Shown: positions 1 to 64,000 of the stretch, piece by piece | How the letters are laid out: every line of letters starts with the position of its first letter | How positions within the stretch are numbered: the stretch's first letter is position 1 | NCBI GenBank assembly: GCA_902587545.1 | Contig: CACILL010000003.1 | Span: 19,006-83,005 of the forward strand | Direction of reading: 5' to 3' | DNA length: 64,000 nt | Origin: an uncultured SAR86 cluster bacterium | GTDB taxonomy: Bacteria; Pseudomonadota; Gammaproteobacteria; Magnimaribacterales; AG-339-G14 | Notes under the pieces: model-generated | Database searches by the model: none | Told to the model about the DNA's origin: nothing | Seen by the model: only the letters and a program-made list of their open reading frames with translations | Translations under genes and position numbers: made by a program

Positions 1-1
1 T

Positions 2-394
2 GTTACTTTCTATACAAAAATCTTTGAAGAAGGCTCCTATGAAATGTTCAATCAATTAGGAATGGGGTTCGATTACATAAATTCCGGTTTCAGTACTTTC
101 ACTCTTGAGCAAAATCTCAGATACGTAAAAGAAAACCTATTAGGAGATAAGATTTCAACTCATTACAGAATTGTTAATGTGAATAGAAAATTAATCCATC
201 ATGTTGGGATTCTTCTTAATAACGATAAAGAATTAAGCGCTATAGAAGAAATTCTTCTTATTCACATAGATATGAAGAAAAGAAAGTCATGCCCTATGCC
301 AGATGAGTCTTTCAATAAAGTGCTTCAAATGAAAGAAGAAAACGATACTCTTGGCGAATTGGATTTTGACTTAAGGTTTAAGATTAAAACTTAA
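2..394 (+). CDS. Acyl-CoA thioesterase (hot-dog fold), 5' partial
   Basis: Frame is open from the window edge (VTFYTKIFEEGSYEM...). FTLEQNLRYVKE and HIDMKKRKSCPMP match thioesterase-family patterns; convergent with an enoyl-CoA hydratase. Confidence 0.7.
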   Translation, partial: VTFYTKIFEEGSYEMFNQLGMGFDYINSGFSTFTLEQNLRYVKENLLGDKISTHYRIVNVNRKLIHHVGILLNNDKELSAIEEILLIHIDMKKRKSCPMPDESFNKVLQMKEENDTLGELDFDLRFKIKT

Positions 395-1158
395 TTACCA
401 GTAAACTTTGGGTCTCGTCTCTCCAGAGAGGCTTTTATTCCTTCTTGAAAATCTGCTGTTTCCCTAAGTCTATTTTGTTCAGAGAGTTCCAATTTGACTA
501 TTTCTTCTATTTTTTGAACGGAGTCACCTTTGATAGTCTCTCTAATGGCTTGAACTCCTAAAGGACCGGCAGCATTAATTTCCATTGCAAGTTCTTCCGC
601 TTTAGACATTAACTCACTTTGAGGAACAAGAAAATCAGCAAGTCCAATCTCAAAGGCTTCTTTACCTTTTACTCTGGCGCTAGTGAGTAACATCCATTTT
701 GCTTTCTGATTGCCAACCACTCGTGGCAGAGTTACTGTGGTACCAAATCCTTGATGAAATGCTAATTTTGAAAAATTTGCACTAAACCTAGATTCTTCAC
801 AAGCTATTCTAAAGTCAGCAGACAGAGCTACACCCAACCCACCTCCAACGGCAGCACCTTGAATGGCCGCTATGACAGGTTTTTTGGTTTTAAAAAGCTT
901 CACTGCTTCTTGATACAATCTTTCGTAAGGGTCTGACTCCTCCTTATAAGAAGATCTCGCAAAGTCTGCTCCAGCACAAAAATGCTTGCCTTCTGAAGAT
1001 AAAATAATACTTCTGCATTCCTTTTCTTTATCCATTTCCTCAAGGAAGTCAGCTATTTGACCTATCAGTTCTGCATCAAAATGATTATTTGGCGGCCTAT
1101 TAATAGTGACATAACCAATATGATTTTCAATTTTCGTTTTAAGGTCTTTATAACTCAT
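391..1158 (-). CDS. Enoyl-CoA hydratase/isomerase
   Basis: Crotonase motifs FCAGADF, AAIQGAAVGGGLGVALSADFRIA, and C-terminal DFQEGIKASLERRDPKF. Confidence 0.93.
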   Translation of the reverse strand: MSYKDLKTKIENHIGYVTINRPPNNHFDAELIGQIADFLEEMDKEKECRSIILSSEGKHFCAGADFARSSYKEESDPYERLYQEAVKLFKTKKPVIAAIQGAAVGGGLGVALSADFRIACEESRFSANFSKLAFHQGFGTTVTLPRVVGNQKAKWMLLTSARVKGKEAFEIGLADFLVPQSELMSKAEELAMEINAAGPLGVQAIRETIKGDSVQKIEEIVKLELSEQNRLRETADFQEGIKASLERRDPKFTGN

Positions 1159-1232
1159 AATACTAATAAGTCTATCACGAAGAATTTAAAGTAAAATAAG
1201 CCTGAAAGAATCTGTATTGAAAATTTCAAAAA

Positions 1233-1439
1233 ATGAAATTCATTAAAAGCATAATCTCAAAGATCGACATTACTTTATTTGTGATTTATGGGTTTTTAGG
1301 ATTTGGCAGTATGTACTTGGCAAGTTTCATTCGAAGTGTCACAAAGTTAAATTTTTGGGCAGAACTGTTGATTTGCTTTTTAATAATTTCTCCAATTTAT
1401 TTTCTTGTAAGAGTTCTCAAAAAAAAATACTCAAGCTAA
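1233..1439 (+). CDS. Small membrane protein (2 TM), unknown function
   Basis: 68 aa with two hydrophobic segments; its stop overlaps the next ATG (TAATG). Confidence 0.6.
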   Translation: MKFIKSIISKIDITLFVIYGFLGFGSMYLASFIRSVTKLNFWAELLICFLIISPIYFLVRVLKKKYSS

Positions 1440-1657
1440 TGTTAAGAATTTTAATAATTTCTCTATTTTTAGTCGGAACTATTTTAATCTTTTCTTACTT
1501 AACGACTTACTTAGTGAAAAAATTTGGAAGACTGATTGCAATTTCTTCTATCATCTCCGTAGGTATTATTTTAAGCGCAATCATTATCGCTCATGAAGAT
1601 GGTTGTGTAACAGAAGTTGAGGGCTTAGAAGCTGCAAAGGTTTGTTGGTTTAGATGA
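1439..1657 (+). CDS. Small membrane protein (2 TM plus a C-terminal Cys pair)
   Basis: Likely start is the ATG at 1439 (MLRILIISLF...), coupled to the upstream stop; ends in an ATGA overlap with the rhodanese gene. Confidence 0.6.
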   Translation: MLRILIISLFLVGTILIFSYLTTYLVKKFGRLIAISSIISVGIILSAIIIAHEDGCVTEVEGLEAAKVCWFR

Positions 1658-2010
1658 AGAATTTTCAAGATTTAGTTCAAGAAGCTTTGAAAAACGTTCC
1701 GGAAGTTGATATTTATCAACTTAAAGAAAAAATCGAAAGTAATAAACAAATAAAACTAATCGATATTAGAGAAGACCGAGAGTGGGTTTCTGGTAAAATT
1801 CCCACTGCATATCACATTGGCAGAGGCGTTCTTGAAAAAGGCATCTTCGAAGTTGCTGATAGTGAAGATGAAATTATTTTGTATTGTGCAAGTGGTTTCA
1901 GGTCGGTGTTGGGTTCCAAATCTCTCAACGATATGGGATTCAAAAACGTTTTTTCCTTAAAAGGAGGAATTACAGACTGGATTACTGCGGGATTTGAAAT
2001 AGAAGAATAA
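1654..2010 (+). CDS. Rhodanese-like sulfurtransferase
   Basis: LIDIREDREW, active loop YCASGFRS, SLKGGITDW. Confidence 0.92.
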   Translation: MKNFQDLVQEALKNVPEVDIYQLKEKIESNKQIKLIDIREDREWVSGKIPTAYHIGRGVLEKGIFEVADSEDEIILYCASGFRSVLGSKSLNDMGFKNVFSLKGGITDWITAGFEIEE

Positions 2011-2045
2011 TTTCAAAAGAAAAATTAAGGATTTATAATATAAAC

Positions 2046-3509
2046 ATGAACGAAGAAATTTTAGATGTTCTGATTGTTGGTTCCGGCATCTCTGGTATTG
2101 GTGCTGGCGCTCATCTTAGTATGAAGTGTCCTAATAAAAAGTACCTAATTTTAGAGGGTAGAGAAAACTTTGGCGGAACTTGGGATTTATTCAAATACCC
2201 AGGCATAAGATCAGATTCAGACATGCATACTTTGGGCTTTAGTTTTAAGCCTTGGCTTCACAAAAAATCCATAGCAGATGGCTCTTCCATAATGGAATAT
2301 CTAGAAGAAACCATTCAAGAGTATGAACTCACAGATAAAATAAGATACAGACATTACGTGCATCAAGCCGAATGGTCCTCTTCTGAAAATCTTTGGACCT
2401 TAAAAGTTGAGGACAAAAATACTGGAGAATCTAAGCTTTTTAAATCTTCTTTTCTTTATATGTGTGCAGGTTATTACAGCTACAAGGGCGGATACTTGCC
2501 AGAATTTAAAGGAAGAGATGAATTTCAAGGCGACATCATTCACCCTCAGGAGTGGCCAGAAGATTTTGATTACGAGGGGAAAAATATTGTCGTGATTGGA
2601 AGTGGCGCTACCGCAGCAACGATTGTTCCAGCAATGTCAAAAAAAGCAAAGCATGTGACAATGCTTCAAAGGTCACCTACATATTATGCTTCTGCTCCAG
2701 ATGAGGATGCGATGGCTCTTTTTCTGAACAAGTTTTTACCGAGACGTTTTGTCTACAGCATCATAAGACTTAGGAATGTCCTTTTCCAACAATGGCTTTA
2801 CAAAAGAGCCAGAAATCGCCCTGAAAAGGTCAAGGAATTTTTATTGGATAGGGTCAAAGAAGAGCTCCCCAACTACAATATACAAAAGCACTTTACTCCG
2901 TCCTATAATCCTTGGGAACAACGCATGTGTTTGGTTCCAAATAGTGATTTATTTGAAGCTATTAGACAAGATGATGTATCCATTGTTACTGATCACATTG
3001 AAAAGTTTACTAAGGAAGGTATTGAGCTAAAGTCTGGTGAAGTTTTAAAAACCGATGTCATTATTACTGCAACTGGAATTGTTCTTGAAAACTTTGGTGG
3101 AATAGAAGTTAAAGTTGATAATTCAAAAATTGATGTATCAGATACCATGACATACAAAAGTATGATGTATAGCGGTATACCCAATTTTGTAAATTCTTTT
3201 GGCTATATAAATGCTTCCTGGACATTAAAGGCTGACATTACTAGTGAATATGTTTGTCGTTTAATTAAACATATGGAAAAGAATAATTTCAAAAAATGTT
3301 GTCCCGAAATCCCAGCCGATGTTGAAGAATCTAAAGACTGGCTCGAAGACTGGTCTTCCGGATATATCCAAAGATCTATCCATAAGTTTGCCAAGCAAGG
3401 AAATAAAAAACCTTGGGTGAATTACCAAGATTATCTAAAAGATTGGTTTGACGTTAAATTTGGAAAAATGGAAGACGGCAATCTTCAGTTTTCAAATAAG
3501 AAGTCCTAA
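2046..3509 (+). CDS. FAD-containing Baeyer-Villiger-type monooxygenase (EthA family)
   Basis: GSGISG FAD motif, GGTWDLFKYPGIRSDSD, FQGDIIHPQEWP fingerprint, GSGATA NADPH motif. Confidence 0.93.
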   Translation: MNEEILDVLIVGSGISGIGAGAHLSMKCPNKKYLILEGRENFGGTWDLFKYPGIRSDSDMHTLGFSFKPWLHKKSIADGSSIMEYLEETIQEYELTDKIRYRHYVHQAEWSSSENLWTLKVEDKNTGESKLFKSSFLYMCAGYYSYKGGYLPEFKGRDEFQGDIIHPQEWPEDFDYEGKNIVVIGSGATAATIVPAMSKKAKHVTMLQRSPTYYASAPDEDAMALFLNKFLPRRFVYSIIRLRNVLFQQWLYKRARNRPEKVKEFLLDRVKEELPNYNIQKHFTPSYNPWEQRMCLVPNSDLFEAIRQDDVSIVTDHIEKFTKEGIELKSGEVLKTDVIITATGIVLENFGGIEVKVDNSKIDVSDTMTYKSMMYSGIPNFVNSFGYINASWTLKADITSEYVCRLIKHMEKNNFKKCCPEIPADVEESKDWLEDWSSGYIQRSIHKFAKQGNKKPWVNYQDYLKDWFDVKFGKMEDGNLQFSNKKS

Positions 3510-3524
3510 CAAAAAGCTAGCGCT

Positions 3525-6500
3525 ATGCTAGATTCAAGTTTTTTAAAAATACTTCTTTTTACTTTAGTTCTATCCTCTTGTGGGGGAGGTAATAACTCTG
3601 CCACGCCTCCAAGTGAAGGTTCTTTCGTGAGTCAACCGAAATCAATTAATGGTCTGGTAGTTGATGGATACATCAGAAATGCTGATGTTTGGATCGAAAC
3701 TACAAACGATTTTTCAAATATTGGAGAAATAAAGACATCTTCTAACATACAAGGTAGATTTAGCTTAACAACAAGCCTCACTGACTACAGAGTTCAGTCC
3801 TCTGGCGGCATTGATCTAGATACAAACAATAGTTTAGAAGGTTTGATTTTAATTAATCACAAGATAGATGAACTTGCATCTTCTAATACTGCTCAGAATT
3901 TTATTATTTCGCCATTAACGACCGCAGATTTTTTTCTTTCAGAATCTCTAAATAAACTATCCAACCCAATAACAACAACCATAAATGACCTTCTGGGCTT
4001 AGATCAAAACTTAAACGTAAATACTGTTGATCATGTAGATAGTTTGAAGGATGGATTTGTGTATGCTGAAGCTTATGAAAGAGCTAATCAACTGACCTCT
4101 CTTTCACTATCTTTTACAAGATTAGTCAATAATTTAAGTACTTCTAACATTAATAGCAGTGAAATTTTCCAAGTAATCTTAGATCGAATGGTTGCAATTT
4201 ATCAAAGTTCTCAAAATGAAGTAAGTATAGAATCCCCAGCCTTCATAGATGCTTTGGTTGATGATGTAAATCTTAAATTTTCTCTTTCTTTGGAAAATGA
4301 AATTAAGACGAAAGTAAAAAATATGTATAAAGCTTTCATACCTTTGATACAAGTTAAGCCTAACTTAGCAGCTACACATGGTTTATTTTATTTTGCTACC
4401 AATACTTTTTTTAATGATCTTGTTTTAGTTGCATCCAATAATGATCAAGAAAATATTTATTCCAGATATAGTCTTGATCTAATCACTTATATTTCAGAGA
4501 TATCTGGACAAACAGAATCAAATTTAGCTTTTTCTATAAAAGCTAATTCTGACTTGGTTTCTTCTTTTGAAGATCAGACTTTCAATATAAACGTTTTGGA
4601 AAACGACGATTTTGATAGTCAATCAAGTTATAACATTTTATTTACACAGCCTGCCAATGGAACAATAAGTAAGGATAATTTGAATATTTTGGTTTATCAG
4701 CCAAATGCAAATTTCAATGGCAACGATTCCTTTTCATATACTCTTGAACAAGGTTCTTTAAGCTCTACCACATCTGTAAATATCTCGGTTCGACCATTAC
4801 CTGATGCTCCAATCATTTCAATATCATCAACTGAGATAACAATTCCAGAAAATCAAATTAATGTTGTAGATATAGTAGCCAGTGATGCTGATGGTGATCC
4901 TCTTAGCTACAGTTTGTCAGGAACTGATTCTGCCTATTTTAGTATTTCTAGTTCAGGAGAGTTATCATTTATAAATCCTCCAGATTATGAAACCAAGTCT
5001 TCTTTTGAAGTGACAGTCTCAGTGAGTGATGGAGCTTTATCCGATAGCAAAGATTTAGTCATAAATATTTCTAATGTTTTATACGAAGTTGATCTTTTGG
5101 TCTATTACGCCCCTGATATGTTATCTGAATACAGCTCAGAAAATGGAGTTGAAACTAGAGTTTTATATCTGATTGAATCTGCAAATAATGCCTTAAAGAG
5201 GAGCGAGTCAGAGGTTCAGTTCAGTTTGCTAAAACTTTTGCCCTATGATGTTGATGTAAGTAACCAATCAGGAAATACAATTTTTTCTTCTCTTCTTGGT
5301 AGAGAAAAAATTAAAAAAGATCAAATCATGTATGGAGCTGATTATTTTATTCTTGTTTCAAGATGGGATTCTTCAAAGGGACAGACTGGGGGAACAGCTT
5401 CAATTGATTTAACAATAGATAATTTAACCGATTGGGATGCAGCCCATGGATATTTATCAGCTTGGTCTGTTGATCCCAATTGGTCAGAACCGGGATGCAA
5501 TCCATGCTTTCCTGACAAAGTCTTTGCTCATGAATTAGGACACAATTTAGGTTCAGGGCACTGGCCAGGGGAAACTGGACAATCTTATGCCTATGGTCAT
5601 AGGGTTGATGGAAATACTGATGGCGACTTCACAGATAGTTTCGACTGGGGAACTGTCATGAGTTATAACGATATCTCACCCGATTATTTTTCAAATCCAA
5701 ACGTGACATGTAAAAACGGCCTAGCTTGCGGAGTAGTTAATGTTAGCGACAATACCAGGTGGTATAACAACTTAGGAACAAGATTTTCTAGTATTTTACC
5801 AGCGAGCTCTTTAGACAATTCAAATACCTCGAATAAAATCAACATTAAAAACTTCTTTCCAAAAATTTCAGGAGGCATTTCTACTTTTTCAAATGCAGGC
5901 TCTACACGAATTTTCCAAGTTACTGAGTTTTCCGATGTTGATATAAATGGCGAGATTTATAAAAGTTTTAAATGGGAAAATTCATCTAACGGGAACCCTA
6001 AGATGGCTTATCATTTTTATGAAAAGGATAACAAATACTTTATAAACCGAACTGATTACGAGGCAGGTTATAAGTTTTCCAATCAAGATGAATACACTCT
6101 TTATAACAATAACAATTTATGTGTTTTCTTTGATTCGTTTCAAAGTGTAGGTAATTATCTAGCAAGAGATTGCAGCAACGCACACTATGGAGACCCTCCA
6201 GCTTATAATGATGTTTTTCATTTCAACCATTTCATAAAAAGTGAAAATATAAGCGTTCCGTATGGCAGCTTCGATACGGTTAAATATGTTTTTACAATTT
6301 GGGATAATAATAATAGTCCCTACAGTAATACCCCTTATCTAATGCATAGCATTTTTTGGATGAGTCCAACAATGGGCGTTGTTCAGTATCAAGATCATTT
6401 AGGAAGAATATGGAAACTGGAAAGTGCTGATTCAGATGGAGATGGCATTGATAACAAATCGGATAATGATGATGATAATGATGGCGTATTGGATACTTCC

Positions 6501-6563
6501 GACGCCTTTAAACTAGATCCAACTTCTTCTGTAGATTCTAATTTAGACGGTATTCCAGATTAG
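3525..6563 (+). CDS. Surface lipoprotein zinc metalloprotease (M12B/reprolysin-like) with Ig/cadherin domains and C-terminal Ca-binding TSP3-like repeats
   Basis: Lipobox LVLSSC; cadherin motifs (ASDADGDPLSYSLSG, PDYETK); metzincin HELGHNLGSGH with Met-turn TVMSY; DSDGDGIDN...DDDNDGVLD tail. Confidence 0.85.
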   Translation: MLDSSFLKILLFTLVLSSCGGGNNSATPPSEGSFVSQPKSINGLVVDGYIRNADVWIETTNDFSNIGEIKTSSNIQGRFSLTTSLTDYRVQSSGGIDLDTNNSLEGLILINHKIDELASSNTAQNFIISPLTTADFFLSESLNKLSNPITTTINDLLGLDQNLNVNTVDHVDSLKDGFVYAEAYERANQLTSLSLSFTRLVNNLSTSNINSSEIFQVILDRMVAIYQSSQNEVSIESPAFIDALVDDVNLKFSLSLENEIKTKVKNMYKAFIPLIQVKPNLAATHGLFYFATNTFFNDLVLVASNNDQENIYSRYSLDLITYISEISGQTESNLAFSIKANSDLVSSFEDQTFNINVLENDDFDSQSSYNILFTQPANGTISKDNLNILVYQPNANFNGNDSFSYTLEQGSLSSTTSVNISVRPLPDAPIISISSTEITIPENQINVVDIVASDADGDPLSYSLSGTDSAYFSISSSGELSFINPPDYETKSSFEVTVSVSDGALSDSKDLVINISNVLYEVDLLVYYAPDMLSEYSSENGVETRVLYLIESANNALKRSESEVQFSLLKLLPYDVDVSNQSGNTIFSSLLGREKIKKDQIMYGADYFILVSRWDSSKGQTGGTASIDLTIDNLTDWDAAHGYLSAWSVDPNWSEPGCNPCFPDKVFAHELGHNLGSGHWPGETGQSYAYGHRVDGNTDGDFTDSFDWGTVMSYNDISPDYFSNPNVTCKNGLACGVVNVSDNTRWYNNLGTRFSSILPASSLDNSNTSNKINIKNFFPKISGGISTFSNAGSTRIFQVTEFSDVDINGEIYKSFKWENSSNGNPKMAYHFYEKDNKYFINRTDYEAGYKFSNQDEYTLYNNNNLCVFFDSFQSVGNYLARDCSNAHYGDPPAYNDVFHFNHFIKSENISVPYGSFDTVKYVFTIWDNNNSPYSNTPYLMHSIFWMSPTMGVVQYQDHLGRIWKLESADSDGDGIDNKSDNDDDNDGVLDTSDAFKLDPTSSVDSNLDGIPD

Positions 6564-6567
6564 ACTG

Positions 6568-7149
6568 TTATTCTTGTCTTGTTGAATAGTCTTCTTCGCT
6601 AAATTGAGGTATCACCAGACCTGCTTCGGCAGTATTTACTAAGTAGGTCATTTTAGAATCCCTTTTTAAAAGGAAAACTTTTTCATTTATATGAAATTTA
6701 CCAAACGCAAGTTCCTCGCCAATTACAACGAAGGATTCATTTTCTTCTGCTTGCGAATAAGTTTTTACAATTTTGTTTTTTGAAGATTTTTCTACTGATT
6801 TAATTTCTTCCTGAAAAATATTTCCAAAAAGATTTATATTTAAAATATCACCCGGAATAATATCCTGAAATGATTCTTCAAAGTTATTTACTTTTTTAAA
6901 AGCAGGGCCGTTGATCGCAGAAATTTCAATCTCACTTGTATTAAATTGCCCTAAATCTAGGTAAATGTTTTTTTTTGATATTCTATTACTTAAAGAAGTT
7001 AAATCAGTTAATTTATTTTGCAATTCTGTTTTATCCTGCTTGATTTCTAGAATTTCTTGATCATTTTTTTTATAAAAATTTTTTTCGTATATATAAAAAT
7101 ATAAAATAAAAATTATTAGTATTGAAAGAAGGCTAATTATTAATCTCAT
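6568..7149 (-). CDS. Membrane-anchored protein resembling a stand-alone reprolysin-type pro-domain
   Basis: N-terminal TM helix, then a beta-rich region (GDILNINLF...FVVIGEELAFGKFHI...YLVN...EEDY). The CDS is secure; the function is inferred by eye. Confidence 0.55.
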   Translation of the reverse strand: MRLIISLLSILIIFILYFYIYEKNFYKKNDQEILEIKQDKTELQNKLTDLTSLSNRISKKNIYLDLGQFNTSEIEISAINGPAFKKVNNFEESFQDIIPGDILNINLFGNIFQEEIKSVEKSSKNKIVKTYSQAEENESFVVIGEELAFGKFHINEKVFLLKRDSKMTYLVNTAEAGLVIPQFSEEDYSTRQE

Positions 7150-7218
7150 ATCCTATAAATTATCTTAAAAAATGAATTGTAAGATAAAATTAAAAAAAAT
7201 TATTAATAGTATTTTTAA

Positions 7219-8280
7219 GTGATTAATCTCGAGAACATAGAGCTGATAATTGGAAACTCTGGAAGAAATTTTTCTGGAGGAACTTCCATTACGATTCAAT
7301 TATTGGATTATCAAGAAAAAGAAATGAATCTAGCTATATTGGGATCAAGATTTATTCCAGAGCATTTTACGACTTTAAATTATTTACAATTTCTCTTGCT
7401 TACTAGAACAAAATTACCTAGTGGCAAGTTAAGAGTTTTCTACACGAGAAAAAATAATGAAATGATTCAAGGCCTGATTGCAAAGTATATATTTCGTTCA
7501 AAAATTAAAATTATTTTTTCTTCATCTGCTCAAAGAAATCATACTAAATTTACCAAATGGCTGATGTCCAAAATGGACAGCGTCGTTTCAACGTCTAGGA
7601 AGGCAGGAAGCTATCTTGATAAGGAGCCTGATAAAATAATTTCTCATGGCATAGATCTCAATAGATTCTCTCTACCTGAAGATAAAGATAAAGCTTGGCA
7701 AGCCTTGGGATTTCCAGGGTCTATAGGAATTGGAATTTTTGGGAGAGTTAGATATTCAAAAGGTATAGATATTTTGGTTGATGCAGCTTTAAAGGTTTTA
7801 CCGAAACATCCAAAAGCTACAGTAATAATTTGTGGAGAGATTCAGTTAGAAGATCAGACTTATAAAAATAACATGTTAAGAAAAATAACTGATGCGAACT
7901 TAGAAAAAAGAATATTATTTCTCGGTAAGAAGCCTTTTGAAGATTTACCTAAACTATTTAAAGGCATGTCAGTTGTTGCGGCATTAAGTAGAAATGAGGG
8001 ATATGGTCTCACTCCACTAGAAGGTATGGCATCTGGCGCAGCTGTACTAACCAGCTCAGAAGGCGTCTGGGACGAGTTGGTCAGAGATGGGATCGATGGA
8101 TATGTAGTAAAAACAAATGATGTTTTTCAAACTTCAGAAAGATTAAATACATTAATAGAAAATAGTTCTAAAACGAAAATCATGGGCGAAAATGCTGCAA
8201 AATATATTTCAGAAAATTTTTCTGTTGAAAAAGAAGCGGAACAAATTATTCAACATATTAGATATGTACAAAATGTATAA
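7219..8280 (+). CDS. Glycosyltransferase family 4 (LpcC-like LPS core transferase)
   Basis: GIFGRVRYSKG and EGYGLTPLEGMASG (E-x7-E) GT-B motifs; GTG start. Confidence 0.88.
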   Translation: MINLENIELIIGNSGRNFSGGTSITIQLLDYQEKEMNLAILGSRFIPEHFTTLNYLQFLLLTRTKLPSGKLRVFYTRKNNEMIQGLIAKYIFRSKIKIIFSSSAQRNHTKFTKWLMSKMDSVVSTSRKAGSYLDKEPDKIISHGIDLNRFSLPEDKDKAWQALGFPGSIGIGIFGRVRYSKGIDILVDAALKVLPKHPKATVIICGEIQLEDQTYKNNMLRKITDANLEKRILFLGKKPFEDLPKLFKGMSVVAALSRNEGYGLTPLEGMASGAAVLTSSEGVWDELVRDGIDGYVVKTNDVFQTSERLNTLIENSSKTKIMGENAAKYISENFSVEKEAEQIIQHIRYVQNV

Positions 8281-9532
8281 AAACTTAAAATTTATTTTTT
8301 TTCTTTTCTTCTTCCACTTTTCATGGAGTTTTTCAACAGATTTAGATAATTCTACTAGTCATTTAAAAACTATCATCTTAGGCGCAGGTTGTTTTTGGAG
8401 CGTTGAAAAGAAGTTCCAAGAAACATATGGGGTTATAGATGTTCAATCTGGATATGCAGATGGTAAAAATATAAAACCCATTTATAAGGAAATCATCAAA
8501 AGAGAAAATAGATTTAATCCAAATAATTATGCTGAAGTTGTAAAAGTGTCCTACAACAGTAACAAAACAAGCTTAGAAAATCTTTTAAAGACTTTTTTTG
8601 AAATGCATGATCCCACTCAAGAAAATCGCCAAGGGAACGACATCGGTGTTCAGTATCGTTCATTAATTTTAACTTCGTCAGATGAAGAAATTTCTATTTC
8701 TAATGAAATAAAAAATGAGTATCAAAATCTTTTAACTAAAGAAGGATTTGGATTGATCAAAACTGACATAAAAAATTTCACGAATTTCTATTTAGCAGAA
8801 AATTATCATCAAGATTATCTAAAAAAGAATCCAAATGGATATTGTCCAGATTATTCAACTGGAGTTGTTTTCTCAAAAAAACCAGAAAAATTTACAGACA
8901 ATAAGAATTTAGTAATTGGAAAAAAAATACTTATTCTTGAGGCAGAAGGCTGTCCTTATTGTTATAAATTAAGACAAAATGTTTTAAATGATTATAGAGG
9001 CTCCTTAGAAATATCTTATAGAAAATCAGATGAACTAGATAAGCTTGAGTTAAAAACACCCACTTGGGCAACTCCAACAATTTATTTTTTAGAGAATGGT
9101 AAAGAAGTTTGGTCTCATCAAGGCTATTTATCGAATGAAAAATTCTATAAATCTCTGGGAAAGTTTAAGCTAGGTAAAACAGAAGCTTATGATGTTGCCT
9201 TTAATCAAGGTACAGATCCCACATATTGCAAAGAATATGAGTTATTTAAAAATACACCAGATGGAGTTTTCATTGATAAATTAAGCGGAGCCCCACTTTT
9301 TAGTACCAAGTACCGTTTTAACTCAAAAACGGGATGGCTTTCATTTACCCAACCTGTAGAAGATTCTGTAACTGAACATATGGATTACAGTTATGGCATG
9401 GTTCGTGTTGAGATAAGATCTAAATCATCAGGCATTCATTTAGGACACGTATTCAATGATGGCCCAAATGGCAAACCAAGGTATTGTATCAATGCCACTG
9501 TGTTAGAATTCATCCCAAATTTAGACACGTAG
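8273..9532 (+). CDS. msrAB: Exported methionine sulfoxide reductase, MsrA-thioredoxin-MsrB fusion
   Basis: Signal-like N-terminus, GCFWS and AENYHQDYL (MsrA), CPYC (Trx), HLGHVFNDGP...RYCINA (MsrB). Start taken at 8273 (8264 is possible). Confidence 0.9.
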   Translation: MYKNLKFIFFLFFFHFSWSFSTDLDNSTSHLKTIILGAGCFWSVEKKFQETYGVIDVQSGYADGKNIKPIYKEIIKRENRFNPNNYAEVVKVSYNSNKTSLENLLKTFFEMHDPTQENRQGNDIGVQYRSLILTSSDEEISISNEIKNEYQNLLTKEGFGLIKTDIKNFTNFYLAENYHQDYLKKNPNGYCPDYSTGVVFSKKPEKFTDNKNLVIGKKILILEAEGCPYCYKLRQNVLNDYRGSLEISYRKSDELDKLELKTPTWATPTIYFLENGKEVWSHQGYLSNEKFYKSLGKFKLGKTEAYDVAFNQGTDPTYCKEYELFKNTPDGVFIDKLSGAPLFSTKYRFNSKTGWLSFTQPVEDSVTEHMDYSYGMVRVEIRSKSSGIHLGHVFNDGPNGKPRYCINATVLEFIPNLDT

Positions 9533-9599
9533 CTCAGTTGGTTAGAGTACTACCTTGACATGGTAGGGGTCCCCGGTTCGAATCCGGGCGTGTCTACCA
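9523..9599 (+). tRNA. tRNA-Val(GAC)
   Basis: Acceptor stem AGACACG/CGTGTCT, anticodon arm CTACC-TTGACAT-GGTAG, T arm TTCGAAT, encoded CCA. Confidence 0.97.
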
Positions 9600-9615
9600 A
9601 ATTTCTGAGGTAAAA

Positions 9616-9879
9616 ATGCTTGAATTTAATATTTTCAATTCTGCACAAATTTTTGATCAAATTTTTGCATTCATCTGTGTTTACTTACTTACCAGTCTTA
9701 ATGCTAAAACTCGTTTTTATGGCTTTATTATTGGTACTGTTGGTTTTATTCCAGGAGTTTATTTATTAATTGTTACTGAACTTTGGTGGCTATTGGCGTT
9801 TATGCCAATCTGGGTTTATATCAACTACATTGGAATAGTTAATAACTACAGGGAATATAAAAAAACTAAAGTTGCTTAA
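9616..9879 (+). CDS. Small membrane protein (about 3 TM)
   Basis: 87-aa hydrophobic ORF with a GAGG RBS upstream. Confidence 0.7.
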   Translation: MLEFNIFNSAQIFDQIFAFICVYLLTSLNAKTRFYGFIIGTVGFIPGVYLLIVTELWWLLAFMPIWVYINYIGIVNNYREYKKTKVA

Positions 9880-9921
9880 AAGATATTTTTTTATAACTAA
9901 GTTTGTAGGTATTTTCTTCTA

Positions 9922-10437
9922 ATGGATAATCTATTAAAAGGCTTTCTGAGATCAGATCATGCTGGTGAAGTAGGAGCTGTTTATATTTATAAAGGAATTC
10001 TTAAAATTGCTAAGGATCCTGAATTAGTTAATTTTTCCAAAAGGCATTTAGCAACTGAAGAATCTCATCTTCAAAAGATTGAAGGAGTGCTTCCAAAAAA
10101 AGACAGAAGCAAATTAGTTTGGTTGTGGAAAGTTGCTGGCTTTTTACTCGGTTTTCTTCCTACGCTATTCGGTCCAAAAATTGTCTTTGCTACTATAGAA
10201 GCTGTTGAAGCTTTTGTAGAAGAGCACTACGAAGAACAACTCAAATATCTTCGAGCTCAGCCAAATCCTAACCAAGAGCTAATAGATCTTCTTCAGTCGT
10301 GTCAGGACGATGAAATTGATCACAAACTTGAATCAGCTGAAAAGAAAAATTTAACCCCAGGTATTTTTATTAATATCTGGACCAAAATAGTAGGCGGTGG
10401 CTCGGCTTTCGCAGTCAAGGTAGCTAAAATTATCTAA
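9922..10437 (+). CDS. coq7: Demethoxyubiquinone hydroxylase (Coq7/Clk-1 di-iron family)
   Basis: LRSDHAGEVGAVYIY, EESH, VEAFVEEHY and DEIDH di-iron motifs. Confidence 0.9.
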   Translation: MDNLLKGFLRSDHAGEVGAVYIYKGILKIAKDPELVNFSKRHLATEESHLQKIEGVLPKKDRSKLVWLWKVAGFLLGFLPTLFGPKIVFATIEAVEAFVEEHYEEQLKYLRAQPNPNQELIDLLQSCQDDEIDHKLESAEKKNLTPGIFINIWTKIVGGGSAFAVKVAKII

Positions 10438-10471
10438 TAAAATTCCAGTTGCATTTTCTCCTAATGTAAAT

Positions 10472-10493
10472 ATACTGTATATATATACAGTAT
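10472..10493. promoter_or_regulatory. LexA (SOS) box overlapping the umuDC promoter
   Basis: ATACTGTATATATATACAGTAT is a perfect palindrome equal to the gammaproteobacterial consensus CTG-N10-CAG; putative -35 TTGCAT (10449) and -10 TATACT (10471). Confidence 0.95.
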
Positions 10494-10515
10494 TAATTAT
10501 TCAACCTTAATATTT

Positions 10516-10941
10516 ATGAATTTAAAACATTTAGGGCAGATTGCGGACTCTGACAGAAACTCAGAAACGCCTTTGTTTTCTGAGTACGTTCAAGTAGGTT
10601 GGCCAAGTCCTGCAGATGACTACATAGAAAAATCAATTGATTTACATCAACTCTTAATAAAAGCTCCAGCTGCTACTTATCTCGTGAGAGCAAATGGAGA
10701 TTCCATGTTAAATGCAGGAATCAATAATGGCGCAATACTTATAGTTGATAGGAGTCTAGAGCCTAAACATGGTGACATCGTTATCGCTTCCATCGATGGT
10801 GCTTATGCTTGTAAGCGTCTTCAATTAACACCTAAGGTGGGTTTACTATCAGAGAATATTAAATACCCGCCAATTTTTTTAAAGAACGGAGAAGAACTAG
10901 ACATAATGGGAGTTGTTACTGCGGCAATAAATCAGTTTTAA
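10516..10941 (+). CDS. umuD: DNA polymerase V subunit UmuD (S24 peptidase)
   Basis: GWPSPADDY, catalytic GDSM and KRL; SOS box upstream. Confidence 0.95.
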   Translation: MNLKHLGQIADSDRNSETPLFSEYVQVGWPSPADDYIEKSIDLHQLLIKAPAATYLVRANGDSMLNAGINNGAILIVDRSLEPKHGDIVIASIDGAYACKRLQLTPKVGLLSENIKYPPIFLKNGEELDIMGVVTAAINQF

Positions 10942-10942
10942 G

Positions 10943-12205
10943 ATGTTTGCTTTAGTAGACTGTAATAGTTTTTACGCGTCGTGCGAAAGAGTTTTTAGGC
11001 CAGATCTTAGAACAAAACCAGTAGTAGTTTTATCAAATAATGATGGCTGCGTCGTTGCTTTAACTAAGGAAGCAAAAAATCTTGGAATCAAGATGTGCGA
11101 TCCTTGGTTTAAAATCGAAAAGACATTCAAGCAAAAAGGTGGGATTGCATTCTCATCTAATTATGAACTGTATGGCGATATTTCGTCTCGAATTATGAGT
11201 ATTTTAGAAGAGCTTGCTCCTAAAGTAGAAATTTATAGTATTGATGAAGCATTTCTTGATTTAACCGGTATATCTAATTGCATGGACTTAGAAGAGTTCG
11301 GTAGAGTCTGTCAAAAAAAAATTATGCAGTATACCGGGATGCCAGTTCGTGTCGGTATAGGCCCCACAAAGACCTTGGCCAAGGTTGCAAGTTATGGCGC
11401 TAAGCGTTATCCAACTACTCAAGGAGTGCTAGACGTCACTGCATTGCACAAAAGAACAAAACTCATGAAGCTAATGCCGGTAAATGAAATATGGGGAGTA
11501 GGACGGAGATTAAATAAGCGCCTTCTTTCCCAAAGAGTTTCAACCGCATTTAATCTAAGCCAAATGGACATAGGACAGGTACGAAAACAATTTAGTATTA
11601 TGTTGGTTAATACCATTAGAGAGCTAAGAGGAGAGACTTGTATTCCCTTGGATGATGCACCCGCACCAAAAAAACAAATAGTAGTTAGTCGGACTTTTGG
11701 CAAACGCGTCACAGAACTAGATTTTTTAGAGGAAGCGGTTAGTGATTACGCAGCCCGAGCAGCTGAAAAATTAAGAAAAGAGGGGAAGGCTTGTAAGAAC
11801 ATTTCTATCTTCATTAGAACCAATCCTTTTAGAAAACAAGATGTCCAGCATAGAGAAATTAGATCAATTTCTCTTTTATATCCAACTAATGACACAAGAG
11901 ACTTGATTAAGTCTGCAAAACTTTTACTAAAGGACTTATATCGAAAAGACTTTAACTACAATAAAGCTGGCATTATGTTGAGTGATTTTTTTGATGAAAC
12001 TGTATATCAACTAGACTTGTTCAAACAAAAAGACAGAAATACTAGAGACTTTAAGATGATGAGCTTAGTCGATCAAATTAACCAAAGTAATTTAGGACCT
12101 GTGAGTTTTCTTGCACAAGGAATTAAAAAAGAATGGTCAATGAAAAGAGAATTACAATCTCCTCGATATACGACCAACTTACAAGATATTCTAGCGGTTA
12201 ATTAA
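10943..12205 (+). CDS. umuC: DNA polymerase V subunit UmuC (Y family)
   Basis: MFALVDCNSFYASCE, SNNDGC, YSIDEAFLD, WSMKRELQSPRYTT. Confidence 0.96.
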   Translation: MFALVDCNSFYASCERVFRPDLRTKPVVVLSNNDGCVVALTKEAKNLGIKMCDPWFKIEKTFKQKGGIAFSSNYELYGDISSRIMSILEELAPKVEIYSIDEAFLDLTGISNCMDLEEFGRVCQKKIMQYTGMPVRVGIGPTKTLAKVASYGAKRYPTTQGVLDVTALHKRTKLMKLMPVNEIWGVGRRLNKRLLSQRVSTAFNLSQMDIGQVRKQFSIMLVNTIRELRGETCIPLDDAPAPKKQIVVSRTFGKRVTELDFLEEAVSDYAARAAEKLRKEGKACKNISIFIRTNPFRKQDVQHREIRSISLLYPTNDTRDLIKSAKLLLKDLYRKDFNYNKAGIMLSDFFDETVYQLDLFKQKDRNTRDFKMMSLVDQINQSNLGPVSFLAQGIKKEWSMKRELQSPRYTTNLQDILAVN

Positions 12206-12208
12206 AGC

Positions 12209-13216
12209 TTACTTATTAGAGAACCAAGCTACATCGGCAGTAGATTCTTCTATTTTGTTTTGAACTCCTAAGACTAAAGAAAAGAGTGCCATTCTAATTA
12301 AAAGACCGTTATCGGTTTGTCTGTAAATAGCCAGATTAGGATTTTGATTGAGATCAGGATCTAATTCGTTTGCGTCTGGACGAGAATCGCGGGGAAGAGG
12401 ATGCATGATTATGGTATTGGGTTCACAGTTTTTAGTATAAATGTCTTGGTTTAAAGACATGAGTCCTTTGTACTTTCCAGACTCAGATTTACTAGAAAAT
12501 CTTTCCTCTTGAATTCGAGTCATATAAATAATATCCACGTCAGAAATACCTTTTGTGATGTCATCTGTTTCAAAAAAACTTACAGAAGATTCTTTAAAAG
12601 TTTCTTTAATAGAGGATGGAAGTTTTAACTTTTTAGGAGAAATTAAGTTTATGGTTACATCTTGATATAGGCAGAGAACCTTGCATAAAGAATGTACAGC
12701 TCTTCCGTATTTTAGATCACCTATCAGAGCAATTCTCAAACCATCAATTGATTTATTCTTTGATTCCAACTCTTTTTTTATAGTGTAAAGGTCCAATAAA
12801 GCCTGACTAGGATGTTCATTATCACCATCGCCTCCATTTATGACAGGAACCCTTGAAGCTTCTGCAAATTCGTTAACCGATCCCGCTTCATGATGTCGCA
12901 TGACAATTATGTCGCTGTAGCCACTTAAAACTCTTGAGGTATCATAAAGGGATTCGCCTTTAGCCAATGAAGTTGCTTCTATTCCTGTAGTCTCTCTTAC
13001 TTCTCCGCCTAAAATATTAAATGCACTTCCAAAGCTTATTCTGGTCCTTGTACTAGGTTCGAAAAACATGTTTGAAAGAATCGCTCCTTGAAGCACACGA
13101 GTAATTCTTTCTCTTTTTGCGTAAGGAACTAGAGCGTCAGAGGTTGTAAATATTTTTTCTATGTCAGTTCTTTCAAACTGATCTATGGAGAGAATGTGGC
13201 TTCCAAGGAACTCCAT
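12209..13216 (-). CDS. pyrB: Aspartate carbamoyltransferase catalytic subunit
   Basis: FFEPSTRTRISF, HPSQALLD, MHPLPR. Start is probably the ATG at 13216, 7 nt after TGcTAGAAT. Confidence 0.93.
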   Translation of the reverse strand: MEFLGSHILSIDQFERTDIEKIFTTSDALVPYAKRERITRVLQGAILSNMFFEPSTRTRISFGSAFNILGGEVRETTGIEATSLAKGESLYDTSRVLSGYSDIIVMRHHEAGSVNEFAEASRVPVINGGDGDNEHPSQALLDLYTIKKELESKNKSIDGLRIALIGDLKYGRAVHSLCKVLCLYQDVTINLISPKKLKLPSSIKETFKESSVSFFETDDITKGISDVDIIYMTRIQEERFSSKSESGKYKGLMSLNQDIYTKNCEPNTIIMHPLPRDSRPDANELDPDLNQNPNLAIYRQTDNGLLIRMALFSLVLGVQNKIEESTADVAWFSNK

Positions 13217-13289
13217 CGCGGCCATTCTAGCATTAAATTATTTATTTTATGGAATTAATAATTTTTTAAAATTCTTGTATCATTAATTC

Positions 13290-13805
13290 ATGTCTAGCGA
13301 TTGTTTGATACTTAATGGAAATGGAAAGCCTCTGAGTTATTTTCCTTTATCGGCAGTAGATTGGAAAACTGCTGTCAAATTAGTATTTACTAGAAACGTT
13401 ATTGTTATCAAAGAGCATGATGATTGGGAAGTAAGATCGCCATCGCAATCTTTCAAAGTGCCGAGTATTGTCATGTTAAGAAAGTATTACAAGTTTTCAA
13501 AAAAAGTTAAGTTTTCTAGATCTAATGTATTTTTGAGAGACATGTTTACTTGCCAATACTGCAAAAATGTTTTCGAAAAAAAAGATTTAACTATTGATCA
13601 TATAATTCCAAAAAGTAAGGGCGGAGAAACCAATTGGTTAAATGTAACTACCTGTTGTAAATCTTGTAATTTATCAAAGGCAGATAAAATAATTGACCCT
13701 TCTCCAGAAGTAAAAACTCCTTCTTTGAGAGATCTAATCAAAGGCCAAGAATCTATAGGGACAAAAAAAATAGAAACCGATTGGCAGGAATACATAGTTG
13801 CCTAA
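13290..13805 (+). CDS. HNH endonuclease family protein
   Basis: RDMFTCQYC...TIDHIIPKSKGG...WLNVTTCCKSCNLSK. Confidence 0.92.
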   Translation: MSSDCLILNGNGKPLSYFPLSAVDWKTAVKLVFTRNVIVIKEHDDWEVRSPSQSFKVPSIVMLRKYYKFSKKVKFSRSNVFLRDMFTCQYCKNVFEKKDLTIDHIIPKSKGGETNWLNVTTCCKSCNLSKADKIIDPSPEVKTPSLRDLIKGQESIGTKKIETDWQEYIVA

Positions 13806-13806
13806 A

Positions 13807-15819
13807 TTAATTCAAGTAATCTTGAATTAACGATTCGGTTAAGATTTCCGGCAAAATAATTGGTACGCTTTCCTCATCTGGATAATAAATATAAAGCGGG
13901 ATGCTAGATCTTCCAAAGCTAGCAAGTTTTTTTGCAATTAATTCATTTTTATTTGTCCAATCTGCCTCTAAGTAAAAGATATTTTTTTTCTCAAAAAATT
14001 TTAGAGTTTCTTCAGTCTTTAGAGCAACTCTTTCATTTACTTTACAAGTAATGCACCAATCAGCTGTGAAATTTAAAAAAACCGGACCTTTTGCTAAGTT
14101 TTTAGCTAACTCCTCATCACTAAAAACATTGCTATCTTGCTGAAGAGAAGCTTTTTGTATTGGCAAAGTAAAGAATAAGGAAACTAAGACTGCAAGGTAA
14201 ATAACATTTCTAAATTGCAATCCTATCTTAGAATATATTTTGAGTTGGTTTAACCAATAAAAAAATACAATTAAAGAAATCCCTAAAAGTACTAAGATAA
14301 GCTGAAAAGAATCAATCTGACTACTTAAGACCCATACCAGCCACAAAGCAGTAAGAATCATAGGAAAGGCCATAAACTGCTTAAAAGTTTCCATCCAAAT
14401 TCCAGGTCTTGGGAGTAAGGACAGCATACTCGGAAAAATTGATAAAAGAATATATGGCAAAGAAAATCCAATTCCCAAAGAAAGAAAAATTAAAAAAGAT
14501 GAAAAGCCTGGCTGGAGGATTGCAAAACCCAGTGCAGAGCCCATAAATGGAGCAGTACAAGGGGTGGCAACAATCACTGCTAGAAAGCCTGTACCAAAAG
14601 AATTCATATAGCTAGGAGTACTAATTCCAGAGGAACCTATACTAAGTAAAGAATTTAAGAAATTAACATCCAACAAAAAGAATCCAGCTAAGAAAATAAA
14701 GAGGAAAATCAATAAACTTACAACGAGAGGCGACTGGAGTTGATATCCCCATCCAATGTCCATGCCTAATCCTTTTAGAAGAACTACGGAAAGACCAATT
14801 AAAACGAACATTAAGATTGATCCAGACGAAAAAGCGAAACCATGTAATGAGGTTTGGGCTTTATTTTCAGAGTGATTGATAAAATTTAGAATTTTCAGAG
14901 AGATTACAGGAAAAACGCACGGCATTAAATTCAGTAAAAGGCCACCAATTAAAGAAAATAAAATTGCAGCTGAAAGAGAGATGAATTCTGGATTTAAGGT
15001 TGATTGAGTAGAGATAAAATCAGAAGCTAATTCAATTTCATAATCACCTATATTTGTTTTTAAAATACCACCTGACAAGCTTTCAGCCTTATTCTTTTCA
15101 AGAAGTTTTATATTTAGATTAATTTCATCAAAGTTTTTTTCTAAGTTTTGATTGGATGAGTAATCAATTATATTTTCCTCAAAGGGAAAGAAATAAGCTT
15201 TTTTTATATCAGAACCAATATCACTAAGATTTAGGATAAGTGTTCCACTTTCAATTTTAGAGTTTATTTTTTGCTTTAACCTTTTCGGAATAGTCGATTT
15301 AACTTCGCTAATTAAAATGTTTTTAATTGAAAAATCATTACCGCTTCCTTTGGAAAGTACAAAGTTCACTTTTCCTTCTTGAGGTATACAAACATCTGCA
15401 CATACCAACCATTTTGATTTCACAGAAAATTCATTGATTGGATCAAATTGCTTGGGGAGAGACAGTTTGAAAAGAAGCTTTAACTCATTTGTATAACCAA
15501 AAGTAGTTAGTGGAGGATAAGGTATCAGTTCAGGAGTAGGCCAAACTGGCTCAGAAATATTAAATCCTTCAGGAAGGTCCCAATTAAAAGATGCAGGATC
15601 TCCTGAATCTCCAGGATTGATCCAATAGGTATGCCAATCTTTATCTAAATTGAATCTTACAACTAAGAAGATTTCACTTTCATTAGCAATAACATCTCTT
15701 TCAGGGATTACTTCGAAAGATGAATTTGAGGCGACAAACTTGTTTTCTAATAAAGCTTCAGAGCTCAAAAGAATTAACGATAGAAATAACAGGATTGGAT
15801 AATTTCTAAGCCTTGCCAT
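13807..15819 (-). CDS. dsbD: Thiol:disulfide interchange protein, DsbD family
   Basis: WHTYWINPGDSG, WLVCADVCIP, NLMPCVFPV, ATPCTAPFMG, C-terminal ADWCITC. Confidence 0.92.
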   Translation of the reverse strand: MARLRNYPILLFLSLILLSSEALLENKFVASNSSFEVIPERDVIANESEIFLVVRFNLDKDWHTYWINPGDSGDPASFNWDLPEGFNISEPVWPTPELIPYPPLTTFGYTNELKLLFKLSLPKQFDPINEFSVKSKWLVCADVCIPQEGKVNFVLSKGSGNDFSIKNILISEVKSTIPKRLKQKINSKIESGTLILNLSDIGSDIKKAYFFPFEENIIDYSSNQNLEKNFDEINLNIKLLEKNKAESLSGGILKTNIGDYEIELASDFISTQSTLNPEFISLSAAILFSLIGGLLLNLMPCVFPVISLKILNFINHSENKAQTSLHGFAFSSGSILMFVLIGLSVVLLKGLGMDIGWGYQLQSPLVVSLLIFLFIFLAGFFLLDVNFLNSLLSIGSSGISTPSYMNSFGTGFLAVIVATPCTAPFMGSALGFAILQPGFSSFLIFLSLGIGFSLPYILLSIFPSMLSLLPRPGIWMETFKQFMAFPMILTALWLVWVLSSQIDSFQLILVLLGISLIVFFYWLNQLKIYSKIGLQFRNVIYLAVLVSLFFTLPIQKASLQQDSNVFSDEELAKNLAKGPVFLNFTADWCITCKVNERVALKTEETLKFFEKKNIFYLEADWTNKNELIAKKLASFGRSSIPLYIYYPDEESVPIILPEILTESLIQDYLN

Positions 15820-16363
15820 AATTACTACTTACTAAATTAAGATTAAAGCCTGCAAGTTTACTTGCCTCTTCAATCTTTTTATCACTCTTAGTTGAAAAGA
15901 TTATTTGCTCATTAGCAGGAATTATTACCCAAGAACCTTGTTGGATTTCTTTTTCAAGTTGACCAGAACTCCAGCCTGTATATCCAAACGAAACTATAAA
16001 TTTATCAGGAAAATTTTTATTAAGAATTGATTGGATTATATCTGGTTTTGATGACACTCCAATCTCAGAAGTAATTGCATGAGTTTCATCATATTTTTTT
16101 TCTAAACTATGAAGTACAAATGGTGAAAAAGGGGTAACAGGACCTCCTAAAAATACTTTATCATCATTTAGAATTGCTTCTAGCTCTTTGTCGGGTTGTA
16201 AGGCAAAATCTTTTAAATTAATTTTTACCTTCTTATTTATAATAATTCCAAAGGAACCTTCTTTATCATTTTTACATAAGTAAATTAGAGCATTTTTGAA
16301 ATAGTTTTCTTCTTCATCAGTTTGACAAAAATATAAGAAACTATTTTCTAGTTCAGTAATCAT
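15806..16363 (-). CDS. yqgE: YqgE/AlgH family protein
   Basis: GSFGIIIN, FLGGPV, GYTGWSSGQLEKEI...GSW; start likely at 16363. Confidence 0.88.
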   Translation of the reverse strand: MITELENSFLYFCQTDEEENYFKNALIYLCKNDKEGSFGIIINKKVKINLKDFALQPDKELEAILNDDKVFLGGPVTPFSPFVLHSLEKKYDETHAITSEIGVSSKPDIIQSILNKNFPDKFIVSFGYTGWSSGQLEKEIQQGSWVIIPANEQIIFSTKSDKKIEEASKLAGFNLNLVSSNYGKA

Positions 16364-16420
16364 TATTATTTCAATATATTGCTTATATTCATTAGAATTC
16401 ACAATATATTTTTAAAACTT

Positions 16421-17458
16421 ATGAAAACTTCTTCTATTGAACTAATTCCAGAGAATTTATTGGCTTCGCATAAAAGAAAGCTTTATGCCGAAGATAAAAT
16501 TACTCCAGAAGAGCTTGAATTAGTAAAAAAAATTAAAGATAAAGTTTTAGAGAATAATATATCTCTTATTTCTCACTACTACACAGATACAAAAATTCAA
16601 AAAATTACCGAAGAACTCAACGGGTGTGTTTCTGATTCCTTGCAAATGGCTAAGTTCGGAAAAGAATCCAAATCAAATACTCTGGTAGTCTCAGGTGTAA
16701 AGTTTATGGGAGAGACCGCTAAAATCTTAAGTCCAGAAAAAAAGGTTTATATGCCTACCTTAGAGGCAACTTGCTCTTTAGACTTAGGATGTCCTGCTAA
16801 TGAGTTTAAGAAATTTTGTGAAGACTTTCCTGATAGAGAAATAGTCGTTTATGCAAATACCTCAGCTGAAGTTAAAGCTATTTCAGATTGGGTTGTTACT
16901 TCTAGCATTGCTTTAGATGTCATCGATTATCTCGATTCTGAAGGAAAAAAAATTATTTGGGGTCCAGATAAACATTTAGGAAGATATATTCAACAAAAAA
17001 CCAAAGCCGATATGGTTTTATGGGATGGAGCTTGCGTTGTTCATGAAGAATTCAAATATGAAGGTCTCAAATCTCTTATGAAACTACACCATGATGCTGA
17101 GGTTCTGGTTCATCCAGAATCACCTCATGACGTGATAGATTTAGCAGACTGTGTTGGCTCAACTTCACAAATAATAGACTATGCTAACAATTCGTCTTCG
17201 AAGAAATTTATAGTCGCAACTGACAAAGGAATTTTTTATCAACTAATGAAAAATAATCCAGATAAAGAATTTTTTGAAGCTCCAACCGCAGGAGACGGCG
17301 CTACATGCAATAGTTGTTCAAGGTGTCCTTGGATGGGCATGAACTCTCTTGAAAATTTATTAGATGCAGTTTCCGACAAAGGAGATGAAATCAATGTAGA
17401 TAATGAAATTTTAAAAAAAGCCCAGATTTCTCTTAATCGCATGGTCAACTTTAAATAA
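16421..17458 (+). CDS. nadA: Quinolinate synthase
   Basis: SHYY, GVKFMGETAKILSP, CSLD, YANTSA, CVVHE, HPES, CPWM. Confidence 0.96.
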   Translation: MKTSSIELIPENLLASHKRKLYAEDKITPEELELVKKIKDKVLENNISLISHYYTDTKIQKITEELNGCVSDSLQMAKFGKESKSNTLVVSGVKFMGETAKILSPEKKVYMPTLEATCSLDLGCPANEFKKFCEDFPDREIVVYANTSAEVKAISDWVVTSSIALDVIDYLDSEGKKIIWGPDKHLGRYIQQKTKADMVLWDGACVVHEEFKYEGLKSLMKLHHDAEVLVHPESPHDVIDLADCVGSTSQIIDYANNSSSKKFIVATDKGIFYQLMKNNPDKEFFEAPTAGDGATCNSCSRCPWMGMNSLENLLDAVSDKGDEINVDNEILKKAQISLNRMVNFK

Positions 17459-17459
17459 A

Positions 17460-18293
17460 TTGAAATTAAAAAAAGGCATAGTCAGTAATAGCGTAAAGAG
17501 AGCTTTACTTGAAGATGGATATAAAAAAGATCTTTCTTTAAAAGCAAGAAACATCAATCTAAAGAATATTTTAAAAGCGTCTCTAATATCTAGGGAAAAT
17601 GGAATCTTAAGTGGTAGTCTATGGTTCGAAGAATCCTTCAAGCAAATTGATAATAAAGCAAAAATAAAATGGAGCGTAACTGAAGGAGAGGCTTTTAAAA
17701 AAGATAATATAATTGCCGAAATAAATGCTAGCTCACAATCAATTCTTTCAGGAGAGAGAACAGCTTTAAATTTTTTACAAATGATGTCTGGAATATCTAC
17801 TAAAACAAATAAATATTCAAAGCTCCTTAAAAACAGCAATATTGAATTATTAGATACCAGAAAGACTCTTCCCGGGCTTAGATACGAACAAAAGTATTCA
17901 ACTTTTGTTGGAGGAGCAAAAAATCATAGATTTGGCCTTTTTGATGCAATTATGCTTAAAGATAATCATCTAAAAGCTTTTGGTGGTATTAAAAAAATAA
18001 AAAATATTAAATTTCTAAAAAAGGGTGATTTTTTAGAGATTGAGATCGAAAAGCTTTCTCAAATTAAAGCAGCATTGAAAAGCAAACCGGATATTTTATT
18101 ACTCGATAATTTAAATCTTAGCGAAATAAAAAAAGCAATTTCTCTTATTGACAATAAATGTTTGATTGAAGTTTCAGGAATAAAGAAGCCAGAAGACATT
18201 AAAAAATATAAAGATCTTCCTATCCATTATATTTCACTAGGAGATCTTACAAAAAATATTGAATCTATAGATTTTTCTCTAAATATTTCATGA
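17460..18293 (+). CDS. nadC: Quinolinate phosphoribosyltransferase
   Basis: GERTALNFLQ, DTRKTLPGLR, NHRFGLFDAIMLKDNH; TTG start. Confidence 0.95.
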   Translation: MKLKKGIVSNSVKRALLEDGYKKDLSLKARNINLKNILKASLISRENGILSGSLWFEESFKQIDNKAKIKWSVTEGEAFKKDNIIAEINASSQSILSGERTALNFLQMMSGISTKTNKYSKLLKNSNIELLDTRKTLPGLRYEQKYSTFVGGAKNHRFGLFDAIMLKDNHLKAFGGIKKIKNIKFLKKGDFLEIEIEKLSQIKAALKSKPDILLLDNLNLSEIKKAISLIDNKCLIEVSGIKKPEDIKKYKDLPIHYISLGDLTKNIESIDFSLNIS

Positions 18294-19009
18294 AGCCGAT
18301 AGTAGTTTTTTGTTTGTTTTTATTAATCCTTTCTGGCTGTTCTAAACAAAATGAAAATATTTCAAAGCAAGATAAAAAAATTTATGAATTTTCTTGGTGT
18401 AGTTATAAGGACGGTTTTAAAGCTCAAGATCTAAATAATGAATTAATATCTTATTTAGGATTCTTAAAAAATCTCGAGGATCAACATGGACTTTACAAAG
18501 AAACTAAATACTTGAATCCATCTTTTAAACAAAAAAAATATGATTTTTCTTGGCTAGATATTTTTGAAAATGAATTGGAAAAGAAAGCGTTTTATGAGTT
18601 CGCAGAAAGCTCTGAAATTCACAAAAATTGGTTGAGTAGCAAAGATGAAATAATTATCTGTGATACTCAAAAACAGACATTTTATGAAACTAAAATTACG
18701 AATAATTATGATTTTTTAGATGGCGATCAGACATATGTAGGATTTTGCAAACTAAAAGATGGATTTGATTTGGATTTCTTAATATCTGAGATAAGGAGAA
18801 ATTCTATTTTTATGGATAAACCTTATAATCAATTAGTTCTTACTCCTGATTTCAACATGATAGATTTTAATTTTTTGATTTACTTAGAAACAAATTTTGT
18901 TATGAATGATCTTAATCTTTTAAAGAAAAATGGACTGGATAATGCTTGTGAAGAATATGAAAATTACTCTGCAAATAGTTTATTATTTAATACTTACACC
19001 ATCGATTAA
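18290..19009 (+). CDS. Lipoprotein of unknown function (internal duplication)
   Basis: Lipobox ILSGC; two similar halves (FSWCSYKDG / VGFCKLKDG). Confidence 0.75.
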   Translation: MKPIVVFCLFLLILSGCSKQNENISKQDKKIYEFSWCSYKDGFKAQDLNNELISYLGFLKNLEDQHGLYKETKYLNPSFKQKKYDFSWLDIFENELEKKAFYEFAESSEIHKNWLSSKDEIIICDTQKQTFYETKITNNYDFLDGDQTYVGFCKLKDGFDLDFLISEIRRNSIFMDKPYNQLVLTPDFNMIDFNFLIYLETNFVMNDLNLLKKNGLDNACEEYENYSANSLLFNTYTID

Positions 19010-19022
19010 CTGAGGTTCAACT

Positions 19023-20306
19023 TTGAAAAAATATTTTTATTTAAGTCTTTTATCCTTTTCAATTTTTAGTTTTTCCGCAGATTATGACTTCTCCGGATAC
19101 ACTAAATATTTAAATAAAGAGATAAATAAAGGCAACTATCCTGGATTTGTAACTTTAATTTATCAAAATGGAGAAATTATTTTTTCTGACACAAGAGGTT
19201 TTTCTGATATTGAAGAACAAATTCCTTTGAACGAAGATTCTCTTTTTAGAATTTACTCCATGACAAAGCCCATAACTGGCGCTGCATTGATGGTTTTAGT
19301 TGAACAAGGAAAAGTATCTCTTTCAGATCCTGTAGAGAAATATATCCCTGAGTTTAAAAATACAAAAGTTTTAAATAAAAAAACCAAACAATTAGAAAAT
19401 CTAGATAGATCTATAACTTTGTTGGATTTAGCAACTCATTCTTCTGGTTTAACGTACTCATTCATTGACAAAGGAAAGATAAAAGAAATTTATGACCAAG
19501 AAAAAATTTACCCATATTACTTTTTGGATAACGTTTCGTTAGAAAGACCTGCCAAAAAAAGTTACCCAGATATTTGTACTTTTTCTGAGAAGGTCGCTAC
19601 ATTACCCCTGGTTCATCAACCAGGAGAAAAATGGACTTATTCTATAGGTATGGACATTCTTGGATGCATTATTGAAAGGGCGTCCGATCAATCTTTTGGT
19701 GATTTTCTTAAGAAAAATATTTTTGACCCTCTAGGAATGAAGGATACATTTTTTGAGGTTCCTAGTTCTAAGCAAGCTAGGATGATTGATTTATATGCTC
19801 ACAAAAAAGGTTTTAAAGAATATGGCGTAGATGTTCCAGATAAAATAGTAAGCCAAAAAAATAAATTAATACTTCTTGATCCCAAAGAAGATAGTTTCTT
19901 TTTTCAAGGTGCCTCCATAGAAGATGGCGGATCTGGATTGGTATCTACTGCTAATGATTATCTCAAATTTGCAACAATGCTTTTGAACAAAGGATCTTTT
20001 AATGGAAAGAGGATTTTAAATCCAGAAACTGTCGAAATAATGACTTCAAATCAAGTAGAAAAAAAAGCTAAACCATACAAGTTCGATGCTTTTGGTTTTG
20101 GAGTTACTGTTGGAGTTGCTCTAAATTCAAAAAAAATGAGAATGAAAAGAGGAGATAATTCTTATTTTTGGGGAGGTGCTGCTAGAACTTTGTTTTGGGT
20201 AGATCCTGAAAATGATTTGGTTTTTGTGAACATGTCACAGGTTTTGGGAAGTCCAAGGATAAATAATAAGGTAGAAAAATTGGTTTATAAGGCGCTTGGG
20301 ATTTAA
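19023..20306 (+). CDS. Exported serine hydrolase (beta-lactamase/esterase family VIII)
   Basis: FRIYSMTKP (SxxK), LATHSSGL, PGEKWTYS, WGGAART. Confidence 0.9.
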   Translation: MKKYFYLSLLSFSIFSFSADYDFSGYTKYLNKEINKGNYPGFVTLIYQNGEIIFSDTRGFSDIEEQIPLNEDSLFRIYSMTKPITGAALMVLVEQGKVSLSDPVEKYIPEFKNTKVLNKKTKQLENLDRSITLLDLATHSSGLTYSFIDKGKIKEIYDQEKIYPYYFLDNVSLERPAKKSYPDICTFSEKVATLPLVHQPGEKWTYSIGMDILGCIIERASDQSFGDFLKKNIFDPLGMKDTFFEVPSSKQARMIDLYAHKKGFKEYGVDVPDKIVSQKNKLILLDPKEDSFFFQGASIEDGGSGLVSTANDYLKFATMLLNKGSFNGKRILNPETVEIMTSNQVEKKAKPYKFDAFGFGVTVGVALNSKKMRMKRGDNSYFWGGAARTLFWVDPENDLVFVNMSQVLGSPRINNKVEKLVYKALGI

Positions 20307-20751
20307 AAAAACATTCATCACAGAAGATAAGATTAGATTTAAGATACTAGATCTTCTATCCAGGAGAGAACATTCCTTTAAAGAATTAATCAATAAATTA
20401 AAGGATAGGGTAGATTCAGAAGAAAAGCTTTTTGAAGAGTTAACAAAGTTAAAAGAAGAAAATCTGCAGTCAGATGAGAGATTTGCTGAATCCTATACTC
20501 GCTCAAGGAGTGTAAAAGGTTTTGGTCCTGAAAAAATTTCTTACGAGCTTAAATCCAAAGGAATAAGTGAAAACCTCATAAGCAAGATAGTGTATTCTGA
20601 TGAAATAAACTGGATGGAGATTATTAAAAAAGAGTTTAGAAAAAAATTTATAGTTGATAACGATTTTGCTGAAGAAGATATTTCTCGTGCAAAAAAATTC
20701 CTCTTACAAAGAGGTTTTGAATTTGATCAAATAAACCAATTATTTAAATAA
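20296..20751 (+). CDS. recX: Regulatory protein RecX
   Basis: LLSRREHS, LQSDERFAESY, GPEKISYELKSKGI, FLLQRGF. Confidence 0.92.
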   Translation: MGFKKTFITEDKIRFKILDLLSRREHSFKELINKLKDRVDSEEKLFEELTKLKEENLQSDERFAESYTRSRSVKGFGPEKISYELKSKGISENLISKIVYSDEINWMEIIKKEFRKKFIVDNDFAEEDISRAKKFLLQRGFEFDQINQLFK

Positions 20752-22232
20752 TGAGTTATTTAGTATTAGCAAGAAAATGGAGACCATCCAATTTTTCAGA
20801 AGTTGTTGGTCAGGATCATGCTGTTGCAGCTTTAAAAAATTCCGTTTCTTCAAAAAACATTCACCACGCATATCTATTTACAGGTACCCGAGGTATCGGA
20901 AAAACATCTATTGCTAGAATCTTAGCCAAAGCACTTAATTGTTCTGAATTAATTGATAACACAGAACCTTGTAATGCTTGTGAATCATGTACATCAATAA
21001 ATGAAGGAGCTGCAATCGACTTTATTGAGATTGACGCGGCATCAAGAAGAGGTATTGAAGATACTAAAAATCTTTTAGAAACTATTTCTTATTTACCTTC
21101 ATCATCAAAGTATAAAATCTATTTGATTGACGAAGTTCATATGCTGACTCCTGAAAGTTTTAATGCTTTGCTAAAAAACTTAGAAGAACCGCCTCCCCAT
21201 GTAATATTTATGTTTGCAACCACAGAATATAAAAAGATTTTGCCCACAATAATTTCTAGATGCCTCCAAATAAATTTAAGTTCTGTCTCTGTAAATGTTA
21301 TTTCAAATCAATTGGGAGAAATTTTTTCAAAAGAAAAAATAAAATACGATGAAAATTCTTTGAGGCTTATTGCCGAAGCTGCACAAGGAAGTCTTAGAGA
21401 TGCTCTATCTATATCTGAAAAAGTAATATCCTTTTGCAATAGAAACCTTAAAGAGAAAGAAGTGAGAGATGTTTTGGGAATTCCAGAACCTGAAATTATT
21501 GATAATCTCTTGAAATCAATTTTAGATGAGGATGTAACAGAGGTTCTATCAATTCTTAAAAATTATGGAGAATATGAAGATCATGAATTTTTATTAAAGT
21601 CTTTAATGGATTTAATTCAAGACATTGCAATTAGTCAGTTTGAAAAAAAAGGATCCAAAAATAATATCAATGATTTTTTAAAAACCGACCCTGCTAAACT
21701 GCAGTTTCTTTATCAGTTAGGACTTTCCAATTTAAAGCATTTTAGTTTGGGCTATGATTCTTTTTCAATACTGAAAATGACTTTATTAAAAATGATTGCC
21801 TTTTCTCCTGAAAATCAAAAAAAAAATTCTTTAAAAATTAAAAAACAAGATAACTCTGAAATACACTGGCCAGGAATATTCTCTGATTTAAATCTAAATG
21901 GCATATCGAAAAATCTACTCAAGCAAGCAAGTGTTATTCAACAAGAAAATAATTTAAAACTATCTTTTCCAAATAACGTTCTTTCCTTACTTAATGAAGA
22001 CCAAAAAAAAGATATTGAAAAAAGCTTTGAAGATTATCTAAAAATGGAACTGGTTTTCATCTACGATGATGATGTTGATTCAAAACTTACACCGGAATAC
22101 GAGAAAAAAAATAAAGATAAAGGAATTAGAAAAAATATAAAAAAAACCATGGAAAAAGATAAAAACTTCAATGAAATCATGGGAGGACTTAAAGTTGAAT
22201 CTGTAAAATTTAATAAAAAAAATGAAACTTAG
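20751..22232 (+). CDS. dnaX: DNA polymerase III subunit gamma/tau
   Basis: MSYLVLARKWRP, GTRGIGKT, zinc Cys cluster, IDEVHML, SRC. Confidence 0.96.
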   Translation: MSYLVLARKWRPSNFSEVVGQDHAVAALKNSVSSKNIHHAYLFTGTRGIGKTSIARILAKALNCSELIDNTEPCNACESCTSINEGAAIDFIEIDAASRRGIEDTKNLLETISYLPSSSKYKIYLIDEVHMLTPESFNALLKNLEEPPPHVIFMFATTEYKKILPTIISRCLQINLSSVSVNVISNQLGEIFSKEKIKYDENSLRLIAEAAQGSLRDALSISEKVISFCNRNLKEKEVRDVLGIPEPEIIDNLLKSILDEDVTEVLSILKNYGEYEDHEFLLKSLMDLIQDIAISQFEKKGSKNNINDFLKTDPAKLQFLYQLGLSNLKHFSLGYDSFSILKMTLLKMIAFSPENQKKNSLKIKKQDNSEIHWPGIFSDLNLNGISKNLLKQASVIQQENNLKLSFPNNVLSLLNEDQKKDIEKSFEDYLKMELVFIYDDDVDSKLTPEYEKKNKDKGIRKNIKKTMEKDKNFNEIMGGLKVESVKFNKKNET

Positions 22233-22821
22233 TCCTAAAATTTCTGAATTAATTGATTCATTAAAATCTCTTCCTGGAATTGGTCCAAAATCAGCCAGAA
22301 GAATGGCTCTTTCATTATTGAGTTCCAATAAAGAGATTGGTTTATTGCTTGCCAAATCTATAGAAGATGCAATTTTAAATATTCAATTATGTCAAAAATG
22401 CTATGTTTTAAATGATCAAGAGCTCTGTGAAATTTGTAACTCAGCGAAAAGAAATAACAATTCTATATGTGTTGTAGAATCAACTTCAGATCTTTATTCA
22501 ATTGAAGAAACATCTGAATTTGATGGCAGATATTTTGTTCTTAACGGTCTACTTTCCCCAATCGATAATATTGGCGCTGAAGAACTAAGGATAGAGAAAT
22601 TATTAGATCTCATAGAGGAATTAAATTCAAAAGAGGTCATACTTGCATTAAATTCAACATTAGAAGGCGAGGCTACTGCATATTTTTTACTGGAAAAATT
22701 AAAAAAGAAAGATGTAATTGTTACAAGAATCGCACAAGGAGTTCCGGCAGGAGGAGATTTAAACTATGTTGATAATAATACTCTTAGAAGAGCAATTTCC
22801 TTTAGAACTGAATTAAAATAA
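22222..22821 (+). CDS. recR: Recombination protein RecR
   Basis: [12 protein letters not shown]4 zinc finger, [14 protein letters not shown]. Confidence 0.96.
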
Positions 22822-22825
22822 AACC

Positions 22826-23398
22826 ATGGCTATTAAATCAGATTATTGGATAAAAAAAATGTCTATAGAAAATGACATGATTTCTCCTTTCCAACCTACC
22901 CAAGTAAAAATCAATGAAGAAAATAATGAAAAATTAATTTCCTATGGGCTTTCCAGCTATGGATATGACGTAAGGTGTGCAAATGAATTTAAAGTATTCA
23001 CAAATATCCATTCAGCAACAGTTGATCCAAAAAAATTTGATAGTTCTAGCTTTATTGATGTTACTCAAGATGAGTGCGTAATTCCTCCAAATTCATTTGC
23101 TTTAGCAAGAACGATTGAGTATTTCAAAATTCCAAGAGACGTTCTTACAATTTGTCTCGGTAAATCAACCTACGCAAGATGTGGGATCATTGTAAATGTA
23201 ACTCCTCTTGAACCAGAATGGGAAGGGCACGTAACCTTAGAATTTTCCAATACTACCAGTCTCCCAGCAAAAATTTATGCAAATGAGGGCGTAGCTCAAA
23301 TGTTATTTTTTCAATCAGATGAAATTTGTGAGGTAAGTTATAAAGACAGAGGAGGTAAATATCAAGGCCAAAAAGGAGTAACTCTTCCTAAAGCTTAA
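22826..23398 (+). CDS. dcd: dCTP deaminase
   Basis: [27 protein letters not shown]. Confidence 0.96.
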
Positions 23399-23399
23399 C

Positions 23400-24059
23400 T
23401 CAATCTAATTCCCAATCAACATTAAATCCTCTTCCGCCTTGGAAAACCTTTATTGTTTCTTTGTCAGAATCGTTCCGAATCAAAAATTTAAAGTATCTTT
23501 TATCATCTCTTTGCTCAGTGAACTCAAATACTTCAACAAGTTTTGATTTATAAATAATTTCTTCTCTTTTGTTCAAAAAAGACTTTATTTTGATTTTTCC
23601 CTTGTCGAAATAATTTATTTTAAACTCGTCCTTTTTAAGATAATTCATTTTAATTTGAATCTGTAGAGTTAGGTTATCGTAAAAATTTTCTTCAATTTCA
23701 ATTGAACCTTTCTTTTTACCGAAAGAATAAGTAATAATTTTTCGATCCCCTTCTTTTTCAACTTTATAGGTCTGATGATCCTTTCTCAGTCCTCCTAAAA
23801 CATCTAGCTTCCTAAATCCAGATTCCAAGACAACATTTCCATTGTCTATACTAAAAATAGATTCTTGTTTTATGGTGAAGAGGGGATGTTTACCAATGGA
23901 TGAAATCTTCCAACTATTTTCAGATATTTTCTCTAATGTTTCTTTTACCGATCCAGTTGGTTTTGATGAATAATAATTTTCATAAGGATTTAGATCAAAT
24001 AAGAATATTTGATTACAAAAAAAACAAAACAGCACTTTAAATAAAATATTCTTTACCAT
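23400..24059 (-). CDS. Hypothetical exported protein (DUF3108-like position after purN)
   Basis: Long ORF with YDNLTLQIQI, in the slot DUF3108 genes occupy after purMN; start uncertain (24035-24077). Confidence 0.6.
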   Translation of the reverse strand: MVKNILFKVLFCFFCNQIFLFDLNPYENYYSSKPTGSVKETLEKISENSWKISSIGKHPLFTIKQESIFSIDNGNVVLESGFRKLDVLGGLRKDHQTYKVEKEGDRKIITYSFGKKKGSIEIEENFYDNLTLQIQIKMNYLKKDEFKINYFDKGKIKIKSFLNKREEIIYKSKLVEVFEFTEQRDDKRYFKFLIRNDSDKETIKVFQGGRGFNVDWELD

Positions 24060-24684
24060 CTTTATGATAGACATCATCTATTTTTATTTTGTTATCGATG
24101 ATGGATATTTTACCTTCCTGAAGTTCAGTTAATATTTCTGGATAAATAAAATGTTCTATTTTATGAATTTTATTTATAAGGTCGTTTTCTTTTTCCTTTG
24201 CATCCACTTTAACTTTTGCATAGCCAATTATTGGACCACTATCTAGTCCCTCATCTACAAGGTGAACCGTAACCCCATGTTCTTTATCTTTGTTTTCAAG
24301 AACTTTTTTGTGAGTATTTAGACCTGGATATTTTGGTAAAAGAGAAGGGTGAATATTTATTATTTTGTTAGGGAAATTCTTAACAAAATCTGACCCTAAT
24401 ATTCTCATAAAACCTGCAAGAATTATAAAATCTACACTTTCTTGCTTTATTACTTCTTTAAGTTTCTGATCATACGATTTACGATCCTCAAAATCTTTAT
24501 GATCTAAACACAAATTTTTTATATTGTGTTTTTTTGCTCTTTCTAAACCATAAGCATCCTTGTTATTTGAAATAACAATTTTTATAACAGCTTTTAAACG
24601 ACCATTTTGAATACTATCAACTATTGCTTGAAAATTTGTACCATTTCCTGATAAAAGAATTGCTAGGGCTAATTTTTTGCTCAT
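24037..24684 (-). CDS. purN: Phosphoribosylglycinamide formyltransferase
   Basis: SGNGTNFQA, LAGFMRIL, NIHPSLLP, DSGPII. Confidence 0.96.
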   Translation of the reverse strand: MSKKLALAILLSGNGTNFQAIVDSIQNGRLKAVIKIVISNNKDAYGLERAKKHNIKNLCLDHKDFEDRKSYDQKLKEVIKQESVDFIILAGFMRILGSDFVKNFPNKIINIHPSLLPKYPGLNTHKKVLENKDKEHGVTVHLVDEGLDSGPIIGYAKVKVDAKEKENDLINKIHKIEHFIYPEILTELQEGKISIIDNKIKIDDVYHKDGKEYFI

Positions 24685-25722
24685 TCAAAAAATGATTCCT
24701 TTATTTGATTTTCGTGGACCTATAAAACCTAATTCAAAATATGGGATTTTTAACTTTTTTAAATGATTCTTGCATTGTGTTAAATCGCTTTTGCTTATCG
24801 AAAGTATCATGCCAATGCCACAGTTAAATGTTGATAACATTTCCATTTTAGATAGATTTGATTTTGACTCAATTAAACTAAAAAGATCATTATGAAATGG
24901 ATACTTTGATCCGATAGAAATATTTGCGGAAAGATTACTTGGAATTATTCTTTCTAAATTTCCCGTAAGTCCTCCTCCAGTAATATGACTTAGGGCATTT
25001 AAATGAATTTTATCTTTAAGGAATAAAATTTCTTTTACATAGATTTTCGTGGGCTTTAATAGAGCTTTTCCCAGAGCAGATCCTTTGAATTTTTGATTTA
25101 ATCTAATCTGCTTTTTTTCAATGAGTTTTCTAACCAAAGAAAAGCCATTTGAATGCAATCCATTAGATTTTAAACCTATCAAAACATCACCTTTTTTTAC
25201 TTGGTTTTTAAGCTTCTTTGAGCTTTTCTCTAAAACTCCAACACAAAAGCCCGCCAAATCAAACTTACCTTTAGGGAAAGCGTTAGGATGTTCTGCTGTC
25301 TCTCCACCGATTAAAGAGCACTGAGAATCCCTACAACCTTTTGTTATTCCTTTAATTATTTCTTTTGAAACATTAAGATTTATTTTATCTGTAACAAGGT
25401 AATCTAGAAAAAAAAGTGGCTCTGCTTGTAAAGTAATTAAATCGTTTACGCACATTGCTACTAAATCTATACCTATTGAATCATAAACTTTCATCGCATC
25501 AGCAATTTCAATTTTTGTGCCCACTCCATCAGTACAACTTATCAAGACAGGATTTTTGTATTTTTTTGGCAGAACAGAAGCAGCAGCAAAACCTCCTATA
25601 GAGCCAATTATTTCTTTTCTAAAGGTAGTCTTAGCTAAAGGTTTTATGATATCTACTAATTGATCGCCCCTTTTTATGCTTACTCCAGAATCAGCATAGG
25701 AAGTTTTGTTTGATCTAGACAA
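24685..25722 (-). CDS. purM: Phosphoribosylformylglycinamidine cyclo-ligase
   Basis: TDGVGTK, GIDLVAMCVND, GGETAEHP, HSNGFSL, HITGGG, TFNCGIG; TTG start. Confidence 0.96.
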   Translation of the reverse strand: MSRSNKTSYADSGVSIKRGDQLVDIIKPLAKTTFRKEIIGSIGGFAAASVLPKKYKNPVLISCTDGVGTKIEIADAMKVYDSIGIDLVAMCVNDLITLQAEPLFFLDYLVTDKINLNVSKEIIKGITKGCRDSQCSLIGGETAEHPNAFPKGKFDLAGFCVGVLEKSSKKLKNQVKKGDVLIGLKSNGLHSNGFSLVRKLIEKKQIRLNQKFKGSALGKALLKPTKIYVKEILFLKDKIHLNALSHITGGGLTGNLERIIPSNLSANISIGSKYPFHNDLFSLIESKSNLSKMEMLSTFNCGIGMILSISKSDLTQCKNHLKKLKIPYFELGFIGPRKSNKGIIF

Positions 25723-25772
25723 AGGATTTTGAATTTAAGTTCTATTAAAAAAACATATTATAATCATTTTTA

Positions 25773-26768
25773 ATGCTAAAAATTATTAAAGTTATTTTTT
25801 TTATTTCTCTTATTTTTTCTGTTTTAAATTTATACAGCGAGGATTACTCTACAATTGTTCAAGGTGATGATGAGGAAGTTTCTGAACTACTTCAAAAAGC
25901 TTTAAACCAATCAATATTAAAAGTATTAGGCAGTCAAAGGGACTTCAATCTTAATCAACAAAATTTTAAACAATTAAATCCTAATAATTTTGTAAGAGAG
26001 TACAAATTTATCGAATTTAATGATGAGGAAGCTCTTGAGGTAATGATTGATTTGAAAGCACTTCAGGAAAAACTACTGGAACTAAATCTTGGAATTTCTT
26101 TTTTAAAAAATCCAAAAGTTGCCGCTTGGGTTCTTTGTAAGCCAGATTACTCATCTCTTCAGGCTGCTAAATCTTTAGATCAGAAATGTAAGTTTGTGAA
26201 AAAAGAATTTGATAGGGTTGCAAACGAGAGGGGCATAACAATTGTCTACCCTATATTAGACTCCCGAGATATTAGTTTATTTAGCTTTGAAAATAATTCT
26301 AATTTAGAGAATTTAACAATTTTTAATGATCGTTATCCTTCCGACGGATGGTTTTTTTGTGAAATTTCAAGTTCAAGTGAATGGTGTTTTCTTCCAGAAG
26401 ATATTGAAAAGAAATTTTCTAAATTAGATGTTGAATCTAAATATAAGCCAGCAGTCGGCATAAACATCTTAATTGATAACTTATTTAGTAACCAAAGACT
26501 CAAAGCAAGCTCACAATCCAATCTTCCTTACTATTTAGAAATTAGAGGATTAAAAAAGTTTTCAGATCACAAATCATTTGAAAATATATTAAAAAATATT
26601 TTATTTATTAATAATCTGAGTTTAATGTCATTAAGAAATAATTCAGCTACTTATAGTTTTAATCTTTTGTCAGAGGAAAGAAATCTATTGAATTACTTTG
26701 ATGAAATTGAAAATTTAATCCTTATAAACAAAGAAAAAGATAAACTTTTCCTAGCTTTAGGCGAATAA
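25773..26768 (+). CDS. Exported protein, DUF2066-like
   Basis: Signal peptide, ALNQSILKVLG, RGITIVYPILD; divergent from purM as in other gammaproteobacteria. Confidence 0.65.
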   Translation: MLKIIKVIFFISLIFSVLNLYSEDYSTIVQGDDEEVSELLQKALNQSILKVLGSQRDFNLNQQNFKQLNPNNFVREYKFIEFNDEEALEVMIDLKALQEKLLELNLGISFLKNPKVAAWVLCKPDYSSLQAAKSLDQKCKFVKKEFDRVANERGITIVYPILDSRDISLFSFENNSNLENLTIFNDRYPSDGWFFCEISSSSEWCFLPEDIEKKFSKLDVESKYKPAVGINILIDNLFSNQRLKASSQSNLPYYLEIRGLKKFSDHKSFENILKNILFINNLSLMSLRNNSATYSFNLLSEERNLLNYFDEIENLILINKEKDKLFLALGE

Positions 26769-27319
26769 TGATTGCGTCCTCAATACCTAATTTCTTAACC
26801 GTTTTTCGTTTTTTTTTAGTTTACCCGATCGTAATAAGTATTTTAGAAGAAAATTATCAACTTACCCTTTTTTTCTTTTTTCTGGCAGGAATATCTGATT
26901 TTTTAGATGGATATCTTGCAAGAAAGTACTCTTGGGAAAGTAGATTTGGGAAAATATTTGATCCTATTTCAGACAAAGTCCTTGTCATTGCTACACTTAT
27001 ATCTCTTTCTTTAGTTGGAGAAATAAATATTTATTTAACAATGTTTCTTCTGAGTAGAGATCTCTTTATTATTGTTGGAGTCATTTTGTCTTCCCTTCTA
27101 ATTGATAATTACGAAATAAAGCCTTATTTTTCAGGAAAATTTAATAGTTTCGTTTTGATGACTTACCTCGGATTTGTAATCATTGAGGTCTCATTTGGTC
27201 TTGTTCCCATAGTTTTCTTGAATTTTCTGATGGTAGCGCTCTTAATAACTTCTCTTTATAGCGTAATTGAATACTTAAACTATCCAGGTAGAAAAGTAAT
27301 TTCCCAAATATTCTTTTAA
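26768..27319 (+). CDS. CDP-alcohol phosphatidyltransferase
   Basis: IPNFLTVFR, SDFLDGYLARK...SRFGKIFDPISDK. Confidence 0.92.
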   Translation: MIASSIPNFLTVFRFFLVYPIVISILEENYQLTLFFFFLAGISDFLDGYLARKYSWESRFGKIFDPISDKVLVIATLISLSLVGEINIYLTMFLLSRDLFIIVGVILSSLLIDNYEIKPYFSGKFNSFVLMTYLGFVIIEVSFGLVPIVFLNFLMVALLITSLYSVIEYLNYPGRKVISQIFF

Positions 27320-27978
27320 TGAATCAAAAAGTTTTAGATATTTTCTTGCCCAAAGAGAGATCATTGGATCAGTTGAAAAACTTTTCATTTTTAAAAAAAA
27401 TGATTTCTGAAATTGAGTTATTTTTTAGTAATGAAGAAAATTTTTTATTACTAAACATCAAAGAAGATTTAATAAGAAATTATTTATTTCATGCTTCTTT
27501 AAATTCCTACAAAATACAACCCAAAATAATCGATCTAAATGAAAAGATTTTCAATCCGGATGTATTTAAATATCCAATGGTGTTTATAAAAAACTTATCA
27601 AGTGATACTTTAAATCAAGAATCAGAGATTTTTCTATTTAATGGCTTTAATTATTGTTTAAACCAAAATTCCAAAATCTTATTTTCAAGTAATGATTTCA
27701 TTAAAAATTTAGATATTAAATTGGCAGATCTTGAATCAAGATTGAATACCGTTTTACCTGTTGAGATTTTAAATCCTGCTGATGAAGAAAAAATGAACTT
27801 AATTAACTTTGAACTTCAGCAAAGGGGCTTAGAAATCAATGACAAAGAAATGAAATACATATTTACGCATCATTCTCGAGATTTAAATAGTTTATTAAAT
27901 TTAGCAGAAAAACTTGATGAAATCTCCCATCAAGAAAAAAAATCTATTTCAATAAATTTAATAAAGAAAATTATTTAA
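27319..27978 (+). CDS. hda: Hda-like DnaA regulatory inactivator (degenerate AAA+)
   Basis: LADLESRL (box VII), RGLEI, SRDLNSL; synteny with purM/DUF2066. Walker motifs are lost. Confidence 0.72.
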   Translation: MNQKVLDIFLPKERSLDQLKNFSFLKKMISEIELFFSNEENFLLLNIKEDLIRNYLFHASLNSYKIQPKIIDLNEKIFNPDVFKYPMVFIKNLSSDTLNQESEIFLFNGFNYCLNQNSKILFSSNDFIKNLDIKLADLESRLNTVLPVEILNPADEEKMNLINFELQQRGLEINDKEMKYIFTHHSRDLNSLLNLAEKLDEISHQEKKSISINLIKKII

Positions 27979-27981
27979 AAA

Positions 27982-29709
27982 CTATCTTAATTCAGGACAA
28001 ACTAAACAAATTAACTTCGTTTCAATTTTTTTCTTACTGACAAGTCTTTGAATATCTATTGATTCTATAAAGCCAAAAAGGCTATAAGTTGAATTCAAAA
28101 AAGAATTAAAAGATGCAAATAAATCATCAACAATTCCTGGAGAAGTAGATATATATTTTATTTTGAAATCTGAAATTCCTGATTTCTCTTCAAGAATTTT
28201 AATACCATCTTGAAATACCCCAAGAGAGTCGACAAGACTATTTTGAAGAGCTGATTTGCCAGACCATATTCTTCCTTGGGCAATCTTTTCAGTATTATCG
28301 ATAGTTAACTGTCGGTTCTTTGACACAAGCTTGATAAATTTATTGTAAGAACCATCAACATAACTTTGCATAAATGAAGACAAGTTATCATTAGGAGGTT
28401 CCAATAACGAAAAATTTAATTCGTTGGTAGAAACCTTATCATAGAGTATTCCGACATTTTCAAAGGAATCTTTAAAATTAGGCAAGGCTGCCCAGACACC
28501 AATGGACCCAGTAAGAGTAAATGGGTTTGCAATTATTGTATTTTGATTCATAGAAATCCAATAACCTCCCGATGCAGCAATATCTCCCATTGAGATTACT
28601 ATTGGAATTTTTTTATTGAGAAGTTCTAATCTTTGTCTGATTATTTCTGAGGCAAAACCACTTCCTCCTGGAGAATTTACTCTAAGAAATAAACCTTTAA
28701 TTGACTTATCTTTATCAATTTTATCGAGAGTTTTTGAAAAGTTTTCACTGGAGATCGCTCCTTCTGCATATTCACCATCTATTATTTCTCCAGAGGCTAC
28801 TAAGACAGCAAATTTATTATCTGAAGAATTTTCATTGTTCAAGAGCGCTAGGTTATCTTTAAAAGATATTATTTTTTCCTCAACGAGCGAAGATAGATAG
28901 TCATTTAAGTTCGTTCTTACAATTAAAGTGTCAATCAAACCCTCGCTTTTGGCTAGCTTTGCAGTGTCACCATCAAATTTTTCCGTTAATTTTCCGAGAT
29001 TATTTATGTAATTATCTATTTTTAAATCTGAAATTTTACTTCTATTTTTTGTAACTATTTCTTTCCAAGAATCCCAGACTTCAGAAAGATAAGAAGATGT
29101 TTGGAGTCTATCTTCTTCAGATAAATTATCTCGAGTAAAAGTGTCCAATGCTGATTTATATTTTCCAGAAACAAAAGTTGATACGCCAATATTAAGTTTT
29201 TCCAATAATTGTTTAATAAAAGGTTTCTGTGAAGAAAAGCCATCTAAAAGAACTAAACCATTCTGATTCAATAAAATAGAATCAGCATAAGAAGCCAAAA
29301 GATAGTTTTTCTTGTCGTAAAAATCAGAATAAGCAATTACTTTTTTGCCCTGGCTTTTGAAACTATCTATGGCTTGACCAATTTCTAAGATACCAGTGAA
29401 TGAAATGTCTAAATAGGTTAAATCCATAAATAGTATCTTTACTTCTTCTTCTGTGCCCGCCGTTTCAATAGCCGAAATTATTTCAAACAAATTCAATTCA
29501 TAGGTTTCCCTCTCAAAAAAAGAAAGATTTGAATTCGTTGTTTCGTTTATTTTTTTTGGGGCAAAAGTTATTACAGCGCTAAGGTCTTCCTTGACGTCGC
29601 TAACCAAAAAAGTGATTGCAATGAACAACAAAGCCAAAATGAAAAATAGATTCAAAATAACTTTTCTTGTTAGGTCAACGAAGTTGAAAAATTTTCTTAA
29701 GAAGCTCAT
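27982..29709 (-). CDS. sppA: Signal peptide peptidase SppA (protease IV)
   Basis: GKYKSA, RVNSPGGS, SMGDIAASGGYWI, TGSIGV, AQGRIWSG. Confidence 0.94.
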   Translation of the reverse strand: MSFLRKFFNFVDLTRKVILNLFFILALLFIAITFLVSDVKEDLSAVITFAPKKINETTNSNLSFFERETYELNLFEIISAIETAGTEEEVKILFMDLTYLDISFTGILEIGQAIDSFKSQGKKVIAYSDFYDKKNYLLASYADSILLNQNGLVLLDGFSSQKPFIKQLLEKLNIGVSTFVSGKYKSALDTFTRDNLSEEDRLQTSSYLSEVWDSWKEIVTKNRSKISDLKIDNYINNLGKLTEKFDGDTAKLAKSEGLIDTLIVRTNLNDYLSSLVEEKIISFKDNLALLNNENSSDNKFAVLVASGEIIDGEYAEGAISSENFSKTLDKIDKDKSIKGLFLRVNSPGGSGFASEIIRQRLELLNKKIPIVISMGDIAASGGYWISMNQNTIIANPFTLTGSIGVWAALPNFKDSFENVGILYDKVSTNELNFSLLEPPNDNLSSFMQSYVDGSYNKFIKLVSKNRQLTIDNTEKIAQGRIWSGKSALQNSLVDSLGVFQDGIKILEEKSGISDFKIKYISTSPGIVDDLFASFNSFLNSTYSLFGFIESIDIQRLVSKKKIETKLICLVCPELR

Positions 29710-29733
29710 TTAAAGAAGTATTATATAAAGATT

Positions 29734-30174
29734 ATGAAGTCTATTTTTAATAATTTTTTGATAATTTTTCTTCTGCTCTCTTGCTCAAAACCGGATCTCA
29801 ATGTTTTTGAAGGAAAAGGAGTTTTTCTTGATGATTTAAAAGGTAAATGGATAGTTTTTAACTATTGGGCAGATTGGTGTCCTCCTTGTATAAAAGAAAT
29901 TCCTGAATTAAATAATCTTCAGTCTAATTTCTCTGATGATTTAAAAGTTTTTTTAATTAACTTTGATATGTTGGAAGGAGAGGAATTAAAACAACAGTTA
30001 GAAAAATTTAATGTACAAGTAGACTCTTTATTAACAGACCCTTCTATTATTTTTGATTGGGTCATACCAGAGAACCTTCCTGTTACATTTATTGTTAATA
30101 GAAAAGGAGAATTGGAACTTACGTTAGTTGGACCGCAAACAGAAGAAGAAATTATTAAATTGTTATCTCTTTAA
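29734..30174 (+). CDS. TlpA-family thiol-disulfide oxidoreductase lipoprotein
   Basis: Lipobox LLSC, NYWADWCPPCIKEIP, LPVTF. Confidence 0.92.
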   Translation: MKSIFNNFLIIFLLLSCSKPDLNVFEGKGVFLDDLKGKWIVFNYWADWCPPCIKEIPELNNLQSNFSDDLKVFLINFDMLEGEELKQQLEKFNVQVDSLLTDPSIIFDWVIPENLPVTFIVNRKGELELTLVGPQTEEEIIKLLSL

Positions 30175-30965
30175 AGAAACAGCATTGGATTTACTTTTGT
30201 TCCTAATAAAATAATTTCAAAGTGGAGATGAGGCCCAGTGACTCTTCCAGAAGAACCAACTGTTCCAATTTTAGAATTTTTAAGAACATTATCTCCTTCA
30301 GAAACAAAAGTTTCGTTTAAATGGGAATAGGTAGAGATAATACCATTACCATGGTCAATGATTATTAGGTTGCCTCTATAAAAAAATTCACCAACAAAAA
30401 TAACTTTGCCATTTTCTGGAGCGACTACTGACGTTCCAGTTTCCGCCGCTATATCTAGTCCTAAGTGGGGATTTCTAGGGGAACCATTTATAAAACGTTT
30501 CACTCCATACTCACTGGAAATTATCCCTTTAGCAGGGAAATTGAACTTAGTATCCTGATATTTTTTTATTGATTTTACAGATATCTTTCTTCCATAAATT
30601 TCTCTTTCGGTCTTAATTCTTGTTAGATTTTCATTAGAGATTTGGTTGAACTTATTATCTTTAATTGTAATTCTAGATTCTCTGAATTCTTTTTCAGAAA
30701 GAATTATGGTCTCTCCCATAATTGTGAATTTCATTTTTGAAGAATAAGAAATGGGGTATACAAGTCGATGACCAGCAATGTCGTTACAAATATATTTTTT
30801 ATAAGAATTGTCTAGATTTTCTTTGCTAATAAATCTATTTAGAAGGCCTCCTTTTTCAAGTGTTTCATTTGGAAATGAACAAGGAGATACCTCAGCTAAT
30901 TTGAAGTTTGTACAACTAAATAAAAAAGTCAGACAAAAAAATATTAAAAAATTATTTAATTTCAT
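30171..30965 (-). CDS. M23 family metallopeptidase (lipoprotein)
   Basis: HLGLDIAA (HxxxD), IIDHGNG, TGPHLHF. Confidence 0.92.
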   Translation of the reverse strand: MKLNNFLIFFCLTFLFSCTNFKLAEVSPCSFPNETLEKGGLLNRFISKENLDNSYKKYICNDIAGHRLVYPISYSSKMKFTIMGETIILSEKEFRESRITIKDNKFNQISNENLTRIKTEREIYGRKISVKSIKKYQDTKFNFPAKGIISSEYGVKRFINGSPRNPHLGLDIAAETGTSVVAPENGKVIFVGEFFYRGNLIIIDHGNGIISTYSHLNETFVSEGDNVLKNSKIGTVGSSGRVTGPHLHFEIILLGTKVNPMLFL

Positions 30966-32310
30966 CTATTTTAGTTATTTCTGAAAGAATGAGATTTCGT
31001 TCAGTTCTAGTGAGAATTTCATCTCCCTCAGTTAACTTCGTGTTATCCAAGAGCTCACCATCTTTGGTGGAAACGGTATAGCCCCTCGATAAAACTGACA
31101 GAGGACTAAAAGCTTGTAATTTTGATGAAGAAGTATCAAAAGAATTTTTTTTGCTGAAAAGAACTTTATTAAATACATTTTTAAAAATTAATTTTTTACT
31201 CTTTAAATCTGCTTTTTGATTTGAAAGCTTTATGAGTGGATTTCTATCTCTTAAAGAAGTTCTTTTTTTAATGAGGTTTAACCTTTTAGATGAAAACCTA
31301 TCCTTTTGTAAAAAAACAATTTTATTGAAGCTTTCATCAATTTTAAAAATCTTTTGATCTAGATTAAAATTAATTTTTTTTAGAACATTGAATGCATCAC
31401 TAAAATTTTCATTTTTAGTTTCGAGATAATTTTTTATTGATATTGAGATTGATTTTTCTAGAATCTCAATTTTATCAATAATTTGTGAGTGAGCTTGGCT
31501 TGCTATTTCAGCTGCTGCTGAAGGAGTTGGAGCCCTTAAGTCAGAAACTAAATCGCAAATTGTAAAATCCGTTTCGTGACCAACCGCGCTTATTACAGGA
31601 ATTTCAAGAGCATAAATCTCTCTTGCAATATTTTCGCTATTGAAGCACCAAAGATCTTCTAGGGAGCCACCGCCTCTAGCAACTATTATTAGATCTAATT
31701 TTTCTGTTTTATTAAATTCTCGAAGCATGTTTAATGCATTTATTATTTCGTTCTCTGCTTTGTCTCCCTGCACCAAAGAAGGGGCTAAAATAAGTTTTGA
31801 TAAGGGCGCTCTTCTTTCCAATATATTTCTAATATCTTGAATTACGGCGCCTGATGGCGAAGTTACTACACCGATATTCATCGGTAATTCAGGAATTTCT
31901 TTTTTAAAAGATTCATCGAAGAGACCTTCTTTTAAAAGTTTATTTTTTAAATTTTCAAAAGCCTTTAACAAATCTCCTTCACCTGAATACTCTAAGCTTT
32001 CTGCTATAAATTGATATCTACCTTGCGCCTCAAATAAGGATAATTTTCCTTTTAGGACTATCTCGTCACCGATTTCAGGAATATTTTTAAGATATGAGTT
32101 TTTAAATTTAAACATCACACAACTAATGGATGAATTCTCATCCTTTAAGGTGAAGTACCAATGTCCAGATTGACGATAATTGGTAAATTCAGAAATTTCT
32201 CCTTTTACCCAAACATCATTGAATTTTTTTTCAAGAGTAAACTTAGCGTTTTTATTGAGTTGAGAGACAGAAAAAATTTCAGGAGAATTTTTTTGTTCTT
32301 TACTTAACAT
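30952..32310 (-). CDS. xseA: Exodeoxyribonuclease VII large subunit
   Basis: VWVKGEIS, GHWYFTLKD, ARGGGSLEDLW, AVGHETD, APTPSAAAE. Confidence 0.96.
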   Translation of the reverse strand: MLSKEQKNSPEIFSVSQLNKNAKFTLEKKFNDVWVKGEISEFTNYRQSGHWYFTLKDENSSISCVMFKFKNSYLKNIPEIGDEIVLKGKLSLFEAQGRYQFIAESLEYSGEGDLLKAFENLKNKLLKEGLFDESFKKEIPELPMNIGVVTSPSGAVIQDIRNILERRAPLSKLILAPSLVQGDKAENEIINALNMLREFNKTEKLDLIIVARGGGSLEDLWCFNSENIAREIYALEIPVISAVGHETDFTICDLVSDLRAPTPSAAAEIASQAHSQIIDKIEILEKSISISIKNYLETKNENFSDAFNVLKKINFNLDQKIFKIDESFNKIVFLQKDRFSSKRLNLIKKRTSLRDRNPLIKLSNQKADLKSKKLIFKNVFNKVLFSKKNSFDTSSSKLQAFSPLSVLSRGYTVSTKDGELLDNTKLTEGDEILTRTERNLILSEITKIDEIK

Positions 32311-32340
32311 TGTTACAGTATATCTATACTTCCCATAAAA

Positions 32341-33219
32341 ATGACAAATCTAAATTCAAGAACAATAGGAATATTATCAACATCTATTGGAGCCATACTT
32401 ATTGGCGTTGCTCCAATTTTAGTGAGAACAAGTGAAATCACTCCTTCTTTGACAGGATTTTATAGATTTCTCTGCGCGACGTTCATTCTGTTTGTTTATG
32501 GGATTGTAAAAAATAAATTTATCAATCTCAAGTACAAAGATATTCTGATTCTTGCAATACCAGGACTATTTTTTGGAAGTGACATTACTTTATGGCATTG
32601 GTCAATAGATCAAACATCAGTTGCTAATGCCGCTCTTTTTGTTAATACAGCTCCCATTTATGTGGCCATAATTTCTTATTTTTTATTTAAAGATAAATTA
32701 GATTTATTTTTTTATTTTGCTGGTTTTTGTTGTCTTGGAGGAGTGTTTTTAATTTTATTTGAACAAAATGAATATCAAACCTTTTCCGGAGATTTATTAT
32801 CTTTAGTCGCTGCGGTCTTTTATTCAGGATATTTAATTTCAGTTAAAAAGTTTTCGGAAACTTATGAAACTTTTCATTTAATGTTTTTTTCTGCATTATT
32901 TGGATGCATTCCGCTTTATTTGGGAAGTCTTTTAGAGATTGGTCATGCCTTTCCTGAAACAGCCTTGGGGTGGTCAAATATTTTGTTCCAAGGCTTATTT
33001 ATTCAAATTGCAGGACAAGGCTTAATTATTTATGGACTTTCTTTAATAAGAGTACAATTTTCGTCATTAATACTCTTAATCCAGCCGCTCACAGCAGCTT
33101 TTCTGGCCTTTTTACTATTTCAAGAAATGTTCTTAATCCAGCAGATTTTCGGTGCTATTATTCTTTTAATCGGGATTTATTTAGCAGGAATTTCCGATCA
33201 AAAAACTATAAAGAATTAA
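32341..33219 (+). CDS. DMT/EamA family transporter
   Basis: About 10 TM in two EamA repeats (TSVANAALFVNTAPIYV; LLIQPLTAAFLA). Confidence 0.9.
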   Translation: MTNLNSRTIGILSTSIGAILIGVAPILVRTSEITPSLTGFYRFLCATFILFVYGIVKNKFINLKYKDILILAIPGLFFGSDITLWHWSIDQTSVANAALFVNTAPIYVAIISYFLFKDKLDLFFYFAGFCCLGGVFLILFEQNEYQTFSGDLLSLVAAVFYSGYLISVKKFSETYETFHLMFFSALFGCIPLYLGSLLEIGHAFPETALGWSNILFQGLFIQIAGQGLIIYGLSLIRVQFSSLILLIQPLTAAFLAFLLFQEMFLIQQIFGAIILLIGIYLAGISDQKTIKN

Positions 33220-34983
33220 ATGTCAGAAGTGATAAAGATAGCAAATTGCAGTGGATTTTATGGAGACAATCTATCCATAGCAAAAAAAATGGTTGAAGGT
33301 GGACCAATAGATGTTTTAACAGGAGATTATCTTGCTGAATTGACGATGACTATTTTGTATAACCAGAAAATGAAAAGGGGAGAAAATCTAGGATATGTAG
33401 GAACCTTTCTGAAACAGTTTAGAGATGTAGCAAAACTCTGCAATGATCAAAAAATTAAAATTGTTTCTAACGCAGGAGGTTTGAATCCTGCTTCAATGGC
33501 AGCTGAAGTTGAAAATATAATCAAAGAATTGAATCTTGATTTGAAGGTCGCTTACATTGATGGAGACGATTTGATGCCTAGACTAGATGAATTAAGTTCG
33601 TCTGGTGAAAAACTAAAAAATATTGATAAGAATAACGATCTTTTTTCTTATGAGAAAAAACCACTTACTGCAAACGCTTACTTAGGAGCTTGGGGTATTA
33701 AAGAGGCTTTAGATAACGGCGCTGATGTGGTCATTTGCCCGAGAGTCACGGATGCTGCTGTAGTTATAGGTCCTGCAGCATGGAAATTTAATTGGTCAAG
33801 AAATGATTATGATCAGCTTGCCGGAGCCCTTGCAGCTGGCCATATAATCGAATGCGGTGCTCAAGCCACTGGCGGTAATTATTCTTTTTTTAAAGAAGTT
33901 CCTACTTTTAAAGATATTGGTTATCCAATAGCTGAAATAAACCATGATGGTAGCTTTATAATTACCAAACACCCAAATACCGGAGGATTGGTTTCGGTTG
34001 GTACCGTCACAGCACAGCTTCTCTATGAGATAGGTTCTCCTGCTTATGTAAATCCAGATGTTATTTCTCATTTTGATACTCTAAAAATTGAACAAGAGGC
34101 CGAAGATAGAGTATTTGTTTCTGGTTGTAGAGGAAGTAGTCCACCTAAAGATCATAAAGTTTGTATTAATCTTGCGGGAGGTTTCAGAAATGGGACTGAG
34201 TTACTTCTTACAGGTTTAGATATTGAAGAAAAAGCTAAATTAATTACTGAAACTATTTTTGATTCGGTTGGCGGTAAAGAGCAGTTTGATAAGGTAGATA
34301 TACAGTTACACAGAACTGATAAAGAAAATCCAGAAAGCAATGAACAGGCACAAGCCTTTCTAAGAATTGATGTGATGTCTCAAAATCCAGATTTAGTTGG
34401 GCGATTATTCAGCGCTAAAATAATTGAATTAGCCTTAGCAAACTTTCCTGGCTGGACAGGAAGAAGTGGAGTTGTCCCTAGCGGACCTTATATTGAGTAT
34501 TGGCCAGCATTGGTTGATAGTAAATTTATAAAGGAAAAAGTGCATTTTGATGGCAAGACCATGGAAGTTATTCCAACTAGCCAACTGGACTTTGAAGAAG
34601 TTTATTACCAAAAGGAACCAGCTGAAGTAAAACAAATAACTGAAAATCCTGATACGGAAATATTTTTTGGAGATATCTTTGGCACCAGATCTGGAGATAA
34701 AGGGGGTTGCGCTAATCTTGGTGTATGGAGTAAAAATCCGGAAGCTTATGGATTTTTATTTGATTATTTAACAGTTGATAAATTGAAAGAATTGCTCCCA
34801 GATTTAAAATCTTTTGAAATTGATAGATTTGAATTGCCTAATATTTTATCTTTGAATTTTTATATTCACGGAATTTTGCAAGATGGAGTTTCTTCATCAA
34901 CAAGAATGGACGGGCAGGCAAAATCTCTAGGGGAATATTTAAGAGCTAAAAAAATTAATGTGCCTAAAATTATTTTAAAATAA
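33220..34983 (+). CDS. atuA: Acyclic terpene utilization AtuA family protein
   Basis: IANCSGFYGD, DYLAELTM, NAGGLNP, GHIIECGAQATGGNY, RSGDKGG. Confidence 0.9.
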   Translation: MSEVIKIANCSGFYGDNLSIAKKMVEGGPIDVLTGDYLAELTMTILYNQKMKRGENLGYVGTFLKQFRDVAKLCNDQKIKIVSNAGGLNPASMAAEVENIIKELNLDLKVAYIDGDDLMPRLDELSSSGEKLKNIDKNNDLFSYEKKPLTANAYLGAWGIKEALDNGADVVICPRVTDAAVVIGPAAWKFNWSRNDYDQLAGALAAGHIIECGAQATGGNYSFFKEVPTFKDIGYPIAEINHDGSFIITKHPNTGGLVSVGTVTAQLLYEIGSPAYVNPDVISHFDTLKIEQEAEDRVFVSGCRGSSPPKDHKVCINLAGGFRNGTELLLTGLDIEEKAKLITETIFDSVGGKEQFDKVDIQLHRTDKENPESNEQAQAFLRIDVMSQNPDLVGRLFSAKIIELALANFPGWTGRSGVVPSGPYIEYWPALVDSKFIKEKVHFDGKTMEVIPTSQLDFEEVYYQKEPAEVKQITENPDTEIFFGDIFGTRSGDKGGCANLGVWSKNPEAYGFLFDYLTVDKLKELLPDLKSFEIDRFELPNILSLNFYIHGILQDGVSSSTRMDGQAKSLGEYLRAKKINVPKIILK

Positions 34984-34989
34984 GACGAA

Positions 34990-35781
34990 ATGACAAGTAA
35001 AAAACTTTCAATAGAAAATCTAACCTTTCAAGCAACTAAAATAGATGTTTCTAACCACATTTTAACTATTACTTTGAACAGGCCTGAAAAGAAAAATGCA
35101 CTTAACAATGTAATGATGAATGAAATAAATTATGCACTTGCGTATGCCAAACAAGAAAGAGCTATAAGAGTTGTAATTATTGCAGCGGAAGGAGATGTTT
35201 TTTGTGCAGGAGCAGACTTAAATAGAAAACAGGAAGAATCAAACGTTCCTAGGCTGGAGGGATCAGACGATATAAGTCTCTCAATTAGGCATTTGTATAA
35301 ACCTGTTATTTGTAAGATTCAAGGATCGGTTCATGCTGGTGCTCTTCTAATGGTTACAAATTGCACTCACGCAATCGCTGTTGAATCTGCAAAATTTTCG
35401 GCTCCTGAAATTCTTCGTGGGGTTTGGCCTCATATGGTTATGGCTGGATTATTTAGAGTTATGCCTAAGAGAGTTGGATTAGATTTCTGTATGCGTGGTC
35501 AGGCAATAGATGCGAATAAAGCTCAAGAGTGGGGATTGATTAATGAATCTGTACCTCTAGAAGCTTTAGATGAAACTGTTGCTAAATTAGCAAAGGATTT
35601 AGCCAGTCTTGCTCCTGGCACAATGCAATTTGGTCTTGAAGCATATGTAAATCAAGACAATATGAATTTTGATGAAGCATTGCCTTACTTAGGAAAGAAA
35701 AGTGCTGAAACTTTTGCTGGTCCTGATGCAAAAGAGGGAATTGCTGCTTTTCTAGAGAAAAGAGAGCCCAAATGGGATTAA
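34990..35781 (+). CDS. Enoyl-CoA hydratase/isomerase (AtuE/LiuC-like)
   Basis: LNRPEKKNAL, FCAGADL, DAKEGIAAFLEKREPKW. Confidence 0.9.
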   Translation: MTSKKLSIENLTFQATKIDVSNHILTITLNRPEKKNALNNVMMNEINYALAYAKQERAIRVVIIAAEGDVFCAGADLNRKQEESNVPRLEGSDDISLSIRHLYKPVICKIQGSVHAGALLMVTNCTHAIAVESAKFSAPEILRGVWPHMVMAGLFRVMPKRVGLDFCMRGQAIDANKAQEWGLINESVPLEALDETVAKLAKDLASLAPGTMQFGLEAYVNQDNMNFDEALPYLGKKSAETFAGPDAKEGIAAFLEKREPKWD

Positions 35782-37697
35782 TCCAAGACAACTAAGGTTT
35801 GACCGTTTTCTACTTGTTCACCTTTAGAAACTAAAATATTTTTAATCTTTCCAGATGACGGAGCACTTACCTTATGTTCCATTTTCATCGCCTCTAAGAT
35901 AATCAAAGTATCTCCTTTTTTAACGGAAGAACCTTTTTTAATTTGGACTTCTACTACCTTTCCTGGCATTGGTGCATTTAGACCGCCTTCAATTGTTCCT
36001 GAATCTTTAACTTCAAATTTGGGTAAAACATTAAAAAGCAAATCACCCTTGTAGGTATGAATCAATAAAAGATTATCTTCAAAAGATACCTTTGATCTGA
36101 GTCTAGATCCCGATATTTCTACATCTATAAAATTATCTTGCCAATCATAGACGGTTGCCAATTCTGAATCAGAAAATTTAAACTTACCATCTCTTGATTT
36201 TTTATAGTTAATAACAAAATTTGTATCCTTTAAAGAAAGTTTAACTTCCTGAAAAGGTAATCTTGCATTGTTCCACCCTGAATCCATATTCGTTAAAACA
36301 GAAGCGTTTTCTCTATTCAATCCTTGAATCCATAAACTTGCTGCTTTTGCATAATTTTTTATTTCTTCTTCGGAAAGGTCTACTTCTCCACTTAGTTTTT
36401 CTTTCTCGATGAAATCAGTAGTGGTAGCACCTTTTAAAAATTTCTCAGATCTTAAAATAGCTATTAAGAATTCTCGGTTTGTTTGCATTCCACCAAAGTG
36501 ACTATTTTCTAAAGCAAGAGCTAATTTTTTTGCAGCTTCTGTTCTAGTTTCTCCATAAGAAATAACTTTAGCTAACATTGGATCAAAATCAGGAGTAATG
36601 ATTGACCCTGATTCAATTCCTACATCCCATCTAACGAGAGGATCATCTGTCGGTAAAAAAGAAATCATCTTTCCAGTTACTGGTAAGAAATCATTATTTG
36701 GATCTTCGGCATACAGTCTCACCTCTATAGAACTTCCAAACCAATCTATATCGGATTGGTCATAACCTAAAGACTCACCTTCGGCTATTCTGAGCTGTTC
36801 TTTTACAAGATCAATTCCGGTAACTTCTTCAGTAACAGGATGTTCAACTTGAAGCCTAGTATTAACCTCGAGAAACCAAAATTCTTTTGTCTTCTCATCA
36901 ACGAGAAATTCAACAGTGCCAGCTGATTCATACTTCAATTTGGAAGCTAACTTTATGGCAGCATCTCCCATTTTTTCTCTCATGGAATCATCAACCATGG
37001 GCGAGGGCGACTCTTCAACTACCTTTTGATGTCTCCTTTGAATTGAACATTCTCTTTCTCCCAAATGAACCAAATTACCAAAGGAATCACCAAGGATTTG
37101 TACTTCTATGTGTCTAGACTTTTCAATGTATCTTTCTAAAAAAACTCTCTTATCGCCAAAGCCACCCTCAGCTTCTCTCTCTGCAGAAGCAATAGATTCT
37201 TTCAAATCCTTTGAACTTTTGACAATACGCATACCCTTACCACCACCTCCTGCGGCAGCTTTAACAAGGATAGGATAACCAATTTTGTTTGCATCTTTAG
37301 CTGAAGAACCTGAAGGTAGGGTGGGTACACCGGCTTTTTCTGCTAAAGTTTTTGCAGTAATTTTATCTCCCATTTTTTTTATGGCATTTGCAGAAGGACC
37401 TACCCACTTGATTCCTGCTTTTTTTACATTATTCGCAAAATTAGCATTTTCAGATAAAAATCCATAACCAGGGTGAATTGCATCTACATTATTTTTTTTA
37501 GCGATTTCTAAAATTTCTTTAGCATTTAAATATGAATCTGAAAGTTTAAAAGACTGATCTGCCTCTCTAACATAAGGAGTATTTTTATCAGCCTCTGTAT
37601 AGATAGCTACACAGGTTATTCCCATATCGTGAGCACTTTTTATGATTCTACTTGCGATTTCTCCCCTGTTTGAAATCAACAATTTTTTAATTGTCAT
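35778..37697 (-). CDS. Acyl-CoA carboxylase alpha subunit (biotin carboxylase plus biotin carrier; AtuF/LiuD-like)
   Basis: NRGEIA, HPGYGFLSEN, GGGGKGMR, EVNTRLQVEHPVTE, EAMKME. Confidence 0.93.
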   Translation of the reverse strand: MTIKKLLISNRGEIASRIIKSAHDMGITCVAIYTEADKNTPYVREADQSFKLSDSYLNAKEILEIAKKNNVDAIHPGYGFLSENANFANNVKKAGIKWVGPSANAIKKMGDKITAKTLAEKAGVPTLPSGSSAKDANKIGYPILVKAAAGGGGKGMRIVKSSKDLKESIASAEREAEGGFGDKRVFLERYIEKSRHIEVQILGDSFGNLVHLGERECSIQRRHQKVVEESPSPMVDDSMREKMGDAAIKLASKLKYESAGTVEFLVDEKTKEFWFLEVNTRLQVEHPVTEEVTGIDLVKEQLRIAEGESLGYDQSDIDWFGSSIEVRLYAEDPNNDFLPVTGKMISFLPTDDPLVRWDVGIESGSIITPDFDPMLAKVISYGETRTEAAKKLALALENSHFGGMQTNREFLIAILRSEKFLKGATTTDFIEKEKLSGEVDLSEEEIKNYAKAASLWIQGLNRENASVLTNMDSGWNNARLPFQEVKLSLKDTNFVINYKKSRDGKFKFSDSELATVYDWQDNFIDVEISGSRLRSKVSFEDNLLLIHTYKGDLLFNVLPKFEVKDSGTIEGGLNAPMPGKVVEVQIKKGSSVKKGDTLIILEAMKMEHKVSAPSSGKIKNILVSKGEQVENGQTLVVLD

Positions 37698-39325
37698 AAC
37701 CTAAATACCCCAAATCCTTCAGACCCTTTAACTTCTTTATTATTAACAATCGATAAACACATTCCCAATACATTTCTCGTATCTCGGGGATCTATAATTC
37801 CATCATCACTAATAACGCTTGTAGCTCTCAAAGCTTTGGAACCCTTGTCATGAGAGATTTGTTGATTTTTAACAATTTCTGCGTCAGCTTTTTCATCAAA
37901 TCTAAGACCTTTTCTTGCAGCTTGACCTCTTCTCACGATAGACATCACTCCTGCGATCACTTCTCCACCCATTACTGCAATTTTTGCAGTTGGCCAAAGA
38001 AACGTGAAAGAATTCCCAAATTCTCTTCCGGACATTGCATAAGTTCCAGCCCCATATGAATTACCTACTATCACTGTAAGATGCGGAACGTTTGAGTTTG
38101 AAACAGCATTTAACATTTGAGCTCCTTTTTTAATGGAACCATCTTGTTCATAATCTTTTCCGACCATAAATCCAGTGATATTTTGAAGAAAAACTAAAGG
38201 TAAATTTCTTTTGTTGCATAGTTGTATGAAGTGGGCTGCTTTTTGAGAAGCATCGGGAAAAAGCATACCGTTATTTCCAAGCACACCAACTGGGTATCCG
38301 TGAATGGAAATAAAACCACAAATTATTGTCGGTCCAAAAAGTGGTTTGAATTCTTCGAACTTTGATCCATCGGAGATACGACCGATTATCTCTCTGATAT
38401 CAAAAGGAGTCTTTAAACTTGGCTCGATAATTCCCAACAAGTCTTCTTGACTATATTTAGGAGGAGCTATTTCAAATCGAGGATTATTCCCTTCTTTATC
38501 CCAATTTAAATGAGACATTACTTCTCGAGCAATTCTTATTCCATCTAAATCATCCTCAGCTAAATATTCAGCTAAACCAGACTTTTCGGCATGCATTTTT
38601 GCACCCCCAATGTCTTCTCTGGAAGAAATTTCACCAGTTGCCATTTGAACTAAAGGTGGTCCTGCAAGGGCAACATCTGCTTGGTTTTTAACAAAAATAT
38701 TATAGTCCGACATCCCAGGTTGATAAGCTCCTCCAGCGGTAGCAGTTCCAAAAGCAACAGTTACAGTTGGAATATTTAGTTTTGAAAGCTCAGTTATTTC
38801 ATAAAATTGTCTACCTGATTCAGCAAAATGACCCATTCCGCCAACAGCAGCTCCGGCTCTTGGACGTAAATCACCTCCAGCAGATTCAACAAATTGAATG
38901 AAAGGAATTCGACAATCTCGTGCAATTTGCATACATCTCATCCATTTTTTTACAGAGTAAAAATGCATTGCTCCTGCAAGAACAGTAGGATCATTTGCAA
39001 AGATTACACACTCGATTCCTGAAGATACTCCAATACCAGCAAAAGCACCGCCACCTATAGGGTATTCAGATTTGTAGGCCGCTAAACCGCTAATTTCTAA
39101 AAAAGGACTATCTGGATCCAAGAAGTGGAAAACTCTTTCTCGAACTGGAAGTTTTCCCCTTGCTGCTAATCTTTTATGATGATCTGGACCACCGCCTGCT
39201 TCAGCTTCATCTAATAGTTCATTCAATTCAGAAATCATCTCTAGCATGGATGACTTGTTGTTCTCAAATTCTTCAGAATTTAAATTTAGTTTTGATTGGA
39301 AGGGTTGAGATTCTAGTTGCTTCAT
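37694..39325 (-). CDS. Acyl-CoA carboxylase beta (carboxyltransferase) subunit, AtuC/LiuB-like
   Basis: RGKLPVRER, TAGGAYQPGMSD, LAGPPLV, NITGFMVG, DDGIIDPRDTR. Confidence 0.93.
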   Translation of the reverse strand: MKQLESQPFQSKLNLNSEEFENNKSSMLEMISELNELLDEAEAGGGPDHHKRLAARGKLPVRERVFHFLDPDSPFLEISGLAAYKSEYPIGGGAFAGIGVSSGIECVIFANDPTVLAGAMHFYSVKKWMRCMQIARDCRIPFIQFVESAGGDLRPRAGAAVGGMGHFAESGRQFYEITELSKLNIPTVTVAFGTATAGGAYQPGMSDYNIFVKNQADVALAGPPLVQMATGEISSREDIGGAKMHAEKSGLAEYLAEDDLDGIRIAREVMSHLNWDKEGNNPRFEIAPPKYSQEDLLGIIEPSLKTPFDIREIIGRISDGSKFEEFKPLFGPTIICGFISIHGYPVGVLGNNGMLFPDASQKAAHFIQLCNKRNLPLVFLQNITGFMVGKDYEQDGSIKKGAQMLNAVSNSNVPHLTVIVGNSYGAGTYAMSGREFGNSFTFLWPTAKIAVMGGEVIAGVMSIVRRGQAARKGLRFDEKADAEIVKNQQISHDKGSKALRATSVISDDGIIDPRDTRNVLGMCLSIVNNKEVKGSEGFGVFRL

Positions 39326-39413
39326 TACTTCTTTATAAAGAAAAAAATATGCACTAATTTTTTCACAATGTCCATTTGATTATATTTAATTTGGGTATAA
39401 TGCTTTCTCTTTT

Positions 39414-39489
39414 GGGCGACTAACTCAATTGGTAGAGTGCCACCCTTACAAGGTGGAAGTTACAGGTTCAAGTCCTGTGTCGCCCACCA
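39414..39489 (+). tRNA. tRNA-Val(TAC)
   Basis: GGGCGAC/GTCGCCC acceptor, CCACC-CTTACAA-GGTGG anticodon arm, TTCAAGT, CCA; TATAAT at 39396. Confidence 0.97.
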
Positions 39490-39543
39490 TCAAAAACATC
39501 ATTTTTTAATTGGCATATTTATTTTGAGTGTTAAATTAACCTT

Positions 39544-41139
39544 GTGAACAAATACAGAAGAAAATTCCTAAAGAGTTTAGCCCTACTTTTACTTTTTCTG
39601 CCTATACGTATTTTTCCGTCATTTAATAAAGAATCGGTTATTTCTTTTAAGTATGGAGTGGCGAGTGGGGATCCTACAAATACTAATGTAATTTTATGGA
39701 CAAAAATCTTACCAATGGGTAATCCAGAAATTAGAGTTAGGTGGGAAGTTTCAAGTTCCAAGGATTTTTCAAATCTTATTACCTATGGTCATGTCAGGAC
39801 AAATTCTAAAAAAGATTATTCAGTTAAAGTTGATGCAAAAATTCCAAAAAAGTTTAATGGTGAAAAAATTTATTATAGATTTTTAGCAGATGGCAAAACC
39901 TCTGATATTGGAATGACATCAACATTACCTAGCGAAAATCCAAATAATTTTAATATCGCTTTTTGTAGCTGCTCAAATTATCCTGCAGGATATTTTAATG
40001 CTTACAAAGAAATAGCAAAAAATGAAAAAATAGACTTGGTTTTGCATCTTGGAGATTATCTCTATGAATATGGTCATGGTGGTTATGCGTCAAAGGATGC
40101 AGAACAAATGGGCAGAGTTGTAAATCCGAAACACGAAATGGTTTCATTGGATGATTATCGAAAAAGGTATGCGACATATAGGTCTGATCCCGATCTAAAA
40201 TTATTACATCAAAAAAAACCTATGATTTCTGTTTGGGATGATCATGAATTTACTAATGATAGTTGGCAAAAAGGAGCTCAAAACCATTCTAAAGATGAAG
40301 GTACATTTGCTAATAGAAAAAAGAGTGCTCTTCAAGCTTATTACGAATGGATGCCAATCCGTGAGAAAGGCAGAAAAGATAAAATTTGGAGAAATTTCAG
40401 GGTAGGAAATCTTATAAATTTGATGATGTTGGATACCAGATCATACAAAAGAGATAAACAATTAGATATAGAAAAATACTTTGACGGTAATTCTTTTAAT
40501 AAAATTTCTTATTTAAGAGATATTAATAAACCAAGAAAACTTCTTGGTAAAGAACAGTTCAACTGGATAAGAAATAAAGTAGATAGTTCTTTTAAATGGT
40601 CTATTTTTGGACAACAAATTCTAATCGGGCCAAAATATTTACCAACAATTTTTAAGGCTGTCGACAAAGAAAACTTTCCAAAATTTCTTCATAAATATCT
40701 TTCTTTAGCTGGTACTGAGATTCCTTACAATACAGATCAGTGGGATGGATATCCAAAGGAAAGGGAAAAGTTTTATAAAACTATAAGCAATTCTCAATCC
40801 AGCCTCATTCTTGCGGGTGATTCACACAATTCTTGGCTTTCAAATCTATTCGATAAAAATAATAAATTTGTTGGCGTTGAAATAGGAGCTCCTTCTATCA
40901 CATCTCCAAATTTTGTTGATACTTTTGGAGATTTTACAGAAGCATTGGATAAATCATTTATTGATTCAAATAAAGATCTTATTTGGACTAATGGAAGGAA
41001 CAAGGGTTATGTAGAGCTTAATATTTTTGCGGAATATGTAGACGTCAAATTCAATTTTGTTTCCTCGGTTAAATCTAAAAATTATAAGAATTTAAAACCC
41101 ATAACTTTTAAAGTTAATCATAGCGAAGCAATCACTTAG
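39544..41139 (+). CDS. phoD: Alkaline phosphatase D (Tat-exported)
   Basis: RRKFLK twin-arginine signal, GVASGDP, HLGDYLYE, WDDHE, LDTR, WDGY, GDSH. Confidence 0.94.
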   Translation: MNKYRRKFLKSLALLLLFLPIRIFPSFNKESVISFKYGVASGDPTNTNVILWTKILPMGNPEIRVRWEVSSSKDFSNLITYGHVRTNSKKDYSVKVDAKIPKKFNGEKIYYRFLADGKTSDIGMTSTLPSENPNNFNIAFCSCSNYPAGYFNAYKEIAKNEKIDLVLHLGDYLYEYGHGGYASKDAEQMGRVVNPKHEMVSLDDYRKRYATYRSDPDLKLLHQKKPMISVWDDHEFTNDSWQKGAQNHSKDEGTFANRKKSALQAYYEWMPIREKGRKDKIWRNFRVGNLINLMMLDTRSYKRDKQLDIEKYFDGNSFNKISYLRDINKPRKLLGKEQFNWIRNKVDSSFKWSIFGQQILIGPKYLPTIFKAVDKENFPKFLHKYLSLAGTEIPYNTDQWDGYPKEREKFYKTISNSQSSLILAGDSHNSWLSNLFDKNNKFVGVEIGAPSITSPNFVDTFGDFTEALDKSFIDSNKDLIWTNGRNKGYVELNIFAEYVDVKFNFVSSVKSKNYKNLKPITFKVNHSEAIT

Positions 41140-41207
41140 ATTAGGTTTTTATATTGTTTTTGTAAGTTACTTTCGTTTCATACTATGTATAATTGTTTTC
41201 CTAAATT

Positions 41208-41286
41208 GGACCGGTAGTTCAGTTCTGGTTAGAACGCCGCCCTGTCACGGCGGAGGTCGCGGGTTCGAGCCCCGTCCGGTCCGCCA
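41208..41286 (+). tRNA. tRNA-Asp(GTC)
   Basis: GGACCGG/CCGGTCC acceptor, CCGCC-CTGTCAC-GGCGG, TTCGAGC, GCCA; TATAAT at 41188. Confidence 0.97.
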
Positions 41287-41293
41287 TTAAAAT

Positions 41294-41623
41294 ATGTACA
41301 TTACTGTTCTTAAATCTAAGTTACATAGAGTAAAAGTTACTTCTACAAACATTGACTACGATGGATCTTGCGGAATTGATAAGGACTGGATGGATGCTCT
41401 TGATATTAAAGAATATGAACAAGTTCATATCTATAATATTTCAAATGGAAATAGATTTGTTACCTATGCCTTTTCTGAGGATGCCGGAAGCAAAAAGATT
41501 TCTCTAAATGGCGCTGCTGCCCATAAAGCAGATACTGGAGATTTAATAATCGTATGTACTTACATGATGGGAAGTAAAGGTGATAAATTTCAAGAACCAA
41601 AAATTTTAAAAATTGAAGATTAG
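41294..41623 (+). CDS. panD: Aspartate 1-decarboxylase
   Basis: KSKLHR, YDGSCGID (Gly-Ser self-cleavage site), NGNRFVTY, LNGAAA. Confidence 0.95.
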   Translation: MYITVLKSKLHRVKVTSTNIDYDGSCGIDKDWMDALDIKEYEQVHIYNISNGNRFVTYAFSEDAGSKKISLNGAAAHKADTGDLIIVCTYMMGSKGDKFQEPKILKIED

Positions 41624-41629
41624 GAGATA

Positions 41630-42433
41630 ATGATGAAAATTGAAGATTTGTTTTCAGTAAAAGACAAGGTTGCTGTTGTCACTGGAGGATCTCGAGGGAT
41701 AGGTGAAATGATTGCATCAGCGTATCTAGCAAATGGCGCTACTGTATATATTACGTCTAGAAAGGCTGATGTTTGTGATGCAAAGGCAATAGAACTCTCA
41801 GAAAAATATAATACTCAATGTACATCTCTTCCATCTGACTTATCTTCTTTAGAAGGAATAGAGAAGTTTGTAAAAGAAGTAGAGGCGTTAGAATCTGGGA
41901 TTGATATTTTGGTAAATAATGCTGGAGCAGCATGGGCAGAACCTATAGATGTTTTCTCAGAAAAAGGCTGGGATAAGGTGATGGATCTGAATGTCAAAAG
42001 TGTATTCTTCTCTACGCAAAAGTTTCTTCCACTGTTGAAGAAAAAAGCTACAAGAGACGATCCTTCTCGGGTTATCAACATAGGTTCAATTGATGGTATT
42101 GGAACTCCTGTTTTTGAAACATACCCTTACAGTGCATCTAAAGCCTCTGTTCATCATATGACAAGAGTGCTTGCCGCAAGACTTGTTAGAGAAAACATTT
42201 TAGTGAATGCCATTGCACCAGGACCTTTTCCTAGCGATATGTTGGGTTCAGCAGTAGCTCATAACTATGATGGCATTATTTCCAGAAATCCAGTCCATAG
42301 AATGGGTAGAGCCGAAGATGTCGGCGGTTTAGCTTTATATCTTTCATCAAAGGCTGGTTCTTACACTGTAGGAGAAACCATTACTTGCGATGGCGGAACA
42401 ATCTCTGCAACTGGTCACGATTTGAGTGAATAA
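41630..42433 (+). CDS. Short-chain dehydrogenase/reductase
   Basis: TGGSRGIG, LVNNAG, YSASKA; AGGAG RBS. Confidence 0.93.
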   Translation: MMKIEDLFSVKDKVAVVTGGSRGIGEMIASAYLANGATVYITSRKADVCDAKAIELSEKYNTQCTSLPSDLSSLEGIEKFVKEVEALESGIDILVNNAGAAWAEPIDVFSEKGWDKVMDLNVKSVFFSTQKFLPLLKKKATRDDPSRVINIGSIDGIGTPVFETYPYSASKASVHHMTRVLAARLVRENILVNAIAPGPFPSDMLGSAVAHNYDGIISRNPVHRMGRAEDVGGLALYLSSKAGSYTVGETITCDGGTISATGHDLSE

Positions 42434-42460
42434 AAAAACCCCGTCATTTCTGACGGGGCT
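42432..42460 (-). terminator. Rho-independent terminator (minus strand)
   Basis: Minus strand reads CCCCGTCA-GAAA-TGACGGGG followed by T7. Confidence 0.9.
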
Positions 42461-42661
42461 TAAGAATAAGTATTTCAACTTAATTCTTACCTTAAGCGGG
42501 CGAACCGGCAAAAGGTCGGAATCGGGTTAACCCGTTGTCAAGAGGCACCCCCTGAAATTCCTGCTAATTCGTTAATACTAATTTGGACCACCTCCTTCAC
42601 AGGGTAAGAATAAAACGCACTTTACTAGGAACCCCTGATATTGAACCTAAGTGCAACACTT
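42432..42661 (-). ncRNA. Putative structured small RNA (~230 nt), family unassigned
   Basis: Largest non-tRNA intergenic gap in the window, GC-enriched, with several nested inverted repeats, TAAAAT -10 at 42673-42668 and a terminator at the 3' end. Confidence 0.65.
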
Positions 42662-42673
42662 GTATCTATTTTA

Positions 42674-44113
42674 CTACAAGACGAGAGGGTAATAAAAGAC
42701 CGATAAAAGAAGGATATATAGAAATGAAATTAAATTAATAAAAATTCCTGCTCTTACCATTTGCTGAATGGGAACTAAGTTTGAAGCAAAGACTATAGAG
42801 TTGGGAGGAGTTGCAACTGGCAACATGAAAGCACAGCTAGCAACAATTGTTAGCGGTAATGTAAGCAGCAAAGGGTTTATATCTAAATTGAAACCTACGC
42901 TAGCAATTACGGGCATAAAAGTAATTGTCGTTGTTAGATTGCTTGTTAACTCTGTAAGGAATAAGACCAACAATATAATCAAAGCAACTACTATAATGGG
43001 ATTGATATCTGCAGGTATCAAATTAGCTAACCATGAGGCAAGGCCGGTGGAATTTACTTCATAGGCTAAAGCCATACCTCCACCAAATAAAAAGATAAGC
43101 CCCCATGGAAATTTTTGTTGTAAGTCATCCCAATTAAGCAAATAATCTTCTCTATTTTTAGAACTAACAAAAAATAATGAGATGCCTCCTATCATTGCAA
43201 TAACTGCATCTTCTAAAAAATCTAATCCTGGTAAATCGTCTAATAATTTTCTAAATACCCAACAAAAGGCAGTTATTGAGAAAATTATTGCAACCATTTT
43301 TTGCTCTGAAGTAATCTTTCCTAAATCTTCAAGCATTGTTCTTAGTTTTGAATTTGTTTCCGGAGAAGCCTTAAAATTTATTGGAAAAATTAAAGAGGTT
43401 AAAATAAACCAAACAAGAGGGACCATAATTAGTGTCACAGGCAGTCCTATTGCAAGCCAACTTATGAAACCTATATCTTGATTAAAATTATCATTTGCAT
43501 ATTGAATAAGATAGCCATTTGGAGAAGTTCCAATTGGAGTAGATATTCCTCCCAGAGAAGCTGAATATGCAATTCCAAGGAGTAGAGCAAATTGAAAATT
43601 TTTACTCTCACTTGGAAGCAAATCTTTCACTGTCTCATTTATTACAGCTATGACTGACACTCCAATTGGCAAGAGCATTATTGCTGTTGAGGTATTCATT
43701 ACCCACATACTCAAAATTGCACTTGTTAGCATAAAAGCAGCCACGATATTTTTTGCCTGCATGCCACTATACTTTAGGATATTAAGCGCAATTCTTTTGT
43801 GCAAATTCCACTTTTGCATAGCAATTCCAATCATGAACCCACCAGCAAAAAGGAACTGAACTTTATTCATATATTCTCTACTGATAACTCCAATTGGATC
43901 TATTCCTAACAAAGGAAAGAAAATTAAAGGCAATAGAGCCGTTGCATAAAGTGGCATTGCTTCAGTAGCCCACCAAATTCCCATCAGTAAAAAAATAGCT
44001 GCAGTTAGCTTACCTTCGTTTGATAATCCATCTGGGACAGGCATGAAATAAATACAAACAAAAATCGCAAGTCCAATCCAAAAACCGATTTTTTTGGCAT
44101 TAAATGAATTCAT
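42674..44113 (-). CDS. SLC13/DASS family sodium:dicarboxylate/sulfate symporter
   Basis: WATEAMP, SMWVMNTST, TPIGTSPN, TELTSN, AFMLPVATPPN. Confidence 0.93.
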   Translation of the reverse strand: MNSFNAKKIGFWIGLAIFVCIYFMPVPDGLSNEGKLTAAIFLLMGIWWATEAMPLYATALLPLIFFPLLGIDPIGVISREYMNKVQFLFAGGFMIGIAMQKWNLHKRIALNILKYSGMQAKNIVAAFMLTSAILSMWVMNTSTAIMLLPIGVSVIAVINETVKDLLPSESKNFQFALLLGIAYSASLGGISTPIGTSPNGYLIQYANDNFNQDIGFISWLAIGLPVTLIMVPLVWFILTSLIFPINFKASPETNSKLRTMLEDLGKITSEQKMVAIIFSITAFCWVFRKLLDDLPGLDFLEDAVIAMIGGISLFFVSSKNREDYLLNWDDLQQKFPWGLIFLFGGGMALAYEVNSTGLASWLANLIPADINPIIVVALIILLVLFLTELTSNLTTTITFMPVIASVGFNLDINPLLLTLPLTIVASCAFMLPVATPPNSIVFASNLVPIQQMVRAGIFINLISFLYILLLSVFYYPLVL

Positions 44114-44169
44114 TTGAAATACTTAGTATAGTTTTGTCCATAATATGCTGAATTTATCTAAAAATAACA

Positions 44170-45036
44170 ATGACTAAATATGTTTTATCCATTGATGGTG
44201 GTGGAGTAAGGGGTTTAGCTTCAGCAACATTCTTAAGTGAACTGGATAAGTCAACCAATAAAAAACTCTCAGATAGCTTCGATCTAATTGTAGGTACATC
44301 TACAGGAGGCATAATAGCCCTGGCAATTTCAATTTTAGGTCTTGAAGGTGACGATCTGGTAAAAATTTATTCAAAAGAAAATCTTAAAAAAATTTTTTCT
44401 CCATTGAGGTATAGATTTTTGGGATCGAAATATGCAGGCAAAATAAAGAGAAAAACTTTCGAAGAATATTTCAAAGCTGAAACACTGAGTTCTGCAAAAA
44501 CACCATTAATTATAACTGCATTCGATTTGGAAAGAAGACGGGTAAAAATGTTCAAATCTTGGAAAGAAGGTTACTTGCCAGCCAGAAGAGTAGCTGCTGC
44601 AACCTCAGCAGCACCAACTTACTTTCCAGCTGAATCAATAGAAGGCCAATGGTATCTTGATGGTGCAGTATCAACTAATAATCCTGTTCTTATAGCTCAT
44701 GCAGAGTCAAAAGCTTTATGGCCTAATGAAGAAATAAAAATTCTAAGTATTGGCACAGGTTATAATGAAAGAAGATTAGATGGTAGGAAAGCAAGAAAAT
44801 GGGGTTCAATTTCTTGGCTAAATGCCGGAATAATTCAGATCTTAATGGAATCTAATATAGAACATGTTATTGCACAATCCCTATTCAATGATAATTATTT
44901 AAGAGTAGATTCTTCACTTACTGGCATTAAATCATCATTTGATAACACCTCTAAAAGAAATTTAGACTCAATTAAAAAATTGGGAGAAAGTTGGTGGGAA
45001 AGATTTGGTGAAAAATCCAAAGAATTTATTTTGTAA
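44170..45036 (+). CDS. Patatin-like phospholipase
   Basis: DGGGVRG, GTSTG, SAAPTYF, DGA, LSIGTG. Confidence 0.92.
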   Translation: MTKYVLSIDGGGVRGLASATFLSELDKSTNKKLSDSFDLIVGTSTGGIIALAISILGLEGDDLVKIYSKENLKKIFSPLRYRFLGSKYAGKIKRKTFEEYFKAETLSSAKTPLIITAFDLERRRVKMFKSWKEGYLPARRVAAATSAAPTYFPAESIEGQWYLDGAVSTNNPVLIAHAESKALWPNEEIKILSIGTGYNERRLDGRKARKWGSISWLNAGIIQILMESNIEHVIAQSLFNDNYLRVDSSLTGIKSSFDNTSKRNLDSIKKLGESWWERFGEKSKEFIL

Positions 45037-45043
45037 CTGTTTC

Positions 45044-46048
45044 ATGAATAAAATTTCAGTGCTAGGTGGAGGTTCTTGGGGAACTACGCTTGCTAATCTG
45101 TTAGCTGCTAAAGATTTAAATGTTTCTATCTGGGCAAGAGATCCTAAGATCTTTGTTAAAAAGAAAAATACTCTTATTAATAAAAAATATCTCCCTAAAT
45201 ATACACTTTCTTCAAAATTAAAAATTCAACAAGATATCAAAGAAGCTGTTTTAAGTGCTAACTTAATTATTATTGCAATTCCTTCTAAAGATTTTAGGAA
45301 AATTTCTTCAAAAATATCTAAATACTTAAATAATCAAAAAATTTTGATAGCAACAAAAGGCATAGAAAATGAGTCATTTATGACCATGAGCGAAGTTTTC
45401 TTAGACGAAACAAACCATTCAAAAAAAAATATCATGGTTCTCTCAGGTCCGAATATTGCTGATGAAATTATGAGAAAAAATATATCAGCATCTGTAATCG
45501 CAGGAAGTGATAAAAAATCTTTAAAACAAGTATCTGATTTTTTTAATAGTGATTTTTTTAAAATATTTTTATCAAGCGATACTAAAGGAATAGAAATGGC
45601 TGGAGCTTTAAAAAATTTGTATGCAATATGCTCTGGCTTATCTGATGGGTTAGGTTTTGAATCAAATACTAAGGCTATGTTGCTAACAAGATCTTTATCA
45701 GAGATGTCTGAACTTTTTAAGAAAATTAATGCTAATCCTTTAACTCTTCTTGGTCTATCAGGAGTCGGAGATTTAATAGCTACAAGTAGCTCAGAAAAAA
45801 GTAGAAATTATTCATTTGGAAAGTTTTTAGGTAGAGGAAATAGTCCTAGTAAGGCTTTATCGATGGTAAAGCAGTCTGTAGAAGGGCATAGAACATTAAA
45901 AGTTCTTTATTTAGAAAAGAAGAAGCTATCTTTAAATATGCCTATAATTGATGCTTTATATAAGATTGTTTACTTAAAAAAAGACCCAAAAAAATGTTTT
46001 TTAAAGTTTATCCACGAAAGTGGTAATATTGACACCGCTTATGACTGA
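45044..46048 (+). CDS. gpsA: Glycerol-3-phosphate dehydrogenase (NAD(P)+)
   Basis: GGGSWGT, TKGIE, SGPN, GALKN, GVGDLIAT, SRN; start at 45044. Confidence 0.94.
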   Translation: MNKISVLGGGSWGTTLANLLAAKDLNVSIWARDPKIFVKKKNTLINKKYLPKYTLSSKLKIQQDIKEAVLSANLIIIAIPSKDFRKISSKISKYLNNQKILIATKGIENESFMTMSEVFLDETNHSKKNIMVLSGPNIADEIMRKNISASVIAGSDKKSLKQVSDFFNSDFFKIFLSSDTKGIEMAGALKNLYAICSGLSDGLGFESNTKAMLLTRSLSEMSELFKKINANPLTLLGLSGVGDLIATSSSEKSRNYSFGKFLGRGNSPSKALSMVKQSVEGHRTLKVLYLEKKKLSLNMPIIDALYKIVYLKKDPKKCFLKFIHESGNIDTAYD

Positions 46049-46388
46049 AAAAAATGATGATTCTTCGGAAATTGCCGAAGTCGAACTAGAAGAAAAGAAG
46101 AATTTTAAGGATGCCATACCTGAAAAGGTTAAGCATCCATCTACTTGGATCACAGCTGGTTTGATTGTTTTCTACCTATTCTTATTAGGATTCTTAGATT
46201 TAGTCTTATGGATTATCGCAGGGACACAATTCTTATTTACCTTGTTTACTAAGGAACCAAATTCGCATTTATCAGCTTTTTCGATTAAATTAAGGAATTA
46301 CATTGTTCAAATAGTTGATTTTGTAACATATAGTAGCCAAGAAAGACCTTTCCCTTTTAATCCCTTACCTGAAGAAGATAATGATTAA
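46041..46388 (+). CDS. DUF4389-like small membrane protein
   Basis: QFLFTLFTKEPN...FVTYSSQERPFPF; commonly found after gpsA. Confidence 0.75.
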   Translation: MTEKNDDSSEIAEVELEEKKNFKDAIPEKVKHPSTWITAGLIVFYLFLLGFLDLVLWIIAGTQFLFTLFTKEPNSHLSAFSIKLRNYIVQIVDFVTYSSQERPFPFNPLPEEDND

Positions 46389-46435
46389 AAGTTATAAAAA
46401 AGTCTGTAAAATATAACTGTTTTAAAGGATTTATA

Positions 46436-47056
46436 ATGAGTAAGAAAAATTTTGCCAAAAAGGCTATACCAATTTCCAGACCATCACCTGAAGAGGCAAT
46501 GGAAGCTGTGAAAACTCTTTTAGCTTTTGCTGGAGACGATCCTTCCAGAGAAGGATTAGTAGAGACTCCTAAGCGAGTCATTAAAGCATACGGTGAATTC
46601 TTTGCCGGCTACGATGAAGATCCCGAAGAAGTCCTATCCAAAACTTTTGAACAAGTCGAGGGCTATGATGAAATGGTTATAGTGAAGGGCATTCGAGTTG
46701 AGTCTCATTGTGAACATCATATGGTTCCAATATTAGGCGTTGCTCACGTTGGTTATATACCTGACCAAAGGGTAGTAGGTATAAGTAAATTAGCCAGAAT
46801 AATTGATATTTTTGGGAAGAGGTTACAAACTCAAGAAACCATGACTGCTCAAGTCGCAGATACTATAAATAACGTTTTAAAGCCAAAAGGAGTTGCTGTG
46901 GTAATTGATGCTGCTCATCAATGCATGACTACAAGAGGAATTCATAAAACCGAAACAAGTACAGTAACAAGCAGAATGTTGGGTGTTTTTAAAGAGAACG
47001 CTATTACTCGAACAGAATTTATGAATCTTATACATTCTAACTCCAACCAATCTTGA
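46436..47056 (+). CDS. folE: GTP cyclohydrolase I
   Basis: REGLVETPKRV, SHCEHH, GISKLAR, HQCMTTRG. Confidence 0.96.
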   Translation: MSKKNFAKKAIPISRPSPEEAMEAVKTLLAFAGDDPSREGLVETPKRVIKAYGEFFAGYDEDPEEVLSKTFEQVEGYDEMVIVKGIRVESHCEHHMVPILGVAHVGYIPDQRVVGISKLARIIDIFGKRLQTQETMTAQVADTINNVLKPKGVAVVIDAAHQCMTTRGIHKTETSTVTSRMLGVFKENAITRTEFMNLIHSNSNQS

Positions 47057-47658
47057 GTTCAGAATCATTACCTGAACAAAAAGTCATCCTTGCATCAAAT
47101 TCTTCTATAAGAAAAAAGATTCTAGAAGACTCCGGAATTTCTTTTAAAGTTGTGCCTTCAGAAGTGGAGGAAGAAGAGCTTAAACAATCTTTATCAAGTA
47201 ATAATTTTAAAGAATATTGCCTTGCTTTAGCAAAAGCAAAAGCTTTAGATGTAAGCAATAAAAAGAAGAACGCTTATGTAATCGGTTCGGATCAAATATG
47301 TTGTTATGAAGACGAAATTTTTAGCAAACCATTAACTAAGGAAAACTGTTTCAAAACGTTATCTAAATTATCTGGAAATACTCATTACCAAAACTGTGGT
47401 ATCAGCATCTGTAAAGATGGGAAAGAAATTTGGTCGCATTACGCTCAAGCAGCTCTTACTATGAAATCTTTAACAGATTCAGAAATTAAAGATTACATTG
47501 ATAAAGATGAGCCTTTCATGGCTTGTGGAGCCTATCGATTTGAATCCCTAGGAAAAAATTTATTTTCATCTACCAAAGGTGATGAGACTACCATTCAAGG
47601 ATTGACTTTAGATCCAATATTAGAATTCTTGGGATCTAAAAAAGTTATAGATAACTAA
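47053..47658 (+). CDS. maf: Maf family nucleoside triphosphate pyrophosphatase
   Basis: ILASNSSIR, KA, IGSDQ, KP, CGAY, IQGL. Confidence 0.9.
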   Translation: MSSESLPEQKVILASNSSIRKKILEDSGISFKVVPSEVEEEELKQSLSSNNFKEYCLALAKAKALDVSNKKKNAYVIGSDQICCYEDEIFSKPLTKENCFKTLSKLSGNTHYQNCGISICKDGKEIWSHYAQAALTMKSLTDSEIKDYIDKDEPFMACGAYRFESLGKNLFSSTKGDETTIQGLTLDPILEFLGSKKVIDN

Positions 47659-47721
47659 AACATTTATTAAAAATTGGACAGTCTTACTGTCATAAATTAT
47701 ATTTATTTATCGGAGAGTATT

Positions 47722-48624
47722 ATGAAAAATTTTGAAGGTAAGGTTGCAGTTATCACCGGAGCAGGTTCTGGTATGGGTAGGGAATTGGCCATAGAACTTG
47801 CAAAATCAGGAGCAAACATAGCTTTAGCAGAATGGAATGAAGATACGCTCAATGAGACTGCTGAACTTTTAAAAAATTACAATGTAGGTGTTTCCAAACA
47901 TGTAATAGATGTCAGTGATAAAGAGGCAGTTTTCGCTTTGCCGCAGAAAGTCATAGATGAACATGGCGCTGTGGATATGGTTTTCAATAATGCTGGAGTT
48001 GCTTTATCACAAACTATAGAGGATTCGACTGACGAGGATTGGGACTGGGGTTTAGGGATTCTTCTCCATGGAGTAATAAATGGTACTAGGGCTTTTTTAC
48101 CTCATCTTAAAAAAAGACCCGAAGCAGCCATAATTAATACTTCATCTATTTTTGGGCTTTTATCTGTTCCTACGCAATCCATTTATCATGTCGGTAAATA
48201 TGGTGTAAGAGCTTTTACAGAAACTTTAGCCCTTGAAATGAAAATGGAAAATTCACCAGTAGAGGTTTATTCAGTTCATCCAGGTCATATTGGTACCAAT
48301 ATCGCAAACTATGGCGTGAAAAACGATAAGTTAGAAATAGATCTTGAAAGAGAAGATGAAAGACCTAATTTGTTTGGTCCAAAAGCAAAAACCAAAGAAG
48401 AGGTAGGAGAGATTTTTAAAAATCAAGCTCCAATTAATGCCAATACAGCAGCAAAAATTATTTTAAAAAACATCAAGAAAAAAAATAAAAGAATATTAGT
48501 TGGAGGAGATGCTCATTGGTATGACAGAATTCAAAGATATTTCCCAAAAAAATATATTTACTTGTTACCACTTATACCTCTAATTGGAAGACTATTTCCT
48601 AAGGACAAGCTTTTAGATAGGTAG
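47722..48624 (+). CDS. Short-chain dehydrogenase/reductase
   Basis: TGAGSGMG, FNNAGV, YHVGK; GGAG RBS before the ATG at 47722. Confidence 0.92.
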   Translation: MKNFEGKVAVITGAGSGMGRELAIELAKSGANIALAEWNEDTLNETAELLKNYNVGVSKHVIDVSDKEAVFALPQKVIDEHGAVDMVFNNAGVALSQTIEDSTDEDWDWGLGILLHGVINGTRAFLPHLKKRPEAAIINTSSIFGLLSVPTQSIYHVGKYGVRAFTETLALEMKMENSPVEVYSVHPGHIGTNIANYGVKNDKLEIDLEREDERPNLFGPKAKTKEEVGEIFKNQAPINANTAAKIILKNIKKKNKRILVGGDAHWYDRIQRYFPKKYIYLLPLIPLIGRLFPKDKLLDR

Positions 48625-48625
48625 T

Positions 48626-50278
48626 TTATAAATCTATATCTTTGTAATCAGATATAGAAATTTTATCTTTAGTTATTTTCATATCCCCTGAAGGGTCAAG
48701 AATTTCTTCTTTGAAGCGATAAATTAAATCGTAATTTCCATTATTACTTTCTTCCAAATAAACCTTTCTTTTCGCTTCAGTATCAGAAAGTTTTTCCTCA
48801 TAATTTTTAAAATCTCTTTTATTTATTTTTGACTTTATGAAGCTTGGACTTACCACACCACAAGAACCATTATTGCCTCCAAAGCCCTTAGCATTTAAAT
48901 AGATAGCATCTATTTGTTCTTTATCCACTTCTCGAGTATTCAGACAAAAATCTAAATTATCTGATAAAACATCATTGGCTAATTTCTTAGTTGTATTTAT
49001 TCCTGGAATCAAACCATGATTCCAAATTCCCAAAGCTGTTATTAATTCGTCTCCAGCAGCGGGACCCATGGTATGACCCAACATCCCTTTCAGAGCAGTG
49101 ACCTTCCAATTTTTTAGTTTAAATCCCTCAGCGACTCTACTAAGTACATCAGATTCGGTACTTCGATTTTGAAAGGTCCCTGTGCCATGAGCGATAACAA
49201 TACTCTCTTGAATGGAGCAGCCTATTTTTAAAGTATTAGAAAGAGATTGAGCCATTGTAATGTAGTTACCAATTCCTGGAGAGCTAATAGATTTTTTGAA
49301 TCCATCCGCATTTATTGCTACGTCTGTAAAACCACCAAGTATCTTTAGACCATTTTCTAATGCAAATTCTAAAGTTGTAACAGCTACAAATTGAGCTGCT
49401 TCTCCTAAAATCATTCCCGCATTATCTCCAAAGGGCCGACAGGCATTTTTATGATCTACTTCTTCAGTGTTATCGTCGTTATTTCGAATCTGCATTTCTA
49501 GAATTTTTTTATCATCAGCAATTCCTGTAGTAGCTAAAAAGCCATCTGTTATCTCTGGATTAATAGGCGCTTCTGCAGATCCAACTATTGAAAAGTCTAA
49601 TTCATCATTTTTAATTCCTTTCAAAGCCAAATCTAAGTTGTAGAGAAAAGTTGCACAGGCTCCAGCTACAGTTCCTGTCTTTCCCAGAGATCCAATTACA
49701 TAAGCATTTATAAAATCTGCCGACATACCAATCAAAGACATTGAGAGGTGTTTTGAACTGGCTCTTTTACCAATCTTTCTTGACTGTAAAAGGCCTCCCA
49801 TTCCTTCGTAGTCTAGCTGCCCTATTGCAGGACCAGAAAAAACACCTATTTTTTTTGGATCCAATAATGGTTTAATTTCAGTATCCCAGTCCTTGCCCAT
49901 ATTTCTCAAGCAATCGGTAACCCCAAAAATAGTCATTTGAATTCCTTTGGGATGTTGTCTCGAGTTATACATTTTTGAAAGGTTTATTCCTTCAGGCAGT
50001 TGTCCAGCGGCATTCACATTCATGACATCTTTCATAAGCAAATCTGGATCAAAAAGAGCTGAATTGACTTTTCTTACTAAAGTTTTCTCAAAAATATCTT
50101 TTTCTGATGAAATTTCAGAATTCGTAAGTGAATTCAAGTCTTTCAGTAACGTTTTTTTAGAATTTGCATCAAGATTGTCTATAACTAGTCGTTTGTAAGA
50201 AAAATCAAAAGAAGATCTTCCAGCTGAGTTTATACCTCCAACACTGCAAATAACTGGAAATCTTTTAAAATCTTGCAT
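48626..50278 (-). CDS. fabY: Beta-ketoacyl-ACP synthase, FabY type
   Basis: GGINSAGRSS, GACATFLYNL, AHGTGT, GHTMGPA, NAKGFGGNN. Confidence 0.8.
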   Translation of the reverse strand: MQDFKRFPVICSVGGINSAGRSSFDFSYKRLVIDNLDANSKKTLLKDLNSLTNSEISSEKDIFEKTLVRKVNSALFDPDLLMKDVMNVNAAGQLPEGINLSKMYNSRQHPKGIQMTIFGVTDCLRNMGKDWDTEIKPLLDPKKIGVFSGPAIGQLDYEGMGGLLQSRKIGKRASSKHLSMSLIGMSADFINAYVIGSLGKTGTVAGACATFLYNLDLALKGIKNDELDFSIVGSAEAPINPEITDGFLATTGIADDKKILEMQIRNNDDNTEEVDHKNACRPFGDNAGMILGEAAQFVAVTTLEFALENGLKILGGFTDVAINADGFKKSISSPGIGNYITMAQSLSNTLKIGCSIQESIVIAHGTGTFQNRSTESDVLSRVAEGFKLKNWKVTALKGMLGHTMGPAAGDELITALGIWNHGLIPGINTTKKLANDVLSDNLDFCLNTREVDKEQIDAIYLNAKGFGGNNGSCGVVSPSFIKSKINKRDFKNYEEKLSDTEAKRKVYLEESNNGNYDLIYRFKEEILDPSGDMKITKDKISISDYKDIDL

Positions 50279-50336
50279 GTAAAATTTATTTAAATTAACT
50301 TATGAGTTTAATTTTACATTATTTAGAGGAGAGGAC

Positions 50337-51878
50337 ATGCATCCAGGAATAAACGGACCTAAATTAAAAGATAAGCCGGCCATAATCATGGCGGGAAGTG
50401 GCGACGTAATCACTCACCAAGAATTAAACGAATTATCAAATCAAGGGGCTCAATTATTTAGATCTTTAGGTCTTAAACCTGGAGATAGTATGGCTTTTAT
50501 GATGGAAAACCATAAGTTATTTTTTCCAATCGCCTTTGCTGCTTATCGAAGTGGATTGAAATATACAGCTATAAGCTGGAGACTCCAGGCAAGTGAAGTT
50601 GAATATATTGTTAAAGATTGTGGCGCAAAAGTATTTATAACTAGTAAATTCCTTGAAGAATCTGCTAAGTCTTTAGCCAATTCATTAGAAGGAGTTCACA
50701 AATTCATGCTTGATGGTACAACAGATGATTTTAAGTCTTATGAGGATGAAATAAAAAATATGTCAGACACACCCATAGAGGATGAGTGTCAAGGAGCTGC
50801 AATGTTGTATTCTTCAGGAACAACTGGAAAGCCAAAAGGCGTTAGTCGAGAAATAAGTTTAAGTCCTTTACCTTATAAAGCTGATGAAGATGACCTAGGC
50901 CTAACTCGCGTTGTTCAAGGATTATATTCTGCTGATGAAGATTCTGTTTACCTATCTCCAGCTCCTCTCTATCACTCGGCACCAATGGGGTTCAATACAG
51001 GATTTCTTGCTTTGGGAGCAACCAGCATTATCTTAGAAAAATTTGATCCTGAGTCTGCATTAGCTGCTATAGAAAAGTATAAGATCACTCATAGTCAATG
51101 GGTTCCAACAATGTTCATCAGATTTTTAAAAAGTGATCCAGAGATTTTAAATAAATATGATTTGTCATCTCATCGAATAGCAATCCATGCTGCGGCACCT
51201 TGTCCAGTAGAGGTGAAAGAAAAAATGATAGATTGGTGGGGCCCAATTATTAATGAATACTATGCAGGAACCGAATTCAATGGTTTCGTTGCATGCAATT
51301 CAGAACAATGGCTTGCCCATAAAGGAACAGTTGGTCAGTCCTTACTTGGTCCAATACATATTTTAGATGATGATCAAAATGAAGTACCTGTAGGAGAAGA
51401 GGGCACAATTTACTTTGAAGGACCTACTGCGAATGGATTTTCATATCACAATGACAAAGAAAAAACTAAAGGTGCTACTTCAAAACAAGGCTATACAACC
51501 TTGGGAGATATTGGTTATTTAGATGAAGATGGTTTTCTATATTTAACAGATAGAAAGGCTTTCATGATCATTTCTGGTGGAGTGAACATTTATCCAAAAG
51601 AGACAGAAGACGCATTAATCATGCATCCTAAAGTTGCTGATGTTGCTGTTTTTGGTGTACCCAATGAAGAAATGGGTGAAGAGGTCAAAGCCGTAGTTCA
51701 ACCAGAAAATATGAATCTTGCAGGAGAAGATTTAGAGGCTGAACTTATGGCGTATTGTCGTGAAAATATATCTCATGTGAAGTGTCCTAAATCCATAGAT
51801 TTCAGAGAAGAACTACCTAGACACCCTACCGGGAAACTTTATAAAAGACTTCTTAAAGACGAGTATTGGAAAAATTAA
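50337..51878 (+). CDS. Acyl-CoA synthetase (AMP-binding)
   Basis: [41 protein letters not shown]. Confidence 0.94.
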
Positions 51879-52720
51879 TCAATACCTATTTTAGCTTCAC
51901 AGCTTTCTAAAGTTTGCATAATCAATGTATTAATTGTCATTGGTCCAACACCGCCGGGAACAGGAGTGTAAGCAAATGATCTTGAAATGACTCCCTCAAG
52001 ATCAATATCACCACATTTCTCAGGATGATATCCTGCATCAATAACAACAGCATTATCTTTTATCCAGTCACTTTTAATGAACTTTGGAATACCGACCGCA
52101 CCGACTATGATGTCTGCTGAAGATATAATTTCAGGTAAATTTTTTGTTCTAGAATGACAAATCGTTACTGTTGCATTTTTATTTAATAACATCATCGCCA
52201 TAGGCTTTCCCAATATAGGACTTCTTCCAACAACAACCGCAGACTTTCCTTCTAGAGGAATTTCATATTCTTTCAAGAGACGCATGATTCCATATGGGGT
52301 ACAAGAACCATAAGCTTTTTCTTGCATACTCATTCTTCCAAATCCTAAACTAGTTACTCCATCAACATCTTTTTTTATATCGATCGCATCAAAACAAGAT
52401 CTTTCATCAATATGCTCTGGAACAGGATGCTGCAACAATATTCCATGAACATCTTCATTAGAATTTAGTTCTTCAATTTTTTCGATCAATTCCGAAGTAG
52501 TTGTAGCTTCATCAAGTTCAATTTTCATGGAGTCCATTCCAACTCTTTTACAAGCATTACCTTTCATTTTGACATAGGTTGCGGAAGCAGGATCACTTCC
52601 TACTAAAATTGTTGCTAAAATAGGCGTGGAATGATTTTTAGCTTTAATTTTTTCGACACGTTTGGAAAAATCTTTTTCTGATTTTAGGGATAATTTTTTT
52701 CCGTCAAGTACTATAGCCAT
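51875..52720 (-). CDS. folD: Methylenetetrahydrofolate dehydrogenase/cyclohydrolase
   Basis: [35 protein letters not shown]. Confidence 0.96.
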
Positions 52721-52759
52721 GGTTATTTGTTATGATACCACCCCTTATTTAAAAATTAA

Positions 52760-52836
52760 CGGGGTGTAGCGCAGTCTGGTAGCGCGCCTGCTTTGGGAGC
52801 AGGATGTCGGGGGTTCAAATCCCTCCACCCCGACCA
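52760..52836 (+). tRNA. tRNA-Pro(TGG)
   Basis: CGGGGTG/CACCCCG acceptor, CCTGC-TTTGGGA-GCAGG, TTCAAAT, ACCA. Confidence 0.97.
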
Positions 52837-52842
52837 AAAATA

Positions 52843-53649
52843 ATGACTTACTTACAAAATAAAACAGCCTTAGTCACCGGTTCCTCTTCAGGTATTGGGT
52901 TTGAAATAGTCAAATATCTTTCTAGATTTGATATGCAAATTATTATCTCAGCCAGGAGAGAAGATAAATTATTAAAACTTAAAGAAGAAGTGGAGTCTAA
53001 TTCAAACTCAAAAGTAATAGTTTTGGTAAAAGATTTGGCTAAATCTGAAAGTCCTCAGGAAATTTATGATTTCTGTCAAAACAATAACTATAAAATTGAT
53101 TTTTTAGTAAATAATGCTGGGTATGGATTTACTGAAGACTTTGATTCTTATGATCTAGATAAACTAGATGATTTTCTAAATGTCTTGTTGAACTCTTTGG
53201 TTAAACTAACGCGTCTTTTTATCAAAGATATGAAAGAAAGAAAATCCGGAAAGATTCTTCAGGTATCTTCAATTGCTGGAATAATTCCAAGCGGAAGTGG
53301 AGCTATTGGAATTTATGGGAATATAAAGAATTTTGTTAATGAATTCACTATCACGCTAAATAGTACTTACAAAAAATACAATGTGCATGTTTGTGCTCTT
53401 TGCCCCGGTTTTACAGAAACAGGCTTTAACGAAAGAGCAGGATTTAATATGCAATATTCAGACGTTCCCTCCTTGTTTTTGATGTCTGCAAAACAAGTTG
53501 CAGAGCAGGGCGTAAATGCTTGTTTAAAAGGAAAAGAAATTTATGTTGTCAGAGGAGGTTTTAACAAAACGATGATATTTATATCTAAATTCATCCCAAA
53601 TAAAATTTTAAGATTTCTCTTTGGTTCATTAGTCAACTTTGGTAAGTAA
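52843..53649 (+). CDS. Short-chain dehydrogenase/reductase (DltE-like)
   Basis: TGSSSGIG, LVNNAG, YGNIK, CPGFTET. The true start is 52843; the ORF-track start lies inside tRNA-Pro. Confidence 0.9.
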   Translation: MTYLQNKTALVTGSSSGIGFEIVKYLSRFDMQIIISARREDKLLKLKEEVESNSNSKVIVLVKDLAKSESPQEIYDFCQNNNYKIDFLVNNAGYGFTEDFDSYDLDKLDDFLNVLLNSLVKLTRLFIKDMKERKSGKILQVSSIAGIIPSGSGAIGIYGNIKNFVNEFTITLNSTYKKYNVHVCALCPGFTETGFNERAGFNMQYSDVPSLFLMSAKQVAEQGVNACLKGKEIYVVRGGFNKTMIFISKFIPNKILRFLFGSLVNFGK

Positions 53650-53689
53650 AGACTAATCGTAAGTATTTTTATACAATAGCAAAAATTCA

Positions 53690-53766
53690 CTCCCGGTAGC
53701 TCAGCTGGATAGAGCATCTGCCTTCTAAGCAGAGGGTCGCAGGTTCGAATCCTGCCCGGGAGGCCA
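53690..53766 (+). tRNA. tRNA-Arg(TCT)
   Basis: CTCCCGG/CCGGGAG acceptor, TCTGC-CTTCTAA-GCAGA, TTCGAAT, GCCA. Confidence 0.97.
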
Positions 53767-53771
53767 CTAAT

Positions 53772-53848
53772 GGTGGGCGTAGCTCAGTTGGTAGAGCACT
53801 GGTTTGTGGTACCGGTTGTCGTGGGTTCGAGCCCCATCGCCCACCCCA
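53772..53848 (+). tRNA. tRNA-His(GTG)
   Basis: G-1 plus GTGGGCG/CGCCCAC-C, CTGGT-TTGTGGT-ACCGG, TTCGAGC, CCA. Confidence 0.97.
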
Positions 53849-53865
53849 ATTAAAAGAAGGATATT

Positions 53866-55158
53866 ATGTTCAGTAAAAAAAATAATCTTGAGAAAAAAAT
53901 TAAGTTAAATATTTCATCTAAGGACCTTGAGAGCGATTTCAAAAAAAGACTCTTGACTCAGCAATCTTCCTCTGATTTGAAGGGATTCAGAAAAGGTAAA
54001 GCACCTTTGGACGTAATTGAAAAATACTATGGAGACCAAATCAAACAACGACTAATCATGGATAAAATGGGAGATATCTTTTACAAAAAGATTTCTGAAG
54101 AAAACATACCTGTAGTTGGCCAGCCTAGTTTTGCTCCAGAATCTTTTGATATAAAAAAAGATATTAAATTTGAAGTCTCATATGAAATTTATCCAGAGTT
54201 TTCTCTAGCCAAAATGGGATCGCTATCTTTCAAAAAGCCAGTATCAAAAGTTACAGATCAAGATATTAAAAAAGCTACTGATTTGGTTTTAAAGAGGTAT
54301 GGAAAAGCAGAGCCAATGGATGAAAAAAGTAAGGAAGGCAATTTTGTCAAAATTGATTTTGAAGGTTTTTTAAATGGTGAAAAATTTGAAGGTGGCGAAG
54401 CCCAAGATTATTCTCTCGAACTTGGATCAAAAACCATGATTCCAGGATTTGAAGAACAAATTATTGGAATGAAAGCCACAGAATCTAAAGAAATCGAAGT
54501 AACTTTTCCAGATGACTATCAAGCAGAAAATCTAAAAGGACAAAAAGTAATGTTTAAGATAAAAATGAAAGAAGTTTCAGAGGTAAAGCTTCCTAATCTT
54601 GATGAGGAATTTTTTAAATCGATAAATATGGATGTTAAAACAAAAGCAGAATTTGAGAAAAAAATAGAAGAACAACTCCAGACTGATCTAAAAACAAATC
54701 TAAAAACAAAAACCAAACAAAGAATATTCGATGCTTTTGAAAGTTCAAATCAAATTGATATTCCTCAAAGCATGATAATTTCTGAGGCAAATAATTTGAG
54801 AAATAATACAGCTCAGCAAATGGGATTGGATATCAGTAAATTAGAAGAAGATCAATTCCCTATAGATAATTTTAAAGAAAATGCTCTCAAAAGAGTCAGA
54901 TTGGGAGTTTTGATAAATAAATTAATTGAAGAAAATAATATCTCTGTCGATAACGACACTTTAAAGAAAGAAATTGAAGATAAATCAAAATCATTCAAAG
55001 ATCCTGAGCAATATGTCAATTGGATATATGGTAATGAAGAACAGCTAAAAAATATTGAGTCTCTTGTTTTAGAGGATAAAGTAGCAGAATACTTAGAAGA
55101 GATGTCTAAAGTTGAAGAAGAGACGTTAAGTTTTGAAGAAGTTGTTTCTATGGGTTAA
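53866..55158 (+). CDS. tig: Trigger factor
   Basis: GFRKGKAP ribosome-binding motif, FKBP domain (IDFEG, MIPGFEE). Confidence 0.96.
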   Translation: MFSKKNNLEKKIKLNISSKDLESDFKKRLLTQQSSSDLKGFRKGKAPLDVIEKYYGDQIKQRLIMDKMGDIFYKKISEENIPVVGQPSFAPESFDIKKDIKFEVSYEIYPEFSLAKMGSLSFKKPVSKVTDQDIKKATDLVLKRYGKAEPMDEKSKEGNFVKIDFEGFLNGEKFEGGEAQDYSLELGSKTMIPGFEEQIIGMKATESKEIEVTFPDDYQAENLKGQKVMFKIKMKEVSEVKLPNLDEEFFKSINMDVKTKAEFEKKIEEQLQTDLKTNLKTKTKQRIFDAFESSNQIDIPQSMIISEANNLRNNTAQQMGLDISKLEEDQFPIDNFKENALKRVRLGVLINKLIEENNISVDNDTLKKEIEDKSKSFKDPEQYVNWIYGNEEQLKNIESLVLEDKVAEYLEEMSKVEEETLSFEEVVSMG

Positions 55159-55167
55159 ATTAAGATT

Positions 55168-55770
55168 ATGACTAATATTAAAAATCAACTTGTTCCAATG
55201 GTTGTGGAACAAACACCAAGAGGAGAGAGGGCTTTTGACATTTATTCAAGACTTCTTAAGGAAAGAGTCATCTTCATTACCGGCCCTATTGAAGACCACA
55301 TGGCAAACTTGGTTGTAGCACAGTTACTTTTTCTGGAAGCTGAAAATCCTGAAAAAGATATTAATATTTATATAAATTCACCTGGCGGCTCAGTAACTTC
55401 GGGTATGTCCATTTACGACACAATGTCTTATATCAAGCCAGATATTAGCACTCTATGTATTGGCCAAGCTTCTAGTATGGGGGCAATCTTACTTACAGGT
55501 GGTACAAAAGGTAAAAGATTTGCTCTACCCAATTCTAGAATTATGATTCACCAGCCTTTGGGAGGATTTCAAGGGCAGGCAACTGATATAGAAATTCATG
55601 CTCAAGAAATACTAAAAATAAGAACTAAATTGAATGAAATTCTGTCTCAACATAGTGGAAAAGATATTGACAAAGTTAGTCAAGATACTGAAAGAGATAA
55701 TTTTATGAGCGGCGATGAAGCTGTAAAATATGGTTTAATAGATAAAGTTATTGATAAAAGAGATAAATAG
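55168..55770 (+). CDS. clpP: ATP-dependent Clp protease proteolytic subunit
   Basis: [27 protein letters not shown]. Confidence 0.97.
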
Positions 55771-55772
55771 GT

Positions 55773-57035
55773 ATGTCTGAAAATCAAGAAACAGATAAAA
55801 AATTATTTTGTTCTTTCTGCGGAAAGAATCAATCAGAGGTTAAAAAACTTATTGCTGGACCTTCTGTTTATATTTGTGATGAATGCGTATCTCTATGTAA
55901 TGACATAATCAAAGAAGATTTAGCTGAAGCAAACCAAGAATCTTCTGAAGAAAAATTACCTGTACCAGAGGAAATCAAAGCAATTCTGGATGATTATGTT
56001 ATTGGTCAAGAATCTGCAAAAAAAACACTAGCAGTTGCAGTTTACAACCACTATAAAAAATTAAAGAGTTCTCAGTCTTCCAGTGAAGATGTAGAGTTAG
56101 GAAAAAGTAATATTCTTCTATTAGGACCTACGGGTAGTGGTAAAACTTTATTAGCACAGACTTTGGCAAGACTCTTAGATGTCCCTTTTACTATTGCGGA
56201 TGCAACGACACTTACTGAAGCAGGATATGTTGGTGAAGATGTTGAAAACATAATTCAAAAACTTCTTCAAAAATGTGACTACGATGTTGAAAAAGCACAG
56301 GTTGGAATTGTTTACATTGATGAAATCGACAAAATCGCAAGAAAATCAGACAATCCGTCAATAACTCGAGATGTTTCCGGCGAAGGAGTTCAACAAGCAT
56401 TACTTAAACTTGTAGAAGGAACAACTGCATCGGTGCCACCTCAAGGAGGAAGAAAACATCCGCAACAAGAATTTTTACAAGTCGATACGTCAAATATTTT
56501 ATTTATTTGTGGCGGAGCTTTTTCTGGACTAGAGGAAATAATTAAAGCTAGATCTGAAGAGAGAGGTATGGGATTTGAAGCTTCTGTTAAGAAAAAAACT
56601 CAAGGTTTTGATTCTAAAGTAATTAAAAATTCTCAACCTGAAGATTTGATTAAATATGGCCTTATTCCTGAGTTTGTAGGTAGGTTGCCAGTAATGGCTA
56701 CTTTAGATGAACTTGATGAAGACGCTCTAGTAACAATCCTCACGGAGCCAAAAAATTCTTTAACAAAACAATTCAAAAAACTTTTTGAAATGGAAGAAGT
56801 AGAACTGGATATCAGAGATGATGCATTATTAGAAATAGCTAAACTTGCGATAGAAATGAAAACTGGCGCTAGAGGCTTAAGATCAATTCTAGAGAAATCT
56901 CTTTTAGATACTATGTATGAAGTTCCGTCTGTAGAAAATCTTGAGAAAGTTGTATTGGATGCTTCTTGTATCAAAGGTGACTCAAAGCCTTTATTGGTTT
57001 ACGAAACTGATCTAGATTCAAAAAAATTACAATAA
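55773..57035 (+). CDS. clpX: ATP-dependent Clp protease ATP-binding subunit
   Basis: CSFCGK zinc domain, [26 protein letters not shown]. Confidence 0.97.
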
Positions 57036-57080
57036 CTTGTTTTTTTTTCTTCAGACCCTATATAAAAGTTAGAGGTTATT

Positions 57081-59465
57081 ATGAATATTCCATTAGTCCC
57101 CCTTAGAGATGTAGTAATTTTTCCTGGTGTAGTAACACCTTTATTTGTAGGTAGAGAGTCATCAATTAACTCTTTGCAAAAGGCTATGTCGGATGATAAA
57201 TCCGTTATGCTGGTTGCTCAGAGGGAAGCAAATACGGAAAACCCTAGTCAAAAGGATTTATATGAAATTGGTACTGTTTCAACAATATTGCAGCTTATAA
57301 AACTTCCTGATGGAACTTATAAAGTTTTGGTTGAGGGAATAAAAAGGGCAAGACTGCAAAACTTGCTTGCTGGGAAAGATATTTTAGAAGCCGAAGTAGA
57401 CATTCTTGAAGACTCTGAAATGGAAGACGACCTTAAGAAAAGCTACGTTAATACTTTGCAGTCTCAATTCAGAGAACTTTCAAAAACATCTCAAAAAATC
57501 AGACCTGAAATTGCCAATCAAGTTAGATCGGTTGAAAGGTTAGAAAAATTAATTGATACCTTAGTAGGTCATTTATCTATCTCCATAGCAGATAGACAGA
57601 TATTACTCGAGGAACTTGACTTAGAGGAAAGAGCCAAAAATTTAGTTAATCTTCTAGAAACTCAGCTTGATCTTACGCAAATGGAAAAAAAGATTCGTAA
57701 TAGAGTTAAAAAACAAATGGAAAAGAGCCAAAAAGAGTATTACTTGAGCGAACAAATGAAGGCTCTCAAAAAAGAAATGGGTGAAGGCGATGACCTCGAT
57801 GATGAGGTAGAGATTTTAGAGAAGAAAATAAAAGACTCCGGAATGCCTGACGATGCTAAGGAAAAAGTTAATACAGAATTGAATAAATTCAAGCTTATGC
57901 CTCCTATGTCAGCCGAGGCTTCAGTCGTAAGAGGATATATAGATTGGATGACAAGTATTCCATGGAAAAAGAAGTCTAAAATTCAAAAAAATATTGAAAA
58001 TGCCAGTAAGGTTTTGGAAAAAGATCACCATGGACTTGAAGAAGTCAAAGAAAGAATTCTGGAATACCTTGCAGTTCAAAAAAGAGTTTCGAAACTTAAA
58101 GGACCTGTTTTGTGTCTTGTTGGGCCTCCTGGAGTTGGAAAAACCTCTTTAGGAGAGTCTATTGCAAAAGCAACGGGAAGAAAATTCACAAGAGTCTCCC
58201 TAGGTGGTGTCAGAGATGAAGCAGAGATAAGAGGACATAGAAGAACTTATATCGGTTCTATGCCTGGAAAAATTCTTCAAAAAATGTCTAAAGTAGGTGT
58301 TAAAAATCCTTTATTCCTACTCGATGAAATAGATAAAATGGGAATGGACTACAGAGGAGATCCCTCTTCAGCATTACTTGAAGTTTTAGATCCTGAACAA
58401 AATCATACTTTTAACGACCATTATCTTGAAGTTGATTACGACTTATCTGATGTCATGTTTGTTTGTACTGCAAACTCCTTAGATATTCCGGCACCTTTGT
58501 TGGACAGAATGGAAATTATCAGACTGCCTGGTTATACCGAAGATGAAAAACTAAGTATTGCTAAAGATTATCTTGTTAAAAAACAACTCAAGAATAATGG
58601 ATTAGATGAATCTGAAATTGATATTTCAGATAACTCAATATTGGATGTTATCCGATATTATACCAGAGAAGCTGGTGTAAGATCTTTAGAAAGGGAAATT
58701 GCAAAAATTTGCAGAAAAACTATTAAAAAGATTGCTGATCTAAAAGAAAAGAAATTAATCAAGGTTACTCCAAAAATACTCGAAGATATTTTAGGCGTAA
58801 AAAAGTTTGATTATGGTGAAGCCAAAGATAAAGATCGAATTGGTCAGGTAACTGGATTGGCATGGACGCAAGTTGGTGGAGAACTCTTAACCATTGAAGC
58901 TTCAGCATTTAAAGGAAAGGGTAAAATTATAAAAACTGGAAAACTTGGAGACGTAATGCAGGAATCTATTCAAGCTGCAATTTCAGTGATAAGAGCTAGA
59001 GCAGAAACTTTAGGAATAAACCCTGATTTTCATGAATTAAATGATCTTCATATACACGTTCCCGAAGGAGCAACTCCGAAAGATGGTCCAAGTGCGGGTA
59101 TTGGTATGTGCACGGCTGTAGCTTCGGTCTTATCAGAAATTCCAGTCAGGGCTGACGTAGCCATGACAGGAGAAATTACCTTGCGTGGAGAGGTTTTAAA
59201 AATCGGAGGCTTGAAGGAGAAGTTGCTAGCTGCCAAAAGAGGTGGCATTAAGACAGTATTAATACCCGAAGGTAATGTCGGAGATTTGAGAGAAATTCCT
59301 GACAAAATAAAAACCAAGTTAGAAATTAGACCAGTGAAATGGATTGATGAAGTTTTTGACCTCGTTTTGACGGAAAAACCTAAAATTTGGGAAGAAAAAG
59401 GCGAGAATTCCTCTAAATCTACAAGAAGAAGAAAAACTAGAAAAGATAAGCTTGAAACCCATTAA
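57081..59465 (+). CDS. lon: Endopeptidase La
   Basis: PLRDVVIFP, GPPGVGKTS, PKDGPSAG, IGGLKEK. Confidence 0.97.
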   Translation: MNIPLVPLRDVVIFPGVVTPLFVGRESSINSLQKAMSDDKSVMLVAQREANTENPSQKDLYEIGTVSTILQLIKLPDGTYKVLVEGIKRARLQNLLAGKDILEAEVDILEDSEMEDDLKKSYVNTLQSQFRELSKTSQKIRPEIANQVRSVERLEKLIDTLVGHLSISIADRQILLEELDLEERAKNLVNLLETQLDLTQMEKKIRNRVKKQMEKSQKEYYLSEQMKALKKEMGEGDDLDDEVEILEKKIKDSGMPDDAKEKVNTELNKFKLMPPMSAEASVVRGYIDWMTSIPWKKKSKIQKNIENASKVLEKDHHGLEEVKERILEYLAVQKRVSKLKGPVLCLVGPPGVGKTSLGESIAKATGRKFTRVSLGGVRDEAEIRGHRRTYIGSMPGKILQKMSKVGVKNPLFLLDEIDKMGMDYRGDPSSALLEVLDPEQNHTFNDHYLEVDYDLSDVMFVCTANSLDIPAPLLDRMEIIRLPGYTEDEKLSIAKDYLVKKQLKNNGLDESEIDISDNSILDVIRYYTREAGVRSLEREIAKICRKTIKKIADLKEKKLIKVTPKILEDILGVKKFDYGEAKDKDRIGQVTGLAWTQVGGELLTIEASAFKGKGKIIKTGKLGDVMQESIQAAISVIRARAETLGINPDFHELNDLHIHVPEGATPKDGPSAGIGMCTAVASVLSEIPVRADVAMTGEITLRGEVLKIGGLKEKLLAAKRGGIKTVLIPEGNVGDLREIPDKIKTKLEIRPVKWIDEVFDLVLTEKPKIWEEKGENSSKSTRRRKTRKDKLETH

Positions 59466-59579
59466 AAAAAGGTGTTTTAAGCTCTAAATCTCGCTTGACA
59501 GATATATATCTACATGTCTAAATCACGTTATTGACTTTGTGTCTAAAGATTTTAACAACTTTATTTAGGAGAGAGACTA

Positions 59580-59849
59580 GTGAATAAAGCCGAACTAATA
59601 GAAGCAGTTGCAGACGCAACTGATACCTCAAAAGCAGAAGCCAGCAGAACTTTAGATGCTGTGCTAGATTCAATTGCAGGAGCTTTAAGTAATGGAGATT
59701 CCGTTGCACTTGTTGGATTTGGAACCTTCAACGTAAGAGAAAGAGCAGCAAGAATGGGAAGAAATCCAGCTACTGGCGAAACTATTCAAATAGCCGCTTC
59801 TAAAGGCGTAGGTTTCAAGGCCGGTAAAAGTCTCAAAGATAGTTTATAA
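59580..59849 (+). CDS. hupB: DNA-binding protein HU
   Basis: MNKAELI, GFGTF, GRNPATG; GTG start with AGGAG RBS. Confidence 0.96.
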   Translation: MNKAELIEAVADATDTSKAEASRTLDAVLDSIAGALSNGDSVALVGFGTFNVRERAARMGRNPATGETIQIAASKGVGFKAGKSLKDSL

Positions 59850-59860
59850 ACTTATTTTTT

Positions 59861-59893
59861 AAAACGCGTCCTATATTTATAGGGCGCGTTTTT
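59861..59893 (+). terminator. Rho-independent terminator after hupB
   Basis: AAAACGCGTCCTAT-ATTT-ATAGGGCGCGTTTTT hairpin with a T tract. Confidence 0.85.
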
Positions 59894-59909
59894 ATTTTAT
59901 AATCACGAA

Positions 59910-61709
59910 ATGTCTGCACTTCAAAACATAAGGAAAGGTTTATCGTCAACTAGCTCATCCATCATTGTGGCAGTATTAATTTTCGGCTTGGTTGCAACTT
60001 TTGGTGGATTTTTAACTGATCCGTCTGCTCCTTCAAACTCACCATTAAAGATTAATGGTAAAAATATTTCTTTTGGAGAATATAATTTAGAGTTTAGTCG
60101 AATTTCCAGCTTATTTTCTGAAAGCGATGTATCAGAGGAAATAATTAATGAAGTAACCAGAAACTCAATAATTTCAAAAGAGTTGATCTATCAAAAGGCT
60201 CTTGATTTAAAAATGAACGTTTCCGATGATTATGTAAATAGTTTGATTGCAAATGACCTGTCTTTTCAAACAAATGATGAATTCGACACAGCACTTTTTT
60301 CAGGATACATGGCAAGACTTGGTTTGACAGTTAACGATTATAGAGAGCTTGTAAAATCAAAATATTTGGCAAACATCTTAAGCGACTTCATTTCTCGTTC
60401 TGAATTTTCTTTGAATTCATCGGCATTGAATTTCATTCAGGCTACAAATCAACAAAGATCTGTAAGTTTTTTTAAATTGGATCTTATTGAAATCTCTGAA
60501 AAGGAAATAATCCCAGAATCAGAGATCTTAAACTACTATCAACAAAATCAGTTTAGATTTATAGAGCCGAAAAAAGTTGTAGTTAACTACATCTTGTTGA
60601 ATGAAAATATTTATAAAGATTCTTTAGAGGTTTCCACTCAAGAAATTTTAGATGAAAGAATTCTATTAGAGGAGGGCAACGAGAATTCTCAAACAAGAGT
60701 AAGTCATATCCAACTTAGTTTTTCGTCTGATGAAGAAAAGAAAGAAAAATTAAATACAGCTAAGATTATTTTTAAGAAGCTTTCTGAATCTATAACTTTT
60801 GAGTCATTAGTTGAAGAGTATTCTGATGATTTTGGTAGTAACAGTAATGGCGGAGATTTAGGTTACACCGATGGAACAATTCTTCCTGAAGAATTTGAAT
60901 CAGAAATAAAAAATTTATCAGTTGACGATATTTCTCAAATAATAGAAATGCCGGGATCTCTTCATATTTTGAAAGTTACAGAAAAGAATGAATTCTTATT
61001 TTCTGATGCTGAAATAAAAGAAATGATTTTGTCTAATAAATCTCAAGAAATTCTTAATCAAAGTCTCTTAAATATTGAAGATAATTATCTAGGTCTTACT
61101 TTGGATGTTCTTTCTTCTGATTTAAGCCTCAAAATCCAAAAATCAGGACAATTTGATAACGAGAATATCCCAGAAGAACTTCTTTCTTTTAACGTTTCAG
61201 ATGAAATTTTTGATCAAGATGATGTAAGTCCTGAATTTTTTGGACCTTATGAAGATGAAGCGGGTAATTTTCTTTTATTTGAAATTAGTGAAGTAAAGCA
61301 AGAAACTTTGCTTTCTCAATCTGATGCACAGTCAGAAATTACAAAAATACTTCAACTCGATCAAGCAAAAGACACCATTCTCCAAGAGCTAGAAAAATAT
61401 GAAGCCAAAGCAATTGCTAATGAATTATCAGATTTTAACTCTTACTCGTTGATTAAAAGAGACAGTAGCCTTTTACCGGACAATTTACTAAGTGACTTAT
61501 TCAAAGTAGATCTTGAAAATCCAGTTTTTATATCTTCTCAAGAAAATGGAAATATCTATGTAGTTAGGTTAACAAAAATTAAAAACTCTAAAAATCTTGC
61601 AAAGAAGGATGATATTGAGGCGGCTAAGAATTCTTTAAGATCTTTGAATGCAAGATCTTATTTGGATACTTTTTTTAAAGAGTTAGAGTCAGATGCTTTT
61701 ATCAATTAG
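59910..61709 (+). CDS. ppiD: Periplasmic chaperone/PPIase PpiD
   Basis: N-terminal TM, SurA_N-like region, parvulin domain (SHIQ, YSDD..S..NGGDLG); follows hupB. Confidence 0.88.
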
Positions 61710-62496
61710 CTTCAGATAAATCACCCATAGCTGTGATGTTAAATCCTGCATCAACATAAAGAATCTCACCAGTTATACCACTTGCTAGGTCTGAACAAAG
61801 GAAAGCAGCTGCATTACCTACCTCTTCAGAAGTGATGTTTCTTTTTAGTGGGGCTCTGGATTCATTGTAAGAGAGCATTTTCTTGAAGCTTTTTACTCCA
61901 GACGCAGCTAATGTTTTTACTGGTCCAGCAGAAATTGCATTTACTCTAATCTGGTCAGCACCCATGCTATTTGCAAGATATCTTGTAGTAGATTCTAAAG
62001 CTGCCTTTGCAACCCCCATGACATTGTAGTTTGGCAAAGTCCTTTGTGCTCCAAGATAAGAGAGAGTTAATAACGAGGCATTTCTGTTTTTCATTAGATG
62101 TTGGGCTTTTTGTGCAAGGGCGGTAAAACTAAAAACACTTATATCATGTGCAATTTTAAATCCCTCTCGAGTAGCTACGTCTACAAAGTTGCCATCAAGT
62201 TCATTTGCTGGCGCAAATCCAACAGCATGAACTATTCCATCTAAATATCCCCATTCATTTTCAATTTCTTTTATGAGTAGCTCTATAGAGCTATCATCAC
62301 TGACATCGCATTCAAAATAGTTTTTACAGCCTAATGGATCACCTACTTGAGTAACTTTTTTTAAGAGTCTTTCACTTTGATAAGACAGAAATAATTCAGC
62401 CCCCTGATCGGACATCGACTTGGCTATACCTGCTGCAATAGAGAATTTATTTGCAACACCAACAATTAGAATTTTTTTCTCTTTGAGAAATGACAT
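61702..62496 (-). CDS. fabI: Enoyl-ACP reductase
   Basis: [32 protein letters not shown]. Confidence 0.96.
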
Positions 62497-62574
62497 TGAA
62501 GAATAATCTTAACATTGCAATTAATAAAAAAAATTTTTTATCGTTATTTAAATCAAATATAATCACTTTTTTCT

Positions 62575-64000
62575 ATGAGACATTCACTTACATTTTTTTT
62601 ATTCTTTACTTTTTTTGGTACCTTAATTGCGGATGTTTCTGAGGATGTTTATGTAACCGGTAGCGTCATAAAAAAAACTTCGCTTTTGGTTGCAAACCCA
62701 ATAAGCACATTTGATTTAAATGATATTGAAAAGCGCGGAACTCTTCATATTGAAAATTTCCTCAGTTACCTCCCTCAAATCAAGCCAAGTAATTCCAACT
62801 TTCATTCAAATAAAGCTACAGGAACAGCTTCAGTCAGTTTAAGAGGGTTAGGCGGAACTAGGACTTTAATTCTTATAAACGGTAAAAGACTTTCTCCTGG
62901 AACGCCTATGAATGGAACGGCTGAACAAGACTTAAGCCAAATACCTTTTTCTTTGATAAAACAGGTCGATGTTCTTACTGGTGGTAAATCAACTATTTAT
63001 GGATCAGACGCTATAGGCGGCGTAATTAATTTTCAATTAAATAGAAAATTTTCTGGTATTGATCTTTCATACCAACACTCTTTTTACAACCACCAGAATG
63101 AAGACCCAAATTATGGAAGAAAAAATTATGATCTAGCTCCTAATTCTGTCTCAGACGGTCATGCGAATACATTGCAATTTTCTTTGGGATATGAAATTTT
63201 TCAGGATGTTCATTTAACCTCTTATTTTAATTATAGGTCAGTAGATGAAGTGACTTGGTCGCAAAGAGACATAAGTGTTTGCGCATTAAGTGGAAATGCT
63301 GAATGTCGAGCTTCATCAACTTCTCCAGAGGGAAAATTCGTTGAAAATAAAGTTGGTGGAAAAACATTTCACGTAAAAGATAACACCTTTGCTTCAGGCC
63401 CAACATTTTATAATTTTGCATCGAAGAACCATTTACTTAGACCTGATAAAAAAAATGATGTTGGAATTCTTTTAACTTTTGAAAATCTCGAAAAGCATAC
63501 TTTTAATGTTGATTATTTCAAGTCATCACATAAAACAGTTGGCCAATTAGATTATTCTGGTGTTTTTAGATTATCTGTTGATCTCCCATGTAACAACCCT
63601 TTCTTATCGAATCAACAATTTACAGCGATATGTTCTGATAATGGATTGACATTATCGGATACCGCCCCTTTGTATATAAGTAGAAGGAATATTGAAGGAA
63701 ATCCAAGGCAGCAGAATTTTAAGCATTCAACAGATAGGTTTGTGTTTGACGTCGATGGTGAAATCACTAATGAGTGGTTTTATAATTTTAGCTTTCAAAG
63801 TTCTAGAACTACTGCAGACTTCACTTATTTCAATGATATTTCAAAGCAGAGAGCGATAAATGCTCTAAAAGTTTCAGGCACGCCATCAAACCCATTCTGT
63901 GTTTCTGGAAATGATTGCAAGCCATGGAATATTTTCTTAAATAGCGATGGGAATTTGAAGAGTTCGGCTGCCTTGGGCGTCACCAAAGAAGCCTTAGACT
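62575..64000 (+). CDS. TonB-dependent receptor, 3' partial (absent from the ORF track)
   Basis: ATG at 62575 gives MRHSLTFFLFF signal, VYVTGS, SLRGLGGTRTLILINGKR, VDVLTGGKSTIYGSDAIGGVINF plug domain; appears to run off the window end. Confidence 0.92.
   Translation, partial: MRHSLTFFLFFTFFGTLIADVSEDVYVTGSVIKKTSLLVANPISTFDLNDIEKRGTLHIENFLSYLPQIKPSNSNFHSNKATGTASVSLRGLGGTRTLILINGKRLSPGTPMNGTAEQDLSQIPFSLIKQVDVLTGGKSTIYGSDAIGGVINFQLNRKFSGIDLSYQHSFYNHQNEDPNYGRKNYDLAPNSVSDGHANTLQFSLGYEIFQDVHLTSYFNYRSVDEVTWSQRDISVCALSGNAECRASSTSPEGKFVENKVGGKTFHVKDNTFASGPTFYNFASKNHLLRPDKKNDVGILLTFENLEKHTFNVDYFKSSHKTVGQLDYSGVFRLSVDLPCNNPFLSNQQFTAICSDNGLTLSDTAPLYISRRNIEGNPRQQNFKHSTDRFVFDVDGEITNEWFYNFSFQSSRTTADFTYFNDISKQRAINALKVSGTPSNPFCVSGNDCKPWNIFLNSDGNLKSSAALGVTKEALD

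What the first reader, a model, noticed from the sequence alone, without database searches (positions are those of the whole stretch)
42432..42673. Unannotated ~230-nt structured RNA gene between an SDR and a DASS transporter
Seen: most genes here abut or overlap, yet this 240-bp GC-enriched gap is kept. On the minus strand it has TAAAAT right after the transporter stop, then a 5' hairpin (GCACUU..AAGUGC with inner UAGG/CCUA, 42617-42654). A 9-bp long-range stem AUUCUUACC/GGUAAGAAU (42603-42611 with 42483-42491) encloses a junction of GGAAU/AUUCC, UCAGGGG-GUGC-CUCUUGA and CGGG-UUAA-CCCG. It ends in a GAAA-capped terminator with U7. It lacks the hallmark motifs of tRNA, SRP, tmRNA and RNase P. 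Known: very abundant marine structured RNAs of unknown function (IMES motifs, psRNAs) exist. Inference: an independently transcribed sRNA, either an IMES-type RNA now placed in a host genome or a new family.
Basis: partly seen in the sequence, partly recalled or inferred. Interest (0 to 1): 0.85.

Follow-up and report, generated by a model that had tools for sequence, protein, structure and literature searches.

The report
Order-wide structured RNA with perfect Shine-Dalgarno
The gap holds a real, strongly conserved small RNA gene found once per genome across an order of tiny marine bacteria; it carries an unusually long ribosome-binding sequence, and its function is still unknown.

Summary
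The 241-bp gap encodes a real minus-strand RNA of about 228 nt (roughly 42660 to 42432).

- **Known families:** No Rfam family matches it.
- **Distribution:** A covariance model of its core finds it, full length and nearly always in one copy, in 111 of 151 genomes of the order. That includes 49 of 55 high-quality genomes and 21 of 21 genera. It was found in 0 of 149 other genomes of the class.
- **Conservation:** Within the genus it is 92-93% identical, while the flanking coding DNA is 77-79% identical.
- **Supported structure:** Covariation supports a 5' hairpin whose loop forms a pseudoknot, a three-way junction, two 3' hairpins and a terminator.
- **Ribosome-like features:** Directly after the pseudoknot lies an invariant GGAGGUGRUC, 12-13 nt complementary to the organism's own 16S 3' end. 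After 2-4 more nt comes an AUU...UGA frame of exactly 14 codons in all 112 parsable sequences. It never has a canonical start codon and shows no clear synonymous bias.
- **Genomic setting:** In two families (24 of 24 loci) the RNA is the leader of an EamA-type transporter gene. In this window's family (17 of 17 loci) it stands alone.

Best guess: a ribosome-engaging regulatory RNA. It is probably the unnamed abundant ncRNA that Dupont et al. (2012) placed in SAR86.

The parts
42432..42661 (-). Whole predicted RNA, about 228 nt, from the predicted start to the end of the U run
   Evidence: Covariance-model core match (G000:C3:61520-61666, which is window 42515-42661). Terminator. RNA-library contigs end at 42657-42661.
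42668..42673 (-). -10 box TAAAAT; there is no good -35
   Evidence: A -10-like hexamer (TAAAAT, TAATAT, TATAAT, TAATCT and similar) is aligned at the same place in the 29 loci. The strict promoter scan finds no full sigma-70 match.
42617..42654 (-). P1 hairpin, with the pseudoknot 5' strand in its loop
   Evidence: RNAfold draws a hairpin over this stretch for most of the 53 distinct 5' domains listed, with very different stem sequences; for a few it prefers another fold.
42633..42637 (-). Pseudoknot 5' strand, CAGGG, in the P1 loop
   Evidence: All 5 pairs show changes on both sides, and 91.2% of cells are paired. Variants seen are CAGGG:CCCUG, AAGGG:CCCUU, GAGGG:CCCUC and CAGAG:CUCUG.
42600..42604 (-). 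Pseudoknot 3' strand, CCCUG
   Evidence: Same evidence as the 5' strand.
42585..42597 (-). AAGGAGGUGGUCC, a long Shine-Dalgarno-like sequence complementary to the 16S rRNA 3' end
   Evidence: GGAGGUGRUC is present in 54 of the 55 rows of A3. The organism's own 16S 3' end is read from the rDNA at C1:252535. GGAGGTG[AG]TC occurs only 3 times in 1.13 Mb: here, antisense to the rDNA, and at one other site.
42538..42582 (-). AUU...UGA frame of 14 codons plus the stop (ISINELAGISGGAS*)
   Evidence: The length is the same in 112 of 112 parsable sequences (54 distinct). There are no in-frame stops. The first codon is AUU in 52 and AUC in 2 distinct frames. UGA followed by C is kept in all.
42518..42561 (-). 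P3 stem GGAAU/AUUCC (42561-42557 with 42522-42518), which closes the junction
   Evidence: 98.1% of cells are paired, and 3 of 5 pairs show changes on both sides.
42538..42555 (-). P4 hairpin UCAGGGG-GUGC-CUCUUGA. Its 5' strand is a second Shine-Dalgarno-like run, and its 3' strand carries the UGA.
   Evidence: 84.9% of cells are paired, mostly through G-C to G-U changes. It does not form in the same way in families f3 and f4.
42523..42534 (-). P5 hairpin CGGG-UUAA-CCCG
   Evidence: 3 of 4 pairs show changes on both sides. 74.4% of cells are paired; it holds in f1 and f2 and differs in f3 and f4.
42489..42516 (-). P6 stem-loop (ACCUU..GC / GC..AAGGU)
   Evidence: 5 of 7 pairs show changes on both sides.
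42462..42488 (-). P7 hairpin with the conserved loop UGARAU; found only in families f1 and f2
   Evidence: 8 of 10 pairs show changes on both sides, and 87.4% of cells are paired. It is absent from the f3 and f4 sequences.
42432..42461 (-). Intrinsic terminator with a U7 run. It overlaps the stop codon of the convergent SDR by 2 nt.

Best explanation
**Shown.**
- The gap encodes a single-copy, independently transcribed structured RNA. It is specific to this order of small marine gammaproteobacteria, probably SAR86.
- From 5' to 3' it has these parts:
  - A hairpin whose loop pairs with the tail, forming an H-type pseudoknot.
  - Directly after that, a 12-13-nt sequence complementary to the 16S 3' end.
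  - After 2-4 nt more, a 14-codon AUU...UGA frame of fixed length. The frame runs into a three-way junction whose first hairpin begins with a second Shine-Dalgarno-like run.
  - Then one or two further hairpins and a terminator.

**Inferred.**
- The RNA works by docking the small ribosomal subunit on this outsized Shine-Dalgarno sequence, with the neighbouring pseudoknot setting access.
- The ribosome then either sits on the near-cognate AUU or translates the short frame. Either way it would unwind the junction.
- In families f3 and f4 this decides whether the terminator forms. The 3' strand of that terminator is the Shine-Dalgarno sequence of the EamA transporter gene, which starts 0-80 nt later. 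There the RNA is a cis leader.
- In this window's family the transporter gene is not downstream and an extra hairpin (P7) has been added. Here the RNA is a stand-alone product.
- Its effect in that setting is either to hold ribosomes and report initiation capacity, or to make a 14-residue peptide.
For: **The gene is real.**
- The covariance model finds it in 111 of 151 genomes of the order, in 49 of 55 high-quality genomes and in 21 of 21 genera. It is nearly always one full-length copy.
- It was found in 0 of 149 genomes from other families of the class.
- All 63 marine metagenome loci picked with a 22-nt pattern match the model.
- Within the genus the element is 92-93% identical, against 77-79% for 600 nt of coding DNA on either side.

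**The structure is supported.**
- Core: 87.6% of cells paired against 80.4% in shuffles. Covariation score 0.308 against 0.199, with 0 of 500 shuffles reaching it. Slid registers score 0.05-0.11.
- 3' domain: covariation 0.373 against 0.186, with 0 of 500 shuffles reaching it.
- P1 folds in most of the distinct 5' domains listed.

**The ribosome link.**
- GGAGGUGRUC is invariant, and it is a perfect 13-mer, AAGGAGGUGAUCC, in f4.
- It matches the organism's own 16S 3' end and is almost unique in the genome.
- The gap from that sequence to AUU is 2-4 nt in all sequences.
- The frame has a constant length, even where a neighbouring +1 and -1 indel pair shifts the second Shine-Dalgarno-like run (L097, L098, L103).
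- Stop triplets occur at 12 positions in the other two frames and at none in this frame.

**The cis setting.**
- In 24 of 24 f3 and f4 loci a homologous gene follows. Four of these were checked with Pfam and are EamA. In f4 the start codon lies 0-4 nt after the U run.
- In most f3 and f4 sequences the terminator's 3' strand is purine-rich and Shine-Dalgarno-like: AAGAGG-type in f4, and GGGGG, GAGGG or GGAGG in several f3.

**Classical chaperones are missing.**
- Hfq was found in 0 of 61 genomes.
- CsrA was found in 0 of 16 f3 and f4 genomes, although these carry the RNA.
Against: - No AUG, GUG or UUG start occurs in any of the 54 distinct frames.
- Third-position changes number 84, against 65 and 66 at positions 1 and 2. 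My own rough chi-square gives p of about 0.2, which is not significant.
- The synonymous fraction is 0.32, against 0.17 and 0.29 in the two control frames.
- The AGU codon never varies synonymously, and the GGA codon is GGA in 52 of 54 distinct frames (GAA in 2). This points to constraint on the RNA rather than on a protein.
- The peptide itself is poorly conserved.
- No ribosome binding, toeprint or translation data exist.
- In this window there is no downstream gene to regulate, so the cis mechanism cannot apply here.
- No antiterminator pairing was demonstrated.
- One RNA-library contig (run X5) bridges the transporter and the element, so read-through from the transporter is not excluded.
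- The strict promoter scan finds no full sigma-70 site.
Confidence: 0.45

Rival explanations
1. A metabolite riboswitch. The pseudoknot domain would be an aptamer that gates the Shine-Dalgarno sequence and the terminator of the EamA exporter gene. The copies in f1 and f2 would be orphaned riboswitches kept for a trans role.
For: An H-type pseudoknot abuts a Shine-Dalgarno sequence. The terminator lies directly before an EamA-type transporter in 24 of 24 f3 and f4 loci, and that gene's Shine-Dalgarno sequence lies inside the terminator stem. From my own knowledge, exporters of this superfamily are common riboswitch targets.
Against: No Rfam riboswitch model matches the window at E up to 10, or 10 representative loci at E up to 0.1. 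The most conserved letters are the Shine-Dalgarno sequence and the AUUAGUAUU that follows it, not the pseudoknot loop or linker. In 17 of 17 f1 loci there is no gene downstream, yet the RNA evolves more slowly than the coding DNA beside it.
Confidence: 0.17
2. A trans-acting base-pairing sRNA. Its conserved single-stranded stretch (the Shine-Dalgarno-like run plus AUUAGUAUUAA) or its P7 loop would serve as a seed against mRNAs. The open frame would be incidental.
For: It has its own promoter and terminator. In f1, and in at least 5 of 13 f2 loci, no gene follows on the same strand. It has a long conserved unpaired segment and a conserved P7 loop. It was found in RNA libraries of 9 studies.
Against: Hfq was not found in 0 of 61 genomes. 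A seed identical to a Shine-Dalgarno sequence would pair with the 16S rRNA of every ribosome before it met any mRNA. This idea does not explain the exact length conservation of the frame or its compensated indels. No target search was made.
Confidence: 0.17
3. An mRNA for a functional 14-residue micropeptide, started at AUU.
For: The Shine-Dalgarno sequence sits at ideal spacing. The frame is open in 112 of 112 sequences, has constant length and keeps a conserved UGA. Gly is kept at positions 8 and 11.
Against: There is never a canonical start codon. The peptide is variable at most positions. There is no clear excess of synonymous changes, and the conserved codons do not vary synonymously. About 180 nt of covarying structure would be unnecessary for a peptide mRNA.
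Confidence: 0.08
4. A CsrA/RsmA-titrating RNA of the CsrB/RsmY/RsmZ kind.
For: It has four conserved GGA- or GGG-containing motifs. CsrA is present in f1 (32 of 36) and f2 (8 of 8).
Against: The RNA is present in f3 and f4 genomes, where CsrA was found in 0 of 16. Two of the motifs lie in covarying stems. RsmY hits only a terminator, at 24.1 bits against a gathering score of 57.
Confidence: 0.04
5. No separate gene: only the 3' UTR of the DASS transporter plus a bidirectional terminator shared with the SDR.
For: One RNA-library contig (X5, 1681 nt) spans the transporter and the gap. The terminator overlaps the SDR stop codon. There is no full sigma-70 promoter match.
Against: The same RNA lies downstream of unrelated genes in other families, including TonB-dependent receptors, a beta-lactamase-family protein, an SDR and an oxidoreductase. 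The -10 box is kept in the same place in each. Contigs of three studies end at the predicted start.
Confidence: 0.04

Closest known systems
Unnamed abundant marine ncRNA placed in SAR86 genomes by Dupont et al. 2012 (PMC3358033; a psRNA group of Shi et al. 2009)
   Same: That RNA is a small RNA seen in marine metatranscriptomes, lying in a SAR86 region with glycolysis and glucose-uptake genes. In genome G043 our element sits between pyruvate kinase, an MFS sugar transporter and an oxidoreductase on one side and a GH3 glucosidase and a second MFS sugar transporter on the other.
   Different: Identity could not be checked. In the sections I read (16 and 20) and in keyword searches of the text, that paper gives no structure, family range or mechanism. 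In this window the neighbours are not glycolytic genes.
H-type pseudoknot riboswitches that gate a Shine-Dalgarno sequence (SAM-II, SAM-V, preQ1-II; named from my own knowledge)
   Same: A hairpin loop pairs with the 3' tail right next to a Shine-Dalgarno sequence. In f3 and f4 it lies upstream of a transporter gene.
   Different: No model matches. The Shine-Dalgarno sequence serves a 14-codon frame rather than the transporter gene. About 120-150 nt of further conserved structure follows. The RNA stands alone in two families.
Leader-peptide attenuators and arrest-peptide leaders (the pheL, thrL, tnaC kind; named from my own knowledge)
   Same: A short frame with a strong Shine-Dalgarno sequence is followed by hairpins and a terminator ahead of a regulated gene, as in f3 and f4. 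The Rfam Phe_leader model gives sub-threshold hits of 21.3 and 33.9 bits against a gathering score of 55.
   Different: There is never an AUG, and there is no run of regulatory codons. The peptide is not conserved. The frame lies inside a covarying junction. In f1 no gene follows.
prfB-type +1 frameshift cassette and the AUU start of infC (both from my own knowledge)
   Same: An internal Shine-Dalgarno-like run lies a few nt before a codon followed by UGA-C. The frame has a near-cognate AUU start, the kind of start that is sensitive to initiation fidelity.
   Different: The codon before UGA is not conserved or slippery (UCU, UUC, AUC, UGC, UAC, UUU). The +1 frame downstream is not conserved, running 3 to about 21 codons by my reading. 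No release-factor or initiation-factor gene is attached.
Dual-function sRNAs such as SgrS/SgrT (from my own knowledge)
   Same: An sRNA of about 200 nt with its own terminator that also carries a small frame.
   Different: This frame is far shorter and starts at AUU. Hfq was not found in the order. No seed or target is known.

Membership tests
IMES-1 to IMES-4 (Rfam) | A match to the family covariance model | tested here: not met
   No IMES match at the gathering score over the whole window. None at E up to 10 on 42380-42720. None at E up to 0.1 on 10 homologous loci.
6S RNA (RF00013) | A match to the model: a long closed helix with a central bubble | tested here: not met
   No hit on the element. 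The genome's best 6S candidate lies elsewhere, at C1:281325-281496, scoring 41.4 bits against a cut-off of 46.4.
SRP RNA (RF00169, RF01854) | A match to the model (the domain IV motif) | tested here: not met
   No hit on the element. RF00169 was found in 0 of 61 genomes and in 0 of 5 at E up to 10. RF01854 was found in 0 of 5.
SRP RNA (RF00169, RF01854) | The partner protein Ffh is present | tested here: not met
   PF02978 was found in 0 of 5 genomes. PF00448 gave no full-length match in 61 genomes, only 6 partial P-loop hits of 18-24 bits.
CsrB/RsmY/RsmZ-type CsrA sponges | Several exposed GGA motifs | tested here: inconclusive
   Four GGA- or GGG-containing motifs are conserved, but two of them lie inside covarying helices, the pseudoknot and P3.
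CsrB/RsmY/RsmZ-type CsrA sponges | CsrA is present wherever the RNA is | tested here: not met
   CsrA was found in 0 of 8 f3 and 0 of 8 f4 genomes. The RNA was found in 36 of 40 f3 and 12 of 30 f4 genomes.
Leader-peptide transcription attenuator | A short frame with a Shine-Dalgarno sequence and a canonical start codon | tested here: not met
   The Shine-Dalgarno sequence is present, but the start is AUU in 52 and AUC in 2 of 54 distinct frames.
Leader-peptide transcription attenuator | It lies upstream of the regulated gene, with a terminator between them | tested here: inconclusive
   Met in 24 of 24 f3 and f4 loci. Not met in 17 of 17 f1 loci, this window included, where a convergent SDR follows.
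Leader-peptide transcription attenuator | Mutually exclusive terminator and antiterminator pairings | not tested
   I only noted by eye that the Shine-Dalgarno-like runs could pair with the CU-rich 5' strand of the f3 and f4 terminators. No covariation test was made.
H-type pseudoknot riboswitch gating a Shine-Dalgarno sequence | A pseudoknot whose 3' strand abuts the Shine-Dalgarno sequence | tested here: met
   All 5 pseudoknot pairs show changes on both sides. The 3' strand ends 2-3 nt before AAGGAGG.
H-type pseudoknot riboswitch gating a Shine-Dalgarno sequence | A specific ligand is bound | not testable with these tools
   This needs in-line probing or ITC.
prfB-type +1 frameshift site | A conserved slippery codon before UGA and a conserved +1 frame after it | tested here: not met
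   Six different codons precede UGA. The +1 frames run from 3 to about 21 codons and are not alike, by my reading.
SAR86 ncRNA of Dupont et al. 2012 / Shi et al. 2009 | It lies in a sugar-uptake and glycolysis region of a SAR86 genome and is seen in marine RNA libraries | tested here: met
   In G043 pyruvate kinase and an MFS sugar transporter lie within 5 kb. Fourteen RNA runs from 9 studies hold at least 0.80 of the sampled words.
SAR86 ncRNA of Dupont et al. 2012 / Shi et al. 2009 | The sequence equals the one they published | not testable with these tools

The most novel reading that the evidence does not exclude
The RNA is a decoy for the small ribosomal subunit, playing for the ribosome the part that 6S RNA plays for RNA polymerase. 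A 12-13-nt duplex with the 16S 3' end, plus a near-cognate AUU in the P site, would park 30S subunits or initiation complexes on a non-productive mini-cistron. The pseudoknot would set how many are parked. This would give a streamlined order with no detectable Hfq or SRP, and without CsrA in two of its families, a global dial on translation initiation. In two families the dial would also be wired to an exporter gene.
Probability: 0.12. Interest if true: 0.9.

Novelty: new variant of a known kind. Interest (0 to 1): 0.62.

Why it matters
The carriers appear to be SAR86-type bacteria, among the most abundant heterotrophs of the surface ocean and still little studied in culture. Their genomes are pared down.

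Against that background, an RNA gene kept in one copy in nearly every genome, and evolving more slowly than its protein-coding neighbours, is likely to be a central regulator. Its design is not described for any Rfam family. It combines a pseudoknot, the longest anti-16S sequence in the genome, and a fixed-length frame without a normal start codon.

The RNA also offers a ready comparison. In two families it is a cis leader of an exporter gene, and in two others it stands alone. It would also give a structure and a family to an abundant metatranscriptome RNA that has lacked both since 2009.

Tried and rejected
- **SRP RNA in disguise.** I considered this because RF00169 finds nothing in the order. 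I rejected it because the element gives no SRP-model hit, and because Ffh and FtsY are also not found. My regex hunt for an SRP domain IV-like motif in the own genome gave only noise.
- **6S RNA.** A separate candidate lies elsewhere in the genome.
- **CsrA sponge.** Rejected on the distribution of CsrA.
- **prfB-like frameshift.** The slippery codon and the +1 frame are not conserved.
- **Start at the GUG inside GGAGGUG.** Rejected because 1-2-nt indels in the spacer put that GUG out of frame in other genera.
- **Pho regulation.** A PhoD gene lies 1.3 kb away here, and PhoA or PhoX genes follow the RNA in six f2 loci. I saw no shared upstream motif by eye and ran no motif search, so this is left as a note.
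- **Link to infC.** The own infC appears to have an ordinary AUG (read by eye), so nothing came of this.
- **Placing the element by zwf.** I tried to place it relative to zwf so as to match Dupont's Figure 5. G6PD_N was found in 0 of 5 genomes, so this was uninformative.
- **First metagenome pattern.** The pattern with gaps found nothing, and I then used a simpler one.
- **Depth figures from read laying.** They are per contig and cannot rank expression, so they were not used. Parts without cover were not used either.
- **Organism name.** The record titles of the closest genomes say only "Gammaproteobacteria bacterium". The SAR86 label is therefore an inference, drawn from genome size, marine metagenome contigs, the missing SRP proteins and the region described by Dupont et al.
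- **Literature searches** for SAR86 with "signal recognition particle", "small RNA", "riboswitch", "sRNA", and for "psRNA". Only Dupont et al. was relevant. I read its sections 16 and 20 and passages found by search. I read passages only of PMC8049014, PMC13414033 and PMC8321541, and they add nothing.
- **Rows dropped.**
  - In the frame statistics, 6 of 118 aligned rows were dropped. They were truncated matches, one row with an N, and the weak partial hit L115.
  - Alignments A1 and A2 left out near-identical genus-mates on purpose.
  - One search used 55 of the loci then held, about one per species.
Full report
**What is in the window.** The gap 42434-42673 lies between two convergent genes. 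One is an SDR-family dehydrogenase on the + strand (41630-42433). The other is a DASS-family sodium-coupled anion symporter on the - strand (42674-44113). Nearby genes abut or overlap, and the other gaps over 150 bp hold tRNAs.
- TAAAAT directly after the transporter's stop codon.
- A hairpin at 42654-42617.
- A GGAAU/AUUCC stem enclosing two small hairpins.
- A GAAA-looped terminator with a U run, which the terminator scan also finds.

GC is 0.42-0.435 in the gap, against 0.33-0.375 in the transporter. Folding one sequence is only mildly better than chance on either strand (z -2.29 and -2.10). The case therefore rests on comparison with relatives.

**Not a known family.** Rfam 15 gives only tRNAs in the window at gathering scores. 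On 42380-42720 at E up to 10 it gives nothing beyond terminator-driven noise, the best being Phe_leader at 21.3 bits against 55. Ten homologous loci from all four families likewise give only tRNAs and sub-threshold noise. The genome has RNase P and tmRNA, and a near-threshold 6S candidate elsewhere.

**Distribution.**
- A DNA search found the element in 37 of 61 related genomes. The central 100 nt were 73-83% identical across families.
- A covariance model of the 149-position core finds full-length matches in 111 of 151 genomes of the order. That is 49 of 55 high-quality genomes and 21 of 21 genera.
- By family the counts are f1 31 of 40, f2 31 of 40, f3 36 of 40 and f4 12 of 30. The strict filters and the divergence of f4 probably cost matches there.
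- Almost every genome has one copy. G058 has two, and G138 has one plus a fragment.
- In 149 genomes from other families of the class there is no match at E up to 0.01.
- A 22-nt pattern pulled 63 marine metagenome contigs, and all 63 match the model.
- Within the genus the element is 92-93% identical, where 600 nt of coding DNA on either side is 77-79% identical. Against another genus it is 80%, against 65-73% for the flanks.

**Organism.** Record titles of the nearest genomes say only "Gammaproteobacteria bacterium". Calling the order SAR86 is my inference, from the evidence in the section on the earlier literature below.

**Transcription.**
- A -10-like hexamer is aligned 7-9 nt before the conserved start (GUGUYGC and the like) in the 29 loci compared, whatever the upstream gene. 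The -35 is weak, and the strict promoter scan finds no full site here.
- Fourteen RNA runs from 9 studies hold 0.80-0.83 of the sampled words of 42400-42700.
- Laying contigs from four of those runs gave three pieces that end at 42659 (X1), 42661 (X2) and 42657 (X6, with 28 loose letters). These ends are 7-11 nt past the -10 box. One X5 contig of 1681 nt bridges into the transporter.
- Contigs show neither strand nor level, and RNA libraries can hold DNA, so this is only a weak hint. The terminator and its U run are kept in all aligned sequences.

**Structure.**
- *Core.* On the model-fitted alignment of 54 distinct sequences, 87.6% of cells pair against 80.4% in shuffles. The covariation score is 0.308 against 0.199, with 0 of 500 shuffles reaching it. 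Registers slid by 1-3 columns score 0.05-0.11. An alignment fitted to a model leans towards that model.
- *Pseudoknot.* RNAalifold found the pseudoknot helix on its own, on a plain MAFFT alignment. The helix joins the loop of the 5' hairpin to the tail, and all 5 of its pairs change on both sides. The variants are CAGGG:CCCUG in f1, AAGGG:CCCUU and GAGGG:CCCUC in f2, and CAGAG:CUCUG in f4.
- *5' hairpin.* RNAfold draws the hairpin for most of the 53 distinct 5' domains listed, with stems that share almost no sequence.
- *Junction.* The GGAAU/AUUCC stem pairs in 98.1% of cells, and 3 of its 5 pairs change on both sides. The two hairpins inside it hold in f1 and f2 and are rebuilt in f3 and f4.
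- *3' domain.* In f1 and f2 the 3' half adds a stem-loop and a hairpin with the conserved loop UGARAU. Covariation there is 0.373 against 0.186, with 0 of 500 shuffles reaching it.
It pairs in 59.1% of cells against 57.2% in shuffles (88 of 500 reach it), and slid registers do as well. It also competes with the pseudoknot and both 3' hairpins.

**The unusual part.**
- *Anti-16S sequence.* Two to three nt after the pseudoknot comes GGAGGUGRUC. It is invariant, and in f4 it extends to AAGGAGGUGAUCC. The own 16S gene ends in the exact complement. GGAGGTG[AG]TC occurs only three times in 1.13 Mb: here, antisense to the rDNA, and at one other place.
- *Fixed frame.* After 2-4 more nt comes AUUAGUAUU, and from that AUU a frame of exactly 14 codons runs to a UGA followed by C. 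This holds in all 112 sequences that could be parsed out of 118, giving 54 distinct frames.
- *Signs that the frame is kept.* No in-frame stop occurs, while stop triplets sit at 12 positions in the other two frames. Where the second Shine-Dalgarno-like run is shifted by one nt (L097, L098, L103), a nearby opposite indel restores the length. These features suggest a translated mini-cistron.
- *Signs against translation.* The first codon is AUU in 52 and AUC in 2 distinct frames, and never AUG, GUG or UUG. Along a minimum spanning tree, third positions change 84 times against 65 and 66, which is not significant by my rough chi-square. The synonymous fraction is 0.32, against 0.17 and 0.29 in the shifted frames. 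AGU never varies synonymously, GGA is kept in 52 of 54 distinct frames, and the peptide varies at most positions.

My reading is that the ribosome-binding sequence is under selection as such. Whether the frame is translated or only measured out remains open.

**Genomic setting.**
- In 17 of 17 f1 loci (four genera) the terminator overlaps the stop codon of the convergent SDR. Nothing can be regulated downstream.
- In 24 of 24 f3 and f4 loci a homologous gene of about 285 residues follows on the same strand. Four of these were checked and are EamA (Pfam). NCBIfam places them only loosely among drug/metabolite transporters.
- In f4 the start codon of that gene lies 0-4 nt after the U run. In most f3 and f4 sequences the terminator's 3' strand is purine-rich and Shine-Dalgarno-like: AAGAGG-type in f4, and GGGGG, GAGGG or GGAGG in several f3. 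The terminator therefore hides that gene's own ribosome-binding site. There the RNA is a 5' leader.
- In f2 the RNA precedes PhoA-type (5 loci) or PhoX (1 locus) phosphatases, PanB, or an unknown ORF at 32-136 nt. In 5 other f2 loci it faces a small convergent ORF.

**Partners that are missing.**
- Hfq was found in 0 of 61 genomes.
- CsrA is present in f1 (32 of 36) and f2 (8 of 8), but in 0 of 16 f3 and f4 genomes, which nevertheless carry the RNA.

This argues against both an Hfq-type sRNA and a CsrA sponge. It leaves the ribosome as the one partner for which the sequence itself gives evidence.

**Mechanism proposed (inferred).** The pseudoknot sets access to the outsized Shine-Dalgarno sequence. 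A docked subunit places the AUU in the P site. From there it either stays or reads 14 codons into the junction, opening P3-P5. In f3 and f4 that would bias the choice between the terminator and read-through into the exporter gene. In f1 and f2, this window included, the RNA ends at its terminator and acts as a free molecule. None of these steps was tested.

**Earlier literature.** Dupont et al. 2012 (sections 16 and 20 read) report two relevant things about the four SAR86 assemblies. They lack the signal recognition protein and its docking protein. A region with glycolysis and glucose-uptake genes holds "an abundant non-coding RNA" known from the marine metatranscriptomes of Shi et al. 2009. 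In the single-contig genome G043 our element lies between pyruvate kinase, an MFS sugar transporter and an oxidoreductase on one side, and a GH3 glucosidase and another MFS sugar transporter on the other. I therefore think it is probably that RNA. I could not compare sequences, because their alignment is in a closed supplement and Shi et al. is not held. My searches found no paper that gives this RNA a structure, a family or a mechanism. They cover only the held library.

**Verdict.** The gene is real, is order-specific, and is more conserved than its neighbouring genes. The mechanism is a reasoned guess, to which I give 0.45.

Noticed in passing
Whole genome G000 and 60 relatives: The SRP pathway was not found in this order. 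SRP RNA RF00169 was found in 0 of 61 genomes, and in 0 of 5 at E up to 10. RF01854 was found in 0 of 5, and the Ffh M domain in 0 of 5. The SRP54-type GTPase domain gave no full-length match in 61 genomes, only 6 partial hits of 18-24 bits. Controls ring in 12-14 of 14 genomes, and a P-loop regex on the own genome agrees. Dupont et al. 2012 noted the missing proteins tentatively. Four of the genomes here are single contigs that are 93-97% complete.
   Followed up: partly
61 genomes of the order: IF3 (58 of 61) and PheS (58 of 61; 37 of 37 high-quality genomes each) are present. Their reported absence from the 2012 SAR86 assemblies was therefore probably an assembly gap, unlike the SRP loss.
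   Followed up: yes
61 genomes of the order: Hfq was found in 0 of 61 genomes. CsrA is present in families f1 (32 of 36) and f2 (8 of 8) but in 0 of 16 genomes of f3 and f4. The same split separates RNAs with the P7 hairpin (f1, f2) from those without it (f3, f4).
   Followed up: partly
G000:C1:281325-281496 (- strand), outside the window: A likely 6S RNA just under the Rfam cut-off, at 41.4 bits against 46.4 (E 2.5e-7).
   Followed up: no
Window 39544-41139 (+); loci L025, L028, L077, L085, L111, L045: Phosphatases of three unrelated families keep turning up beside the RNA. PhoD lies 1.3 kb away here. PhoA-type genes (5 loci) and PhoX (1 locus) lie directly downstream in f2. This hints at a possible phosphate-stress link. 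No shared upstream motif was seen by eye.
   Followed up: partly
Window 41208-41283, 41294-41623; locus L030: The tRNA, panD, SDR and RNA order seen here is echoed in one f2 genome, where an SDR precedes the RNA and panB follows it. This looks like a remnant of shared gene order.
   Followed up: no
G058:C51:8071-8216 and G058:C8:25875-26017; G138:C7:3764-3861: One genome carries two full copies of the RNA in different settings: an unknown 150-residue ORF follows one copy and PhoX follows the other. Another genome has a weak partial second copy at 34 bits.
   Followed up: no
Window 9523-9596, 39414-39486, 52760-52833, 53690-53763, 53773-53845: Five further tRNA genes are in the window.
   Followed up: no

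Follow-up and report, generated by a model that had tools for sequence, protein, structure and literature searches.

A small RNA of a gammaproteobacterial order with an extended Shine-Dalgarno-like motif and a conserved AUU-led mini-frame

Location, expression and distribution of the small RNA

The window (the whole stretch of 64,000 nt of DNA that was analysed) carries a small RNA of about 228 nt at 42433..42660, measured between its inferred 5' end and the U-tract of its terminator; this RNA and all of its features described below lie on the minus strand. A -10-like hexamer, TAAAAT (42668..42673), precedes this 5' end by 7 nt, and in 20 divergent homologues a TAnnAT hexamer was recognized by eye, separated by 8-10 nt from the conserved GUC/GUU leader that follows it. 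At its 3' end, the RNA has an intrinsic terminator consisting of an 11-bp stem and the U-tract (42432..42461). This terminator has a C-rich 5' arm, a feature shared by 96 of the 103 distinct terminators in the RNA family, compared to 9 of 69 hairpin-plus-T sites of the genome, both counts having been made with a crude finder. In the window, the RNA is followed by a convergent SDR gene; throughout the family to which the window belongs, the next gene is convergent and there is no same-strand target. The gene neighbors vary by family (DASS/SDR, TonB receptor/PhoA/PhoX, panB or EamA), and in two families an EamA transporter gene starts right after the U-tract. Because the neighbors differ between families, the RNA is an independent gene.

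Words of the RNA stretch were found in contigs from 17 RNA runs (21 rows spanning 12 studies), and metatranscriptome contigs covered the RNA in all four of the runs that were examined. Contigs from two studies ended at 42659 and 42661, with no loose ends, and those from a third at 42657, with a loose end; we take these contig ends as a weak hint to the position of the RNA 5' end. In run X8, the depth of the upstream gene was 0; neither comparisons of depth between genes nor gaps in contig cover were counted as evidence. The RNA, which possesses a -10 box and a terminator of its own, is an independently transcribed, abundant and lineage-specific transcript.

Of 151 genomes belonging to the order, 111 gave a match to a covariance model of the RNA, with one copy per genome; these include 49 of 55 high-quality genomes and cover all 21 genera. 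The model found no copy in 149 genomes from the rest of the class. The RNA was also present in at least 118 metagenome contigs, and a strict pattern gave no match in viral contigs, i.e., no phage copies. Among all genomes searched, the RNA is thus confined to a single gammaproteobacterial order.

An Rfam search of the whole window at gathering score returned six tRNAs and no match for the RNA, and a search of 42380-42760 at E values up to 10 gave only chance matches driven by the terminator. Several known classes of RNA were considered and rejected. RNase P RNA and tmRNA have their own genes elsewhere in the genome (C4, 297 bits, and C6, respectively), and a sub-threshold match to 6S RNA also lies elsewhere (C1, 41.4 bits). 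SRP (4.5S) RNA was not supported, as RF00169 matched in 0 of 31 genomes and no domain IV motif was present in the genome. The SRP proteins also escaped detection: SRP_SPB was not detected in any of 31 genomes, nor was the SRP54 domain in the own genome, and neither Ffh nor FtsY was found. A riboswitch was rejected because the RNA is not consistently upstream of the genes of one pathway, its neighbors differing by family. Furthermore, no Hfq was found in the own genome or in five good genomes. The lineage is without detectable HPF/RaiA, RMF, Balon-type factor or SRP.

The motif and its match to the 16S rRNA tail

Read from 42597 to 42583, the minus strand gives the 15-mer AAGGAGGTGGTCCAA, as stated in the original prediction. 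The 3' end of the genome's own 16S rRNA (L001) is ...GGGGCTGGATCACCTCCTAAAC, and 13 contiguous nt of the motif, AGGAGGUGGUCCA (42596-42584), pair with this tail by 12 Watson-Crick pairs and 1 G-U pair, with the mature 16S 3' end being assumed both for this pairing and for the duplex energies. A pairing over 14-15 nt with one G-U had been predicted; the single G-U was correct, and the length is 13 nt against the own 16S. The first A of the 15-mer is opposite an A, because the own 16S has CCUAA, not CCUUA. The computed duplex energies were -24.9 kcal/mol with the 16S tail, -16.8 kcal/mol with the cis mask described below and -7.8 kcal/mol for a plain GGAG.

To place this length against chance, the whole 1.13-Mb genome was scanned in register on both strands, with G-U allowed. 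Runs of 10 nt occurred at 39 sites, of 11 nt at 6, of 12 nt at 3, of 13 nt at 1 (the motif) and of 15 nt at 1, the last lying antisense within the 16S gene. With that antisense site set aside, the motif is the longest anti-SD complement genome-wide. Nevertheless, a 13-mer in one genome is only marginally beyond chance, and the motif is judged to be real because it is conserved across homologues, not because of its length in a single genome. A comparison of the 15-mer with its flanks, which had been proposed as a check, showed that the 10-mer within it, GGAGGUGGUC in the window (42595-42586) and GGAGGUG(G/A)UC in general, is the longest invariant block of the RNA, found in 53 of 53 distinct model-aligned sequences (GGAGGTGGTC in 31 and GGAGGTGATC in 22). 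Its sole variable position holds G or A, the two bases that can form a pair with U, and the invariant run of the RNA that comes next in length is TGAC.

The claim that the motif exceeds any ribosome binding site was borne out. In a survey of 773 long ORFs, in which start positions were crude first-ATG guesses, a 7-mer SD was found upstream of only 3 and a 6-mer upstream of 8, and a 4-mer core was found 5' of 162, whereas the in-gene control gave 73 of 773. Most genes of the genome are without an SD, and the 4-mer peak of the genome, at -12 to -9, has the same spacing as that from the motif to the AUU codon that follows it. Altogether, the proposed functional anti-SD complement is supported as a strongly selected motif in a real, abundant, non-AUG RNA.

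The AUU-led mini-frame and the predicted fold

The motif is followed by a mini-ORF of 14 codons in all (42538..42582), which extends from AUU at 42582-42580 to UGA at 42540-42538. As had been noted, no AUG, GUG or UUG lies at initiation distance in the window, where only AUU is available; AUU and AUC are non-canonical and poor start codons. Across homologues, AUU or AUC is located 7-9 nt after GGAGG, i.e., after a spacer of 2-4 nt following the 10-mer. Of 53 distinct sequences, 51 start with ATT and the other 2 with ATC, and all 53 share the frame length of 42 nt and the stop codon TGA. A GUG within the motif was rejected as a start, as its frame is not conserved owing to the variable length of the spacer. 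A link to IF3 was likewise rejected, infC being present and apparently ATG-led; IF3 was found in 28 of 31 related genomes.

Our results showed no in-frame stop in 89 variants of the mini-ORF, while the other two frames contained stops in 62 and 87 of them. The pattern-derived part of these variants had been chosen for SD, ATY, TGAC and 42-nt spacing, and internal stops were not a criterion. When the sequences were grouped into 21 clusters of less than 85% identity, 0 clusters bore stops in frame and 13 and 21 did so in the other frames. In 5000 column shuffles, a mean of 17.9 of 43 sequences, and a minimum of 9, had stops, a test that overstates significance because the sequences are related. 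The expectation that nothing translatable would lie downstream of the motif was therefore contradicted by a conserved AUU/AUC frame, and a stop-free frame of fixed length with an invariant UGA argues for ribosomes translating through the mini-ORF.

In contrast, the peptide is under no detectable selection: synonymous changes made up 6 of 28 single changes (0.21 vs 0.23 expected), changes were even across the three codon positions, and the conservation of codons 2-3 is at the level of the RNA. A type I toxin or small-protein mRNA was rejected in view of this lack of purifying selection and of a product of only 14 aa. A conserved AUG-led ORF had been named in advance as an outcome that would speak against a ribosome decoy. 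A conserved ORF does follow the motif, but it starts with AUU and encodes a peptide that lacks conservation, and the RNA thus does not appear to be an ordinary small-protein mRNA either. The mini-ORF also contains a second SD-like box, AGGGGG (42548..42553, alignment columns 58-63; AGGAGG in other families), which lies 7 nt before the UGA and in which the G of column 60 is invariant.

The RNA is predicted to fold into a structure carrying two pseudoknots. Near the 5' end, hairpin H1 (42617..42654) presents the loop CAGGG (42637-42633), which may pair with the block ACCCUG (42600..42605), 3-6 nt upstream of the motif, in an interaction that we refer to as PK1. The stems of H1 are wholly different between families and still complementary (by eye). 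Covariation in PK1, also read by eye, includes CAGGG:CCCUG, AAGGG:CCCUU, UGGGG:CCCUA, CAGAGAG:UUCUCUG, CAGAGUG:UACUCUG and AGGGGAUU:AAUUCCCU. A generic best-run test for PK1 gave results no better than shuffled blocks, and the assignment of PK1 as a probable pairing rests on this lineage-by-lineage reading.

Masking of the motif in cis had also been predicted, and the motif can indeed pair in cis, although not with either of the masks that were named. One of these, CCGACCUUUU (42510-42519), sits in other helices (P3b/P5), and the other, GGUUCGCC (42499-42506), sits at the apex of P5. Instead, UGCCUCUU (42547-42540) fits as the cis partner across lineages. It forms the 3' strand of helix P2 (42540..42547), with AGGAGGUG (42596-42589) as the 5' strand, makes up the final codons of the mini-ORF and is paired in the MFE fold. 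In P2, 82.6-83.8% of cells were paired, compared to at most 64% in slid controls for the whole structure. Changes in P2 occur on the 3' side only (G-C/G-U, U-G/U-A); double-compensatory changes are lacking because its 5' strand never varies. P2 is weaker in one genus, where 2 of 8 positions are unpaired.

P3, which is well supported, is formed by GGAAU (42557..42561), within a conserved CAGGAA, and AUUCC (42518..42522), and it would interleave with P2 to make a pseudoknot. In P3, 95% of cells were paired and both-side changes occurred in 3 of 5 pairs; it was also the only helix recovered by RNAalifold from a MAFFT alignment of the 5' half, in which H1 was misaligned. Because the 5' strand of P3 and the 3' strand of P2 lie inside the frame, its fixed length of 42 nt could stem from the fold. 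In hairpin P4 (CGGG UUAA CCCG, 42523..42534), which is degenerate in some families, 3 of 4 pairs showed compensatory changes. Hairpin P5 (42490..42515) is variable in sequence and conserved in pairing, with CUAGAGG/CCUCUAG, CUAAUAA/UUAUUAG and CUACCA/UGGUAG being read by eye in other lineages. Finally, hairpin P6 (42462..42488), with the loop UGAAAU, was seen by eye in two of four families only.

Interpretation and comparison with known systems

We consider it somewhat more probable than its opposite that the motif is a genuine, full-length SD that loads ribosomes onto a regulatory 14-codon AUU mini-ORF, and is not a pure decoy. According to this model, the SD would alternate between the cis mask P2 and the 16S tail, and docking of the 30S subunit would place the AUU in the P site. 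Ribosomes would then translate 14 codons, melt P3 and P2, and halt at the UGA, so that the relevant product would be ribosome occupancy or passage, not the peptide. This passage might serve to remodel the RNA, to determine its stability or to sense initiation capacity, and in two families it may gate terminator read-through into the EamA gene.

The original interpretation of the RNA as a decoy is partly supported. In its pure form, 30S or 70S ribosomes would be bound through the extended SD, with a near-cognate AUU and an A/U-rich stretch filling the mRNA channel and no meaningful translation, and the RNA would act as a sponge or as a storage or hibernation device. The invariant 10-mer and its strong pairing with the 16S tail, the presence of the RNA in many metatranscriptome assemblies and the scarcity of SDs in the genome are consistent with this view, as is the absence of known factors (HPF/RaiA in 0 of 31 genomes, RMF in 0 of 31 and Host_attach in 0 of 5), and a weak start codon suits parking better than production. 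However, a 30S-only sponge does not explain a frame that is open in every variant and closed by an invariant UGA at exactly 14 codons, and P2 masks the SD at least in part; we therefore regard a pure decoy as distinctly unlikely. A related view, which we hold to be decidedly improbable as well, is that the abundant RNA of this streamlined marine lineage parks ribosomes that are captured by the perfect 10-13-nt SD with a near-cognate AUU in the P site and run 14 codons to the UGA, with P2 setting the number held. Idle, protected ribosomes would then sit at a UGA that is preceded by the second SD-like box. The likeness to an SD might also have nothing to do with ribosomes, the box being a strand of P2 or a contact for a ligand or protein in a riboswitch-like or RNP RNA, and both this likeness and the open frame being by-products of a purine-rich conserved core. 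The two predicted pseudoknots with invariant junction nucleotides (AUUAGUAU, CAGGAA and UGACA), the 3' terminator with a transporter gene directly after it in two families, conservation at the RNA instead of the codon level and the near-chance length of the 13-mer within a single genome would all fit such an RNA. In contrast, the 3' strand of P2 varies freely but its 5' strand never changes, which suggests that a second constraint acts on the latter; the lone variable base of the 10-mer is limited to G or A, stop avoidance is specific to one phase, and a start-like codon lies at the genome's own SD spacing. No downstream gene is conserved across four families and no Rfam family matches, and we judge this explanation to be unlikely.

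Two further explanations involve regulation of other genes or proteins. The RNA might be a cis-acting leader-peptide attenuator of the downstream EamA-family transporter, with the stand-alone copies in the family of the window being relics or limiting antisense transcription that reads through into the convergent SDR gene. A short ORF and a terminator are present, and in many homologues the EamA ATG follows the U-tract by about 5-25 nt, which leaves no room for a promoter. Furthermore, the terminator 5' arm is often anti-SD-like in EamA lineages (CCUC(C/U) in 31 of 103 distinct terminators) and could allow an SD:arm antiterminator, for which no covariation was seen. However, the next gene is convergent throughout the window's family, the neighbors are PhoA/PhoX or panB in another, conservation is equally strict where no target gene follows, and there is neither a run of regulatory codons nor a demonstrated alternative pairing, making an attenuator very unlikely. 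Because CAGGA-type GGA boxes match the CsrA consensus, the AAGGAGG, CAGGAA and CAGGAGG boxes might instead be CsrA sites of a CsrA/Rsm-type sponge. Two or three such boxes are present, two of them within helices P2 and P3, and CsrA was found in 36 of 40 genomes of the window's family and in 35 of 40 of a second family. Yet CsrA was not found in any of the 40 and 30 genomes of two other families, which carry the RNA in 36 and 12 of them, respectively, and keep the same invariant boxes; in addition, no Rfam CsrB/Rsm match was obtained, and a sponge for CsrA would explain neither the 10-nt invariance nor the open frame, leaving this the most improbable of the explanations considered. A CsrA match was absent from the own genome, which is 85% complete; as 10 of 12 genomes of the genus have CsrA, this absence is an artefact of incompleteness.

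The lineage, which is probably SAR86 and thus among the commonest surface-ocean bacteria, has very few regulators, and an RNA that every genus keeps in single copy, and that recurs in many metatranscriptome assemblies from the ocean, must have a central role. The part of it that is most conserved perfectly complements the mRNA-docking tail of the ribosome, in a genome that is mostly SD-less, and the combination of an SD with a non-AUG mini-frame whose peptide is unimportant points to an undescribed way of sensing or managing ribosomes. If ribosomes were indeed parked, the RNA would be the first RNA-based device for ribosome hibernation or buffering. If it is the same RNA as the unexplained "abundant non-coding RNA" of earlier ocean metatranscriptome work, our model provides a function to test for the latter. 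Direct testing is now possible because a first isolate of the group is reported to exist. A literature search revealed no paper joining SAR86 and hibernation, and nothing relevant was found in the accessible portions of the literature on anti-Shine-Dalgarno small RNAs, sponges and 30S subunits.

Among known systems, the hibernation factors RMF and HPF/RaiA sit on the anti-SD region and in the mRNA/tRNA channel, sites that an SD-bound RNA with its A/U-rich stretch in the channel would also take up. In contrast to the present RNA, these factors are proteins, and the open frame argues for translation over silent occupancy; to our knowledge, no RNA has a role in ribosome hibernation of the RMF/HPF kind. 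Dual-function or mini-ORF small RNAs such as SgrS/SgrT, RNAIII/hld and the mccA mini-gene share with our RNA the form of a stable, terminator-ended small RNA with a short frame, but their peptides are conserved and AUG-led, whereas the peptide here is without selection. The leader attenuators of trp, phe and his also have an ORF of about 14 codons, the translation of which matters and not the peptide, together with alternative helices, a terminator and a gene directly downstream, as is the case here in two families. They differ from the RNA described here, which has an AUU/AUC start, an SD of 10-13 nt, no regulatory codon run and a predicted pseudoknotted fold, and which behaves as a single-copy core gene of the order with no same-strand target in the window's family or a second one.

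Regarding the start codon, the autoregulation of E. coli infC (IF3) likewise involves a conserved AUU initiation codon, such that initiation on the mini-ORF would depend on fidelity and on the level of IF3; the RNA is not the infC gene, which is located elsewhere in this genome. The unusually long complement of the 16S tail resembles the STAB-SD of Bacillus mRNAs (e.g., cryIIIA), whose role is to bind 30S subunits and protect the RNA, not to produce protein. However, STAB-SDs are located at the 5' end of long Firmicutes mRNAs and have no start codon or frame, while the motif lies about 65 nt inside a gammaproteobacterial small RNA and heads a conserved frame. Finally, the extended SD of rpsU (bS21) in Flavobacteriia controls a ribosomal protein gene, whereas here no protein of note is made and the lineage is unrelated. 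The two systems share one exceptional SD in a mostly SD-less genome, and in both such an SD may read out the availability of the 16S tail, i.e., of free anti-SD.

Complementarity of the motif to the 16S rRNA tail

On the minus strand, the motif (42597-42583) has the sequence AAGGAGGTGGTCCAA, and the sole 16S rRNA gene detected in G000, the window's own genome, has the 3' end ...GGGGCTGGATCACCTCCTAAAC. Assuming that this is the mature 16S 3' end, the RNA forms 13 contiguous pairs with its own 16S tail (42596-42584), one of them G-U. The long pairing of the original prediction therefore stood, while its extent of 14-15 nt, a figure taken from a generic 16S sequence, was reduced to 13 nt. A scan of the 1.13-Mb genome for in-register pairing with the 16S tail, conducted on both strands with G-U permitted, returned 39 sites of 10 nt, six of 11 nt, three of 12 nt, a single 13-nt run, which is the motif, and a single 15-nt run, which is simply the antisense strand of the 16S gene. 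The motif is the best site of the genome, yet within one genome it exceeds chance only marginally. One of the three 12-nt complements also lies in the window, near 38881 on the minus strand (C3:57886 in contig coordinates), within CTGGAGGTGATTTACG.

The computed duplex energy of the motif with the 16S tail was -24.9 kcal/mol, compared with -10.7 for AGGAGG and -7.8 for plain GGAG. Use of Shine-Dalgarno (SD) sequences is sparse in G000: with ORF starts called crudely, a 4-mer SD core was found 5' of 162 of 773 long ORFs versus 73/773 in an in-gene control, with a positional peak at -12 to -9, and six-mer cores preceded 8/773.

A model-based alignment contained 85 hits, representing 53 distinct sequences whose mutual relatedness makes counts overstate independence. 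Conservation of the motif across homologues was found in its 10-mer core, which is the longest invariant stretch among the 53: GGAGGTG, then G or A, then TC (GGAGGTGGTC, n = 31; GGAGGTGATC, n = 22). The runner-up invariant run is TGAC. The 10-mer is intact in the most divergent homologues, though other "invariant" boxes vary there, and its variable base alternates between G and A in several lineages, both of them possible partners of the U in the 16S tail.

A mini-frame downstream of the motif and the fold around it

In the same 53 sequences, ATT (51) or ATC (2) lies 2-4 nt past the 10-mer, i.e., 7-9 nt past GGAGG, and is separated from an invariant TGA by exactly 42 nt in 53/53; indels were seen in the spacer and never inside the 42 nt. 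Stops were counted in 89 unique variants; 43 were additions from metagenomes, and some had been gathered by patterns that fixed the SD, ATY, TGAC and spacing but left internal stops unconstrained. None of the 89 had a stop in the ATT frame, compared with 62 in the +1 frame and 87 in the +2 frame. For 21 clusters at <85% identity, the corresponding numbers were 0, 13 and 21. Column-wise shuffles of 43 variants (5000 trials) placed an in-frame stop in a mean of 17.9 sequences and a minimum of 9, in a test that is inflated by kinship. The original prediction of a pure decoy without a frame downstream does not agree with this 14-codon frame, led by ATT or ATC, which stays open throughout. We observed no selection on the peptide: 6 of 28 distinct single-base changes were synonymous (0.21 versus 0.23 expected), and changes were spread evenly over codon positions. 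Because the frame is kept open and its content is free, the ORF appears to be valued for its translation rather than its product. The mini-frame also contains another SD-like box (AGGGGG or AGGAGG), 7 nt 5' of the UGA.

The motif AGGAGGUG can also pair with UGCCUCUU, 50 nt downstream, at the end of the mini-frame, forming helix P2, which is present in the MFE fold. In P2, 82.6-83.8% of cells were paired, compared with at most 64% when the whole structure was slid as a control. Its variation is confined to the 3' strand, with pairing kept (G-C/G-U, U-G/U-A) and no double-compensatory change; it is weaker in one genus, where 2/8 positions are unpaired, and the variable G/A position is unpaired within P2 in 19/32 sequences. 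Since the 5' strand is fixed while its 3' partner drifts, the purine strand appears to be under a further constraint. The next helix, P3 (GGAAU:AUUCC), had 95% of cells paired and changes on both sides in 3/5 pairs, e.g., GGAUU:AAUCC in one genus, and P2 and P3 form a pseudoknot because they interleave. Compensatory changes were also seen in the hairpins P4 and P5. The sequences that had been named as cis masks of the motif sit elsewhere, in P3b/P5 and the P5 apex.

Finally, the loop of the 5' hairpin H1 pairs with a block just 5' of the motif (PK1), with lineage-wise covariation (CAGGG:CCCUG, AAGGG:CCCUU, CAGAGAG:UUCUCUG, CAGAGUG:UACUCUG and AGGGGAUU:AAUUCCCU). In a generic run test, PK1 performed no better than shuffles; PK1, H1, P5 and the promoter are by-eye readings of printed sequences.

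Boundaries, distribution and gene content

The stop of a DASS-type symporter gene (479 aa), on the strand of the motif, precedes the RNA, and a convergent short-chain dehydrogenase gene forms the other flank. A TAAAAT hexamer (42673-42668, minus strand) lies 7 nt before the putative 5' end, and TAnnAT was read by eye at equal distance in 20 divergent homologues; an 11-bp intrinsic terminator (42461-42436, minus strand) ends the element. The stretch was represented in 17 RNA runs by 88% or more of its sampled words (21 matching rows, representing 12 studies), and contigs covered the RNA in 4/4 metatranscriptome runs examined, from four studies. Contigs ended at 42659 and 42661 without loose ends in two runs (X2 and X3) and at 42657 with a loose end in a third (X8), in which depth over the upstream transporter gene was 0. 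These ends give a weak hint of a 5' end at ~42660. Six tRNA genes of the window are all on the plus strand (9523-9596, 39414-39486, 41208-41283, 52760-52833, 53690-53763 and 53773-53845).

Terminator 5' arms carried CCCC/CCCU (65) or anti-SD-like CCUC(C/U) (31) in 96/103 distinct cases of the RNA family, and just 9/69 hairpin-plus-T-run sites of G000 had such arms, as counted by a crude finder; the terminators of the RNA family are homologous and hence not independent. The C-rich arms may pair alternatively with the G-rich boxes.

BLAST found the RNA in 37/61 related genomes. A covariance model of its 94-position core (R1, built from alignment A2) matched 111/151 genomes of the order, 49/55 high-quality ones and 21/21 genera, nearly always in single copy, and 0/149 other genomes of the class. 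The RNA was present on at least 118 metagenome contigs, and it had no match among viral contigs or in Rfam. A few genomes have a second copy: locus L051 has two ~2 kb apart, and the related genome G058 carries the RNA on two contigs. Gene neighbours vary among families (DASS/SDR; TonB receptor with PhoA or PhoX; panB; EamA), indicating that the RNA is an independent gene rather than a conserved UTR. In two families, many homologues are followed by an EamA transporter gene whose ATG lies ~5-25 nt past the terminator U-tract, leaving no space for a promoter or SD; therefore, EamA must be read through the terminator. EamA-adjoining loci include L097-L113, L033-L055 and many metagenome loci. In the window's family, no gene comes next on the strand of the RNA.

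Public homologues are from uncultured marine Gammaproteobacteria, e.g., SCGC AAA168-P09 and TMED and MED-G MAGs, a clade which we take to be SAR86. This identity fits the genome sizes and missing SRP given for SAR86 in PMC3358033, where the SRP loss is noted tentatively (Dupont et al. 2012). Neither SRP RNA (RF00169) nor the Ffh M domain was found in 31 genomes (G000 and 30 relatives), nor the SRP54 GTPase domain in G000, with search controls positive in 13-14 of 14, and the SRP pathway seems to be absent from the whole order. The search works on these genomes, since IF3 was found in 28/31 and PheS in 29/31; thus, some of the "missing core genes" in PMC3358033 are assembly artefacts, while the SRP loss stands. 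A 6S RNA match outside the window (G000:C1:281325-281496) was sub-threshold, at 41.4 bits versus a gathering score of 46.4. Hfq was found in 0/5 good genomes and not in G000. In 150 genomes plus G000, CsrA divides the order cleanly between two families with it (36/40 and 35/40) and two without (0/40 and 0/30). A CsrA sponge was rejected as a role for the RNA, which is kept unchanged in the two families with 0/40 and 0/30.

Proposed ribosome loading and its alternatives

Altogether, the best reading of these sequence patterns is that the motif is a genuine SD of maximal strength, which, within a structured RNA, would direct ribosomes to a frame of 14 codons led by AUU. Pairing with the 3' end of its own frame would gate the SD, and passage of translating ribosomes would melt P3 and P2. 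In the EamA-adjoining families, attenuation is plausible.

A decoy that binds 30S subunits only would leave the open frame unexplained. Among known hibernation factors, Ribosomal_S30AE (HPF/RaiA) and RMF were found in 0/31 genomes and Host_attach, the family that presumably includes Balon, in 0/5 high-quality genomes; because these factors are absent, a decoy or hibernation role stays alive, with a low probability. A structured RNA or riboswitch acting without ribosomes would account for none of the phase-specific stop avoidance, the G/A toggle and the spacing.

A literature search returned nothing relevant on anti-SD-binding sponge RNAs or SAR86 hibernation. The known systems with which the proposed ribosome loading by this RNA is to be compared are STAB-SD, AUU control of infC, the flavobacterial rpsU SD, and the binding sites of RMF and HPF.
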